Position numbers and translations under genes: made by a program. Positions 1 to 64,000 of a stretch of DNA of 64,000 nt are shown one piece after another (the first letter of the stretch is position 1; the number at the start of each line of letters is the position of its first letter). The DNA is from an uncultured Bacteriovoracaceae bacterium (lineage in GTDB: Bacteria; Bdellovibrionota; Bacteriovoracia; Bacteriovoracales; Bacteriovoracaceae), in the NCBI GenBank assembly GCA_937930825.1, contig CALHBL010000147.1:964-64963 (forward strand). The letters are read 5' to 3'. The notes under the pieces are model-generated. The model did no database searches. It had not been told where the DNA came from and saw only the letters and a program-made list of their open reading frames with translations.

Positions 1-409
1 GCCAAAGCAGCTTACCTTTGGCCGATACGCCATCGCTATTCTTCTTTAACACCTTATAGTAATCATCCAAGAACCCAAGAATGAAGTAACTGAACATGAC
101 AAAGAGCGTAACTACGAGAGGAGTACTTGAAAAATTTCCACAGATTAGAATCGAAGTCAGTATTGAGCCAATAATCACAACACCACCCATAGTTGGTGTT
201 CCGGCCTTCTTGAGATGCGACTGAGGACCATCATCCCTTACAACTTGTCCGAATTGCTTCTTCTTCATAAAGTTAATGAACTTCTTTCCCCACCAAATAG
301 AAATAAAAGCAGCAAGGAGGAAAGCTATGACACTACGAAATGTAATATACCGGAAGAGATTGAAAATCGAAAAGCTCTGACTCAGAGGATAGAGTATATG
401 GTAAAGCAT
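1..409 (-). CDS. mraY: Phospho-N-acetylmuramoyl-pentapeptide transferase MraY, N-terminal part (3' end runs off the window)
   Basis: My translation of the minus strand from ATG at 409-407 gives MLYHILYPLSQSFSIFNLFRYITFRSV...GTPTMGGVVIIG...LGFLDDYYKV, a typical MraY N-terminus. It sits directly downstream of murF in dcw order. Not in the ORF track because it has no stop in the window. Confidence 0.9.
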   Translation of the reverse strand, partial: MLYHILYPLSQSFSIFNLFRYITFRSVIAFLLAAFISIWWGKKFINFMKKKQFGQVVRDDGPQSHLKKAGTPTMGGVVIIGSILTSILICGNFSSTPLVVTLFVMFSYFILGFLDDYYKVLKKNSDGVSAKGKLLW

Positions 410-433
410 TGCTAATATGCCAATTTTAAGGTT

Positions 434-1804
434 TTAACAATTCTTTATATCTAAAATTGACTCGAGTTGTAAAGAACGACTTCCCTTAATAAAAGTTAAA
501 GGGCCATTATTATCTGAAAACCACTTCTTAGCATCACTACTATTAGAAAATAGAGCTGCCTCACCAAATCCTGCTTTATAATACTCAGCATAAGAACCTA
601 CAAAACAAACTCTAACTGCTCCCAAGGTCTTTAGCTCTTTTCCCATCAATCTATGCTGCTTCGGTGCTTCAGCTCCAAGCTCATTCATGTCACCCAGCAT
701 AAAGACACAGTTCTTAATGTCTATCCCACGACTGTGGACAATCGCCATAAAGCTATCAAGAGAAGCCTTCATAGAATCTGGATTAGCATTATAGGCATCA
801 AGGAAAACCTCACCTGAACTCAATTTAATAACTTCTCCTCTATTCATAGCCGGCATCTCAAATGAGTTTGCTCTGGCAACAAGAAAAGAGGCGTTATTGG
901 GAAAGAGATTAAGAGCAAGGCCTAGGCATTGGGCCATATTTATTTTCTGATGACTTCCAAGCAATGCAGAGTTTTCAATATTCAAGACTTTCCCCTTGAA
1001 TTTTAAGGTAAAGCCTTTTGCATTCATTTCAAATACATCATTGTTTATTCTAAAAGAGTTGCTCTTCAAATTATAATTCTTCAATAATGGATCTAGCTGA
1101 TTAAGGAGTATAAACCCTTCTGGTGATTTTTCGACTTCTCTAAATAGAGCTGTTTTCTCATTATAAACCCCCTCTAAGTCTACAAGAAATTCTAAATGAG
1201 CGTGGCCAATATTAGTGATAAGGCCATGAGTTGGCATGGCCGCAGTAGCTAGCACCTCAATCTCACCGGGATGATTTGTTCCCATTTCTATTATCGCAAA
1301 TTTATAGGAGTTATTAAGCCTCAGTAAGGTTAGTGGTACACCTATGTGGTTGTTAAGATTTCCCTTTGTCCATAAGACTTCAGTCGGAGCTATTCCATCG
1401 AGAAGCCAGGCAAGCATCTCTTTATTTGTTGTTTTGCCGTTGGAGCCTGTTAACCCAATTACTCTTCCACCGTTTTTTTGAAAATCGAGACTATTTAATC
1501 TTCCTATCTCTAGTAGAAACTCATAAACATTCTTTACTGCAATAAACTCAGGAAATCTTTCTCCTTTGTTCATAGCTGCTATTTTTTTTTCTCGACCCTC
1601 TTTATGTTCGTAGAAAACAATTTCTATACTTTCACTTAAACTAGGGCCTATCAAATCGAAGGCATCGAAATTTTCGCCATATAGACAGATGAAGGCATTC
1701 TCTTTTGCAATTTTTCTAGAGTCTGTAGAAAAAATCAAGTCGCCCTCAAATGAAAAATCTTGGGTTAAAATATTCTTAGCTTTTTTAACTAATGATGCTT
1801 GCAT
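434..1804 (-). CDS. murF: UDP-N-acetylmuramoyl-tripeptide--D-alanyl-D-alanine ligase
   Basis: Mur ligase P-loop GLTGSNGKTT, size 456 aa, located between murE and mraY. Confidence 0.92.
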   Translation of the reverse strand: MQASLVKKAKNILTQDFSFEGDLIFSTDSRKIAKENAFICLYGENFDAFDLIGPSLSESIEIVFYEHKEGREKKIAAMNKGERFPEFIAVKNVYEFLLEIGRLNSLDFQKNGGRVIGLTGSNGKTTNKEMLAWLLDGIAPTEVLWTKGNLNNHIGVPLTLLRLNNSYKFAIIEMGTNHPGEIEVLATAAMPTHGLITNIGHAHLEFLVDLEGVYNEKTALFREVEKSPEGFILLNQLDPLLKNYNLKSNSFRINNDVFEMNAKGFTLKFKGKVLNIENSALLGSHQKINMAQCLGLALNLFPNNASFLVARANSFEMPAMNRGEVIKLSSGEVFLDAYNANPDSMKASLDSFMAIVHSRGIDIKNCVFMLGDMNELGAEAPKQHRLMGKELKTLGAVRVCFVGSYAEYYKAGFGEAALFSNSSDAKKWFSDNNGPLTFIKGSRSLQLESILDIKNC

Positions 1805-1807
1805 TTA

Positions 1808-3163
1808 TTAAAGCTCCTGAATCACAGCTGCATCGCTAAAGGCGTAGCGAATACCATGAATTTCTTGATAGCTCTCATCGCCCTTACCCGCAATAACGAC
1901 GATATTTTTCTTATCATTAGAACTGCTCTTTGCCATTTCATAAGCCTTCTCAATGGCCTTTTTTCTATCTACTTCATAGAGTGAATCAGTATACTCGCCA
2001 ATGATGTCATCTATAATATCTTGGGGTTGCTCGGTTCTTGGATTATCAGAAGTAACAATAACACTTCCACTCAATTTTCTTGCTGCCAAATACATCAATG
2101 GTCGCTTGGACTTATCTCTATCTCCACCACAGCCAAAGACAGTAATTATATTACTATTTGGAAATAACTTATTTGTTTGGCTCAACACTTTTTCAAGAGC
2201 ATCTGGAGTATGAGCATAGTCTATTACGAACAAGGCCATAGGCTTATCCACTAGCTCAAACCTACCGGGAGGGGAGCTTACTGCAGACAGATTTACTGAT
2301 TCTGTGATCTTCCCTAGCTTTTGCAAACAACTTAATGCCATTTCTATATTTGCTCTAGCAAAGCCTTCACTTAAGGAAGCTGGAATATTACTACACATTG
2401 AATCGAGTCTCTTAGTGCCTTCAACTTCAACTTCTTTTTTAAGTTTACTGATTAAATCTTTTTCTTCTCTACTAACAATTAACTCAGAAGCACTTGAATA
2501 AGAGAAGATTCTTAACTTCGCATTAAAATATGACGTCATGTCAGTATGGAAGTCTAAATGATCCTGACTGAAGTTTGTCCAGCCAACAACGTCGAATCTA
2601 ATCCCATTCAGTCGGCCTTGTTCTAGTGCGTGGGAGCTGACCTCTAATGCAATGATATCTATATCTTTGGCATATTTATGCTGTAGCTTTCTAAGAGTTA
2701 AAAGGCTTGGAGTTGTTGTCAAAATTTTATCTTCTTTTTTTTGACCTGCGATAAATACACCAATTGTTCCCATATAGAGGACACGGATATTTACTAGCTT
2801 CGCAACTTCCATGCAGTACCAACAAGAGCTTGTTTTGCCGTTAGTCCCAGTAATTCCGATAAATTTAGTCTCTAGATCTCCAACGGGGTAAAATTCCTCA
2901 ATCAAGCGACTTTCAGAAAGCTGCATCTCATCCAGTGAAAGTAAGCAATAATTCAAGTTCTTTTTTTCTGGTTTAAAAGGGGAAACTATTAATCCATAAA
3001 AAGATTCTTTAAGGTTTTTATTTATTAAACTGTCCAATTGAGACTTTGTTCTCGCTCGAATATAGAGAATTTCACCATCATCAGCAGCTTGAATAACATT
3101 ACTTATTCCTGTTGGCTCAAAGTCATTACAAATAAATGCATTTGGAAAAGTATTCTTAATCAT
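1808..3163 (-). CDS. murE: UDP-N-acetylmuramoyl-L-alanyl-D-glutamate--2,6-diaminopimelate ligase
   Basis: GITGTNGKTS P-loop and DNPRTE (the DNPR motif of meso-DAP-adding MurE). dcw position. Confidence 0.92.
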   Translation of the reverse strand: MIKNTFPNAFICNDFEPTGISNVIQAADDGEILYIRARTKSQLDSLINKNLKESFYGLIVSPFKPEKKNLNYCLLSLDEMQLSESRLIEEFYPVGDLETKFIGITGTNGKTSSCWYCMEVAKLVNIRVLYMGTIGVFIAGQKKEDKILTTTPSLLTLRKLQHKYAKDIDIIALEVSSHALEQGRLNGIRFDVVGWTNFSQDHLDFHTDMTSYFNAKLRIFSYSSASELIVSREEKDLISKLKKEVEVEGTKRLDSMCSNIPASLSEGFARANIEMALSCLQKLGKITESVNLSAVSSPPGRFELVDKPMALFVIDYAHTPDALEKVLSQTNKLFPNSNIITVFGCGGDRDKSKRPLMYLAARKLSGSVIVTSDNPRTEQPQDIIDDIIGEYTDSLYEVDRKKAIEKAYEMAKSSSNDKKNIVVIAGKGDESYQEIHGIRYAFSDAAVIQEL

Positions 3164-5066
3164 ATGTCGGTGCTTTATAGTCTAGAGTAATAATTTTGTA
3201 GTTTTTAACAGATGCTCCTTCAACTATAGATTGCCTACTAACAACACCAATTCCCCTATGTTTTACCTTAAGCCCTATTCTTTCACAAAGTTTAGTACTT
3301 GAACGTTTATCCAAACCTATAAAGTCAGGGACCGTAGTAGAAGACGTAAAGCGTGTCGAAGAGTGCTTAACTTTTACAATATCTATTTTTTCAGAGGTAG
3401 CCCCTTTACTATGTGAAAGGTTATCAAAATCTTTATTTTTATAGAGTAGGTATTTAGTTATTTTCTTAAACACTGGACCAGCAACTATATTTCCGTAGTA
3501 GTGCCGCCCTTTTGGATTCTCTAAGTAAGCATATACAACAAAGGGACTTTTTACCTTAGTAGGAAAACCGATAAAGCCTCCAACGTAACCTCGATAGCCT
3601 CCTTCAGGAGCAACTCTTTGCGCAGTACTTGTCTTACCTGCTATCCGAAACATTTCCACTCTAGCATTCGATCCTGTACCATTTTCAACTGCGCCTACAA
3701 GAATATCCTCAACAGCAAGTGCAAGCTTTTCTGAGATCAAAGGTATTGGTTTTTCTGAATCATTTCCACCTTTAATAAGAGTAGGTTTGATATAGAGACC
3801 TTTATTAGCAATCACAGAGTACGCGGCAAGCATCTGGACACCAGTAGTTGCTACGCCTTGACCAAAGCTAATATTCGACAAACTTAAAGGTGCTACATTT
3901 TCCTTATCTGTAAAGATACCTCTAGATTCTCCCGGAACTTCTATCCCTGTTTTTTCTCCAAAGCCAAATTTTAAAATTGTTTTCTTCAATTTCGGAAAGG
4001 TTAGATCGAAGGCAAGTTTAGTCGTTCCAATATTAGAGCTATAGCGAAGTATTTCTTCAACACTCAACCATTCAAATTTCTTCTTGGATTCTGCCTCAGA
4101 GATGATGTGCCCATCAACCTTAAGCCTACCCCTTTCGCAGTAATAGCTTGTTCCTGAATTGGCAATTTTATTTTCAAATCCAGATACAACTGTAAAGGTC
4201 TTAAAAGTCGACCCTGGCTCAAAGGGGTCTGTCGCAAAAGAGAGTTTCTTAGTTTTCTGAATACTGTTTCTAGGTCTATTAGGATCGAAAGTAGGGTAGT
4301 TTCCAATTGCAAGAATTTCACCAGAACGGGCATCCATAACACCAAAGCCTCCACTATCGGCTTCATGCTCTAAGATACTTTCTTTTAAAAATCTTTCTGC
4401 AGCAGCTTGTAAATCCTTATCTATTGAAAGGGTAATATCTCTTGCCTCTGAACCTACGTCTTGTGATTCAAACTTTATAGGTCTCCCTTTAGCATCTTTT
4501 ACATACTTAACAACTTTTGGCTTACCCTTTAGTTCATCGTTAAAAAGATATTCTATCCCCGCTAATCCTGCGTTATCAATGCCAACAAAACCTAAAACCT
4601 GTGATGCAATTTCATGATTAGGATAAAGACGCTTTGGAACAGAATCAATATAGATTCCAGTTATGGCCTTTACTTTACTGACTTGTTCTTTAGTTAATTG
4701 AATTTTGCGCGCAAGCCAAGTATATCTTTGGCGCCCCTTTGTCCTCTTTTGAAGTACATTCTGAGTCAAACTAGGTACTGCTTTTGAAAGACTCTTAAAG
4801 GCCCTTCTCTTATTCTTTAAATTCTTAGGGATCGTAAAAATTGAATAGGTCTGAATATTTAGTGCAAGAGGTTGCCCATTGCGATCATAGATGCTGCCTC
4901 TTTTTGGATATACAGTGATTTCCCTAAAAATTTGACTCTTAGATCGAGCTATTAAATCTGAACGATCAATTAATTGTACTTTTAAAGCTTTTCCAATAAT
5001 TAAAGCAAAGGCGCTCAAAAAGCACAAAAATAAAAAGAGGAGCTTATGTTTAAGGTTTTTATCCAT
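3156..5066 (-). CDS. ftsI: Class B penicillin-binding protein / FtsI transpeptidase with a C-terminal PASTA-like domain
   Basis: N-terminal TM. Motifs STFK (GSTFKTF), SSN (YSSNIG) and KTS-T (AGKTSTA, where KTGT is expected). C-terminal VPDFIGLDKRSSTKLCERIGLKV...SRQSIVEG resembles PASTA. Lies between ftsL and murE. Confidence 0.88.
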   Translation of the reverse strand: MDKNLKHKLLFLFLCFLSAFALIIGKALKVQLIDRSDLIARSKSQIFREITVYPKRGSIYDRNGQPLALNIQTYSIFTIPKNLKNKRRAFKSLSKAVPSLTQNVLQKRTKGRQRYTWLARKIQLTKEQVSKVKAITGIYIDSVPKRLYPNHEIASQVLGFVGIDNAGLAGIEYLFNDELKGKPKVVKYVKDAKGRPIKFESQDVGSEARDITLSIDKDLQAAAERFLKESILEHEADSGGFGVMDARSGEILAIGNYPTFDPNRPRNSIQKTKKLSFATDPFEPGSTFKTFTVVSGFENKIANSGTSYYCERGRLKVDGHIISEAESKKKFEWLSVEEILRYSSNIGTTKLAFDLTFPKLKKTILKFGFGEKTGIEVPGESRGIFTDKENVAPLSLSNISFGQGVATTGVQMLAAYSVIANKGLYIKPTLIKGGNDSEKPIPLISEKLALAVEDILVGAVENGTGSNARVEMFRIAGKTSTAQRVAPEGGYRGYVGGFIGFPTKVKSPFVVYAYLENPKGRHYYGNIVAGPVFKKITKYLLYKNKDFDNLSHSKGATSEKIDIVKVKHSSTRFTSSTTVPDFIGLDKRSSTKLCERIGLKVKHRGIGVVSRQSIVEGASVKNYKIITLDYKAPTYD

Positions 5067-5383
5067 TATTTTGGTAATACAATTATTTGGTTCTGCTTTG
5101 GTTGTTTTAAATCATACTTATTCGCCATTTTCCTAAGCCTTTTAACTGACAGGAGGCGTGCTTTTTTAGCTTTTAATTCTTTATTATCTAAAGTGACTCT
5201 CTGAATATCTTTATTCACAGATGTTATTTTATAATCTAGTTCTACTCCTTTCATCCTAAATAAAACGAACAGTAGCCCTAAAACAAAGAAAGTAAGAACA
5301 AAGGGAAAAACTTGATTTGAAAAAATGAAAGTCTTTAGGCCTTTAAAAGGTGTCATTTTTTTTACTCTTCTAGTAGTTGCCAT
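5066..5383 (-). CDS. ftsL: Cell division protein FtsL-like (single TM plus coiled coil)
   Basis: 105 aa, one TM (FPFVLTFFVLGLLFVLF) followed by a charged helix. Sits between rsmH and ftsI and overlaps the ftsI start by 1 nt. Confidence 0.7.
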   Translation of the reverse strand: MATTRRVKKMTPFKGLKTFIFSNQVFPFVLTFFVLGLLFVLFRMKGVELDYKITSVNKDIQRVTLDNKELKAKKARLLSVKRLRKMANKYDLKQPKQNQIIVLPK

Positions 5384-5400
5384 TTAATATCTCCTCAGTC

Positions 5401-6351
5401 CTAGCGATATTTATTCTTACGGGGCCATTCCTCTAACCTCTTAACTACTCTAAGTTTAGCACTTCTTGATCGAGAATTTTCAAAAATTTCTTCTTTACTT
5501 GGTAACAAGGGCTTTTTAGTTAATATCTCAATCGGTATATCACCACTTAATAAATCCCTAAATCGATGCTTAACGATACGGTCTTCAAGAGAGTGAAAAG
5601 ATATAATCGCAAAAATACCACCTACTTTGAGTCTTGGGATTACCTGACCAATCACATTGGTTAAGACATCTAATTCTCTATTCACATGTATCCGCAAAGC
5701 TTGGAAAGATTTTGTTGCAGGGTGTATTTTTCCATGACGAAGCTTCTTCGGATAACTGTGAAAGCAAATGTCTTCAAGCTCTTTTGTTTTAGTTATTGGA
5801 GATACTTCCCTTCTCTCCAAAATGCTCCTTACAATATTATTAGAGAATTTTTCTTCACCATACTCTCTAAATATTTTCAAGAGTTCAGCTTCGCTTAATG
5901 TATTTATATAATGCGAGGCTGGCTTAATAGATTCGTCATTATTCATCCTCATATCTAAATGAGCATCAAAGCGAAAAGAGAAACCTCTCCCTCCACTATC
6001 GAATTGATGAGAACTGACACCTGCATCAAGAAGAACACCATTAAAGAGAAGCCCTTCGTCTATCACTGTAGAAAAATTTTCGAAGTTACTATGATGGATT
6101 TTTGCCCTACTTGAGTAAGAGCCAGCTTCAAGTCGCTCAATTCCATTTGCTAATGCTTCTTTATCCTGATCAAAAGCATGGAGGAACGCCTTAGGAAAAT
6201 TTTCTAGAATAGCACAAGAGTGACCACCGGCTCCAAAAGTTAAATCACCATAAACCTCTTGCGAATCCTCTACAATCTTATGAAGATCGAAAAGTTCCAT
6301 TATTTCTTTTTTTAAAACACTATAATGTTCACCATACTTTGCTTCATTCAT
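5401..6351 (-). CDS. rsmH: 16S rRNA (cytosine1402-N4)-methyltransferase
   Basis: YGDLTFGAGGHS, DLLDAGVSSHQFD-type and FHSLEDR motifs typical of RsmH/MraW. First gene of the dcw block. Confidence 0.92.
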   Translation of the reverse strand: MNEAKYGEHYSVLKKEIMELFDLHKIVEDSQEVYGDLTFGAGGHSCAILENFPKAFLHAFDQDKEALANGIERLEAGSYSSRAKIHHSNFENFSTVIDEGLLFNGVLLDAGVSSHQFDSGGRGFSFRFDAHLDMRMNNDESIKPASHYINTLSEAELLKIFREYGEEKFSNNIVRSILERREVSPITKTKELEDICFHSYPKKLRHGKIHPATKSFQALRIHVNRELDVLTNVIGQVIPRLKVGGIFAIISFHSLEDRIVKHRFRDLLSGDIPIEILTKKPLLPSKEEIFENSRSRSAKLRVVKRLEEWPRKNKYR

Positions 6352-6352
6352 A

Positions 6353-7204
6353 CTAAGCTAGGAGTGTAGACATTATTTCTTTCTGGGAGGGAGTCCACTT
6401 TTCCTCTGGAGTCATAACTCCAATTCTATTTTCTTTTTCAACATCGAACTTATCACTGTTGAGATTCGCTAGAGCAATTTTAATTACTCCTTGAGCATTT
6501 TTATTATTCTCTGCCATTACTTTTAAAATTTCATCTATAGTACAGTGCTCATCCTTCCAAGCATCAAAGTCAGTAACCATGGCAATAGTGGCATAGGCCA
6601 TACCAGCTTCTTTTGCTAAAAAAGCTTCTGGAACATTAGTCATCCCAATAACAGAAGCGCCCATTCCTTTATATAAGTTAGACTCAGCACGAGTCGAGAA
6701 CTGTGGTCCTTCAATGCAAATATATATTCCGTTTTCACTATATTTAACAGATGCTTCCTTACAGGAATGAGTAAGTATTGACTGAAGTTTTTTATTAATT
6801 GGATTAGCGTTACTAACATGGGCAACTATACCATCACCAAAGAAGCTTCTTTCTCGACGGCCTTTAGTCCAGTCAATAAACTGATCGACTAGTACAAATG
6901 TTGTAGGAGGGAGCTCTTCCTTCAAACTTCCCACGGCCGATACTGAAATAACATATTCTACACCAAGTAACTTCAGAGCAAATATATTTGCTCTGTAGTT
7001 AACCTCACTAGGAAGAAGGTCATGAGCTTTTCCATGTCTTGGAATAAAGAAAAAATTCACACCATTTAGTCTGGCTTCTACAACAGGGGAGCTAGGTTGT
7101 CCAAAAGGTGTATCAATTGAATGCTCTTTAACTAATTCAATTCCATCGATATTATAAACACCGCTTCCACCAATTATTCCTATTGCTTTATTTTGAACAG
7201 TCAT
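6353..7204 (-). CDS. mtnP: S-methyl-5'-thioadenosine phosphorylase (MTAP family purine nucleoside phosphorylase)
   Basis: GIIGGSG N-terminus, FIPRHGKAHDLLPSEVNYRANIFALKLLGVEYVISVSAVGSL and GMT-NVPEA motifs typical of MTAP. Confidence 0.85.
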   Translation of the reverse strand: MTVQNKAIGIIGGSGVYNIDGIELVKEHSIDTPFGQPSSPVVEARLNGVNFFFIPRHGKAHDLLPSEVNYRANIFALKLLGVEYVISVSAVGSLKEELPPTTFVLVDQFIDWTKGRRERSFFGDGIVAHVSNANPINKKLQSILTHSCKEASVKYSENGIYICIEGPQFSTRAESNLYKGMGASVIGMTNVPEAFLAKEAGMAYATIAMVTDFDAWKDEHCTIDEILKVMAENNKNAQGVIKIALANLNSDKFDVEKENRIGVMTPEEKWTPSQKEIMSTLLA

Positions 7205-7294
7205 GCTTTATCCCGTATAATTAAGTCTGATTATAAATAATTTACGTCTAAGACTATATCTTTGGAAGGCCACTTGAGCAAGAAAACCCACTTA

Positions 7295-8464
7295 ATGGAT
7301 TTCATTAAAAGGAAGAAGAAAAGAGCTGAAGTTCTCTCAACTGCGACTAGGTTATCGGCCAATGATATTAGCGCTAAACTTAGAAACTCTTTTACAAGCC
7401 CAGGTTTAAAATCATCCCTACACTTAAGCAGAAGCATTCTAAGTTCAGCGACGTGGATCTCAAAATCAAGCGCTAGGCTTCTCAAGCCTATAGAACCTAG
7501 CTTTATTGAAAAGAAAGTATTTCTAAATAAGGAATCTACTCAGTATATCTTAAAACGAGTTCGAGAAAAAAAGTCAATCAGCTATAAGAAAGCGGCTTAT
7601 GCTGATATCTTTGAAGCTGTTTTCTATGATTTTGAGGTTTCTCACCTTGAGAAAGATTATCAAAGCATCTCCCGTGTACCTGAAATCAAAAGCTCAGTTC
7701 TACTAATATCAGGAGTACTTAATGAGATTTTCTCTACTCCGGCATTTGAAAGAGGTGCAAGGTATATAAGAGACACTTACGGTATCAATTTTGATTTCTG
7801 TCCTACATCAGGAACTAAATCAACTCACCAAAACTCAGAGCTAATTAAAGAACACCTTAAAGGCTTACTCGAAGATGAAGATAGTGAGCAAAAAGTTTGG
7901 GCCTTCGCTTTTTCTAAAGGCGGAATCGATTTCCTCCATTTTCTAAAAGAATATGGTCATGAGTTTGAAACTAAAATAGCTGGTCTCTCTACTGTTGCAA
8001 CACCACTCCTTGGAAGTGAGAGAGTCAATCATAAGCTACTAAAGTTAATCAATCATATTCATCATTTGAGAAATAATCCTTTCTATAAATTATTAGATAA
8101 GCATTTCGATCTTCTTTTAAAAGACTTTCAAAAAAGTCTTAGTAGTGAGTTTCAAGAACATTGGTTCAGTGAAAACTATTCCTTTCTGCCAAAGAATATG
8201 TTCTATACTGCTCTTGCTCTAGAGTCTAAATGGATTGATAGCCATATTTGGATGATTTTAACAAAACTTTTTTTTCAATCTAAGTCATTAAATGATGGGA
8301 TAGTCGATGTAGAAAAAGCCCTTTACCCTGATTATTTCCAAGGTTTAAATTTAGGTATCATGGAAGGCCATCATCTTGTAGGAACAAGAAGTTCAGACTA
8401 CATTCAGGAAGCATTAATAGAAGCTCATATCGTAACCTTAAATTACCTAGGCTTACTCAACTAA
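7295..8464 (+). CDS. Hypothetical protein, possibly an alpha/beta-hydrolase (lipase/esterase-like)
   Basis: Long ORF. ATG at 7295 is preferred over the TTG at 7262. AFAFSKGG resembles a nucleophile-elbow variant. No firm family recognised. Confidence 0.4.
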   Translation: MDFIKRKKKRAEVLSTATRLSANDISAKLRNSFTSPGLKSSLHLSRSILSSATWISKSSARLLKPIEPSFIEKKVFLNKESTQYILKRVREKKSISYKKAAYADIFEAVFYDFEVSHLEKDYQSISRVPEIKSSVLLISGVLNEIFSTPAFERGARYIRDTYGINFDFCPTSGTKSTHQNSELIKEHLKGLLEDEDSEQKVWAFAFSKGGIDFLHFLKEYGHEFETKIAGLSTVATPLLGSERVNHKLLKLINHIHHLRNNPFYKLLDKHFDLLLKDFQKSLSSEFQEHWFSENYSFLPKNMFYTALALESKWIDSHIWMILTKLFFQSKSLNDGIVDVEKALYPDYFQGLNLGIMEGHHLVGTRSSDYIQEALIEAHIVTLNYLGLLN

Positions 8465-9046
8465 GCCGCCCTTAAGATTCATTAAGACCAGCTTAGATAC
8501 TTCTTTCAAAGTTTCAAAAACTCCTTCACCATCAACTGCATTTGCACAAAAACTGGGAGCGCCCCACTTATTGAGTCTCCGTTCTAAATCTTCAGGAGCA
8601 GATACATTGGGTAAATCTCTTTTATTCCATTGAAAGACAAGGGGGATTTTAGAGATATCATAGCCCTGGTCTGCAAGGTTTTTCTCTAAGCCTTGCAAGC
8701 TTTCAATATTAGCTTCCATTTTTTCTAATTGTGAATCAGCAACAAAGACTAAACCATCAACTGCCCTTAATACTAGTTTACGACTGGCTTCATAGAAAAC
8801 TTGTCCCGGAACTGTGTAGAGGTGGAAACGAGTTTTATATCCTCTAATCTCTCCAAGCTCCAAAGGTAGAAAGTCAAAGAACAAAGTCCTTTCATTTTCA
8901 GTATTAAGCTTAATCATATTACCTTTAGCTTCTCCTGCTGTTTTCTTATAAACATGCTGTATATTTGTGGTCTTACCACCAAGGCCAGGACCATAATAGA
9001 CAATTTTACAATTAACTTCTTTTTTATTGTGATTAACAAAAGACAT
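8453..9046 (-). CDS. mglA: Ras-like GTPase MglA (motility/polarity regulator)
   Basis: MSFVNHNKKEVNCKIVYYGPGLGGKTTN...LYTVPGQVFY...QWNKRD is close to the canonical MglA sequence pattern. Confidence 0.92.
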   Translation of the reverse strand: MSFVNHNKKEVNCKIVYYGPGLGGKTTNIQHVYKKTAGEAKGNMIKLNTENERTLFFDFLPLELGEIRGYKTRFHLYTVPGQVFYEASRKLVLRAVDGLVFVADSQLEKMEANIESLQGLEKNLADQGYDISKIPLVFQWNKRDLPNVSAPEDLERRLNKWGAPSFCANAVDGEGVFETLKEVSKLVLMNLKGGLVE

Positions 9047-9049
9047 CTA

Positions 9050-9532
9050 CTAAACCCCAGCAAAAGAAAATAGTTTATCCATTTCCTCGTCAGTTACATT
9101 ATTAAAGAGCTCAACACTCTCATTTCCCGCATTTCCTGAAAGATAAACCACTTCATCCATATGGTCTCTTAATTTTTGTGAAAGAACTTTTATTTTTCCG
9201 GGATTAATAACTCCTTCAAATATAAAAGCCCAAAAAACTTTTGGATTATTATGACCAGGAGACAAGAGATAATATCCAGAGCTTGAGCTTTGAAAGCTCA
9301 GCTTTAAATCTTCATCATCTTTATTCTCTATTAAGTCAGTTAAAGTATCGGAAGCTTGCCATAAGCCTACTAATAGAGCTCCCATTGACTGCATCTTATT
9401 ATGACTTAGCTTCTTACCTAAGTGCCCTAAAACTTGGCCTTCTACAGAAAGCGCTAAGATACTAATACTTTCGAGTAGATCTATATGACTAAAACTTTTA
9501 ATTTTCTCAATCAATTTCTTTTCTACACTCAT
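9050..9532 (-). CDS. mglB: Roadblock/LC7-domain protein, MglB-like GAP
   Basis: 160 aa, Roadblock-like profile, immediately upstream of mglA as in mglBA operons. Confidence 0.7.
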   Translation of the reverse strand: MSVEKKLIEKIKSFSHIDLLESISILALSVEGQVLGHLGKKLSHNKMQSMGALLVGLWQASDTLTDLIENKDDEDLKLSFQSSSSGYYLLSPGHNNPKVFWAFIFEGVINPGKIKVLSQKLRDHMDEVVYLSGNAGNESVELFNNVTDEEMDKLFSFAGV

Positions 9533-10128
9533 TTGTTCAATCTCTTTTTATTTTCTAAAGCTTTAGAAATAGTCATTGAGTCTAAATATTCCAAATTCCC
9601 TCCCATCGGTATACCAAAGCCGATCCTTTCTACTTCCACACTCTCTGGCACTTCCTGATGTATATACGAGCAAGTTGCATCCCCTTCAACTGACGGATTA
9701 ACGGCAAGAATGAGTTCATTGATACCTTTTCTTTTAACCCTCTCAACAAATTGAGGAATTTTCAATTCATCTGGTCCAATCCCCAATAGAGGATTTAGAA
9801 CTCCACCTAAGATATGATATGTCCCCTTAAATGTTTCACTTCTCTCTATTGCGATAAAGTCAGTAACAGACTCTACGACACATACTATTCCAGTATTATT
9901 TCTCCCTTCTTCTTTACACACCTGACACAAGTTCTCATCACAGTAGAACCCACACTGAGTACAGCTCTTTAGGCCAGACAATTGAGATAAACTCTTTCCC
10001 AATACATCTAACTCTTCAGGGTTCCACCTACAAATCGTAAGGATTTGACGTAGAGCTGTCTTCTCACCAACACCTGGGATTTTTGTAAGCTGCGAAACAG
10101 CTAATTTTAACGAGTCAGGTAATTCCAT
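9529..10128 (-). CDS. recR: Recombination protein RecR
   Basis: HhH N-terminus (LTKIPGVGEKTA), C4 zinc finger (CTQCGFYCDENLCQVC) and a Toprim region. Synteny with ybaB/dnaX. Confidence 0.93.
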   Translation of the reverse strand: MELPDSLKLAVSQLTKIPGVGEKTALRQILTICRWNPEELDVLGKSLSQLSGLKSCTQCGFYCDENLCQVCKEEGRNNTGIVCVVESVTDFIAIERSETFKGTYHILGGVLNPLLGIGPDELKIPQFVERVKRKGINELILAVNPSVEGDATCSYIHQEVPESVEVERIGFGIPMGGNLEYLDSMTISKALENKKRLNK

Positions 10129-10137
10129 ACTTTCTAC

Positions 10138-10452
10138 TTAAAAAAGACCCGGAATATTCAGTCCACCTGTTACCTTAGACATTGCTTTTTGAACCATATC
10201 TTGTGACTCCTTAACTGCCTGATTAACTCCTGTCAGAACTAATTCCTGTAATGTTTCTACATCAGTCGGATCAACACATTCTGGATCTATTGTAATACTA
10301 ACAATCTCTTGTTTTCCAGTTATCTTAATTTTTATCATTCCTCCACCACTTGAAGTTTCAAGCTCTCTTGATTCAAGTTCTTTTTGAAGGGTCGCCATTT
10401 TTTGCTGCATTTGCTGTGCTTGCTTCATTAATCCATTCATATTTTTTGACAT
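10138..10452 (-). CDS. ybaB: Nucleoid-associated protein YbaB/EbfC
   Basis: 104 aa, GLMKQAQQMQQKM...GGGMIKIKITG pattern. Lies between dnaX and recR. Confidence 0.92.
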   Translation of the reverse strand: MSKNMNGLMKQAQQMQQKMATLQKELESRELETSSGGGMIKIKITGKQEIVSITIDPECVDPTDVETLQELVLTGVNQAVKESQDMVQKAMSKVTGGLNIPGLF

Positions 10453-10455
10453 CTC

Positions 10456-12177
10456 TTACTCCTCATTTATTTTTATTTTATCTATCTTAGAATTAAATAT
10501 TTTTTCGGCTTCTATAATTACAGGGTGATTCCTAATGGCCACACGAGTATCTTCGAGGCCCTGCTCAATTTCCTTTTCTCGAATTTCCGATTTTGACTGA
10601 AAGTTTTTTTCCTTAGCTTCTTCCTTATCTAAACTTACGAGGTGAAGAGTTGCTCTTTCAACATTAAAGAAATTTTTCATGCTTTCTTCAACCTTAAGGG
10701 CCCCTTCATTTTCCTTCAAATGCTCATAGAAAAGTACTGCACTCCCTGAGAATCCATAGGTGACTGTAGCCTGTTCTTCCTTAAGCACTAAGTTCTCAAT
10801 TACATTGCCTTGCTCAAGCTCAGCATATATTGCGGGATATTCATTCTTAAAAAAATCTTCAAAAGATGCCCAGTCTCTAGCTTCTACTGCCTTCGTTTCA
10901 GGCCCTGAGACTTCACTAATAAGCGGTTGCTCTATCTTGAAATCTTCTTTTTTAATTTCTTCTTTTTTTATTTCTTCTGGGGATATACTATTCTTTTTTA
11001 TCGGAGCTAAACTCTCTTCAATAGCTACAAAATTCGTATCTATTTCACTTTTTTTTTTTTGCTCAGGGCTCGAAAGCTCAAGACCACTTCCCGCTAATAT
11101 CTGATTTCTTTTGGCATGTTTCAGCAGAACTATCTCAACAGTTTTTTCACTATTTAAGGATTCTATTGCCCAGGTAAGATCCCTTACCATAGATTCATAT
11201 AACCAAAAGACTTCGTCCACTTTCATCTTCTTAAATAGTTCAACACTACTGGGCTCAAAGTTTAATTTATCAAGCTCATCAATATTTTGAATGACTTCAT
11301 ATAGAAAATCGATGAGTGATCGAGATATATTTTCGACCCCTACATTTTCTTTCAACATTTCAAAGTAAGAGCGACTAACGCCCGCTGAGTCATAAAGAAG
11401 AACTGACTTTACTAAATTCCTAATCGAAGAAATTCTTGCTAGCCCCAGGGCCGTCGTCAAAGTTCTTTCGGTTATAAGCTGTTCTTCACTAAAGCTAAGA
11501 ACTTGATCAAGGAGTGATAAAGTATCTCTAAATGAGCCCTGGCCTTGAGCTGCTAACGTTTTTACAAGGAAAGGGCTTTCAAACTTGATGCCTTCTTTCT
11601 CAGCAATCTCTTCTAAATGGGAAGATAGCAAATCCACTGAAGCATTTCTAAAATCAAATCTCTGACATCTGGAAAGAACAGTATTGAGTAATTTTTCAGG
11701 CTCTGTAGTAGCAAGTAAAAAAACTACGTGAGCTGGTGGTTCTTCAAGTGTTTTCAAAAGAGCATTGAAGGCATTCGTAGAAAGCATGTGAACTTCATCA
11801 ATAATATAAACTTTGTAAGTTCCAAAAGTTGGAAGTGTTTGAATACTTCCAATCAAGTCACGGATATCATCGACACTATTATTAGAAGCACCATCTATTT
11901 CAAATACATTCATTGGGCTGCTAGTATCAAACTCTATACAGGCTTTACATTCATTACAGCTGTTAGCATCTTCCTTGCGGTTAAGGCAGCGAAGACTTTT
12001 TGCAAATAGACGAGCAACTGAAGTTTTTCCAATCCCCCGTGTACCTGTAAGAATATAAGCATGACCAAGTCGTTCGTTTATAATCGCATTCTGCAAAGAA
12101 CGCGTGATATGTTCTTGGCCTACAACTTCTTGAAATTTTTTGGGTCTCCACTTGCGAGAGAGGACCTGATAAGCCAT
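10456..12177 (-). CDS. dnaX: DNA polymerase III subunit gamma/tau
   Basis: YQVLSRKWRPKKFQEVVGQEH, GTRGIGKTS Walker A, Cys cluster and DEVHMLS. Start moved to ATG 12177 because the 12261 TTG extension overlaps the SRP RNA. Confidence 0.92.
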   Translation of the reverse strand: MAYQVLSRKWRPKKFQEVVGQEHITRSLQNAIINERLGHAYILTGTRGIGKTSVARLFAKSLRCLNRKEDANSCNECKACIEFDTSSPMNVFEIDGASNNSVDDIRDLIGSIQTLPTFGTYKVYIIDEVHMLSTNAFNALLKTLEEPPAHVVFLLATTEPEKLLNTVLSRCQRFDFRNASVDLLSSHLEEIAEKEGIKFESPFLVKTLAAQGQGSFRDTLSLLDQVLSFSEEQLITERTLTTALGLARISSIRNLVKSVLLYDSAGVSRSYFEMLKENVGVENISRSLIDFLYEVIQNIDELDKLNFEPSSVELFKKMKVDEVFWLYESMVRDLTWAIESLNSEKTVEIVLLKHAKRNQILAGSGLELSSPEQKKKSEIDTNFVAIEESLAPIKKNSISPEEIKKEEIKKEDFKIEQPLISEVSGPETKAVEARDWASFEDFFKNEYPAIYAELEQGNVIENLVLKEEQATVTYGFSGSAVLFYEHLKENEGALKVEESMKNFFNVERATLHLVSLDKEEAKEKNFQSKSEIREKEIEQGLEDTRVAIRNHPVIIEAEKIFNSKIDKIKINEE

Positions 12178-12257
12178 TAATTCACCGTAATCTATTAGTT
12201 TGTGAGAATGGGATAATATAGCAGTTGAATATCTAAGCGGCAATTTGAAGGTGGCAG

Positions 12258-12360
12258 CCAAGCACCTAACACACCATCTCTTTGGTTACCGTTGCTTCCT
12301 TCCGGACCTGGCGGAGTTTACCCAGAAAACGATTGTTAAGACCTGACTACCGGTGCCAAA
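12258..12360 (-). ncRNA. ffs: Signal recognition particle RNA (small 4.5S type)
   Basis: The minus strand reads ...CCAGGTCCGGAAGGAAGCAACGG..., the conserved SRP domain IV. The 5' GGCACC pairs with the 3' GGTGCT. Conserved ffs-dnaX-ybaB-recR synteny. Ends are approximate. Confidence 0.85.
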
Positions 12361-12388
12361 TATAGGGGATGAAGGCCGGTACTGTCAA
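12359..12388 (-). promoter_or_regulatory. Sigma70-type promoter for ffs
   Basis: The minus strand has TTGACA (12388-12383), an 18-nt spacer and TATATT (12364-12359), placed just upstream of the predicted SRP RNA 5' end. Confidence 0.6.
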
Positions 12389-12390
12389 TA

Positions 12391-12903
12391 TTAAGGAATC
12401 AGTTTAAAAGAGGATAAACCAGTGTTGCTGGTTTTCTTGCAATTTTGACCATTTGCGAATTCAGGCAACCAAGTTACAACATTATTAGGTCTGTCGCTTA
12501 CAAGCTCTAGAGAGGATGAGCAGTTGGCCCTCTTGAATACTTTAAATGCTGCGGTGTCTACAATTGGGTTGTCAGAATCATTGGGGAAGTAAAAATCTCG
12601 TATTGCTGAATTCTTTTCAAGTATGAATCTAGCTGCAATTACTGAGTTTTCTCTGTCTATAAAGAGGGAAGAGTCATTCAAGCTATTATTTGAGCATTCA
12701 TCTAGTGTTATTAGCGTTCCGTTAACATCGAAAGCAATAGTTATATTTTGGGGTAGGGTAAAACCCTGTTCGGTACTGATTTTTAGGGCCATGGAGTCTT
12801 CGCTGCCTGTTAATGAGCAGGCTATAGAGTTTCCTTCACTTTCTGTGGCTTCTGGTAAGCAGGAAACTAATGTGAATAAGCAAAGTATTTGAAGGTATTT
12901 CAT
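12391..12903 (-). CDS. Hypothetical lipoprotein
   Basis: Signal peptide with lipobox (LFTLVSC). No recognisable domain. Confidence 0.55.
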   Translation of the reverse strand: MKYLQILCLFTLVSCLPEATESEGNSIACSLTGSEDSMALKISTEQGFTLPQNITIAFDVNGTLITLDECSNNSLNDSSLFIDRENSVIAARFILEKNSAIRDFYFPNDSDNPIVDTAAFKVFKRANCSSSLELVSDRPNNVVTWLPEFANGQNCKKTSNTGLSSFKLIP

Positions 12904-13030
12904 ATTGATATTGTAGCGCGGCGTGGCGTAATTTGAAGGGTGCAGTTTCTTCCTTGTTGGCGTTTGGGGAATGATTGGGTATCTGGATCGAAAGAGTTTG
13001 ATATTTTCTTGAAATATTGCGTAGGGTTAC

Positions 13031-13357
13031 TCTGCTTTGTAAGGCTGCTAGGTCATTCAATTTGGGGTTTTCGTGCTTCTGCTCAGACGACTGAGGGAGT
13101 CGTCTTCTGTCACATACATCTCCGCTTCAAATAGCTGCTTTGGCGATTCTGCTTTGTAAGGCTGCGAGGTCATTCAATTTGGGGTTTTGGTGTTTTCGTG
13201 CTTCTGCTCAGACGACTGAGGGAGTCGTCTTCTGTCACATACATCTCCGCTTCAAATAGCTGCTTTGGCAGCTTTTGCTGCGGGATGGGGGAGTCACCTT
13301 CAATCACATTCCTCTTCGCATCAAAATGCCGCTTTGGCGGCTTTTTGCTGCGAGAGG
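13031..13357 (-). repeat. Tandem repeat array trailing tRNA-Ser(GGA): two near-identical units plus one degenerate unit
   Basis: Units are 13031-13144 and 13148-13269 (one internal ~8-nt insertion), plus a degenerate unit at 13270-13357. Read on the minus strand, each unit carries AGCTGCcaaaGCAGCT-ATTT and AGACGACTccctcAGTCGTCT hairpins. Confidence 0.85.
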
Positions 13358-13445
13358 TGGCGGAGGACAAGAGATTCGAACTCTCGAAAGGTTGCCCTTT
13401 ACACGCTTTCCAAGCGTGCGCCTTAGACCACTCGGCCAATCCTCC
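13358..13445 (-). tRNA. tRNA-Ser (anticodon GGA), CCA encoded
   Basis: Hand-folded cloverleaf: acceptor GGAGGAT/GTCCTCC, anticodon arm CACGC-TTGGAAA-GCGTG, long variable arm, T-arm GAGAG-TTCGAAT-CTCTT. Confidence 0.9.
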
Positions 13446-13490
13446 GCATCTTTTAGAATATAATATTTAACATGAAGTATTGGCCAGTGT

Positions 13491-13982
13491 CTATTTATGA
13501 GAGGCCTTGAATTTATATGCTTTGCGTTTGATTTTAAAAAAACTACTCAAAACTTTAGAACATTCAAAATGCTTCACTCCTCCAACGACACTAAAGGCAT
13601 GATTGAGTCTTTCATCATTTTGAAAATTATAATTTAGGCTAAGAGCTCCACCTTTTATATCATAGGCTCCGAAGAAAACTTTAGACACGCGGCTTTGCCA
13701 AATGGCACCCATACACATTATACAAGGCTCTAATGTGACAACAAGACTATGCCCATTAAGCCTCCAATTTCCATTCTTCTGGCAAGCTTCTCTAATGGCC
13801 AGTATTTCTGCGTGACCGCAAGGGTCACTATTCTCTTCTTTTCTATTATGAGCTAGGCTTACAACTTTACCAGCCTCATCAAGGATACAGGCGCCAACTG
13901 GTACCTCATCGAGCCTAGCGGCTTTTTCCGCTTCCTTAAGCGCTTCACCCATGGCCCATTCAATATCTCTAAGTCTATTCAT
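13491..13982 (-). CDS. tadA: tRNA adenosine(34) deaminase
   Basis: CMP/dCMP deaminase zinc motifs GHAEILAIR and PCIMCMGA. Size 163 aa. Confidence 0.88.
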   Translation of the reverse strand: MNRLRDIEWAMGEALKEAEKAARLDEVPVGACILDEAGKVVSLAHNRKEENSDPCGHAEILAIREACQKNGNWRLNGHSLVVTLEPCIMCMGAIWQSRVSKVFFGAYDIKGGALSLNYNFQNDERLNHAFSVVGGVKHFECSKVLSSFFKIKRKAYKFKASHK

Positions 13983-14736
13983 TTTTAAACTTTTTACTTA
14001 ATTTTTCTTTACGCTCTTTCTTCCAAAAAATACAAAATTTATCAAAAAGTGCTTTATTATTTTCAGTTTGAAATTTTACTCCATAATTATGGGGCCGGCC
14101 TAAACTATATTGCCTCTTAGACATTATTTCAGCTTTAAAGGACACTTCTTTAAAAGTATGAAGGGGCTCAATAATTATTTCTTTTCCTATCTCCAGCTCT
14201 TTAAAAATAGCAACACAACCTGCATCCCGTCTCAGATCTGTTAACCTGCCATCAAAGGTAATGTCATCAACTGACACCCTTACTTTTAAGTCATCTCTAT
14301 AGCGAAAGTCATATTCCCACCAACTAACAATTGGGTAGAAGATAGGACTCCACAAAAGATAAGCTTCACTTACTAGTAAAGCTAGAGAAGTTAAATAGGA
14401 GAAAAAGGAAAACTCCCAGAAACTCGCTTGAGAAATCTGAACAATTATAAAAACTCCAAGAAAACCAGTGAATGTCCAATAGGAATAATAGAGGCCGCGA
14501 AGTAGCTTTCTTAAAAAGAAGAAGAAAAAGAGTAAGAAAGTGGCTTGGATAAGAAAGGTGAGCCATCCTCCATGAGAGATACTTTGATAAAGTCCTCCGA
14601 GTAAAAGAAAGAAGAATACACCCCAATGAAGCGCTTCAAATCGGTCAATCTCTTGCCTTAATTTCAGTTTATTTAAGCTAAGTTTCATAGGACTATTATA
14701 GACTAAAAGACTAGACAGCTGTTCTTTAAAATACAA
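13975..14736 (-). CDS. Membrane protein with a C-terminal PilZ-like domain (start uncertain: TTG 14736 or ATG 14688)
   Basis: About 4 TM helices, then YDFRYRDDLKV...LTDLRRDAGCVAIF, which loosely resembles the PilZ RxxxR / DxSxxG elements. Confidence 0.45.
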   Translation of the reverse strand: MYFKEQLSSLLVYNSPMKLSLNKLKLRQEIDRFEALHWGVFFFLLLGGLYQSISHGGWLTFLIQATFLLFFFFFLRKLLRGLYYSYWTFTGFLGVFIIVQISQASFWEFSFFSYLTSLALLVSEAYLLWSPIFYPIVSWWEYDFRYRDDLKVRVSVDDITFDGRLTDLRRDAGCVAIFKELEIGKEIIIEPLHTFKEVSFKAEIMSKRQYSLGRPHNYGVKFQTENNKALFDKFCIFWKKERKEKLSKKFKNE

Positions 14737-14745
14737 TTTGTGAAG

Positions 14746-14822
14746 TGGCGCACCCTGAGCGATTCGAACGCCCGACCTTCTGATTCGTAGTCAGATGCTC
14801 TATCCAGCTGAGCCAAGGGTGC
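14746..14822 (-). tRNA. tRNA-Arg (anticodon ACG), CCA encoded
   Basis: Hand fold: acceptor GCACCCT/AGGGTGC, anticodon arm TCTGA-CTACGAA-TCAGA, T-arm GGGCG-TTCGAAT-CGCTC. 77 nt. Confidence 0.9.
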
Positions 14823-14839
14823 GCATTAAGACTGGACAG

Positions 14840-14868
14840 AATTTAGTAGCTGCCTTGCGCTTTGTCAA
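14840..14868 (-). promoter_or_regulatory. Sigma70-type promoter for tRNA-Arg
   Basis: The minus strand has TTGACA (14868-14863), a 17-nt spacer and TAAATT (14845-14840), about 18 nt upstream of the mature tRNA 5' end. Confidence 0.65.
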
Positions 14869-14877
14869 TATCATCTG

Positions 14878-17658
14878 CTAATGTTTTAAGGTTAGCTTTC
14901 CAATACTTTCCTTAATCCTTTTAATTTCGCCAAGCATTATTGATGATATCTCTTTCGGTATGTTACCTAGGGCCTCCTCCTTCAAAATTAAACTACTCGA
15001 CTTTGCAAAAAGACCTTCCTTATTTAGCTCTCCAATTATTAAACTGAAAATTTTCTGAGCCTTTCTACTATCATTTGTAACTAAGGCTTGCTGAGCTTGA
15101 TATGCTTCTTCTAAAAAGCTCTCATCCATTTTAATGACTTTTTCTTTTCTTAAAATAGAATAAGCCATGAGCCTCTCCTCTAAGTTTCCATTGTCATAAA
15201 GCTTTATGGCCTCACTGTACACTTTTCTTAAAACGATACAGGGTAGATTATATTTCACTAACTTTTCTTGAGAATTCTTTGAGCAAGATAAATTTTTAAT
15301 ATAATCGAAAGCACCTTTTTTAAAGAATTCTTCATGCTTGGCATTAATTATTCTTGAGTAGTATGGATTCAAGAATCTACTAACGACTGCCTTATTTCCT
15401 AAAAAGAATTCTTTATAACCTTTATACGATAGTAATGGGGCGAATATTTTATGCTCAAAAGTTTCATTAGTAGAGACAATTGCATCAATTTCTCTATGGT
15501 TGTAAACGTTAAGATATTCTAACTGCTCAACTTTCTGAAGATTCAGTGTGCTTAAAATCTTAGCAAAGAACTCGTCTCCCCTTTGTTCATTTATTTTAAC
15601 TGATTCTAAATTATCACTTGCAACCAGCGCGATATCTCCAGGCAGAGTATGATAGAGGTTTATATACTTAAAACTACTCTTTAAATTCTTTATAATTGAA
15701 ATAAACATTTCATCACTTGATGAATATGTATGAAGCCACTGCACAAAAACGCCATTCTTAGCCATTCTCCTCTTAGCTAAAGAATAGAAATAATTAGTAT
15801 AGAGATTCTCAACACCCCAAACCCATGGATTGCTTGGCTCGCTAATTATTATCTCATAATTCTTATTTTTATTTATTTTGAAAAATTGGAAAGCATCTCG
15901 GTTATAAATTTGAACTTTTTTGCTCTTATGAAAATTAAGATTTTCGGGTGCAAGAATGTCTAATGTTTTTATAATTGCATTTGATATTTCTAGAACGTCT
16001 ACACTCTTAATCCTAGGTAAAGCAGAAAGTATACCTGGTGTTATGCCTGTGCCAATTCCCACCACAGCAGCATCTAAATCGTTACCGGAAACCTGTGCAT
16101 AGGGTAAGAGAGCAACGAGAGCCGTTGTTGAGTAGTCTCCTCGGGTATTTCCATCAGACTTACCGTTAACCATTACTACTTTACTTTTATCTTCCTCACT
16201 ATAACCCACAGTTACTGTTGTATTAGGACCATCTTCAAAAAAGAGGACATCTCTATCCTCTTTTTGATTAGTAGCTTTAAAAATATTTTTAAAATGAACA
16301 TCAGTTGGTTCCCTTTCCCTAAAAAGACCAACCTCATGAAACATGCGAGAAAAAGGTAATATATAGACAAAAATTAGTGTAATACCGACTATTCCTAAAC
16401 TCTTAAAGTTCTTCTCTTTATAAAGAAAGTAGGAAAATGTTAAGAAGAGCAGAGATAGACACAACCTATAAATCTGCTCCACTTGGAATACATAAAAAAG
16501 AATATAGCCAAATATTACAGCACCAAGAAATGTACCTATCGTATTAAGGAAGTAGACAACCCCACACTTAAAGCTGTAATCATTTTCATCCTTGTCTATC
16601 ATAGAAAATGCATACGGAAGTATTCTCCCTAAATAGAACACCCCGGGGACTAATATAAGTGAGAAGAGTATGTAAGTAAGCATATGAAAAAAATAGAATG
16701 CTACACTATGCTTTATGAATAAAACTCTTAAATTAGAAACCACTAGCGGAAGGTAGGGCACACAAAAGAAAGGGAGAGCAATAAACAAACATGTTTTCAC
16801 TAAGAGCTTGCGAAATCCAACAGCAGATAAATCCTTGAGAGTTAGAGACCCTAAACCAATACCTAATATATATATGGATAGAATTAAGCCAAACACAAAA
16901 TATCCACTACCGATCGTTAAGCCGGTTATTCTAATCCAAAGCATCTCTAGACAAATTGAGACTGCTCCAACGACTAAGGCAAGCCAATAAATGGCGACTG
17001 AAGAGAAGTTGTTCTTAACGATTTCAATAGAGTCTTTTTCATTAACATCTCCACTTAGATTATTTCCAATATAAACCAGTGAAACTAAGACATTTAAAAA
17101 ACCTAAATTTATAATCGTAAGATCAAAACCAAAATGGTTAATCAAGTACCCCGCAGTGACAATTACACCAAGAAAGGCCCCCAAAGTGTTTAGTCCATAA
17201 ATAAATGAATGAACAGCGTTTATGTCTTCACTCTTCTCCGGCAATACAGCAGTCATAATGGGAATTGTCGCGCCCATTAAAATGGTAGGAAAAATCAGTA
17301 GCAGAAATGTAAGAAAAATGTGCAAGAATAAATTATTATATTGAGCAATTGGGGAGTTGAACACTAGATCAAAAATTGTAGGAAAGAAAATGGCATATGC
17401 CCCGGTCGCCAATTCAATAAAGCCATAGTTCTTAAGAAGTTTTTTTCGGCTCTTTATAGTTTCGCTATAACGTCCAAATATGAAATAACCAAGAGCAAGA
17501 CCTAAGAGAAAAATTGCAACAATGATTGTAGTCGACCTAGCTTCACTTCCGACTAAAACGGATAAGTACTTTTGCCATACCGTTTGGTAACCCAATGAGC
17601 ATAAACCTGTAATAAAAATGGCAAGCAGTAATACTATTCGCCTGATTCTAAAGTCCAT
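14878..17658 (-). CDS. Fused polytopic membrane domain / spermidine synthase-like (class I SAM-fold) / helical C-terminal domain protein
   Basis: About 440 aa of TM helices, then VVGIGTGITPG...VDVLEIS...YEIIISEPSNPWV (aminopropyltransferase-like motifs), then a ~270-aa helical tail. Confidence 0.6.
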   Translation of the reverse strand: MDFRIRRIVLLLAIFITGLCSLGYQTVWQKYLSVLVGSEARSTTIIVAIFLLGLALGYFIFGRYSETIKSRKKLLKNYGFIELATGAYAIFFPTIFDLVFNSPIAQYNNLFLHIFLTFLLLIFPTILMGATIPIMTAVLPEKSEDINAVHSFIYGLNTLGAFLGVIVTAGYLINHFGFDLTIINLGFLNVLVSLVYIGNNLSGDVNEKDSIEIVKNNFSSVAIYWLALVVGAVSICLEMLWIRITGLTIGSGYFVFGLILSIYILGIGLGSLTLKDLSAVGFRKLLVKTCLFIALPFFCVPYLPLVVSNLRVLFIKHSVAFYFFHMLTYILFSLILVPGVFYLGRILPYAFSMIDKDENDYSFKCGVVYFLNTIGTFLGAVIFGYILFYVFQVEQIYRLCLSLLFLTFSYFLYKEKNFKSLGIVGITLIFVYILPFSRMFHEVGLFREREPTDVHFKNIFKATNQKEDRDVLFFEDGPNTTVTVGYSEEDKSKVVMVNGKSDGNTRGDYSTTALVALLPYAQVSGNDLDAAVVGIGTGITPGILSALPRIKSVDVLEISNAIIKTLDILAPENLNFHKSKKVQIYNRDAFQFFKINKNKNYEIIISEPSNPWVWGVENLYTNYFYSLAKRRMAKNGVFVQWLHTYSSSDEMFISIIKNLKSSFKYINLYHTLPGDIALVASDNLESVKINEQRGDEFFAKILSTLNLQKVEQLEYLNVYNHREIDAIVSTNETFEHKIFAPLLSYKGYKEFFLGNKAVVSRFLNPYYSRIINAKHEEFFKKGAFDYIKNLSCSKNSQEKLVKYNLPCIVLRKVYSEAIKLYDNGNLEERLMAYSILRKEKVIKMDESFLEEAYQAQQALVTNDSRKAQKIFSLIIGELNKEGLFAKSSSLILKEEALGNIPKEISSIMLGEIKRIKESIGKLTLKH

Positions 17659-17817
17659 ACTTTTCCTTTTTAAGTATAATTCTACTCAATATATTAGAAA
17701 CTTCCTTAATTTTTTTTATTCTAAATTTAAGTTATTCTAGGAGAATATTACTAAAAACTAGACATTTATCCAGCTTTTACTTAAATAGTGAACGCTAAAT
17801 TAAGTAGTCAACTCGTT

Positions 17818-18648
17818 TTACTTTTTAATAGCAGTTACAATAATATAACGAAGTTCATCAACGCCAGGGTGAGACGTACCCCAAATCTTTCTAAGTATAG
17901 GATGCACTCTTTCTTTAATTTCTGGATCTTTAACTCTTTTCATTGCAAATTCTTTAAAAGGCGACCAAACATACTCTGATATATCATTAACCTCAACCTC
18001 ACTGAAACCGGCCTGCTCTAGCTTTTCTTTATATGTTTTAAAATCGTAATTATTTTCCTGTGGTACTTGCCACAGCCCTCCTCCAAACCAAAACTTGAAT
18101 TTCTCAATGAATTTTTTTGGCGTCTTCTTAGGAATCACATCAGCGAGCACTAACATTCCGTCAGATCTCATAACCCTATAAGCCTGGTAAAAAAAAACTT
18201 CTCGGGTATCAAAATGAAACGCAGACTCTAAAGCTATCACTTTATCAAAAGAGGAATTGCTGTAGGGGAGATCAGTTGCCGATGCAACTCTGAATTTTAT
18301 ATTATCGTGCACATTCGCAGATATGGCCTTTTCAATATGGATTGGAGTTATATTAATAGCTTGAATCTCTTTAACTTCATAAAGGTCCATCCAAAGCTTA
18401 TCTTGTTCGCCAAAGCCGCAGCCTACATCTAATACAATATCATTAGGTTTAAATTTTGCTGCTTTTCCAACTTCAAGAGCAAGGTCTTTTGCAGCTTCAT
18501 CATAAGTCGCTGCCTTCTTCCAGTAACCTAAATTAATAAATCTAGTTTTATCACCTAAGTTATTATCCTCGCCCAACAAAGTATAGACTTGTCTTGAGCG
18601 GGACCTTGAGGGCAAGAAGAATAAGCTCAAATACTTTATAAATTCCAT
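17818..18648 (-). CDS. Class I SAM-dependent methyltransferase
   Basis: Motif I VLDVGCGFGEQD and a post-I acidic residue. 276 aa. Confidence 0.8.
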   Translation of the reverse strand: MEFIKYLSLFFLPSRSRSRQVYTLLGEDNNLGDKTRFINLGYWKKAATYDEAAKDLALEVGKAAKFKPNDIVLDVGCGFGEQDKLWMDLYEVKEIQAINITPIHIEKAISANVHDNIKFRVASATDLPYSNSSFDKVIALESAFHFDTREVFFYQAYRVMRSDGMLVLADVIPKKTPKKFIEKFKFWFGGGLWQVPQENNYDFKTYKEKLEQAGFSEVEVNDISEYVWSPFKEFAMKRVKDPEIKERVHPILRKIWGTSHPGVDELRYIIVTAIKK

Positions 18649-18700
18649 TGGAATTAATTGTAGCCATTAAGACAGGGGAAACCAAATAAAACTCAAGAAG

Positions 18701-18830
18701 ATAGAGTCCTCCTGTTTGAGTTTTCAAGTATTGAAAACTCACTAAAAGGCTTGAATACCCGGATGGTACTAAGATTCAAGGAACGCGCCGCTAGGCGTGC
18801 TGCTTGAATTCCTTTCCAATAGCGGTATAT
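18701..18830 (+). repeat. R-family structured intergenic repeat, copy R1
   Basis: ATAGAGTCCTCCTGTTTGAGTTTTCAAGTATTGAAAACTCAC... shares its core with copies at 31848, 38450, 38576, 40032, 43283 and 47449. Confidence 0.85.
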
Positions 18831-18930
18831 ATCTTGGGCAGTTCAATGACTTGCCGCGCGAGTCAATCATAAATACTTCTGCCTACTCAACCTAGAGAGA
18901 TTTCCCTTATGCAAATCTAAAAATATATCG

Positions 18931-20034
18931 TTACTGCTTATTCCTATCTCTAATTTTCAAAAAAGGTTTCTCTACAAATATATAGAATAGATAAGCTATA
19001 GCAAAGCTAAGCGGAAAAATAAGAACCCACACAGGCCAGAGACTACCTGCGAGAGTTGTCTGATTTACGGCCTTCAATAATATGCTGATAGCAAAACCGT
19101 GAGATAAATAAAGTGAATAACTCAAAATACTGAATTGAGTTATATAAGGGATACGAATTTTTGATAATAGAGATCTTTCAGAAAATACAGAAATCAATAA
19201 AGCTCCAAAGCTTAAAGCATACCCAGAAAAAGAGTAAGTACTTGCAAAGAAATATACCCGTTTCCACGAAAAAAGAGATACCAGTACAAAGAGAATAATA
19301 GAGAACACAAGAAAGAAGTTTGATTTCTTGTTCATCTTACCCCACAGTAAGGGGCGAAAAAATCTAATATAAGCAATAGCTGTCCCAATCGCTATCCCGT
19401 CTAGTCTATTATAGGTAGGAAAGAATATATATTTAAAATAGACATCGAATCCTTTTGAGTAGTTTGTATTATAAATTAAATCAGGCCTATATTCTGACCA
19501 AATAAGATATCTTAATAGAATAGTTCCAATGATCAGAACTCCTATCAGCAATAAGTAGGAGTCTAATTTTTTAAATTTTTGCAAAAGATAGATGACTAAT
19601 GGGAATAATAGATAGAAGTGTTCTTCTACGCACAATGACCAAGAATGCGTGAAGTAATATAATCCCCCAATATTTTGTAGAAAGAATAGAAATCTCCAAT
19701 CGTATTTATCTGCGCCATTCAAGAAGATATGAATGAGCAAAACAAAGAAGTACAGAGGAAGGGTTCTATAGAATCTCCTTGAAAAAAAATCCGAGATGTT
19801 GAAGTTCTTATCATTTGCTAAACGAGAGAAGACTTGTCCACCGATAAGAAAGCCACTCAAGACGAAGAATATATCGACACCCAAATTTCCATAATGGCTT
19901 AAAGCTCTAAGAATTAAGTTCTCAGCATTTCGAGGGTAGTGATAGAGGATCACAGAAACTATCGCCAATACTCGGATAAGATCTAATCCATAGTGCCTAT
20001 CTTTACCATCATCAATTTTGAAGTAACTTCTCAC
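18931..20034 (-). CDS. Acyltransferase family 3 (OafA/YrhL-like) membrane protein
   Basis: YGLDLIRVLAIVSVILYHY N-terminus and ~10 TM helices, typical of acyltransferase_3. GTG start with GGTGAG SD. Confidence 0.8.
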   Translation of the reverse strand: MRSYFKIDDGKDRHYGLDLIRVLAIVSVILYHYPRNAENLILRALSHYGNLGVDIFFVLSGFLIGGQVFSRLANDKNFNISDFFSRRFYRTLPLYFFVLLIHIFLNGADKYDWRFLFFLQNIGGLYYFTHSWSLCVEEHFYLLFPLVIYLLQKFKKLDSYLLLIGVLIIGTILLRYLIWSEYRPDLIYNTNYSKGFDVYFKYIFFPTYNRLDGIAIGTAIAYIRFFRPLLWGKMNKKSNFFLVFSIILFVLVSLFSWKRVYFFASTYSFSGYALSFGALLISVFSERSLLSKIRIPYITQFSILSYSLYLSHGFAISILLKAVNQTTLAGSLWPVWVLIFPLSFAIAYLFYIFVEKPFLKIRDRNKQ

Positions 20035-20204
20035 GACAACTCACCAGCTATAGATTTCCATACTTTTATATTCTAACCTCATTGTAATTTTGGTCAATCA
20101 ACACTTAATAGTGAATTTAGTTCGATACTAAAGAGTAGAGAATTGGATTAAGGCTTAACGTGAAGGGTATTAGAAGAAAATAATGGCCGTTTAAATGGCC
20201 TCTA

Positions 20205-20248
20205 TGTAAAAAATCAAGAGAAGTACCAATATGGCACTTCTCTTGATT
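20205..20248 (-). terminator. Rho-independent terminator downstream of 20261-20551
   Basis: Perfect 13-bp stem AATCAAGAGAAGT/ACTTCTCTTGATT (20212-20224 / 20236-20248), followed on the minus strand by a T run. Confidence 0.75.
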
Positions 20249-20260
20249 GTATAAATTTGA

Positions 20261-20551
20261 TTAACTTGCTTTCTTAGGTCCTGTAACTGCATTCTTAATA
20301 AGGCCAACTACAACCATAAGAATACTTCCACCAATACCACTTCCAGCAATACTAGTAATCATACTACCAGCGTCAGCGCCCATTCCAGCTGCAGATCCGC
20401 CCATAACACTTGAAAGAAGTTGACTTCCAACACCACCACCAGCAACACCAGCTACAATATTGCCAAGCATACCTAAGCTAAATTTTGGCATCGCTTTACC
20501 AGCTCCCATTCCGCCAACTGCACCACTAATTAATTGAATAACTAAGTCCAT
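20261..20551 (-). CDS. Small Gly/Ala-rich (glycine-zipper) membrane protein
   Basis: 96 aa with repeated GxxxG-type stretches (GAVGGMGAG, AGVAGGGVG, GSGIGGS). Has its own terminator. Confidence 0.55.
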   Translation of the reverse strand: MDLVIQLISGAVGGMGAGKAMPKFSLGMLGNIVAGVAGGGVGSQLLSSVMGGSAAGMGADAGSMITSIAGSGIGGSILMVVVGLIKNAVTGPKKAS

Positions 20552-20751
20552 AAAATCTCTCCTAAGTTAAGATTGTACTAGTCAAGTAATATCCTCACCT
20601 TACTCATATTGCCTTGCCTTTGTCTAATTAAGTAACCAGTAATACGCAACCATGCATTAAATACTTACTCTCTCCGATAACGCAAGGCAGTTAAACAAGG
20701 GCAAATAATTCCATTCCAAGTGAGATTCTGAGAGCTCGCTATAATCATTAC

Positions 20752-21633
20752 ATGGGTAATGCACTGTCAATTTTTTTTGTCTTTCTAAGTCTCCTCAGAG
20801 CTTCGCAAGCAACAATAGATGTTGAGTTCGAGACTAGAGTAAATCTTAGTGAGTTATCACAAAAGCATGAAGACCTCTCTAGGTCTATAGCTGCGATGAT
20901 TCCAAAAAAATGGTTTATAAAGACAAAGATAAAAGATAAATACCTACTAACCTATAAGAATCTCAAGTCAGAGAAGAACTTTTGTAATGGTGAAAAGTTT
21001 TTAGAGCAGCCCTCAATAGCAAAGTGCACGGGATCACTCATCTCAGATACACGAATCCTCACAGCAGGACATTGCCTGGATCAGGCCGACTTACAAAAAA
21101 GCTGTGATGACTACTTCTGGGTTTTTGACTATAAAAAGGATTTCTTTAGTCAAACTGCTGCCTTTCCTGGAAAAGCTGAAACCCTTTACAGCAAGAATCT
21201 ACTTACTTTAGGTAAGGAGATTTTTGAATGTCAGACCGTTCTTTCTTCGAGCTATAGCAAGAACAAGCTGGACTTTGCTGTATTAAAGCTTAAACAGAAA
21301 CCAAATAGAAAAGAAATTATCATTGAAAGAGATGACAAGGCATCGGTCAGTCAAGTTAGCCTTGGTTTTCCCAATGGAGTACCGATGATGGGAAATAGGG
21401 GAGCTCTCTACCTTAGCAAGAAGAGAAACCTGGCCTATAATAATATGTATGCTCCGATAGGAAGCTCAGGAAGCCCAGTCTTTAACAGAGAGGGAAGCTT
21501 CTTAGGTATGATAATCTCATCCACTTATGAACAAGTTTCAGATGGAGAATGCTTATCTGAATCTACTTTTGAAAACAAAGTGCCTCTAACACTCTATAAG
21601 AAAAGTTCACTTATTCACAAACTTCTAAACTAA
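20752..21633 (+). CDS. Secreted trypsin-like (S1 family) serine protease
   Basis: Signal peptide, His motif LTAGHC, Asp region DFAVLKL, Ser motif GSSGSPVF. Confidence 0.85.
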   Translation: MGNALSIFFVFLSLLRASQATIDVEFETRVNLSELSQKHEDLSRSIAAMIPKKWFIKTKIKDKYLLTYKNLKSEKNFCNGEKFLEQPSIAKCTGSLISDTRILTAGHCLDQADLQKSCDDYFWVFDYKKDFFSQTAAFPGKAETLYSKNLLTLGKEIFECQTVLSSSYSKNKLDFAVLKLKQKPNRKEIIIERDDKASVSQVSLGFPNGVPMMGNRGALYLSKKRNLAYNNMYAPIGSSGSPVFNREGSFLGMIISSTYEQVSDGECLSESTFENKVPLTLYKKSSLIHKLLN

Positions 21634-21644
21634 GCAAAAAAAAA

Positions 21645-21661
21645 GGAGGCTTAGAGCCTCC
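21645..21661. terminator. Bidirectional terminator hairpin between convergent genes
   Basis: GGAGGCT-tag-AGCCTCC, flanked by an A run upstream and T/A runs downstream. Confidence 0.7.
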
Positions 21662-21688
21662 CTTCATTTAAAAAAAATTAATAGCTTC

Positions 21689-22744
21689 TTATAGGTTTAC
21701 GTTAAGAGCTTTAAGAGTTTCTAAAGTTAAACCACCTTGAGCAAGGTTGTTTTTACTTTGAAATTTCTTGATAGCTACAGCAGTATCTTTACCTAAACGA
21801 CCATCAAAACTTCCTGGGTTGTAACCAGAAGCTTTAAGTGCTCTTTGAACTTGAGAAATATTTCCTCTAGTTGCGTTTGTGTTACAAAGAATTTGTGCCC
21901 ACTTACTTTGAGGAGCTTCAACAAGCTTCTGCTTCTTAATTGTCTTAAATTTAGCAGGAGATGAGAAAGCAACTTTTCTAGCTGGCTCAACAATCTCTTT
22001 AACTTTGATTGTTTTTGTTTTTGCAGGAATTACTACTTCATTGAAGGTAGCAGGTGTTGCAACAATTCTCTTCTTAACAACTTGGTACTGAGCTGGGATT
22101 ACTTTTTCAACTGTTTTTCCTTCAGTAACAAGAACTTTCTTTTTGATTGTTCTGTATTTTGCAGGAACCTTAACCTTACAAAGAATACCGTTTTCGTTTG
22201 CATGAGTACCTTCTCCTCTCTTCCATACTTCTGTCTCTGGAGAAACCATTACTTTTTCAGAAACAAATCCGTACTTAGGAGCAACACTCATTAGAGTTGT
22301 AGACTCATCACTTACTTTAACTTTTTCAGTAACAGTTTTGTAAGTTGCTGGAACAGCTACTAATCTCTTACTTTCTTCACTTACAGTAAGAGTTTTTGTT
22401 GCCCACTTGTACTTAGCTGGAACAGTTTTATAGCTAGTCATTTCTGGCTGAACCATAACTTTTTCAGTGCTGTACTTGTAAACTGCAGGAGTCATTACTT
22501 TAGTAAAACACTGACCTGCTTTAGCATTACTTGGAGCTTCATCACTCATGTCCATGCTCATTGAGTTGTTACTTACTGGTCTGAAAGCAGAAGTGTTAAC
22601 TAACTCATCTTTTTCCTGAGCGTAAGCAGCTTTTGCTTCTGCAGCAGCTTCTTCCATAGATACAACTTGCTCATCAACACCATTATCAGTACTCGCACAT
22701 GAGCCTAATAAAAGAGCTGCAATTAAAATTAATCCGTTCTTCAT
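21689..22744 (-). CDS. Lipoprotein with eight ~18-aa tandem repeats and a C-terminal peptidoglycan-binding (PG_binding_1-like) domain
   Basis: Lipobox LLGSC. Repeats of the type (V/I)PA(K/x)Y(K/x)T(V/I)xxKVxVxxE. The C-terminus QVQRALKASGYNPGSFDGRLGKDTAVAIKKFQ is typical of PG_binding_1. Confidence 0.75.
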   Translation of the reverse strand: MKNGLILIAALLLGSCASTDNGVDEQVVSMEEAAAEAKAAYAQEKDELVNTSAFRPVSNNSMSMDMSDEAPSNAKAGQCFTKVMTPAVYKYSTEKVMVQPEMTSYKTVPAKYKWATKTLTVSEESKRLVAVPATYKTVTEKVKVSDESTTLMSVAPKYGFVSEKVMVSPETEVWKRGEGTHANENGILCKVKVPAKYRTIKKKVLVTEGKTVEKVIPAQYQVVKKRIVATPATFNEVVIPAKTKTIKVKEIVEPARKVAFSSPAKFKTIKKQKLVEAPQSKWAQILCNTNATRGNISQVQRALKASGYNPGSFDGRLGKDTAVAIKKFQSKNNLAQGGLTLETLKALNVNL

Positions 22745-23162
22745 AATTAATCCTCCCTTAAGAATTAAATTTTTTATTTACCTACGTAAAAAGTAGTAAT
22801 AATTTTGCTTGAGGATTTTAAGTAGCTTGCTGGTTGCGCTTTGTCAATCAAAGTCAGGATATCTGCGCGCTAAAAAAGTTGGCTAACATCTTAGATATGC
22901 GGAAAAAAAGAGAAACTTAGCTCTAACGTGCCTTTAAATGGCTAGTTAAGCTGAACCAACTTAAAAGTGATTATTTCTTTACATTTAAGTAATACTTAAT
23001 AAAAAAGAACCTATATAAGATAGGTTTAGCAGTCACTAAAGTCAATGACTACAGCTTTATCTTAGCTGAGTTACAGTCATTTTAAATAGTTGGAAGTTTT
23101 GAGGTTACTCCTGTGTCCTAATTATTTTTAACAGAAGTAACCTATCACTAAGGAAATCGCTA

Positions 23163-23630
23163 CTAGCTTGCGTTTTTAGAATTTCTTAAATTATCTTTTT
23201 CATGAATACTCTTAAGCAGCTCATTAAAAGACACCTCTAACTCTTTAAAGTCATCATACTCTCGAAAGTTCACAGTTCGATCAAATTCACCTGTTTCTTT
23301 GATTTCATCAATTACATTAATAAGCTTATAGATAGGCCCTGATGCTTTATGAGTAACTCTCACTGCAATATACCCCATCACAGCAACAAAGGAGACAAGT
23401 GCTAGCCCCAGCTTAATACCTGCACTTTGAAGGGTTGCATTCAAATTAGAGATAAGCTCTGGTGTATGTTGATGATATTGGTTTAGGAAAGTAACCATCA
23501 CATCGCGAAATACAAAGTAAGATAAGGCCCCAATTGCTAAGGACGTAAAGAACGCAAAGCCTGCAGTCATTACAACATACTTATACTGAAATTTTGGGTT
23601 CACTAAAATCTGTGATCTGTTATTTTTCAC
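23163..23630 (-). CDS. Small two-TM protein with a HAMP-like domain
   Basis: Two TM helices, then ASGPIYKLINVIDEIKETGEFDRTVNFREYDDFKELEVSFNELL (HAMP-like). The GTG start overlaps the stop of the upstream ORF (GTGA). Confidence 0.6.
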   Translation of the reverse strand: MKNNRSQILVNPKFQYKYVVMTAGFAFFTSLAIGALSYFVFRDVMVTFLNQYHQHTPELISNLNATLQSAGIKLGLALVSFVAVMGYIAVRVTHKASGPIYKLINVIDEIKETGEFDRTVNFREYDDFKELEVSFNELLKSIHEKDNLRNSKNAS

Positions 23631-26600
23631 TGCTCACTCCCTTTATATTCTATGCTGTTGATTTGAAAATAGTCTTTATTCAATCTTAAAAATAAGTATG
23701 GTGTGAAATCTAGTGCCTGTGACACCTCTTCTCCGCCAATAATACTTTTCATCGACCTCTCTAGTACGTCACTATTTGAATCACTTTCACTTAAGGTTAT
23801 TTTAGTATCTTCCAAATCGACCTGGATAGATAAGTCGTATTTAGTTTCTTTTTTAAGTATAACCGACTGACCATAGGTCCAACCTGAATAAGGTGTATAG
23901 GCCTGAATATCTGCCTTAATCGTATCGTTATGAGGGTAGACCCTAAGGGCTAATCTTCGATAAGTTCTGTGTCCACTCGAAGCACCACTTGAGGTGTTTC
24001 CATAACCTGTTACACCAAGAATAACTCGTGACCCGGCCATTAACTCATCCCTAGTAGTAAAACTAATTTTTACAGGTTCAGAATCCTTTCTTTCTATTGG
24101 TCTAGTACAAGAAAAGCCATCCCAGTAGCGAGCACTGTCTGACTTTATAAGATACATATTATCTTTTTCTTCGTAGAAAGTACTCGATAAGTTATAGAAG
24201 CATCCGAAGCGGTCTTCTCCTAAGTCCTTATTGGCAATTATATTTTGATCAGTTCCGTCGCTAACTACGTCAGCAAATTGTCCAGGATCAAAAGTTGGAC
24301 CCATATAGTTTAAGTCATTTCCATAAGTGGGAATATAGTGACTCAAGTCAGGAGAATCCGGTATATTTAGCTTTAAGTCTTTGATATTTCCTTCGCCATT
24401 CTTTATCCATGTAACAAATCTTGCATCCCAGTCGCTAAGGAAGAAAACAGATTGTGGTTTAGAGGGTTTTTCACTTCCTTCTTTCCAAATTGTCAGATGG
24501 CTTCCGGCCTGAGAAAGAAAGTATTCAACATTATACCACTGGTTATCTTCGTAAGGTGCTACTTTATGTCCTGAATAGCCATGGATGCCAGAACCGTATG
24601 TCTCAGCGTAGATATCATTTTCCCAAAAACGTAAGACATGCCTTCTATATTTTCTATAGACAGGATCATGTCGAGAAGACCCGTGTAATCCAAAAGTCAT
24701 ACCTGTATAAGGTGTCCCTTCGGCATTCTTTGCTAAAACTTTTAAAGATACAGTAGTTCCTCTTTCTCTAAAAAGAATACTTCTATGCGAGTAGTGTACG
24801 GCATAATTTCTTTCGTTACCTCTTAGTTTGTAAATATTCGAGGATTCATCATAACTTGTGCAGTTATGCTCATCTTGACCAGAGTCAACAACAGTCTCTA
24901 TTGACTCTTCCCCAAATATCAATTTTTCTGAAGTAACAAATGTTTTCTCATCATTTCCTAGAGCATATGTATCAGCTACAGAACTACTTGAGACATCATA
25001 GTAATTTAGATCCGAAATAGTGGCCTTTCCTCTATATATCCACGAGGCGAGGCTTAGCTTCTTAGCTTGATTATTTTTTAGAACATGAACAGGTTCACTC
25101 GGCATGGCTTCACCAACTGGCCAAAACCATAGAGCATACCCATCTTGATAGGGTTCTATCTTTAATGAGTACTCATTTGCACCAATATCATAGTTCTTTT
25201 TTAAGGGGTAGTTCTGTGGCCAATAGCTGGCCAGTTCCCCCTTGGTAGCGATTCTCCAAGATCTCCATGTAAAAGGTCTGAAAGCTCTCATTTGAACATA
25301 AGAAGTGTTCTTTCTAAAAACATTTCCATATCTGAGATAGACATTTTTAGAATCTCTACCCTCTAAAGCTACAATCATAATTGGGTCTAGCTCTGGATTA
25401 TGAAATTTAACTTTTAAAGATACGCCTTTATGAATTCCTTCATCTTCGTTCAGTACACTTTGGCCTTTAAACTTCATATACCTTGTGCCATTACTTTTCA
25501 TCGTTATGACATTGCCATTTTCATAAACATAATGGTCATCAACTGCAGCATTTTTTTCTGCAGTATTTCGATAACTAACAAGGTGAGATTTTTGAGGCGC
25601 AGCTATAAACTCAGTTTTGTACGTTTTGATATCTTCCTTATGATTTTGAATAAAAGCTTGAAAGCCACCCGCCGACAAATCAAGGCCTTCAACCTGATTA
25701 CCTTCAAAAACCTCCTGCTTTAGATCTACTACAGATCCTCTATAGATCATAAACCTGCTATAGACTTCCCAGTCATCAGATATAAATAACTGAGAAGGGG
25801 ACTCGGGCCTCTCTTCCCCGTCTTTATATATAAAGACCGCATTACCACCATTTTCAAAAATTAAAAATTCTACATTATAAGCCGTGTCAGGCTCTAGGTT
25901 ATTATTAAGCCTTCTACTCTCAACTCTCTCTTCAGCACTCAAGACAGGGTCTATAACATAGTTCCAAAAGTTGACATGCCTTTGATTTAAAATAATATCG
26001 TGGTATCTGAGATTTTTAGATTGGTTTCTTCCATGTAGTCTAAACCTAGCATGAAATTTCTCTAGCGATGTTGTCTTAAACTTCCATCGAATTAATTTCC
26101 CTGTATCTCTTTTAAGCTTGAAGTTTCCCCCAAAAATGGACCCTGAATATTCGTAGAAGGAACCATCAAATCGATTCTCATCTGCATCGAATCCATAATT
26201 TGTTTTGTAAAAAGTTGACCTATGACCTTCATTATTTTGATAAAAGTTCCAACTAGGCTTTAAGTCTATTTCCTTTGTAACAAGAGTCTTAACCTTTGCA
26301 TCAGTTTCATAATCTTCAATCTCATCCTCTATCATCGCTGCAGAATCAGACCCATTCTTTTCACTGACATTTACATCCGTTAAATATACTTTTCCTTTTT
26401 TAATTTCACCAGTAAATCTAAAAATGGCTTTCTTATCATCTTCTTCTATTGGCAGATAAATCACATGATTAGGATTCCATTTTTCATATGTTTCATGCGA
26501 AAAGAATAGCGCTATCGCATTCTTATAGAATAAGAAGTTTACTTTATAAGACTCACCTTCAAGAAAACCATTTTGAATTCTTTTAACAAAACTGCCATGT

Positions 26601-27067
26601 GGACCTTTGAAGTAAACTTCAGTTCGGCCTCTTCTAGACCTTACACAGTAAACAAAGTCTCTTTCCCGTGCATCCTTACCATCAACACACCACCTAAAGT
26701 ATGTATTGATACTTGGATCCTCTACCTTAACTTTCCCAAAAATACTAAATCCACTTTTGATACTCCAGCCTTCTCCATCCTCATGACTCTGAAATGAATT
26801 TGGTATATCTTCAGTTTCTGTATCGCCATCAATGACATAGGATGAGCCTGTCTCCAAAGGTATAGTTACAGTGGCACTTCCATACTCCCACCCATCCCTG
26901 GTGTCCTCTATCTCGCCAGGTGGTTCAGTAATAGGCGTATTTTCACCATCTCCAAGCGAGCTTAGGTTGCCATCTTCAGTAGCTGGACCTTCGATAATTT
27001 CTTGAGTTGATTTCAAATCACATGCAGTCATAAAGATGAAAGTGAGCAAGAGTAGAGTTTTTATCAT
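23627..27067 (-). CDS. Large lipoprotein (1146 aa) built of five homologous ~220-aa beta-rich modules (concanavalin/LamG-like by pattern)
   Basis: Lipobox FMTAC. Recurrent module ends YKVNFLFYKNAIALFF / YNVEFLIFENGGNAVFIYKDGEERPESP / YSLKIEPYQDGYALWFWPVGEAMPSEP / YNVEYFLSQAGSHLTIWKEGSEKPSKP / YDLSIQVDLEDTKITL. Confidence 0.6.
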   Translation of the reverse strand: MIKTLLLLTFIFMTACDLKSTQEIIEGPATEDGNLSSLGDGENTPITEPPGEIEDTRDGWEYGSATVTIPLETGSSYVIDGDTETEDIPNSFQSHEDGEGWSIKSGFSIFGKVKVEDPSINTYFRWCVDGKDARERDFVYCVRSRRGRTEVYFKGPHGSFVKRIQNGFLEGESYKVNFLFYKNAIALFFSHETYEKWNPNHVIYLPIEEDDKKAIFRFTGEIKKGKVYLTDVNVSEKNGSDSAAMIEDEIEDYETDAKVKTLVTKEIDLKPSWNFYQNNEGHRSTFYKTNYGFDADENRFDGSFYEYSGSIFGGNFKLKRDTGKLIRWKFKTTSLEKFHARFRLHGRNQSKNLRYHDIILNQRHVNFWNYVIDPVLSAEERVESRRLNNNLEPDTAYNVEFLIFENGGNAVFIYKDGEERPESPSQLFISDDWEVYSRFMIYRGSVVDLKQEVFEGNQVEGLDLSAGGFQAFIQNHKEDIKTYKTEFIAAPQKSHLVSYRNTAEKNAAVDDHYVYENGNVITMKSNGTRYMKFKGQSVLNEDEGIHKGVSLKVKFHNPELDPIMIVALEGRDSKNVYLRYGNVFRKNTSYVQMRAFRPFTWRSWRIATKGELASYWPQNYPLKKNYDIGANEYSLKIEPYQDGYALWFWPVGEAMPSEPVHVLKNNQAKKLSLASWIYRGKATISDLNYYDVSSSSVADTYALGNDEKTFVTSEKLIFGEESIETVVDSGQDEHNCTSYDESSNIYKLRGNERNYAVHYSHRSILFRERGTTVSLKVLAKNAEGTPYTGMTFGLHGSSRHDPVYRKYRRHVLRFWENDIYAETYGSGIHGYSGHKVAPYEDNQWYNVEYFLSQAGSHLTIWKEGSEKPSKPQSVFFLSDWDARFVTWIKNGEGNIKDLKLNIPDSPDLSHYIPTYGNDLNYMGPTFDPGQFADVVSDGTDQNIIANKDLGEDRFGCFYNLSSTFYEEKDNMYLIKSDSARYWDGFSCTRPIERKDSEPVKISFTTRDELMAGSRVILGVTGYGNTSSGASSGHRTYRRLALRVYPHNDTIKADIQAYTPYSGWTYGQSVILKKETKYDLSIQVDLEDTKITLSESDSNSDVLERSMKSIIGGEEVSQALDFTPYLFLRLNKDYFQINSIEYKGSEQ

Positions 27068-27262
27068 TTGTGCTATCCCCTTAGGTTACTTCCAATTATC
27101 ATATCCTTAATCAAGTTCTTTACAAGTAGATATATATTTCTCTCTTCCTTCCACTAGGTTTAATTAAGTCATCATATTCTATTTAGTTTTTGCTTTTATT
27201 AATTAATTGAATTCTTTCTCAAGAGCGAATATCCTTTCTTTTTCATCAACTAGGGGTTTATT

Positions 27263-28396
27263 TTGCGAATAAATAAAAAAATATTTAGTTTTCTTCTTGT
27301 ATTAATTCTTGGGTCTCAATCAGGTTATTCTAAGGGTTTTAACGATAACGATTCATTCTACCTTTATGGCGGATTAGACCTTGGTATTAGCCAACTCGAT
27401 TCTGATATTCCTCAGGAGGCTTCATCAAAAAATGGCTTGGTCTGGGGTGGAAAACTCCTTGGTAACTATAACTATAAACACCTCTCATTTAATATGGGCT
27501 TTGGTTATTTTGATAATACATTTGAATCAGAAAGTATTAATAATAGGAAAGTACGGCTAACAACAAGTACCATTCTACTTGAGATAAACCCAATGTATCG
27601 TTTTTCAAAGAGGCACTCTTTTGGACTTGTTTGGAATCAATTTCTTAGTGAAGATCTACTAGTTGGGGCTTCAGGTATAATCACCGGTAATAATGTTCAA
27701 ACAAAAGCATCTAAAATGATTGGTCTAAATTATTACTATAATATCCCATGGAAAAAATTTAGAGTTCGAGTAGGTGCTCAACTTATGAAGCCACTAAGCA
27801 TAGGTGAGAGAAGTGGACTTATTGCTTTGTTTAATGCTCAAATCGGTTTTCCTATTTATAGAAAAACGAATGCACCTCAAAGGCACAAAAAAAGAAGAGT
27901 AACGAAAGTAAAAAGAGTAGCGCAAAAACCTGTAATGCAAGCTCCAGTAGCACAATCCACACCTGCTATAAAACAAGAAATCCCTCAAAAAATAAATGTG
28001 GTAGTAAAGAAGAAGTTTCTCAACTTTAAAAGTAATAGTTCAGAACTTGACCAAACTTCATTAAATTTTCTGTCTCGTTTAGCTGAATTTTTAAAAGAAA
28101 AGTCTCCAGACTGGACTAGGTTATCAATAAATGGACACACAGACAGTCAGGGCCCAGCTAAATATAATTTAGCCTTATCAGTAAAAAGGAGCCAATATGT
28201 TCACTCGAAGCTTATAGAATATGGCATTGCTCCTGACAAAGTAAGATTTAAAGGCCATGGCGAAAGTAAGCTAATCAATTTAAATAATTCAGCTGAAGCA
28301 CATAGAGAGAATAGAAGGGTTGAACTTAACTTTGACGGTAAAACTAATGCTGCTAGCATTCAGGAGTTTTTTGTTCAGTATAACAGAAGTAACTAA
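27263..28396 (+). CDS. OmpA-family outer membrane protein (N-terminal beta-barrel, basic/Pro-rich linker, C-terminal OmpA_C domain)
   Basis: C-terminal INGHTDSQGPAKYNLALSVKRSQYV...ENRRVEL. TTG start preceded by AGGGG. Confidence 0.85.
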   Translation: MRINKKIFSFLLVLILGSQSGYSKGFNDNDSFYLYGGLDLGISQLDSDIPQEASSKNGLVWGGKLLGNYNYKHLSFNMGFGYFDNTFESESINNRKVRLTTSTILLEINPMYRFSKRHSFGLVWNQFLSEDLLVGASGIITGNNVQTKASKMIGLNYYYNIPWKKFRVRVGAQLMKPLSIGERSGLIALFNAQIGFPIYRKTNAPQRHKKRRVTKVKRVAQKPVMQAPVAQSTPAIKQEIPQKINVVVKKKFLNFKSNSSELDQTSLNFLSRLAEFLKEKSPDWTRLSINGHTDSQGPAKYNLALSVKRSQYVHSKLIEYGIAPDKVRFKGHGESKLINLNNSAEAHRENRRVELNFDGKTNAASIQEFFVQYNRSN

Positions 28397-28410
28397 CAAG
28401 GCTTAAACTT

Positions 28411-28439
28411 GGTGCAGTCTATAAGCTATAGACTGCACC
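28411..28439. terminator. Bidirectional rho-independent terminator
   Basis: Perfect 13-bp stem GGTGCAGTCTATA-agc-TATAGACTGCACC followed by TTGCTTTTT, between convergent genes. Confidence 0.85.
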
Positions 28440-28446
28440 TTGCTTT

Positions 28447-28854
28447 TTAATGAAAAACTTTTTGCTCTAATTTCTTAGCTTGAGAAATGAAGTTCGTTAC
28501 TTTTTCTACATTAGGAACGACTTTAGTAAGTTTCTTTTCTTCATTCTTTTCAGTTAATGCAACATGAAGGTTAGCCGGGTTTCTTGTGCCCAACTCTTTT
28601 ACTGTATCAACACCTGAAGCTTTTAATAGCTCAGCGAATTGTCCAGCAACTCCATTTATTCTAAATAGATCGGCCATATTAACCCAATCTAAAATAAGTT
28701 TTTCTGAAAGACCTGATGCTGTTGAAATTTCAGCTCTTCCTTTCTTTTGAGATCCTTTTTCTAGTAAGGACTCAACTGTTTTGATTCCTGCTGCAGCAAG
28801 CTTTTCACCATACGATGGACCGATACCCTCTATGCTTGAAATTGACTTAGACAT
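28447..28854 (-). CDS. DUF4332 (helix-hairpin-helix) domain protein
   Basis: SIEGIGPSYGEKLAAAGIKTVESLL plus a second HhH-like repeat (GVDTVKELG), typical of DUF4332. Confidence 0.7.
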   Translation of the reverse strand: MSKSISSIEGIGPSYGEKLAAAGIKTVESLLEKGSQKKGRAEISTASGLSEKLILDWVNMADLFRINGVAGQFAELLKASGVDTVKELGTRNPANLHVALTEKNEEKKLTKVVPNVEKVTNFISQAKKLEQKVFH

Positions 28855-29035
28855 AAATGCCTCCTTAAGGCTAAGAATTAAAAATAAAATTTATCACACT
28901 TTATCTCTTAAGATCAAAGAATAACCACACCTATTTTTCAAGGGCGTATGTCAAAATTACATGCCAAGGGGTCACTCTTCTTTAACCAATTAATTTAGTC
29001 AGGTTACTTCCTAGATGAACAATATTTACTAAAAA

Positions 29036-30493
29036 TTAACGTCTTTTAATTGAGCCCATAACTCCACGTATAATCTGCCTCCCAAGCTGTGAGCCAATTG
29101 CCCGAAGCATTGACTTAAAAAAAGCCTCTACAGGGCCCTGTCTACTAGACTTCTTCTTCTTTGCTTTCTCTTCAAGTTTTTGAGCTTCTTCGCTTTCAGT
29201 CTCTTCTAATTCTTTTTTCTTACGCACTTTCAATATTTCGAAAGCTGACTCTCTATCAACAGGCTCTTTATATTTATCAAGAAAAGGAGAATTATTTATG
29301 GCATCTTTAACTAAATTTTCATCTGCAGGACCAAATTTCGAAATTGGTGGGCAATTCAGAACTCGTTCTAATACAGTAGGTGCACCATCAGCATCTAAGA
29401 ATGAGACTAAGCTTTCACCAACCTTTAGTTCTCCAACAACATCTTTGAACTCAAAATCAGGGTTGACTCTAAAGCCAGAAGATAAAGCTCTTATTGCCTT
29501 TCTATCTTTTTCAGTAAACGACCTTAGACCATGAATGATTTTATTTCCAAGTTGTGACAGAACAGAGCTTGGAATATCCACAGGGTTTTGAGTAACAAAG
29601 TAAACCCCCACTCCTTTTGAGCGAATAAGCTTCACAACCATTTCTATTTTTTCCAAGAGAGATTTTGAAATATCTTTAAATAAGAGGTGAGCCTCATCAA
29701 AGAATAAAACCATTTTGGGTTTATCTAAATCTCCTGACTCTGGAAGCTCTTCAAATAGTTCAGATAAGAACCATAGGAGGAATGTACCGTAAAGCCTTTG
29801 ATCAAGCATAAGTTTTCTTGCGTCCAATATATTTATGATCCCATTTCCCGAAAAATCTTTTTTTAGCAGATCCTTTATCTCTAATGCAGGCTCAGTGAAA
29901 AATTCTTCTCCACCAGACTCTTCAAGAGCAGTGAGTCTTCTAACGATTGCCCCTACACTTGATTTAGCAATATTTCCATACTCCTCTAAGTCTTCATCAT
30001 CAGAGTCTTCCATATAAATAAGTATCGATTTTAAATCTTTTATATCGAGAAGAAGCAGGCCTTCTTCATCTGCATATTTAAAGGCAAGTGAGATTAAGTC
30101 CTCTTGATTGGCGTTTAAATCTAAAAGCTTTGAAATAAGCACAGGACCCATTTCAGAAATAGTAGTTCTTACAGGATGCCCGTGTTCACCATAGAGATCC
30201 CAAAACACTGTAGCTAATTTTTCAAATTTAAAATCTTTTAAACCGATGTAATCAACTCTCTTTGTTACCTCTGCATGTTCACTTCCTTTTGAAATAAAAC
30301 CCGATAGGTCTCCCTTAACGTCTGTTAAAAATACTGGAGTTCCAGCTTTAGCAAATTGCTCAGCCATCACTTTAAGTGTTACAGTCTTTCCAGTACCAGT
30401 TGCACCCGCAATCAATCCATGCCTATTTGCCATTTTCAATAGCAGTGAAGATTGCTCTTTATTTTTATTTGCACCAATGGTAATTCTATCCAT
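29036..30493 (-). CDS. HerA-like / DUF853 (YjgR-type) P-loop ATPase
   Basis: ANRHGLIAGATGTGKTVT Walker A and VLFFDEAHLLF Walker B. Start set at ATG 30493, which has an AAGGA SD; the longer ORF extension lacks support. Confidence 0.8.
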   Translation of the reverse strand: MDRITIGANKNKEQSSLLLKMANRHGLIAGATGTGKTVTLKVMAEQFAKAGTPVFLTDVKGDLSGFISKGSEHAEVTKRVDYIGLKDFKFEKLATVFWDLYGEHGHPVRTTISEMGPVLISKLLDLNANQEDLISLAFKYADEEGLLLLDIKDLKSILIYMEDSDDEDLEEYGNIAKSSVGAIVRRLTALEESGGEEFFTEPALEIKDLLKKDFSGNGIINILDARKLMLDQRLYGTFLLWFLSELFEELPESGDLDKPKMVLFFDEAHLLFKDISKSLLEKIEMVVKLIRSKGVGVYFVTQNPVDIPSSVLSQLGNKIIHGLRSFTEKDRKAIRALSSGFRVNPDFEFKDVVGELKVGESLVSFLDADGAPTVLERVLNCPPISKFGPADENLVKDAINNSPFLDKYKEPVDRESAFEILKVRKKKELEETESEEAQKLEEKAKKKKSSRQGPVEAFFKSMLRAIGSQLGRQIIRGVMGSIKRR

Positions 30494-30517
30494 CTTTTTT
30501 TCCTTAATTGAGGTCTT

Positions 30518-30910
30518 ATGAAATATAAAAAAATTATTGCTGTTCTTATTGTCACCATTTGCGGATTCATTACTAAGAATCAAACAAAGCAGCCTAATTC
30601 TAAAAAGAATCCAGTACAAAAGCAAAGATCCTTCAATAAAAACAGGGGTTATACACTAACAAGGCACGCAAAATGCAGAATGGACTGCCGGAATATTGAT
30701 GACCAGGATATTCGTGACATCCTCAAGAACGGTAAGAATAACTACAAGAAGTCTGAGCCTAATAAGAAGCCATGTCCAATAAAGGCGCTGGAGGGTTACG
30801 CCTCTAAGGACAAACAGCATATCAGAGTTATTGCTGCGACATGCCCTAATAAAACTAAGATTATAACTGTAATTGATTTAAAGAGAAATTACGATTGCTA
30901 CTGTAAATAG
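30518..30910 (+). CDS. DUF4258-domain protein with an N-terminal signal/lipoprotein-like peptide
   Basis: TRHAKCRMDCRNIDDQDIRDILKNG matches the DUF4258 signature (HAxxRMxxRxI). N-terminal hydrophobic segment IAVLIVTICG. Confidence 0.6.
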   Translation: MKYKKIIAVLIVTICGFITKNQTKQPNSKKNPVQKQRSFNKNRGYTLTRHAKCRMDCRNIDDQDIRDILKNGKNNYKKSEPNKKPCPIKALEGYASKDKQHIRVIAATCPNKTKIITVIDLKRNYDCYCK

Positions 30911-30942
30911 CAATCATAATGAGGATCCATTTTAGAAGTAAA

Positions 30943-31845
30943 TTATTTATGGAGGAATAACCCCAGTCTCTTTCTAAAAGCTATTACAAAAATAGTAGCT
31001 ATTAAAATAATTAAGCCCTTTTTAGATCCTGGAGTTTTAAGGTTCTCTTTTTCAAAAAGTAGAAAAGCTTTATTGTACTTAGGTGTTTGATCCTGTTTGA
31101 TATCTGAAAATTTCACAAGTAAATCTGACTTAATCTTACTAGCTATTTCTTCAAGAGATTTTCTTTGTTCTACAGTTGATCCGGTATAGAGGTTTTCATC
31201 TACCTCTATTTCCATCTCATAGAATTTTTTCTTTTTACCTCTTTTCATGACCTCAACTTCATCTAAAGTTAGAGTTAAAAATGGCATTTTATCTTTTTTG
31301 AAATAAACTCTTCTTCTCATCTGAGTTAGATTAATAACACTTCGAAAGTCCAGGGGCTCATATCCTATTCCCTTTAAGAATTTCATAAGGGATTGCTGGT
31401 CAGTAGGAAAGAGGTGAGAAAATAATTCATGTTGATTTAAAAATGAGTCTTGAACCAAAGGTTCCATCGCATCATACTTTACTTCACTTCTTACAATTGA
31501 CTCCTTATTTTGAGAAGATAACTTTACCTGGATAAGTCGTCTTCCATTCTTAGGGTGATGGGGCTCATCAGGGAAAAATCTCTGCCTATAACGAAGGCCA
31601 TGTTCATTGCGATAAAAGTCAGCATTCGAATTATCAAAATACTCATCAACAAATTTTTCTGTTGAAAAACTTGTTTCGACATTGCCTTTTAGACTTTGGA
31701 TATATTTCGAATTATTTTTAAATATTAATTCAAAGTAGTTCCATACTTTCTTATACGTTTCGGGAGGAATATCAAGTTTAAGCTCGCTTTCCTTACGAAG
31801 TGATCCCTCAGCATTGAAGCAGAACACTAAAACACAGAATAACAT
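30943..31845 (-). CDS. CYTH-like (triphosphate tunnel metalloenzyme) domain protein with signal peptide and C-terminal TM anchor
   Basis: ESELKLDI (ExExK) near the N-terminus, LRYRQR, SEVKYD, YEMEIEVDE. Start moved to ATG 31845 because the upstream part of the ORF is R-repeat sequence. Confidence 0.6.
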   Translation of the reverse strand: MLFCVLVFCFNAEGSLRKESELKLDIPPETYKKVWNYFELIFKNNSKYIQSLKGNVETSFSTEKFVDEYFDNSNADFYRNEHGLRYRQRFFPDEPHHPKNGRRLIQVKLSSQNKESIVRSEVKYDAMEPLVQDSFLNQHELFSHLFPTDQQSLMKFLKGIGYEPLDFRSVINLTQMRRRVYFKKDKMPFLTLTLDEVEVMKRGKKKKFYEMEIEVDENLYTGSTVEQRKSLEEIASKIKSDLLVKFSDIKQDQTPKYNKAFLLFEKENLKTPGSKKGLIILIATIFVIAFRKRLGLFLHK

Positions 31846-31847
31846 CG

Positions 31848-31968
31848 TTACCCTGTTTGAGTTTTCAAGTATTGAAAACTCACCAAAAGAGCTGAAAACC
31901 CGACTGGTGCCAAGATTAAAAGCACGCGCAGTTAGGCGTACGGCCTGAACTCCCTTACAGTTGATGTG
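31848..31968 (+). repeat. R-family repeat, copy R2 (inside the CotH-VTC-DUF4956-CYTH gene string)
   Basis: CCCTGTTTGAGTTTTCAAGTATTGAAAACTCACCAAAAG... is collinear with R1 along about 115 nt. Confidence 0.85.
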
Positions 31969-31984
31969 TACATTCTTTATGGCT

Positions 31985-32692
31985 TTATAATTCAATTCTT
32001 TGATCATTATAAAAGATGGTTGCTTTTTCTACCGAAGAGATAGACTGAAGCTCTTTGATAAGGTCAAAGCTTCTATCGTCTTTTTCTGTCGAAATCACAT
32101 AGGTGTAGAGTACACCAGCTTCGGTATTATTATATTCTGAGTGGATTATAGCTGCAGACTCAACATATTTTTGAATTACTGTGTTGATTTTTGAATCAGC
32201 GTCATCATCGTTGCGAGAGTTCACTTTTAATAGTTTATCCACCATAATTTTTTCACCAACACGGAAGTAGTTTAGGCCAAGCATAAGTAAGCTAAAAAGA
32301 ATGCTAAAAGTGGCTCCAACGAGATACATTCCTGTTCCACATGCCATACCAGTGGCCATAGATGCAAAAATATAACCAGTATCTCGACTATCTTTAATAG
32401 CGGTCCTAAAACGAATAATTGAAAGTGCACCAACAAGACTAAATGCTCGAGCGATATTTGACCCTATAATCATCATAACAATAGACACAGTCACGGCCAT
32501 CACAAACATAGTATGACTAAAGACCTGATTATATGTGACTCCCTTGTGTGTCTTCTTGTAAACCATTACCAGAGGAATAATGAAGAGTACTGAAAATATA
32601 AAATTCACAAGAACATCGTAAACTGAGAATACCGATTGGAGGGATGGGTATGAACTTAGTGCTTGATAGAAGTTGTCGAAAAAATTTCCCAC
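31985..32692 (-). CDS. DUF4956 domain membrane protein
   Basis: ALSIIRFRTAIKDSRDTGYIFASMATGMACG signature. The GTG start abuts the VTC gene stop. Confidence 0.75.
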   Translation of the reverse strand: MGNFFDNFYQALSSYPSLQSVFSVYDVLVNFIFSVLFIIPLVMVYKKTHKGVTYNQVFSHTMFVMAVTVSIVMMIIGSNIARAFSLVGALSIIRFRTAIKDSRDTGYIFASMATGMACGTGMYLVGATFSILFSLLMLGLNYFRVGEKIMVDKLLKVNSRNDDDADSKINTVIQKYVESAAIIHSEYNNTEAGVLYTYVISTEKDDRSFDLIKELQSISSVEKATIFYNDQRIEL

Positions 32693-33415
32693 TTACATTC
32701 CTTTTTGTCGTTCAACAATACTACAATTTTCAATACCTTTCCCGTATTTAGAAAAAGAACTTAGATCTAGACTAAACCTTTTTATTAAGTGATTCAACCA
32801 AATTGGTAATGAGTCAGCTGTTTTAATTTCTAAAATATAGTACAAAGGGTTCAGTAACATCTTTTCATTATTAGCTTTTTTAACACTAAATGAAGGCGAA
32901 TAAGCTCCAGTTATAGAACCATCAAATGTAATTCTAAGATCACTATCAAAGCGACATACTAGCGCTTCTCTCTTGTAGCTTATTTTGATAACTGGTTCCA
33001 TTTTCTTTAAATGAAAATTTTGTAATATTGATACTTTCATTTGATTACTATCAAAATCAAGACTACCTATCTCTTCCTTTAAGTTTTTAGTATTTGTTTT
33101 GTAGCGGAGCTTTTTAATAATTGGGCCGCGCTTTTGCTTTAGTTCTAAAAATAGATCTACATTTGCCTGTACTTCCTCATTATAGTTATAAAAACGAATC
33201 CGAAATTTCTCTCTTTCATCTTCTCCATCTACCTTCTGGTAATAATTTTCAAGTGAGTAAGTATCATAGTAAATACTGTGAACATCGTAGGACCTTTCGT
33301 TTTTTTTTGTGAAAGGATCTTTTTGCATGAAAGGCTCTAATGCTTTCCTAAACTCTACATAGTTTTTAAGGCATAAATAATATTTAAGCTCTGTCCTAAA
33401 TATTATCATCGCCAC
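32693..33415 (-). CDS. VTC-domain (polyphosphate polymerase catalytic-like, TTM fold) protein
   Basis: RTELKYYL, FRIRFYN, LELKQKRG and YILEIK strand motifs typical of the VTC/TTM tunnel. Confidence 0.75.
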   Translation of the reverse strand: MAMIIFRTELKYYLCLKNYVEFRKALEPFMQKDPFTKKNERSYDVHSIYYDTYSLENYYQKVDGEDEREKFRIRFYNYNEEVQANVDLFLELKQKRGPIIKKLRYKTNTKNLKEEIGSLDFDSNQMKVSILQNFHLKKMEPVIKISYKREALVCRFDSDLRITFDGSITGAYSPSFSVKKANNEKMLLNPLYYILEIKTADSLPIWLNHLIKRFSLDLSSFSKYGKGIENCSIVERQKGM

Positions 33416-35006
33416 CCCTTATAGTAGTAACTTCACCAGTTACTAATTGCTTAATTCGTACTTCATAGCTCTTTATTTCACTTACGCTTTCAAATAATTT
33501 ATTTTTCTCAATTCTTAGGATTGGTCTTCTTCTTAAATCATCAGACAGGTTCTCATTTAAGAACTCACTATTCCTTTTAAAGTCAGAATAAAACAACTCT
33601 GGGCTTTTAATCTTTTCATTTCCATTTATTAAAATTGATTGTAGCTCAACCACATGATTAGAGTTTATTTTAAGCTTTAATTTATTTTTGATAATAGATG
33701 CATTTATAATATTGTTTTCGTTAGCTATCTCTATCATTTCTAATCTTCTTCTTTTTACTCGTTCTATTAAATTCTTCGTTGACTCAACCCAGCTCTCTGG
33801 TGATATAGAATAGTAATGCCCCATATGCTTGTCCATTAATATATCATTATAGTAACTCTCAATTATATTCAAAAAATATTTTTCAATATAACTAGGTGTT
33901 ATTTCTTTTTCTAAAATTTCCTTTTGTAGCTGATACTTTCTCAGTCTTGTCTCATGATTATAAACTACTGCTGCATAGATAGGGTTATTAGGAACATCAT
34001 AAGAAGAATCTTTGAGAATTACGCCAACATCCCAAGCGATAGGCTCAAACTTTTTAAAGAGTGGGTTATAATATATTCGATGATTGTGAATATAGTCTAT
34101 ATGCCTTGATCCCACTAGCTCAAATAAGATAATATGCTTTAAGCTCTGCTCTATATTTATACTATCTGTTTTAAACTCTTTTAAATCAGACAATAAGTTA
34201 TCTAGCTTCTTTCTATCTCCCTTCTTCACTCCAGCTGGCCTAGATTTCTGCCTCCAATATATTGAGTTAAAGAAGCCCTTTCTATCGCCAGAAAGATCCA
34301 GGAAGTAAATATCATCTACTGGTAATTTCTTTTTTTCGAGAAAGAATTTATCAAACTGTTCTATCTCATGATAAAAACCTGTGTACTTATTATTTATATA
34401 AAGATGAATGTTTCGATGATAGGGAGAGAGCAACCCTATTTCACTCGAAGTATCGTATACGAAGTTATCTATAAAATAATCTTCTCTTTTTATATTTATT
34501 AAAGAAGCGTACTTCCAACCTCTAATCTTCTTATCACCGCCAACCTTAATCCACACTGACTTCTTAGGACCAGCGTAATGAAAATAGCTTGAACCTCTTA
34601 ACTTAAGCTTAATCTGTCTTCGCCCAGCAGTCTCATCCAAGTAGCCACTAATCCATTCTTGCCCAGACCGTGGCCGAAGAATAGGATTCATCTTATCAAA
34701 GCCTGGCTCAGGTGTAGTAATTCGACTCCAATCACTTGGGTTCGTTGTAATCTTATAGGATGGTGCTTTTAGCTTTAAGTTATGATTTACTGGGTCTCGA
34801 AGTACTCTGATCAATGGAGCGATTAGCTTACCATATAAGAAATTTCCATAAACAACTCTTCGAAATGGCTCAGGGGCCATAAATTTATAAAATAATGTTA
34901 AAAAGATTACTAGAAATAAGACAAGATAAATTAACTTATCTTTCAATCTCTTTACAAGTGCTACTCTTCGATTAAAATATCTTTCTCGCATAAGCCCATA
35001 TACCAT
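33396..35006 (-). CDS. CotH-family atypical protein kinase-like protein with an N-terminal TM
   Basis: 536 aa. LYINNKYTGFYHEIEQFDKFF and IDYIHNHRIYYNP resemble CotH core motifs. The CotH/VTC/DUF4956 neighbourhood is a recurrent one. Confidence 0.65.
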   Translation of the reverse strand: MVYGLMRERYFNRRVALVKRLKDKLIYLVLFLVIFLTLFYKFMAPEPFRRVVYGNFLYGKLIAPLIRVLRDPVNHNLKLKAPSYKITTNPSDWSRITTPEPGFDKMNPILRPRSGQEWISGYLDETAGRRQIKLKLRGSSYFHYAGPKKSVWIKVGGDKKIRGWKYASLINIKREDYFIDNFVYDTSSEIGLLSPYHRNIHLYINNKYTGFYHEIEQFDKFFLEKKKLPVDDIYFLDLSGDRKGFFNSIYWRQKSRPAGVKKGDRKKLDNLLSDLKEFKTDSINIEQSLKHIILFELVGSRHIDYIHNHRIYYNPLFKKFEPIAWDVGVILKDSSYDVPNNPIYAAVVYNHETRLRKYQLQKEILEKEITPSYIEKYFLNIIESYYNDILMDKHMGHYYSISPESWVESTKNLIERVKRRRLEMIEIANENNIINASIIKNKLKLKINSNHVVELQSILINGNEKIKSPELFYSDFKRNSEFLNENLSDDLRRRPILRIEKNKLFESVSEIKSYEVRIKQLVTGEVTTIRGGDDNI

Positions 35007-35036
35007 TATTCAAAATTTTAGTATACTATATCGCAT

Positions 35037-35693
35037 ATGAAGAAAGGCTTATACTTTATTTTCATTCTCTCTATTAATATCCAGGCTCATACTTCAAGTT
35101 GCTTCACAAAATTTAAACCAACTGTTTCAGTCAACGTTCAAGATACTTCGAATTACTATAGAAAATTTGTTAGTAAGCATGGACCGTTGGAAACTTTTAG
35201 CAATCTAAAGAAATACTTGAAAAATCTCTGCTCCCCCAAGCACCATAGTAACAACTCAAGTTTTAAACCAAGTGATATGTACTCATTTATTATCACAGAC
35301 CAGTGCAAAGTTATCCTTTCTTTTAATGCACAAAATGGGAAGAAAGTACGGCATGCAGCTCTTGCAAACGAAGAAGTTATTATTGGAGGGGGGGAAATCA
35401 AATGCTTCGGTGAGCGCTTTTCAATTACTAATCGCTCAAATCAATACTGTTTCCCTATACAGCCTATTTCTATACTAGTAGAAGATATGTTAAAGCTCGG
35501 TTATATATCTAGTAATATTCTTATTAAGTTCAAACAGAAGAAAATGTGCGCTATCAAGAAAGGCAAGAGGATTCAGAAGTATAAGAAGATAATCCGAAAA
35601 GACTATATCGATTTTGGCTATAAGAAGAATCAAACCTATCGTGCGAATGAGTTTTTGAACCGCCTTGGACCCAAGTACTCAATCAGGAACTAA
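35037..35693 (+). CDS. Hypothetical secreted protein
   Basis: Signal peptide MKKGLYFIFILSINIQAHT. No domain recognised. Confidence 0.45.
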   Translation: MKKGLYFIFILSINIQAHTSSCFTKFKPTVSVNVQDTSNYYRKFVSKHGPLETFSNLKKYLKNLCSPKHHSNNSSFKPSDMYSFIITDQCKVILSFNAQNGKKVRHAALANEEVIIGGGEIKCFGERFSITNRSNQYCFPIQPISILVEDMLKLGYISSNILIKFKQKKMCAIKKGKRIQKYKKIIRKDYIDFGYKKNQTYRANEFLNRLGPKYSIRN

Positions 35694-35858
35694 ATCACTC
35701 ATATTCAGAATCAATTAATGAATTAAGCTCACAAAACTTTTGTTCCTATTGTTTTGGCTATTACTCACACAGCAGCATTTGACCTTCTCATCTGGTCTTG
35801 AATTAAGCTTATAATCCAGCTAATATTTGCCCTCAGTAAACACTTTTAAGGAGAAATG

Positions 35859-36320
35859 ATGAGTTTATTTAATTTTGTTAAAGGAAAGGGCGAGTCGCTT
35901 TATAACTGGGCAACTGGAGAAACAGCAAATCAAGAGTCTGAAGCGAAGATTACTGAATTTGTTCAAAAGTTTGAACTTCCAGTTAATAATTTTAAGGTTG
36001 ACGTTGACGGTGAAAATGCTTGTGTCACTGGTGTTTGCCCAACTCAAGCAGTAAGAGAAAAAGTAGTTCTAGCTGTTGGAAATATTAATGGTATTGCTCA
36101 AGTAGATGACAAGCTAACTGTTGAAACACCTGCTGCTGAAGCAAAGTTTTATACTGTAGCAAGTGGAGATACTTTATCTAAAATCGCTAAAGAGTTTTAC
36201 GGAAATCCAATGGAATATAATATGATTTTTGAAGCTAATAAGCCTCTCTTAGCAGACCCGAATAAAATCTATCCAGGTCAAACTCTACGTATTCCGAATA
36301 GCGGACCTACTGTAGCTTAA
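35859..36320 (+). CDS. kbp: BON-LysM potassium-binding protein Kbp/YgaU
   Basis: MSLFNFVKGKGE...VLAVGNINGIAQVDDKL...FYTVASGDTLSKIAKEFYGN...IFEANKPLLADPNKIYPGQTLRIP closely parallels E. coli Kbp. AAGGAG SD. The second ATG was chosen. Confidence 0.9.
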   Translation: MSLFNFVKGKGESLYNWATGETANQESEAKITEFVQKFELPVNNFKVDVDGENACVTGVCPTQAVREKVVLAVGNINGIAQVDDKLTVETPAAEAKFYTVASGDTLSKIAKEFYGNPMEYNMIFEANKPLLADPNKIYPGQTLRIPNSGPTVA

Positions 36321-36333
36321 TTTAATTCTTAAT

Positions 36334-36362
36334 AGGGCCTTTCTGGGCCCTTCTTTTTTTTA
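36334..36362 (+). terminator. Rho-independent terminator of kbp
   Basis: AGGGCC-tttctg-GGCCCT followed by TCTTTTTTTT. Confidence 0.8.
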
Positions 36363-36430
36363 GAATTAAAGAAGGGAAGAGCGAGACCTTAAAAAAACTA
36401 GTAACTTTAAGGTCTCTTCCGTTTTTCTTA

Positions 36431-45870: not shown

Positions 45871-47448
45871 ATGTTTAAGTACTCACAAAGAATAAATTTT
45901 TTAATTTTTGCAGTCTTTACCATCATTTTATATTTCCCAGTATTAGTCTCTAACTTTGTTGGAGACATAGATACATATCTCGTCTCTGAGCTCAAAGATA
46001 TATTATCTTTGTCAGAATATATTTCTGCCTGGAGGGATTCTAAAATACATGACATACAGCCTATTCGAGACATATCTCTACTCTTTGATAGGGAGATGAC
46101 TCAACTAACTGGGATCAGCTCTTATCAATACACAAGCCTCTTTATTTGGCTTATTACAACATTCATAATTTACAAGACAGTTCTTGCCATTTCAACACTT
46201 TCATCTTTGAACACATCACTCCTATTTCTTTTATTCATTTCCCATCCACTATACGTTAAAAGTGTAAGTTACATTGGACTGAGAAAGCATTTGCTTGCTT
46301 TCTTATTTGGTGCACTCTTCATAAAGACCATATTAGTAGAAAGTAAATCTAGGTTTTCAAAATTTCATTTAGCTCTCTTCCACACTCTTTCATTGCTTTC
46401 ACAGCCCATAAATATATTTCTACCAATTTGGTCAACTTACTATTCAAAATATATAATGAATAAATCCTATAAGGAAACCCTCAAAACGTTCGCCATTCCT
46501 ATACTTCTTTCACTCTTCTTAGGAGTGTTCAATTTATGGTGGTATCTGGATGTTTCACAAGTAGATTCTGGCGTTTCAAAGTACATGCCTGGTAACTCCA
46601 TTGCAGATAGAGTATTGGCAATAGGTCGGTACTTTTCTTTTTTCTTTATACCAATAAATTTCTCTATATTTTATGGCAAAGAATCTATACTATGCCTTCT
46701 TGGTATTTTCATTGGTCCTTCCTATTTTTATTTAGTATATAAATACGTCAATAAAGAAAAGTTCTACTCTTTTTTATTGCTCTTCCTTTTTTCGATAGCT
46801 CCAGTTGTCATACAGATGTTTGAAACTTTTGTGAGTGATTCTTATTTCTTGATGGGGTCTTATTGCTTATTCTTAACTCTTTTTTACACATTAAAGAAAC
46901 TTTCCACACAAAAGGGCTTCACAATATTCTTAGGTATTATTGTGGCCATACTTACTACTCAATCCTTCAGTCTAATTAAACAGATTACCAATAAAGATAC
47001 GCATATTGAAGCTGCTTACTTTAATGATAAAAATTGTGTCAACCTTTACTACTATGTAAACCATTTATTCAATAATCGAAATTTCAAAGAAGGCGCTGAG
47101 CGAGGCACAGAACTGATTTACAGAAAGTGCATCTGGACTGCAAAGAAATATCACCATGAGTTTATAAGAACACTTTCCAATATTCACCTATTCACAGACC
47201 TTAAGCCAGAAATAAAAGAGCGCAAGCTTAAGGAGTTTTCCAAGGTAAGCTACTACAACAAGCTAAATCTAGCACTTTACTATTTTACAGCAAAGAGATT
47301 TGACGACTTCTTAACTATTACCAACGAAGGAATCAAGAATAGAGTCACCGTTGATAAGGAGGATATTATTGTTCAAGAAATTTCAAGGGAGTGTGATGAG
47401 ATAAATCATCCCTATTGCAAAAACTTCAAAACCCTACTGAGAAACTAA
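45871..47448 (+). CDS. Polytopic membrane protein with a helical (TPR-like) C-terminal domain, possibly a GT-C-type glycosyltransferase
   Basis: About 11 TM helices, then a ~130-aa soluble tail. Context is a glycosylation cluster. ATG 45871 has the better SD spacing. Confidence 0.4.
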   Translation: MFKYSQRINFLIFAVFTIILYFPVLVSNFVGDIDTYLVSELKDILSLSEYISAWRDSKIHDIQPIRDISLLFDREMTQLTGISSYQYTSLFIWLITTFIIYKTVLAISTLSSLNTSLLFLLFISHPLYVKSVSYIGLRKHLLAFLFGALFIKTILVESKSRFSKFHLALFHTLSLLSQPINIFLPIWSTYYSKYIMNKSYKETLKTFAIPILLSLFLGVFNLWWYLDVSQVDSGVSKYMPGNSIADRVLAIGRYFSFFFIPINFSIFYGKESILCLLGIFIGPSYFYLVYKYVNKEKFYSFLLLFLFSIAPVVIQMFETFVSDSYFLMGSYCLFLTLFYTLKKLSTQKGFTIFLGIIVAILTTQSFSLIKQITNKDTHIEAAYFNDKNCVNLYYYVNHLFNNRNFKEGAERGTELIYRKCIWTAKKYHHEFIRTLSNIHLFTDLKPEIKERKLKEFSKVSYYNKLNLALYYFTAKRFDDFLTITNEGIKNRVTVDKEDIIVQEISRECDEINHPYCKNFKTLLRN

Positions 47449-47570
47449 TATAGTCCTCCTGCTTGAGTTTTAAAGTTTTGAAAACTCACTTTAAGACTTG
47501 TATACCAGAATGGTACTAAGACGCAAGCAACTCGCTATTAGGCGAGTTACCTGAACACCCTAGGCGCAAC
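47449..47570 (+). repeat. R-family repeat, copy R6
   Basis: TATAGTCCTCCTGCTTGAGTTTTAAAGTTTTGAAAACTCACTTTAAGACTTGTATACCAGAATGGTACTAAG... starts immediately after the TAA stop at 47446-47448. Confidence 0.85.
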
Positions 47571-48854
47571 CCGCTTACACAAACCAATCAAAGAGGCCGC
47601 AAACAAGACATACAAAGGAAGGTGCCCCGGGGCATTATACATAAAGTAACCTGAGTGCACGAGAATAGGAGGAGCAGCAAGAGGCAAAAGGCCTACCACC
47701 ACAATGTAAACCTTCAAACTTAATCCTTGAGTTACACCAACGAAAATAATTATCATCGAAGCCCATTTAAACAAGTCATTCCAAAAAGAATCCACTATAT
47801 AACTGTCACTGCGAAGGTCTAACCATGGATTTAAGTTTAGAAACCTGCTAATCCTGCGAAAAACCAATTGAAGAATTCCCAAAGGATACTTTTTTACGAT
47901 TTTTAAAAAATCTTCCCTTAAAATTTCTTCATGCCTCACGCCGTAAGTAGAGACACTTGGATTTTTGATATTAACAATTTTAAACTGAGTTTTGTCATGC
48001 CACCTTGACAAGTATTCACTGTTATTAGGAATTTCATTTTCATCTACAAAGTATGGATATGTATTTCCTTCTCTGTCCAAGTGCCCGCCCCACTCATAGA
48101 GGCCGGCATGTAAAGGATGCCAGACCGAATGAGATCTCTTGCCAGCAAATGACGAAATTAACAACTGACAAAGAATTGCTCCAAAAAACGAGTAAGTTAA
48201 AATCCTTCTAACCCTGCCAAGGCGCTCAGCTGGGACAAGCTTTGAGGAGAAGAAAAGTGTCACCAAGACTATAAAAAAAGAGTAGATTGAAGAACTTCTA
48301 AAGAGGTTAAATACTATAATTCCTAAAGTAAATATTGCCACTTTAAAACTGTTAATTTTTTTTCCACGCAACACTTCGTCAGCGATCCCAAGAGCGAGTA
48401 CACCCGCATAAAAAGGAAACATATATATATCTCCTACGTGAGAAATCAGTCCAATGTTTGAGCTACCAAGAATCAGGCCACCTATCAAATACGACATTGT
48501 AGGACTGAATAGACTTCTTGTTGAGGAAAACAGAATCAGCATGATTGAGCAGAATATTATAGTATGAATAAAGAAATAACTTTTTGGAATTTCTAATTTT
48601 TTCGCTGAAGAAAGCTCTTCTTTAGCGTAGCTATAATAATAGCTTACTGCCATCAACATTCTGGCACCATAATCATCATCATAGTTTATTCTATTAACAG
48701 AAACATTATTCCATTCCAAGGCAATGGATCTCGCATTATATGATGTCGCACCCATCCTATACGAAATAAATCTTGATGAACTTATCTTAGAGTAAAAAAA
48801 TATTGAGAATGATATCATTAAAAGAGATAAATATAATGAAAGCCTGCTCATCAC
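47547..48854 (-). CDS. Polytopic membrane protein of unknown function (glycan-cluster associated)
   Basis: 435 aa, more than 10 TM helices. 4-nt overlap with the upstream GT2-like gene. The last codons lie in repeat R6. Confidence 0.45.
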   Translation of the reverse strand: MMSRLSLYLSLLMISFSIFFYSKISSSRFISYRMGATSYNARSIALEWNNVSVNRINYDDDYGARMLMAVSYYYSYAKEELSSAKKLEIPKSYFFIHTIIFCSIMLILFSSTRSLFSPTMSYLIGGLILGSSNIGLISHVGDIYMFPFYAGVLALGIADEVLRGKKINSFKVAIFTLGIIVFNLFRSSSIYSFFIVLVTLFFSSKLVPAERLGRVRRILTYSFFGAILCQLLISSFAGKRSHSVWHPLHAGLYEWGGHLDREGNTYPYFVDENEIPNNSEYLSRWHDKTQFKIVNIKNPSVSTYGVRHEEILREDFLKIVKKYPLGILQLVFRRISRFLNLNPWLDLRSDSYIVDSFWNDLFKWASMIIIFVGVTQGLSLKVYIVVVGLLPLAAPPILVHSGYFMYNAPGHLPLYVLFAASLIGLCKRVAPRVFR

Positions 48855-49552
48855 ATTCTTCTTCTTAATTTCAATAATTCATGCATAAAGCTCAAACCAA
48901 GGTTAATTACCATTACATTAGACTTCAATTTTAAGTCCCTAAAAACAACTGGGAGCTCAATAACATTAGCACCTCTTTTAATCGCAAGCATTATCATCTC
49001 TACAGAAAAAAAATATCCTCCTGAACAAACACTCTCAACCAACTCTTTTGCAAGAATCTTATCAATAATTATTGTTCCCTGAGAATCTTTTGGTGACTTC
49101 TTTCCTAGAAGTAATCTTCTCAACAAATAAAATATTTTTGAATATAGTCGCCTTAATAATGAATACCCTTCCATCACGGAGTTTTCATGAGCCTTAGAGC
49201 CGATACACACTCTATACTTTTCCCTTTCAAGGACAGTTAGATTGTTAAATGATTCAATATCTGTAAAACCGAAAGGCAAATCACTTGCGGATAATATAAT
49301 CTTTTCACTAGATGCATTGATTATTCCCAGCTTATAACCCTCGCCAAGCCCCTTTTTTTCTGTATGAAGTAATTTAAATAGACCGATTTCTTTATCAAAA
49401 ATCTCCTCTATCTCTGCCCTAACGAAGTTACCTCCATTGTGACACAGCATCACCTCCGTAATTTTATATTTTACAGCATTCTCGGCAATGAGTGTAATTG
49501 TGTCCTCAAGCCTTTCGACATCGCAAGAAAAAGGAATAACCAAACAAAACAT
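48851..49552 (-). CDS. GT2-like glycosyltransferase
   Basis: KKGLGEGYKLGIINASSEKIILSASDLPF resembles the GT2 GKG...DAD region. 233 aa. Confidence 0.5.
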   Translation of the reverse strand: MFCLVIPFSCDVERLEDTITLIAENAVKYKITEVMLCHNGGNFVRAEIEEIFDKEIGLFKLLHTEKKGLGEGYKLGIINASSEKIILSASDLPFGFTDIESFNNLTVLEREKYRVCIGSKAHENSVMEGYSLLRRLYSKIFYLLRRLLLGKKSPKDSQGTIIIDKILAKELVESVCSGGYFFSVEMIMLAIKRGANVIELPVVFRDLKLKSNVMVINLGLSFMHELLKLRRRM

Positions 49553-49575
49553 TGTTAAAGTATATTTTCATTCAC

Positions 49576-50049
49576 CTAAACAAACAAGCTGAATGGAGAG
49601 ATTCGAATCCACCGTGGAACAGGCGAAGATTCGAGAGTGAGGAGTTCAAGCTTGTTTTTGAATAATGAATTTTGCAAAAAAAATGGCGAAAATGGCTTCG
49701 CCTGACTCCATGTATTTTCATTAATAAATCTAGCTGAATTACATTGAAATATCGAGGTAATAGCCACAATTGTACATGAGAATGCCTTCATCCCTATACC
49801 CACCACCATACAGCCCCTGATGTTAGGAAAGTTTTCACCTGGAGCAGTCAGTCTAGTTGAACAAAAATATCCACTATATACAAAGTCCAAAGCGATATTA
49901 ACCAAAATAAGTGTAAGGCTTGGTCGCTGGGCAAGCTTCACCACAGGACCAAATACATAGTTCGCGATAATCATAATTATTATCCTATCTAGAATCGCTG
50001 CTACAATTCTTTTACCCGAAGGTGCCAAACTATTTGAGTTCAGCTTCAT
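49576..50049 (-). CDS. RDD-family membrane protein, with its 3' end apparently replaced by repeat-derived sequence
   Basis: N-terminal GKRIVAAILDRIIIMII is RDD-like. Roughly the last 35-40 codons are encoded by the tRNA-Ser-derived repeat D1 and adjoining sequence. Confidence 0.45.
   Translation of the reverse strand: MKLNSNSLAPSGKRIVAAILDRIIIMIIANYVFGPVVKLAQRPSLTLILVNIALDFVYSGYFCSTRLTAPGENFPNIRGCMVVGIGMKAFSCTIVAITSIFQCNSARFINENTWSQAKPFSPFFLQNSLFKNKLELLTLESSPVPRWIRISPFSLFV
49596..49694 (-). repeat. tRNA-Ser-derived direct repeat D1
   Basis: GAGAGATTCGAATCCACCGTGGAACAGGCGAAGATTCGAGAGTGAGGAGTTCAAGCTTG...TGGCGAAAATGG is collinear with 51905-52004. Confidence 0.8.
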
Positions 50050-50163
50050 CTTTATTTTCCTTTAAGTACTCATTTAAAATTGACTTCTGCTCATTATCAG
50101 ATGTCATAAAATCCACTTTTCAAATACAATAATAAGAAACAATTATCAAACTGGTAGATAATT

Positions 50164-51873
50164 ATGACAAAGCTTGAAGATGTACTAAAAGACTTCGATA
50201 GACGCCTAAGCTCTATAGAAAAACAACTTTCAAAAATACACCAATCAGATCCTCCCATTACTAACATAAATAAAAATGTGTCCATTGCTTCAAGAGATCA
50301 ACAAAAGACTGAATCAAAAAGTAATATTTCAAAACCCATTAATACAAGTTTTCAACATAAGAAACCAGTTAATGACTCATCAATTGATTCGTCTTCTGTA
50401 TTAGCAATTATTGGAATCATTTTTGTAATTCTAGCAGGTGTCTTTTTTATAAAAATTACCATTGATTCGGGATGGCTTACTCCAATTCGTCAAATTTTAT
50501 TAGCAACAGGAACAGGCTTAGTTTTTTTCATCATTCCACAGTTTTTTCCTAAAGCTGAAAAGGAGTATGGAGCTCTCCTGGCTGGAGCAGGTACGACAAT
50601 TCTACACTTAACTTGGCTAGGAGCTTATTTTTATCACCATATTTTAAATGCTAACTCAGCACTTATATGTGCTACCTTAGTTGGTATATTTTCAATTTTC
50701 GCTAACTTTAATAAAGGTAACCGTGCTTATATTTTAGTTGCAATGGCGGGAACTTATTTATCAGCACCTATAATTGGTTACAATACTGGTGAACTCTCTG
50801 TGCTTTCTGTTTTTCTAATTATTTGGAACATATCCTTCTCTGCCACTTCTTTAGTTAATAAACGTCGTGATATCATGCTCATTGCTAGTTACTATGCCGT
50901 ATTTACCGTTTTATTATTATCAGAAAAAGCATCTGGCTATAATCAGCAAAGCGATCTATTAATTTTACAACTTATCCAGTTCGTAATTTTCTCATCTGCA
51001 ATGACTACTTATTCTGTTTACCACAAAAGCCCTTTTTCTTCGGACGAAAGCGTCGCTTTACTACCTTTACTACTACTATTTTACTTTTCTACAGGACACT
51101 TAATCTCCTCTATTAATCCTAGTTTTGCTCCATGGTTTGGAATAACTATTGGTGGACTTGTCTTAGGAATTTATTTATTTGCGAAATCTTACCTTAAAAG
51201 TGACATCAAAAGTGGACCTCCATTAACTGCTTTCTCTGCAATTACTTTTGTTCATAGCTTTTACTTCCAGTTACTAAGTGAGTCAGTCAAACCTCTTGCT
51301 GCCTTGATCATTGGAGTTATCATAATGGCGATATGGAGCCAGAGTGAAAAAGCTAGAAAGCAGTTTTTTTGGCCTTTAATGGTTCTTTTTTCAACCTTTG
51401 TTTACGGCGCAATTTTGACAATTATATTAACGAAATCAATAGGAGAGATTTATTTATATAACTGGGCATATGGAGTTTTTGCATTAGTTGCTGTAGTTAA
51501 ACTGGCTTCAAACAAGAATATTGAATCTGACACAATAAAGTATTCACCCCTACTTCTAGGGTTTGGACACCTTCAAGTAATGTTAGGTCTATACAGGTTT
51601 TCACAGCAAATATCCTGGTCAGGAGCTCTTTTTGTAACTATCACTTGGGGTGTTTATGCTGCGATCATTCTTTCAATTTCTTACTGGCGTCGAGATAAAA
51701 CTCTAGGTAATTCAGCTCTGACTATTTTACTGGCAGTAAGCTTAAAAGCATTCTTTTATGACTTAACTAATACAAGTAACCTTATTCGAGTGGGCTGCCT
51801 TTTAGCTGAAGGTCTTCTGCTGTATTGCTGTGGTTGGATCTTTAAGAAAATGCAGCAATGGGATGAAAATTAA
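50164..51873 (+). CDS. DUF2339-type polytopic membrane protein
   Basis: N-terminal coiled segment (LEDVLKDFDRRLSSIEKQL), a spacer, then ~15 TM helices, which is the characteristic DUF2339 layout. Confidence 0.6.
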   Translation: MTKLEDVLKDFDRRLSSIEKQLSKIHQSDPPITNINKNVSIASRDQQKTESKSNISKPINTSFQHKKPVNDSSIDSSSVLAIIGIIFVILAGVFFIKITIDSGWLTPIRQILLATGTGLVFFIIPQFFPKAEKEYGALLAGAGTTILHLTWLGAYFYHHILNANSALICATLVGIFSIFANFNKGNRAYILVAMAGTYLSAPIIGYNTGELSVLSVFLIIWNISFSATSLVNKRRDIMLIASYYAVFTVLLLSEKASGYNQQSDLLILQLIQFVIFSSAMTTYSVYHKSPFSSDESVALLPLLLLFYFSTGHLISSINPSFAPWFGITIGGLVLGIYLFAKSYLKSDIKSGPPLTAFSAITFVHSFYFQLLSESVKPLAALIIGVIIMAIWSQSEKARKQFFWPLMVLFSTFVYGAILTIILTKSIGEIYLYNWAYGVFALVAVVKLASNKNIESDTIKYSPLLLGFGHLQVMLGLYRFSQQISWSGALFVTITWGVYAAIILSISYWRRDKTLGNSALTILLAVSLKAFFYDLTNTSNLIRVGCLLAEGLLLYCCGWIFKKMQQWDEN

Positions 51874-51904
51874 AAATTTTGCGACGAACTTTTAAAATTT
51901 TTAA

Positions 51905-52004
51905 GAGAGATTCGAGCCCACCGTGGAACGGGCGAGGATTCGAGAATGAGGAGTTCAAGCTTGTTTTAGAATATAGAATTTAGCGGAAAAAATGGCGGAG
52001 ATGG
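51905..52004 (-). repeat. tRNA-Ser-derived direct repeat D2 (overlaps the 3' 12 nt of tRNA-Ser GCU)
   Basis: GAGAGATTCGAGCCCACCGTGGAACGGGCGAGGATTCGAGAATGAGGAGTTCAAGCTTG...TGGCGGAGATGG. Its start mimics the tRNA T-arm string GGAGAGATTCGAA. Confidence 0.8.
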
Positions 52005-52085
52005 AGAGATTCGAACTCTCGGAACGGTCAGACCGTTCGACACCTTAGCAAGGTGCTCCCTTCGACCACTCGGGCACATCTCCGC
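51993..52085 (-). tRNA. tRNA-Ser (anticodon GCU), CCA encoded
   Basis: Hand fold: acceptor GCGGAGA/TCTCCGC, anticodon arm GCACC-TTGCTAA-GGTGT, long variable arm, T-arm GAGAG-TTCGAAT-CTCTC. 93 nt. Confidence 0.9.
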
Positions 52086-52103
52086 ATTTTGTAAGGAAAA
52101 AAG

Positions 52104-52191
52104 TGGCGGAGGACACAGGATTCGAACCTGCGGACCCGTTAAGGTCAATGGTTTTCAAAACCACCGCTTTCGACCACTCAGCCAATCCTCC
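52104..52191 (-). tRNA. tRNA-Ser (anticodon UGA), CCA encoded
   Basis: Hand fold: acceptor GGAGGAT/GTCCTCC, anticodon arm GTGGT-TTTGAAA-ACCAT, long variable arm, T-arm GCAGG-TTCGAAT-CCTGT. 88 nt. Confidence 0.9.
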
Positions 52192-52244
52192 ACGAAGGGT
52201 TAATATAAGGCCAGTTTTGTAAAAAGACAATAACCCATCCAAAT

Positions 52245-55200
52245 TTACCTAGATAAGGTCATGATTTGATTCTTTATTTTTGCTTGATCTGGCGCATTAG
52301 GAAATAACTTTAAATAGGTTCGAAACTCTTCAATGGCCAAGCTGCCCTGCCCAATTCCTTGGTAGATGAAGGCGAGCTGCTTGCGTATCATAGGATTGCT
52401 AGGAGCTTTCTTTTTTGCTCGTAAATAGAGCTCTCTAGCTATGTCATAGCGACTTTGGTTCAACTTAATCCAGCCCAAGGACATTAATGACTCAACATTT
52501 CTTGGTTGAATTTGGATTGCCTTTTCTAGATTCTTCGTTGATTCTGTGTATTCTCCAATAAGCCGTTGAGTTTCTCCTAGGACATAGTGGCCGTGATAGA
52601 TTTTCGGGTTATTCTCAATTTCTTTCTTACCAGCTGCTATAGCTTCTTTGTATTTCTTCATTTTCAAATAAACTTTTGCCTTTAAGTAATAAACTTGGGG
52701 GTAGGTCGAAAGTCTCTTTGTAACTCCATCAAGAGCAATTAAAGCTTCACCATATCTCCTAAGATCTGCCAGGGTACTGCCAAGTAAAAGTCTAGTTTTT
52801 ACATCCCCAGGATTAATCTCAATTAAGGCTTTAGCATTGGTTACTATATCTACATTTTTTTCCTCTATTTGTGCCGCTCTAATTAAGAACTCATAGAAAG
52901 CAGGGTCGCTACTACGAAGTTTTTCTACTTTGTTTTTAACTTCCTTAAATTGAGCAAGTTGGCCATTTCTATAGAAGAGCGTAGCAATATCACCCATTAA
53001 CCTTGGGTTATCCGCATTCTTGTCTAACTCAGTTTGAAGGTAACCAATAGCTGCCTCGGCCCCATCAAGCTCATACAAAATTTCAGCATAGAGAGACTTA
53101 TAATCTATATTCAACGGATCCAAAGTCATCGCCTCTGCTAACTTAGATTTACTTTCTTTGTATTGCCTTGTCCTAGAGTATATTTTTGCCATTAGAAAAT
53201 AGTCCTCATCTCTTAACGGGTTTTGACCTACAGATTGACTAAGCATTCTAATTGCAAGATGCCTCTTACCACTCAATGCGTAGAAATGGCCCACTGTTGA
53301 GCTGTAGAGTGGATGATTTCTTAAGGGAGAATTACTTATTATATTCACATGAGACTGAGCCTCCTTCATCTTATTAGATTCTGATAATGCCTTAACCAAG
53401 AGAAAGTTTACACCAGGGTGAGTTGGAAATTCTTTTTTCAAAAAAGCTAAAGTATTAATAGCTGACTCGTAGAAGCCTCTAAGAATTTGCAGGTTAACAA
53501 GATGAAGATTTGCAGGTAAAAAACGATTTTCTAAATCGACGGCCTCTATGGCAACCTGAAATGCTTCACGCCATTTTCTTTCTCTTGTTAATTTTTTAGA
53601 TGTTCTAATTAGGTCGATCGCCTTAGACTCTAAAATCAGCTTTTCAGCAATTTCTCCTCCACCGATCTCCAAGCTGGCTAACTTAGATCTCAAGCTGTCA
53701 GTATCATGAATCTTAAGCGCTTTTTGAAATAAAGCTGCTGCGGTTTTAACATCTTTATTAAATGCACTTAGAATACCTACATTTTCTAAGTATTCAGCAT
53801 AGAATGAAGGTGCTCCTTCATATCTAAGCTTTTCAATCTTTTTAAGAGTACTAGCATAGTTTTTAAAATCTTCATCTCTTAAAAGGTAGCGAGAGAGATC
53901 AAGCATAAGAGCAACACTTGATGGAAACTTCTTAAGAGCTGACAAAGTAACCTCTTTGCCTTTTTCATACTGTTCATCAAGAGTATAGTATTTAGACATC
54001 GCCAAATATGCCTCTAGTGGTTGATTAGGAATTGTTTTTAGCTTATCAAGTACTTTCTTTGCCTTTACAAGATCTCCAGTTTCAATTGATAGATCAAGGT
54101 AAAGCGACAAGAGCTTCAGAGATGGTTTCGCAACTCTTAAATAGTTTTCGATCAAATTAAGAGCGGAGTATACTTTCCCATTATTTCTATAAAAAAGCGC
54201 CGTTCCTATTGCTACATTTAAATCTTTAAAAATTTTGGATCTCGTAATTTTAATAAGATTAAATAGAATTGCAGCGCCTTTCGATTGGTTAGCTACATTA
54301 TTAAAAAGCTCACCGTAGGTAAGAATCAAGAAACCAAGTGCTGGATTATCTGTGAATTTAAATTCTGCCGATTTTAAAAAATGTGAACTTGCTCTTAACT
54401 TACCTAAATAGGTACCGACTCTATAATTTTTCAATCCCAGTTTAAAATGTTTCTCTGCCTTAGCAGGCTGCATAACCTCATAGGTTCTTGGCCCGCTTAT
54501 AGATAAATACTGAGGTTTAAATACCTTTACTTCTTCTGGCTTATCATCAAATAAAGTGAGGTAAAGTATAGCGATGATCACGATTGCCAGAATAGGGGAC
54601 AGCTTCTTTTTCTTTTCTATATCATCTTCTGATTCAGCACTCTCTTTCTTTGGTTTTCCACTCTTTTCTATTTTATTTTCACGCTCTTCTTTAGCTATTT
54701 GCTTTTCCAGACTATTTGTTTCCGCCTTCAATTCAACTAAAGCATGCTTGTCAACAACCTTAGTCGACTCATTGAAGTCAATATCTTCAGGAGCATCCTC
54801 TAGCGCAGCTTTTTCTTCAGCTTCTTTTTTCAGCTCTTCTTCACGTATCAGCCTAGCCTTTAGTTCCTCTTGCTCTTTGAAAAGTCTAAGTGCATCTTGA
54901 TTGACGACAGTTTTAATCTCATCATCAGATTCTACTGGAGCTTTAAGTGGATTTTTAAGAACAACAGTCTTATCTATTTTTTCTTCTTCAACCTTTCTCT
55001 TTTCAGCTTCAATACGCTCCAGTTCTTCATTTCTAATTCTTTCTTCAGCTTCAGCTTCTTCGATAACTTTATATTTCTCTTCCAATTTATCGTAATCGAC
55101 TATTTCAGATTTTTCCTCTTTAGAGAATTTAAACTCTTTGTGTAATTCTTTCTTATGTTGCTTCTCTAGCTCCTCTAATTCTTTTATTTTTTCTAATTTT

Positions 55201-55490
55201 TGTAATTCTTTTTCTTCTCTTCTCGCTTTCTCTTTTAGATTCGCTAAAGAAATCCTCGCAACAGTAGAGTCTCCAGAAATTTCTGAAGATTTTTCTCCCA
55301 TTGCAAGCTTAGTTAAGTAAGTCGCAATCTCTTCATTATCTGCAATAGCGGTCCAATCTCCCACAGGAAAGTTTTGAACCTTTACTGTTCCAACTAAGTG
55401 ACCTTTTTCATAAAGCTCACCCACCTGTTGAAGCTGAAAAGGGCCAACAATTCTTCCGCCTTTTAATTTCAGTCTGTATTTTTTTGCCAT
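52245..55490 (-). CDS. GYF_2(DUF4339)-like N-terminus / Glu-Lys-rich coiled coil / single TM / long TPR array protein (1081 aa)
   Basis: YRLKLKGGRIVGPFQLQQVGELYEKGHLVGTVKVQNFPVGDWTAI (GYF_2-like), an EK-rich ~250 aa stretch, the TM helix LSPILAIVIIAILYLTLF, then many 34-aa TPR-like repeats. Confidence 0.65.
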   Translation of the reverse strand: MAKKYRLKLKGGRIVGPFQLQQVGELYEKGHLVGTVKVQNFPVGDWTAIADNEEIATYLTKLAMGEKSSEISGDSTVARISLANLKEKARREEKELQKLEKIKELEELEKQHKKELHKEFKFSKEEKSEIVDYDKLEEKYKVIEEAEAEERIRNEELERIEAEKRKVEEEKIDKTVVLKNPLKAPVESDDEIKTVVNQDALRLFKEQEELKARLIREEELKKEAEEKAALEDAPEDIDFNESTKVVDKHALVELKAETNSLEKQIAKEERENKIEKSGKPKKESAESEDDIEKKKKLSPILAIVIIAILYLTLFDDKPEEVKVFKPQYLSISGPRTYEVMQPAKAEKHFKLGLKNYRVGTYLGKLRASSHFLKSAEFKFTDNPALGFLILTYGELFNNVANQSKGAAILFNLIKITRSKIFKDLNVAIGTALFYRNNGKVYSALNLIENYLRVAKPSLKLLSLYLDLSIETGDLVKAKKVLDKLKTIPNQPLEAYLAMSKYYTLDEQYEKGKEVTLSALKKFPSSVALMLDLSRYLLRDEDFKNYASTLKKIEKLRYEGAPSFYAEYLENVGILSAFNKDVKTAAALFQKALKIHDTDSLRSKLASLEIGGGEIAEKLILESKAIDLIRTSKKLTRERKWREAFQVAIEAVDLENRFLPANLHLVNLQILRGFYESAINTLAFLKKEFPTHPGVNFLLVKALSESNKMKEAQSHVNIISNSPLRNHPLYSSTVGHFYALSGKRHLAIRMLSQSVGQNPLRDEDYFLMAKIYSRTRQYKESKSKLAEAMTLDPLNIDYKSLYAEILYELDGAEAAIGYLQTELDKNADNPRLMGDIATLFYRNGQLAQFKEVKNKVEKLRSSDPAFYEFLIRAAQIEEKNVDIVTNAKALIEINPGDVKTRLLLGSTLADLRRYGEALIALDGVTKRLSTYPQVYYLKAKVYLKMKKYKEAIAAGKKEIENNPKIYHGHYVLGETQRLIGEYTESTKNLEKAIQIQPRNVESLMSLGWIKLNQSRYDIARELYLRAKKKAPSNPMIRKQLAFIYQGIGQGSLAIEEFRTYLKLFPNAPDQAKIKNQIMTLSR

Positions 55491-55495
55491 GGCAC

Positions 55496-56644
55496 CTATA
55501 TGCTTAAGACTAGTCCTATTATTATAGATGATAGCAAAAATATTGAGTTAAATAGGCTAAATCTGCTCCCAAAGCTTTCCTTTGAGTTTTCTGTGATAAT
55601 CCGAATAAACAAACACAATAGTAAACAAGTGTATGCTGAAAAAAAACCAAGAAGAATAGAGAAAGTACCCGTAAGCTTTGAGTCACTTATGAGAAGATTA
55701 TACATATTATAAAAAGGACCTGGGATAACACCTATAAATAGTAAGAGAGCAACAACTCTCAGCTGAATCCTCTCAAGTATATCGGGTAGTTCCTGAACTA
55801 AAAGGTAAGGTATACTAAGAAAGAAGCAGAGCCAATAGTAAATCGGCATTATCTCAATTGAGCTAAGGTTCGGAAAAAACATTAAACAAGCAAGGAGGAG
55901 GAGCTCTACACTAAGCTTTCCTGATCTTAAAGCGATTGATATTCTTCGATTAAAAATACCTATAATGAGAAGAAGTCCAAGAAATGGAAATAAAGGGCTA
56001 TCGAAATGAAAATAAGTTAATGAATCACTAAAGACTGTGAAAAGTAAGATACTAAATACTCTCTGACCAAGACTATATGAAAAAGTATGAGAGCTATTTT
56101 TGATAAGCGAGAAAGGGGCAAGAAAATAATTTAAAGGAACTAGCAGCATTACCACAACTTTACTTAGGGGTGATTCGCTTCCATGATAGAGTAAGCCCAA
56201 GGAAAGTATTGCACTCAATAAAAATAGGCAAAATGGTACGTTTGCTTCTTTAGTTCCTTTAAAAGAAGTGGACCTAAAGATGTCAACAAAGTATGAGCCT
56301 ATCAGAATACAGACTTTAACAGGGTAGCTTATATCTGAAGCCATTAAGATTAAAACTAATAAAGATAACTCACTAAATTTTACTAGAGTTGCAGTCCCAG
56401 GCTTATCAATATGAAATTCTTCTATTACTGAAAAGAAGAGAAGTTCAAGAAGTAGTGGTAAAAACAACACCTTATTTTCAGTAAAGCCAAATAACGATGA
56501 ATCGAAGAAAGCAATATAGCCAATTATTAGAGTTAATATTATCCGGCTAAGTAGATTTATATGCTTACTGGATTCGGGTACTAAATTCCGCAGCACTAAG
56601 AAGAGAGCTTGGACAAACAGGGGAGTTGCTATCATATAGTTCAC
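55496..56644 (-). CDS. Polytopic membrane protein (382 aa); positional and weak-motif counterpart of an antiporter-like complex I subunit (NuoN/M-like?)
   Basis: About 11 TM helices. LLFIGVIPGPFYNMY resembles the (S/A)LAG(I/L)PPLSGF motif seen in the nuoN and nuoM of this window. 4-nt overlap with the upstream ORF. Confidence 0.4.
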   Translation of the reverse strand: MNYMIATPLFVQALFLVLRNLVPESSKHINLLSRIILTLIIGYIAFFDSSLFGFTENKVLFLPLLLELLFFSVIEEFHIDKPGTATLVKFSELSLLVLILMASDISYPVKVCILIGSYFVDIFRSTSFKGTKEANVPFCLFLLSAILSLGLLYHGSESPLSKVVVMLLVPLNYFLAPFSLIKNSSHTFSYSLGQRVFSILLFTVFSDSLTYFHFDSPLFPFLGLLLIIGIFNRRISIALRSGKLSVELLLLACLMFFPNLSSIEIMPIYYWLCFFLSIPYLLVQELPDILERIQLRVVALLLFIGVIPGPFYNMYNLLISDSKLTGTFSILLGFFSAYTCLLLCLFIRIITENSKESFGSRFSLFNSIFLLSSIIIGLVLSI

Positions 56645-57627
56645 TGAGCTTCCCCTACCTTCTTCTTAACTCCTAGGATAAAAGATATGAATGTAATGGT
56701 TAATAAGTAAACTCTTAAATGAACCTCGGGAAAAAAATAACAAGAGATCAGGCAAGCACTCATTCCTATGAACTGTAAATTTATTCCATCTATAACTTTA
56801 GCTAAATAAGGCTGAAGCCTGCTATACAATACTTGAACTGCAGCACACCCGAACAATATAAACGAAAACTTGCTCTCCAATTGAAAAATGAAAATGATAA
56901 GAAGGGGGAGGACAGAATATAAAGACCTTCTACTTCTAGAAATAACCAGATAAGTGCAAATCCCAAAAAACACAATACTCGAAAACAAAGGACTAACACT
57001 AAGGTAGCTAAAATAAATACTTAAAAGAATAATTATGTTTAATGAAAAGAGACACTTATTAGAGCGGATATAATTTAATGAAAAAACTCCAATACTATAG
57101 AGATAGAAGTAGCTAATTAAGTTACTATTGATTCTTGGTAGCATTTGATTTGAGTAATCAGATGCTACAACAACTGAGCTACTAGACCCAGCAAGTTTGT
57201 TAAAAACCATCGTTAGAGACAAAAAGCCAAACAGTGGAAGAGCAAGAATTGAGTATTTCTTTCTTATCTGCCTAGGCAGGATCATTAAAAACAAAAAAAC
57301 ACTCATCGTGAGATTTAATTCTAAAGAAATCGCATCTACTTCTAGAATCCCAATAAAGAGAAGGATAGGGATTGGTGAAAGTATATTTATTTCTTTATTA
57401 GTTGTTAAAAATTCATTCATTACATAAAGCAGCACGAAGCCTAAGGAAGATGCTAAGTAATAATTACTGTAAAGACTATTTTGCTTAACGTATCCTAAAT
57501 AACTAACGACCGCTAAACTAATGATCAAAACCAAAGCGCAAAACATAACAACTTTCTTTTTTAAAGGCAAAAAGTTACAGATAAAAAGGATGAGTATCAG
57601 AGCAAGACAGATCATGCAGCAACCCAA
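56641..57627 (-). CDS. Polytopic membrane protein (328 aa); weak NuoN/M-like
   Basis: ILLFIGILEVDAISL versus bona fide NuoN LVLFIGIETLSILSY in the same window. About 9-10 TM helices. Overlapping start and stop. Confidence 0.4.
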   Translation of the reverse strand: MGCCMICLALILILFICNFLPLKKKVVMFCALVLIISLAVVSYLGYVKQNSLYSNYYLASSLGFVLLYVMNEFLTTNKEINILSPIPILLFIGILEVDAISLELNLTMSVFLFLMILPRQIRKKYSILALPLFGFLSLTMVFNKLAGSSSSVVVASDYSNQMLPRINSNLISYFYLYSIGVFSLNYIRSNKCLFSLNIIILLSIYFSYLSVSPLFSSIVFFGICTYLVISRSRRSLYSVLPLLIIFIFQLESKFSFILFGCAAVQVLYSRLQPYLAKVIDGINLQFIGMSACLISCYFFPEVHLRVYLLTITFISFILGVKKKVGEAQ

Positions 57628-58946
57628 ATAATCATAGCAATTGAGATTATTGAAAAAAGGCTAAAGGCTACTGTATTAGTCACTCCACGAAATGTTGGTA
57701 TTGATAAAGCAGTTCTATCGTCTACTTTTATGGGGTATTCCCTTTGTGTATATTTCCGACCTGGATATAATTCAAACTGAAACTTCAATTTCTGATAAAT
57801 AAATTTAAGATGATATTCTATTTCTTCATTTTTCTTTACATAGAAGCCAAAAATCAATGTTAGCAGCAGAGCAATTAATTGATAATAAAATATAATACTA
57901 CCGATACTCCATGTCAGAGGCAATATACTACCCAGGAATAGCGTAATCCTAATCACTTCATCTTTAAAGCTGTAACTCTTTTTAACATCTTCTAGGGCAT
58001 AGAGCGAAAGAAAGGGAAAGTCATATAATACCAAAAAGAATATCATAGGAAGCGACATTTCAGAGATTCCATAGAGAATAGATGATGGTGCTAAAGGCAG
58101 GCCAGAGAAAATATAGAGAATCAGAGCAAGGGTGGTAATTTGTTGATAGCCTAAAGATGACTTTTTATTATCTTTAAGTAGATTCTTTATCTCGTAGAAT
58201 AATATTTTTTTTAAATAACGACATTCTATAAAGATAAGCAACAGGGGTATTACTATCATTGGGCTTAAATGATTATAAAACGATAAGTAAGACCCGCAAG
58301 ATATGAGATATGCCATCGTTAAAGAATCGGTATCCCTGAATAAAGAAATTAGGATTAAGAAGAATCCAACTAGTATATAATACGAGCTAAAGAACTCACT
58401 CGACATTGTGGGAATTAATACTATCAACAAAAGAAGATTCACTTGTGACAGCTTATCTTTGTTATTCTCAAAGGCCAGTAAGAAACTCAATGGAATCAGT
58501 GCTAAACTAAAGTATGTCCTCCACGAAGCCAAAGGTGAAAGAAGAAGTAAACTTAGGATAATAATATACAGAAATAGATTATCTATAGATCTAGTCACAA
58601 ACTTCTTGCAAACTACATAGAGGAGTGAAAAAATAAAGTTATATTCAGTAGGTGCACTGAGAAAGGCCAGTAGTGTAAAGATGCTTATCATAAAGAGCGA
58701 TTCGAAGAGACTTTCTCTGCTCAGTATTTTCCCTCCATTATCGTAACAAGAAAAAAGTATTAAAAAGATAGGAAGTAGATTTAAGCTTATTTCCTTCAAA
58801 AAGATATAGCTAAGAGATCCCATTAGAACGATCAAGGGCAGAGTATAAGTTTGCTTAATTTTCCTATAGATTGCACTTTCTACTTTCAATGGAAGTAGTA
58901 ACAGCATCATCAGAAAACTCACAAAGGCCAAGCCAAATAACATCAA
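57612..58946 (-). CDS. Polytopic membrane protein (444 aa) with a C-terminal amphipathic helix plus terminal TM; positional counterpart of NuoL
   Basis: IFSGLPLAPSS resembles the (A/S)GxPPxxGF motif. The tail KKNEEIEYHLKFIYQKLKFQFELY, a loop and a final TM (AFSLFSIISIAMIIWVAA) mimic the lateral helix plus anchor layout of NuoL. Confidence 0.4.
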   Translation of the reverse strand: MMLFGLAFVSFLMMLLLLPLKVESAIYRKIKQTYTLPLIVLMGSLSYIFLKEISLNLLPIFLILFSCYDNGGKILSRESLFESLFMISIFTLLAFLSAPTEYNFIFSLLYVVCKKFVTRSIDNLFLYIIILSLLLLSPLASWRTYFSLALIPLSFLLAFENNKDKLSQVNLLLLIVLIPTMSSEFFSSYYILVGFFLILISLFRDTDSLTMAYLISCGSYLSFYNHLSPMIVIPLLLIFIECRYLKKILFYEIKNLLKDNKKSSLGYQQITTLALILYIFSGLPLAPSSILYGISEMSLPMIFFLVLYDFPFLSLYALEDVKKSYSFKDEVIRITLFLGSILPLTWSIGSIIFYYQLIALLLTLIFGFYVKKNEEIEYHLKFIYQKLKFQFELYPGRKYTQREYPIKVDDRTALSIPTFRGVTNTVAFSLFSIISIAMIIWVAA

Positions 58947-59212
58947 GCCTCCATCTCATTTTTTCCTTTTTTTGTAATCACTCTATAAAGATACAAGAAA
59001 GAAAGAACAGTAAATGTTAGCAAAAAAGGCAGTACAACACTTAAGCTTCCATCCGGGCAGCTTAAGATAATCAGCAGCTTAAGCAGAACCACCAATCCTA
59101 TAATATAAGATGTTTGCATTACTTGAGTTCTACTTAAAACTCCCTTTATAATAAATAGGAGCATAGAGAATATTATTGTTTTAGTTATCAACTTCTTCTC
59201 CTTTAAAACCAA
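58943..59212 (-). CDS. Three-TM small membrane protein (89 aa); NuoK(ND4L)-like in size and topology
   Basis: SRTQVMQTSYIIGLVVLLKLL versus NuoK RRNLLxMLIGLEIMxN, with the Glu replaced. Basic C-terminus YRVITKKGK. Confidence 0.4.
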   Translation of the reverse strand: MVLKEKKLITKTIIFSMLLFIIKGVLSRTQVMQTSYIIGLVVLLKLLIILSCPDGSLSVVLPFLLTFTVLSFLYLYRVITKKGKNEMEA

Positions 59213-59621
59213 TCAATTCAAAGAAGGAAAATAATGTTAGAATAATTAAAAAGTATTCTGGAATATAATAAATTTCCTTTAATGAAAGAATGTCAGATTT
59301 ATAAAATTGAAAATCAATCTTATAAAATAAAAACACAAAGAATGGAGCAACTGATAAGTAGAGAAATAATTTCTCTAGTGTTGAAGATTCTCTTCTAGGT
59401 GGTTCTGAAATCCATAGTCTAGAGATATGTAAAAGATACAAGAAAGGAGTAACACTTATTGCTATCAATATTGCTTTTTCAGATCCAGCATAGATAAGAG
59501 TTAGAAAGATCAAAAAAATTATATATCCAACAAAGAAGCTGTTAGAGTTTTTAGTTTTTTTCAAAACTACGACTAAAGTAAAAATTGAAAGTAAGACAGA
59601 GAGTAGTAGTTCAAGCACCAT
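59181..59621 (-). CDS. Membrane protein (146 aa); NuoJ(ND6)-like in size and position
   Basis: KNSNSFFVGYIIFLIFLTLIYAGSEKAILIAISV loosely parallels NuoJ TNPVxSALxLIxxF...AEFLAxxQIxVY. Terminal TM with Glu (LFSFFELIG). Confidence 0.35.
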   Translation of the reverse strand: MVLELLLSVLLSIFTLVVVLKKTKNSNSFFVGYIIFLIFLTLIYAGSEKAILIAISVTPFLYLLHISRLWISEPPRRESSTLEKLFLYLSVAPFFVFLFYKIDFQFYKSDILSLKEIYYIPEYFLIILTLFSFFELIGFKGEEVDN

Positions 59622-60477
59622 TGTCCAGCCTTCTTGCAGATCTTATCGATGAGAATCTAAATACCCAAAAAATTATGATACTGAATACGAACTTTGCGAT
59701 TAAGCTTATCGTCTGCATAGATACCGTAAAGAGACCTGGTGAGATATTTTGTTTTTCAATCATAGAGGGAAGTCCATATCCACCTAGAAAGCAATAGATA
59801 AAGAGCAGAATATAGCCATTCAAAGAGACATGATCTACGAGCTCAAAATCGTCACGAGGGTTCGACAATTCATCAATTACTAAATAGGCAAGAAAAGCAG
59901 CACCACATGGATTCCTAATAATAAAGTAATTACGTAAGCCAAACTCGCTGAAGCTTTTCTGGAATTGAACCATCTGCTCTAGAGATAGTGATGGGCTGAA
60001 AATCAAAAGAGAGTAGAAGACTATAAAAAGTGCTGGAATGCGCTTACATAGTCCTGAAACTTCATGATTAATGACGGCCCTATAAACTTCAGCAATCATT
60101 AATAAGACGAATATATACGTTAAGGAGTTTTCAACATTAATAATACCCAATGTAGCATCGCTGCCCATAAAGTCGAATCTATCACTCAAAGGTAAGTATA
60201 AAGAAGGTATAAAAGTTAAAATAAGGAGGATAACATTTTGAATAGTTCTCTTATTTCGTATATCTCCAACCCCACTTCTTTGAAGAAGCAGGCGGACTAA
60301 TGTTATCTTAAGTGCACTGAGAGAAACAAAGCTCTTTCTTTTAAATATTGTAGCAAACTCTTCTCTTATCCATAAAGAGAAGATGAGTAATGCTAGGTAC
60401 ACAAAAATAAAGTGTGAAGCTTTTAGGGCCTCAAGTAAGATATTCAATCTCAGCCTTTTGTTCTTCCTTTTTCCCAA
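59611..60477 (-). CDS. Polytopic membrane protein (288 aa) with four collinear NuoH(ND1)-like motif matches
   Basis: VRLLLQRSGVGDI (cf. ERRLLGxxQxRxGPNxVG), DDFELVDH (cf. AExELVxG), FLGGYG (cf. FFGGW), KFVFSIIIFWVFRFSSIRSARRLD (cf. KxxxFxxxFIxIRAxLPRxRYDQ). Confidence 0.5.
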   Translation of the reverse strand: MGKRKNKRLRLNILLEALKASHFIFVYLALLIFSLWIREEFATIFKRKSFVSLSALKITLVRLLLQRSGVGDIRNKRTIQNVILLILTFIPSLYLPLSDRFDFMGSDATLGIINVENSLTYIFVLLMIAEVYRAVINHEVSGLCKRIPALFIVFYSLLIFSPSLSLEQMVQFQKSFSEFGLRNYFIIRNPCGAAFLAYLVIDELSNPRDDFELVDHVSLNGYILLFIYCFLGGYGLPSMIEKQNISPGLFTVSMQTISLIAKFVFSIIIFWVFRFSSIRSARRLDNGA

Positions 60478-60728
60478 AGGTAAGCACAGACAAACATTGC
60501 TAATACTATATAGTTTAATTCTGGAAAAGCGTTAAATAAAGAAGCCTGCTCCCTATTCAACTGTGTATAGGCAACCCATGATAAAAGAGGCAAGAGTATA
60601 ATGACTAGAGGCCCAAAGTTTTCCGATCTTTTTGATCGGACTTTTACCATCTTACCACTACCTAAATAAAGAAGGGCCCCAATAAAAAGGGCCCCTAAGG
60701 TAATTACGATAAGAAGACTGGCCGTCAT
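60450..60728 (-). CDS. Three-TM small membrane protein (92 aa); NuoA(ND3)-like
   Basis: The start codon directly abuts the nuoN stop. VRSKRSENFGP (cf. NuoA RxxSKNxPFESG) and C-terminal CAYLWEKG (cf. NuoA VYxWKKG). Confidence 0.45.
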   Translation of the reverse strand: MTASLLIVITLGALFIGALLYLGSGKMVKVRSKRSENFGPLVIILLPLLSWVAYTQLNREQASLFNAFPELNYIVLAMFVCAYLWEKGRTKG

Positions 60729-62195
60729 TTACTGAACAAACACTTTAGCGCCCTCAGCAACCATTAAAACCTTTTCCCAAAAAAGACCAAGTACTACAAC
60801 TGGTATAGTTAGCGCCACTACCACCCCCTGATTCACATAAGTAAAACCTTGTATTTCTTCTTCACTTTCACTTGGCTTCAATGTCATTATTCTCACTATT
60901 TTTAGATAGTAATAAAGAGCAATAACACTATTTATACCGGCGATTACTGCAAGGGTATAATACTTCTCTATAATCAATGCATTAAAAATATGAAACTTTG
61001 CAACAAAGCCACTCAAGGGAGGAATACCTGCGAGACTAAACATAAGAATAGTCATCATGATGGCCATCATAGGGTACCGATAGATAAGACCACTAAATCT
61101 TTCAAAGTGATCATTACCATACTTATCATTTACAAATGAAACGATATAGAAAGCTGCGAGTGTCATGAATAAGTAAGTGATTGAATAGAAGAGGACACTT
61201 CTTGTTCCAAGGTCATTCATAACAATAATACCAAGAATCATTACGCCTGCATGGGAGATTGAGGAATAAGCCAACATTCTCTTCACAGACTGTTGACCAA
61301 TTGCACTTATATTTCCAACTGTCATAGTGAGAGCAGCAATAATACTCAGTGTTCCAACCCAACCAACATTTAAAACACCAGGTTCAGCGAAGAAAGTTGT
61401 AGAAATACGAACAAGTGCCGCAAGTCCAGCAACCTTTGGCACTATACTAAAGAAGGTTGTTACAGGAATAGGTGAGCCTTCATAAACATCCGGTGCCCAC
61501 ATGTGAAAAGGGACACAAGCTATCTTGTAACCAATCCCTACTAGAAAAAGAAGAAAACTAGGAAGGACTATCAAAACTTGACCTTCTGATAAACTTTTAA
61601 GACCAACAGCAATATCAGTAAAGTTGATTGAGCCTACAACGCCAAAAATATGGCTCATTCCAAAGAGCATTATTCCAGAAGTAATGCCACCGTAGAGAGC
61701 ATACTTTAACCCCGCTTCTGCTGAGCGGTCATCATTCTTTTTTAAGCTCGCTAGTACATAGGAGAGAATTGAAAGGGTCTCAATACCAATAAAGAGAACC
61801 AACATATTATTAGCTGAAGAGAGTAGCATACCACCCACAAGAATACCTGTGGCCATAATGGCAAACTCAGGTTTTAAATTTCCTTGTATATCTCTACTCT
61901 GGCTCGTTAGGTAGACAGCACCAAGTGTACCAAGACACATTATAATTTTTGACAGAGTTGAAAATGAATCTATCACCACAGAGTTCGTGAAGATACTCAA
62001 GGGTTCTTTACCTAAGTTAAAAATCAAGAATACTAGAACTGATGTCAAGCCAATGCCAGCAGCAAGAAAGAGCAAGCCTCTTTCTTTTTTCTCTTCCTTA
62101 TATGTTGCCTCTATTAAAATTAGACCAAACATCGTCAAGCAGGCGAGCAGTTCTGGAACGTAATGACTAAGACTAGCTAAATAATTTATGCCCAT
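60729..62195 (-). CDS. nuoN: NADH-quinone oxidoreductase subunit N
   Basis: LFIGIETLSILSYVL, KYALYGG, PFHMWAPDVYEGSPIPVTTF, KRMLAYSSISHAG, SLAGIPPLSGFVAKF. Follows nuoM. Confidence 0.92.
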   Translation of the reverse strand: MGINYLASLSHYVPELLACLTMFGLILIEATYKEEKKERGLLFLAAGIGLTSVLVFLIFNLGKEPLSIFTNSVVIDSFSTLSKIIMCLGTLGAVYLTSQSRDIQGNLKPEFAIMATGILVGGMLLSSANNMLVLFIGIETLSILSYVLASLKKNDDRSAEAGLKYALYGGITSGIMLFGMSHIFGVVGSINFTDIAVGLKSLSEGQVLIVLPSFLLFLVGIGYKIACVPFHMWAPDVYEGSPIPVTTFFSIVPKVAGLAALVRISTTFFAEPGVLNVGWVGTLSIIAALTMTVGNISAIGQQSVKRMLAYSSISHAGVMILGIIVMNDLGTRSVLFYSITYLFMTLAAFYIVSFVNDKYGNDHFERFSGLIYRYPMMAIMMTILMFSLAGIPPLSGFVAKFHIFNALIIEKYYTLAVIAGINSVIALYYYLKIVRIMTLKPSESEEEIQGFTYVNQGVVVALTIPVVVLGLFWEKVLMVAEGAKVFVQ

Positions 62196-62208
62196 GAAGT
62201 TTTCCTAA

Positions 62209-64000: not shown

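Follow-up and report, generated by a model that had tools for sequence, protein, structure and literature searches.

A strongly decayed, probably vestigial second nuoAHJKLMN array behind a conserved membrane-arm cluster in Bacteriovoracaceae

Gene content of the locus

The window (the whole 64,000-nt stretch of DNA that was analysed) carries on its minus strand the 3' end of nuoL, complete nuoM and nuoN genes, a run of seven hydrophobic ORFs and a gene for a TPR protein, in that order of transcription (Table 1). We refer to the nuoL-M-N part as set 1 and to the seven ORFs, designated A' to N' by position, as the array or set 2. Set 1 is canonical: it keeps all four key Glu/Lys residues, the orthologue of its nuoM in relative L031 matches Proton_antipo_M at 5.8e–72, and the terminal ORF at 63769–63960 aligns with the C-terminus of the 716–733-aa set-1 NuoL proteins of relatives (721 aa for the full gene in L068). 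The window ends inside nuoL, and what lies upstream was read from relatives: in 45 of the 45 with upstream DNA, including L068, nuoL-M-N belongs to a membrane-arm-only nuoAHJKLMN cluster adjoining mfd. Conserved nuoA, H, J and K thus lie upstream of nuoL in all of them, and nuoL-M-N is not the end of a classical nuo operon, as had been supposed in an earlier note on this DNA.

Table 1. Features of the locus, in order of transcription
Feature	Coordinates	Strand	Basis and remarks
Set-1 nuoL, 3' end (lateral helix and last TM)	63769..64000	-	gene continues beyond window
Set-1 nuoM (510 aa), canonical, conserved	62209..63741	-	88% identity to L001 NuoM, 94% to L068 NuoM
Set-1 nuoN (488 aa), canonical, conserved	60729..62195	-	PF00361 1.2e–68; TIGR01770 E 5e–120
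Terminator-like hairpin (9-bp stem, 6 G-C pairs, then CTTTATTT)	60672..60696	-	consensus-type prediction
A' (92 aa), decayed nuoA-position gene	60450..60728	-	first array position; 3 predicted TM
H' (288 aa), decayed nuoH, best-conserved array member	59611..60477	-	hhalign; 8 predicted TM
J' (146 aa), nuoJ-position gene	59181..59621	-	position and TM number (5 predicted)
K' (89 aa), nuoK-position gene	58943..59212	-	position and TM number (3 predicted)
L' (444 aa), nuoL-position gene	57612..58946	-	position and TM map (~12 predicted TM)
M' (328 aa), nuoM-position gene	56641..57627	-	position; ~10 predicted TM; sequence close to random
N' (382 aa), nuoN-position gene	55496..56644	-	position; ~12 predicted TM
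1081-aa TPR protein gene	52245..55490	-	5 nt after N'; Pfam TPR families

The array occupies 55496–60728, its first ATG directly abutting the nuoN TAA, and the ORF listing reproduced the sizes and overlaps reported earlier for seven coupled hydrophobic ORFs behind nuoN; successive members overlap by 28, 11, 32, 4, 16 and 4 nt, values that hinge on the choice of start codon (public gene calls start four of the seven elsewhere). The frames are open well beyond chance expectation, as had been proposed: none contains an in-frame stop while the other two same-strand frames hold 4–56 stops each, and the summed log10 probability of encountering no stop, from base composition, is about –52. The share of T at codon position 2 (0.41–0.51) is like that of nuoM and nuoN (0.43–0.46) and exceeds that of the neighbouring TPR gene (0.29), and A, I, L, M, F, V and W together make up 50–53% of residues, so that all seven products are hydrophobic. 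An SD-like AGGTG just ahead of the TPR gene shares bases with the stop codon of N'. Homologues of that gene sit behind set 2, directly behind nuoN or behind a complete nuo operon; it is a conserved neighbour on the 3' side of the array and of the phylum's complete nuo operons.

The terminator-like hairpin lies 33–57 nt past the nuoN stop, within codons ~11–19 of A'. Of 56 loci, 32 have an equivalent top-5% hairpin at the corresponding position, more commonly those with a small or degenerate array, an association that ignores phylogeny. Expression of the array is probably low, by read-through of this predicted element.

The array in relatives and the identity of its genes

Of 55 Bacteriovoracaceae loci, 38 have a hydrophobic seven-ORF array separating set-1 nuoN from the TPR gene, and nine more are cut by contig ends; with one metagenome contig added to these 38 GTDB loci, 39 related genomes carry it, among them the closest relative, L068, and their TPR gene encodes ~1,050 aa. 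Array size ranges from canonical (119/349/169/97/658/494/462 aa) to below that of the window (93/253/143/80/442/272/363 aa). In L031 all seven ORFs match Pfam families (Oxidored_q4, NADHdh, Oxidored_q3, Oxidored_q2, and Proton_antipo_M, with Proton_antipo_N) at 1e–26 to 1e–106, and their order is NuoA, H, J, K, L, M, N. Intermediates retain fewer recognisable subunits, namely H, K and N in L008, L009 and L029, H, L, M and N in L047, M and N in L048, and H in L019. The array is missing from L025, L036, L037, L039, L040, L043, L044 and L049, and L041 retains one ORF; the array-free lineages, at least eight and all clean deletions, still have both set 1 and the TPR gene.

The synteny survey across relatives thus found the array present and open in 39 genomes, with no frame disruption in 39 arrays times seven genes. 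Pseudogenised bacterial operons are usually broken and then lost fast. The uniformly open frames argue for a continuing role and count against a vestigial status.

Synteny shows the seven window ORFs to be strongly decayed descendants of the nuoA, H, J, K, L, M and N genes of a second set, and for H' sequence comparison shows this directly. Six of the seven show no homology to Nuo subunits by any sequence or structure method run, nor detectable similarity outside their own family; their assignment depends on positional orthology with the recognisable Nuo subunits of relatives. The proposal that the ORFs mirror NuoA-H-J-K-L-M-N is therefore borne out by Pfam-positive relatives, by intermediates and by the H' alignment, with six of the window assignments made by synteny. 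No window ORF matches Mrp, Mnh or Proton_antipo models even at E ≤ 10, and the series of decaying arrays traces back to Nuo subunits, in agreement with the view that this is not a standard Mrp module.

H' has no HMM match in Pfam or PDB, and its window-clade profile aligned by hhalign with canonical-like set-2 NuoH at 95% (E 4.7e–8, 270 columns) and with set-1 NuoH at 89% (E 2e–6), full-length and collinear; the other profile comparisons (42 off-diagonal and about 830 more) all stayed at or below 33%. The motifs that the earlier note had singled out in this ORF (DDFELVDH, FLGGYG and an R-rich C-terminus) sit in the correct columns of the significant alignment. H' has lost the quinone-site loop of NuoH, and its RxRYDQ motif is degraded. 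A' has no Pfam match and has lost the YECG loop; by phmmer and tblastn it matches same-position ORFs of the window clade, and of its suggested NuoA motifs only the C-terminal ..YLWEKG, whose position fits the ..W.KG.L.W ending of genuine NuoA, proved consistent, together with the three-TM layout. Profile similarity of J' to NuoJ was not found, and K' lacks both NuoK Glu residues. No alignment verifies the motif matches to Nuo suggested for the 328-, 382- and 444-aa ORFs. In L' an SGxPGxPxSW remnant is the sole motif conserved across the clade; its C-terminus is predicted to form a ~55-aa non-TM stretch followed by a terminal TM, and its AF2 model (pLDDT 37) is unusable.

Decay and remaining constraint

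A few lineages still carry a canonical orphaned arm; in most, including the window, it is decayed. None of the conserved Glu, Lys and His residues of the proton path (L, M, N, K and H) was found at aligned positions in the window, in keeping with the substitutions reported earlier, although the MAFFT alignments used become unreliable among the most diverged members; N', too, lacks its key Glu/Lys. The canonical-like set 2 of L031 and L022 retains all pumping residues. L', M' and N' are shortened, as had been noted, with one to four fewer predicted helices each, and total array length is down by about a quarter in most lineages, including the window. The TM numbers of A', H', J' and K' (3/8/5/3) equal those of the genuine subunits under the same predictor.

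Substitution in the array is rapid: dN is 0.05–1.0 for set 2 vs. 0.00–0.33 for set 1, a per-pair excess of roughly 5–80 fold. The dN/dS-type check proposed earlier gave pN < pS in nearly every comparison. Against L068, identity is 66% for A' and 72% for H', whose pN is in both cases far below a codon-permutation control; pS is saturated, and for J', K', L' and N' pN falls significantly short of a shuffle-and-realign control (z –3.9 to –7.0), with 42% identity for J' (z = –7.0), 37% for K' (z = –3.9) and 37% for N' (z = –6.1). M' shows 24% identity, the level of the control (z = –1.9), and keeps its length (328 vs. 327 aa) and its hydropathy profile (r = 0.70, z = 5.8; r = 0.36–0.38 with L001 and L003). 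Within the clade, hydropathy correlations for H', J', L' and N' are 0.64–0.93 (J' 0.71–0.87, L' 0.68–0.72 with z 5–6, N' 0.64–0.83), and hydropathy profiles and TM positions agree far beyond circular-shift controls (z 5–10 vs. L068). Constraint declines from proximal to distal, being highest for H' and A' and lowest for L' and M'; it acts on topology, not on residues. Because reading frames, protein lengths, hydropathy profiles and TM numbers are all conserved, and pN lies well under pS, the array products appear still to be made as membrane proteins. Conservation of hydropathy even in M' shows that the protein is under selection, and the H' identity to L068 reflects a fair degree of constraint; both speak against a vestigial status.

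Origin of the array

Elsewhere in the Bdellovibrionota, the slot upstream of the TPR gene is filled by a complete 14-gene nuo operon; complete-type operons followed by a homologous TPR gene were seen in five of the five examined (L058, L062, L064, L066 and L067). In the Bacteriovoracaceae the slot contains none of the seven genes for the peripheral arm (B, C, D, E, F, G and I). The L031 set-2 H, L and M proteins are 50, 44 and 44% identical to those of the complete-type operon of L058 and 41, 37 and 38% identical to set 1, a difference of only 6–9 points; identities against L062 are similar to those against L058. A neighbour-joining tree, long-branch-prone and with support values not read, groups set 2 of L031 and L022 with the complete operons. 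From synteny, identities and this tree, the array looks like the membrane arm of a complete operon after removal of nuoB-G and nuoI; occupation of the same slot by that operon elsewhere makes such a leftover the most likely source. Descent as a paralogue of the upstream set, the earlier supposition, is probably wrong.

Interpretation and alternatives

We consider the array to be a vestigial, catalytically dead membrane subcomplex slowly heading for loss, with a probability of roughly 70%. A complete 14-gene nuo operon in the slot would have lost its peripheral-arm genes B-G and I, and the orphaned membrane arm would have remained behind the separate, highly conserved set-1 nuoAHJKLMN cluster; this arm would then have shed proton-path residues, the NuoH quinone-site loop and predicted helices. 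Read-through past the hairpin may give low expression, of products that are presumably still membrane proteins, with the residual constraint strongest in the proximal H'-A' part. Because no conserved proton-path residue was found, the quinone-site loop is deleted and predicted helices are missing, we infer that the array cannot act as a redox-driven or antiporter-type pump, and its clean deletion in at least eight lineages indicates that it is dispensable. The very high rates, the repeated deletion and the terminator-like hairpin in front favour the vestigial reading over the new functional module that had been suggested.

The arm could instead be a catalytically dead structural module that continues to assemble and acts as a required scaffold or partner (of the set-1 membrane arm, of the downstream TPR membrane protein, or of a peripheral arm encoded elsewhere), and so is kept as a pseudo-enzyme. 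Frames intact in 39 genomes, pN < pS, and the retention of TM numbers and hydropathy profiles all suit this idea, the gradient from high constraint in H'/A' to low in L'/M' fits a retained docking region, and N' is tightly coupled to the TPR gene. We nevertheless think it unlikely: at least eight lineages have cleanly deleted the array yet retain set 1 together with the TPR gene, the random-level identity of M' where NuoM proteins differ by 6% makes specific protein-protein interfaces improbable, and the hairpin suggests that expression is being lowered. It is much less probable still that the proteins are roleless and the ORFs stay open only for downstream expression, stops being polar on a translationally coupled TPR gene, even though tight start/stop overlaps, the 5 nt to the TPR start, the SD-like element over the last stop, and the kept frame and length of M' at random-level identity are what such coupling would look like. 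Hydropathy and TM conservation far beyond circular-shift controls, the maintained codon-position-2 T enrichment, and pN below controls (J', K', L' and N'; A' and H') are signs of protein-level constraint, and array-free lineages express the TPR gene behind the same hairpin.

We give very little credence to a still-active alternative ion-conducting arm, in which the array would act on its own as an Mrp-like cation/proton antiporter by way of non-canonical residues. Its appeal lies in seven membrane subunits, three of them large and multi-TM, that share an operon with a conserved membrane arm, and in the canonical-like versions of L031 and L022, which with all their pumping residues could work so; the losses of conserved residues and predicted helices described above, the failure to match antiporter models and a sequence turnover too fast for a conserved ion path weigh against it in the window. 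The least credible reading is that these are unrelated hydrophobic or chance ORFs, or the genome's only nuoA, H, J and K in a rearranged operon. Six of the seven ORFs do lack outside similarity and the window stops short of upstream nuoA, H, J and K, but open frames would arise by chance at ~1e–52, the ORFs are positional orthologues of Pfam-positive Nuo subunits, H' aligns to NuoH, and L068 along with all 45 relatives with upstream DNA has nuoA, H, J, K and L before nuoM and nuoN.

Comparison with known systems

The closest counterpart is the complete Bdellovibrionota nuo operon (in the five loci above), which shares the slot before a ~1,000-aa TPR gene, the order of membrane genes and, with the least-decayed arrays (L031), 44–50% identity in H, L and M; unlike it, the array has no nuoB, C, D, E, F, G or I, and that of the window has lost catalytic residues and Pfam-level similarity. 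The novelty suggested earlier for a divergent, membrane-arm-only paralogue set fused to the 3' end of a nuo operon is weakened by published nuoAHJKLMN-only clusters (PMC6676996, PMC13147790). Marine actinomycetes (Salinispora, Streptomyces and Kocuria) have a partial nuoAHJKLMN operon, proposed as 'marine adaptation genes' (PMC6676996, citing Penn and Jensen 2012), which likewise is an extra seven-gene set in the order A, H, J, K, L, M, N and whose cluster includes no gene of the peripheral arm; its genes are annotated as ordinary Nuo and presumed to pump, whereas the window set has decayed past what HMMs recognise and follows another membrane-only set. A nuoAHJKLMN cluster at one conserved site in all Bdellovibrionota is described in the available part of a 2026 report (PMC13147790); this cluster, also membrane-arm-only, is most likely set 1 of the present locus (seen in the window as nuoL(3')-M-N), and that part of the text does not mention a decayed second array downstream. 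Like the array, the Mrp (Mnh/Pha) antiporter is encoded by a seven-gene membrane-only operon that is kin to the membrane arm of complex I and includes NuoL/M/N-like and NuoK-like subunits; unlike the array, Mrp has the subunits and order MrpA-G without a separate NuoH or NuoA, and the array's decay series ends in Nuo subunits, not Mrp.

Seven open hydrophobic reading frames behind nuoN

The nuoN of the window is genuine (PF00361 at 1.2e-68, TIGR01770 at 5e-120) and is followed by an array of seven ORFs, here called A', H', J', K', L', M' and N' in gene order. The ATG of A' directly abuts the TAA of nuoN, and consecutive ORFs of the array overlap by 28, 11, 32, 4, 16 and 4 nt. None of the seven contains an in-frame stop, the other two frames of the same strand carrying 4-56 stops each, and from base composition the summed log10 probability of such open frames arising by chance is about -52. 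The frequency of T at codon position 2 (0.41-0.51) is like that of nuoM and nuoN (0.29 in the next gene), and the residues A, I, L, M, F, V and W make up 50-53% of each ORF. The sizes, overlaps and open frames that an earlier note had read from the DNA were all reproduced. Of the seven exact sequences, three occur in the public protein collection, in clusters of one or two members; for the remaining four the public gene calls use different starts.

We compared the array with that of the closest relative found, the metagenome contig L068, at a distance where synonymous sites are saturated (pS equals that of a codon-permuted control). Protein identity was highest for H' (72%) and A' (66%), followed by J' (42%), K' and N' (37% each), L' (31%) and M' (24%), and pN fell below a shuffle-and-realign control for J' (z -7.0), K' (-3.9), L' (-5.6) and N' (-6.1). 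For M' the same test was not significant (z -1.9), identity being at the random level of 25%. M' kept its frame and length (328 vs 327 aa, with 9 gap columns) and its smoothed hydropathy profile (r = 0.70, circular shifts giving 0.15 +- 0.09); for H', J', L' and N', hydropathy against L068 and two other related loci (L001 and L003) gave r = 0.64-0.93. Judged from these comparisons, selection is acting on membrane topology, length and open frame, and hardly on residue identity. This rules out pseudogenes, the frames being intact, and the conserved hydropathy argues against frames kept open merely to avoid polarity on the following TPR gene.

Correspondence with the complex I membrane arm

Pfam and NCBIfam models of Nuo, Mrp and hydrogenase subunits matched none of the seven ORFs, even at E <= 10; nor did any Mrp, Mnh or Pha model, in keeping with the earlier proposal that this is not a standard Mrp module. 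NADHdh (PF00146) had no match at E <= 10 to H' of the window or to nine members of its clade (the window array and those of close relatives), and no chain among the PDB sequences matched a nine-sequence H' profile. In profile-profile comparison (hhalign), the H' clade profile aligned with NuoH of set 1, the conserved nuoAHJKLMN cluster upstream, at 89% (E 2e-6, 214 columns) and with NuoH of canonical-like arrays in relatives at 95% (E 4.7e-8, 270 collinear columns). The controls were 42 off-diagonal and ~830 clade-by-clade chained comparisons: everything other than H' with NuoH stayed at or below 33%, and in the chaining H' alone was linked to Nuo. A', J' and K' had no Pfam/NCBIfam match to PF00507, PF00499 and PF00420 (hhalign <= 22%), nor L', M' and N' to Proton_antipo_M (PF00361; hhalign probabilities <= 33%). 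Searches with the window ORFs through the complete ORF sets of 61 loci, by phmmer, by iterative HMM and by an all-against-all graph, took A' and H' to their own clade only and left J', K', L', M' and N' isolated; the NuoN proteins of the nearest GTDB relatives are 76-78% identical to that of the window. A profile from eight L' sequences recovered just three proteins, and an AlphaFold2 model of L' from a three-sequence alignment was unusable (pLDDT 37, pTM 0.26). The Nuo family assignments suggested for the individual ORFs were therefore recovered by profile-profile alignment for H', which is shown by it to be a NuoH homologue, and by HMM for none of the seven; by these searches the 288-aa H' is the only member of the window array to keep detectable Nuo similarity.

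With NuoN as an anchor we collected 55 Bacteriovoracaceae/Halobacteriovorax loci with 10-kb flanks. Exactly seven hydrophobic ORFs lie between nuoN and the TPR gene (~1,040-1,090 aa) in 38 of these loci, a further nine arrays are interrupted by contig ends, and the array is absent from eight, so that the synteny looked for is found in 38 loci and L068 and is missing from eight. One locus (L041) has a lone 256-aa hydrophobic ORF between nuoN and the TPR gene, with a weak match (E 0.004, tblastn) to the L'-position protein of the related locus L033; it may be the last remnant of an array. Besides this match, tblastn with set-2 proteins (those of the arrays) found no remnants in the nuoN-TPR spacers of array-less genomes, which are probably mostly the 5' part of the TPR gene.

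At the canonical-like end of the size series (see table), in L031, positions 1-4 match Oxidored_q4 (NuoA), NADHdh (NuoH), Oxidored_q3 (NuoJ) and Oxidored_q2 (NuoK), and positions 5-7 match Proton_antipo_M plus Proton_antipo_N (NuoL) and then Proton_antipo_M twice (NuoM, NuoN), the seven E values ranging from 1e-26 to 1e-106. Among intermediates, phmmer still recognises H, K and N in L008, L009 and L029, H, L, M and N in L047, M and N in L048, and H in L019; positions 5-7 connect straight to a canonical L, M or N in these same loci except L019, and in L013, L022 and L030. Since each position is a proper Nuo subunit in some genome, the central idea of the earlier note was correct: comparison across loci shows the window ORFs to be positionally orthologous to Nuo subunits in the order A-H-J-K-L-M-N.

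Protein sizes (aa) at positions 1-7 of set 1 and of set-2 arrays, and retention of the checked functional residues; the residue alignments are unreliable for the most diverged members
Array	A	H	J	K	L	M	N	Checked residues kept
Set 1	128-183	~370-400	~175	101	703-733	510	488	all
L022, L031	119	349	169	97	658	494	462	all except NuoJ Tyr
L013	120	353	159	97	626	487	456	some
L009 (L008, L029 similar)	116	355	153	103	538	387	448	essentially none
Window	92	288	146	89	444	328	382	essentially none
L017	93	253	143	80	442	272	363	essentially none
L068	94	278	146	83	449	327	388	

A second membrane-arm set without peripheral-arm genes at the locus

Upstream DNA was long enough in 45 relatives, and in every one of them the array is preceded by nuoA, H, J, K, L, M and N; this set 1 adjoins a divergently oriented mfd with no nuoB-G or nuoI in between. 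The window ends inside set-1 nuoL, and L068 (NuoM 94% and NuoN 90% identical to those of the window) has set 1, then the seven-ORF array, then the TPR gene, as in the other relatives. The window array is therefore a second set, and not the sole nuoA, H, J and K; nor is it attached to a classical nuo operon, as had been supposed, the genes upstream being themselves a membrane-arm-only set. Peripheral-arm genes lie between the membrane genes in none of the Bacteriovoracaceae loci examined, and tblastn with NuoD, E, F, G and I gave no match, either in the window or in the 10 kb on each side in any relative: as the earlier note had claimed, peripheral-arm genes are absent from the locus.

Bacteriovorax marinus has been reported with Na+-NQR (PMC4014512). 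Membrane-arm-only nuo clusters are already known: a 2026 paper places a nuoAHJKLMN cluster at a single conserved site throughout the Bdellovibrionota, alongside a separate set of 14 genes (PMC13147790), and extra nuoAHJKLMN operons have been described in marine actinomycetes (PMC6676996). What stands of the novelty once claimed is the decayed second array, of which we found no description in the literature searched, nor of any graded series from canonical through unrecognisable to deleted. Set-1 NuoL (L001-L055) differs from canonical NuoL by an insertion of ~27 aa before TM15 and another of ~23 aa in the lateral helix, about the width of one antiporter-like subunit; both are found with or without a decayed array.

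Loss of residues and of predicted helices

The residues checked were NuoL TM5 Glu, TM7 Lys, TM8 His, TM11 Lys and TM12 Lys/Asp; NuoM Glu, Lys, Lys and Glu; NuoN Glu, Lys, Lys and Lys; the two NuoK Glu; the NuoH loop and RxRYDQ motif; and the NuoJ Tyr. The hallmarks of NuoH are a TM5-6 loop, PFDLxEGESELVxGYxxEY, and a C-terminal LPRxRYDQ; the loop is deleted in the window clade, and the motif is reduced in H' to FRFSSIRSARRLD. Neither membrane Glu of NuoK was found in K', nor the YECG loop in A' (alignments of low reliability), and the TM5 Glu, TM7 Lys, TM8 Lys/His and TM12 Lys/Glu of the antiporter-like subunits are absent from L', M' and N' of the window and from most other arrays. Subject to alignment quality, these comparisons show that the catalytic residues are absent from the window array, and the suspected substitution of canonical carboxylates and lysines is borne out, with essentially none left at the aligned positions.

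In complex I structures NuoA, NuoJ and NuoK have 3, 5 and 3 TM helices, and the antiporter-like subunits have a 14-TM core, extended in NuoL to 16 with a lateral helix and C-terminal anchor. A', H', J' and K' are predicted to have 3, 8, 5 and 3, the numbers that the same predictor gives for set 2 of L031 and, for A', J' and K', also for set 1. The proteins at the L, M and N positions are indeed shortened, with 12, 10 and 12 predicted helices vs 15-16, 13-14 and 13-14 in set 1 and canonical-like set 2; L' is predicted to retain a ~55-aa non-TM stretch and then a terminal TM.

Between species pairs, dN is mostly 0.00-0.15 for set 1 (0.33 in the most divergent pair) and 0.05-1.0 for set 2; two related loci, L017 and L032, are 99-100% identical in set 1 and 44-57% in set 2. 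Conservation in most pairs is higher for A', H', J' and K' than for N', and lowest for L' and M'. Synonymous divergence between L017 and L032 is itself uneven, with dS of 0.06-0.63 in set 1, well below the flanking mfd (0.9), about 1-3 in the decayed array and saturated in the TPR gene; the low set-1 values suggest that set 1 either recombines or is under strong codon constraint.

A probable origin for the second set

In L031, the set-2 proteins H, L and M are 50, 44 and 44% identical to those of the complete-type operon of L058 (values for a second complete operon, L062, are similar) vs 41, 37 and 38% to set 1. A neighbour-joining tree of H+L+M, read without support values, groups set 2 of L031 and L022 with complete-type operons, apart from set 1, and places long-branch members basally. 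A complete nuo operon lies directly upstream of a homologous TPR gene in five loci from other Bdellovibrionota (L058, L062, L064/L065, L066 and L067), with nuoA-B-C-D-E-F-G-H-I-J-K-L-M-N fully visible in four of the five and L058 visible only from nuoD on. On the most economical reading, the array would be the membrane arm of such a complete operon after removal of its seven peripheral-arm genes. A recent tandem duplication of set 1 was rejected, since it is the complete-type operon that set 2 resembles more.

Immediately upstream of the complete operon, L062, L064, L066 and L067 carry a third nuo-like cluster (…H, ferredoxin-like, J, K, L, M, N), just 24-31% identical to set 1, whose NuoL-position protein (640-656 aa) has no Pfam match on record.

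A hairpin after nuoN

A GC-rich, terminator-like hairpin and then a T-run lie 33-57 nt past the nuoN stop, within codons ~11-19 of A'. Ranked among same-size windows of its own locus, the strongest hairpin of the first 100 nt past nuoN falls in the top 5% in 32 of 56 loci (about three expected by chance), and these include array-less genomes, where it resembles a classic terminator before the TPR gene. Hairpins in the top 10% accompany 22 of the 26 small decayed arrays vs 3 of the 12 large arrays (Fisher p = 6e-4, phylogeny ignored). Where an array exists, the hairpin sits within the coding part of its first ORF; where the array is deleted, it stands alone. Loci whose set 2 is still large or canonical-like mostly lack it. 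Such an arrangement agrees with a set-1 transcript that stops for the most part beyond nuoN, and we predict that the array is expressed by read-through only.

A probably vestigial membrane arm

Most likely, the products of the array form a membrane subcomplex that descends from the membrane arm of complex I and is now vestigial and catalytically dead; it would still be inserted in the membrane, constrained in topology only, expressed at a low level and without function. Clean deletions have recurred across lineages, and because of them the array is most likely dispensable. The main rival, which we think unlikely, is that the array has been retained for a structural role alongside a partner, be it set 1, the TPR protein or a peripheral arm whose genes lie elsewhere. 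Still less probable is a double-arm complex lacking a peripheral arm, in which the decayed arm would be the catalytically dead structural half, joined to the set-1 arm and perhaps to the co-transcribed TPR membrane protein. That arrangement would need TM topology only, and would so explain how frame, length and hydropathy are kept without sequence conservation; the lateral helix of set-1 NuoL is ~23 residues longer than usual. If real, it would be a new kind of complex-I-derived machine and an extreme multi-subunit pseudo-enzyme evolving under topology-only constraint. An Mrp-type operon was rejected on the lack of family matches and on a decay series that ends in Nuo subunits.

The array is probably no new machine, but a surprising example of conservation that has lasted long and concerns topology only. 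A useless operon in a bacterium should soon be broken and purged; against this expectation, all seven genes have kept open frames and a constant length, even the one whose sequence randomises. With the same seven genes canonical, unrecognisable or deleted within one family, the loci form a natural decay series that shows the fate of a membrane arm after separation from its peripheral arm, a useful natural experiment for complex I evolution. In this series the early losses are the catalytic charges and the loop of the quinone site; among the subunits, the distal L' and M' decay fastest, the proximal H' and A' persist longest, and TM topology outlasts sequence. In Halobacteriovorax-type genomes, some 5 kb of genes for 'hypothetical membrane proteins' can receive a nuo-derived annotation. 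Being cultivable, H. marinus offers a system for asking what role membrane-arm-only nuo clusters play, a question that applies equally to the nuoAHJKLMN clusters of marine actinomycetes.

Neighbouring genes

Features of the window and of related loci
Feature	Position	Strand	Remark
Set-1 nuoL, 3' end	63769-64000		
Hairpin and T-run	60672-60696	-	same position in L001, L003, L005, L010-L012, L015-L017, L019-L021, L024, L026-L029, L031-L037, L039, L040, L044, L055
Seven-ORF array	55496-60728	-	
TPR gene	52245-55490	-	
tRNA-Ser (TGA and GCT anticodons; two genes)	51993-52083, 52104-52191	-	directly after TPR gene
DUF2339 membrane protein, 569 aa	50164-51873	+	downstream of tRNA genes, opposite strand
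386-aa protein, C-terminal ADP-ribosyltransferase exoenzyme domain	38812-39972	-	PF03496, 8.6e-17
TPR gene homologues	L058:11345-14278; L062, L064, L066, L067 from ~20160		
Lone 256-aa ORF	L041:11458-12228		
Set-1 NuoL with two insertions (example)	L031:6253-8409		
Third nuo-like cluster	L062:1-6689, L064:1-6697, L066:1-6715, L067:1-6678		

A TPR-type protein (~980-1,090 aa) always follows the last nuoN-type gene in loci of the phylum, whether that gene belongs to a complete operon or to either of the sets 1 and 2. Its conserved N-terminal domain of ~50 aa (KKYRxKLxxGRxVGPF) is accompanied by a charged region, a single hydrophobic segment and TPR repeats at the C-terminus, and the protein may be linked to the assembly or function of complex I. 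Short ORFs at the two tRNA-Ser genes are artefacts of the tRNA sequence. The gene with the ADP-ribosyltransferase exoenzyme domain has cell-envelope genes as neighbours (family 2 glycosyltransferase, UDP-GlcNAc 2-epimerase, M15 peptidase).
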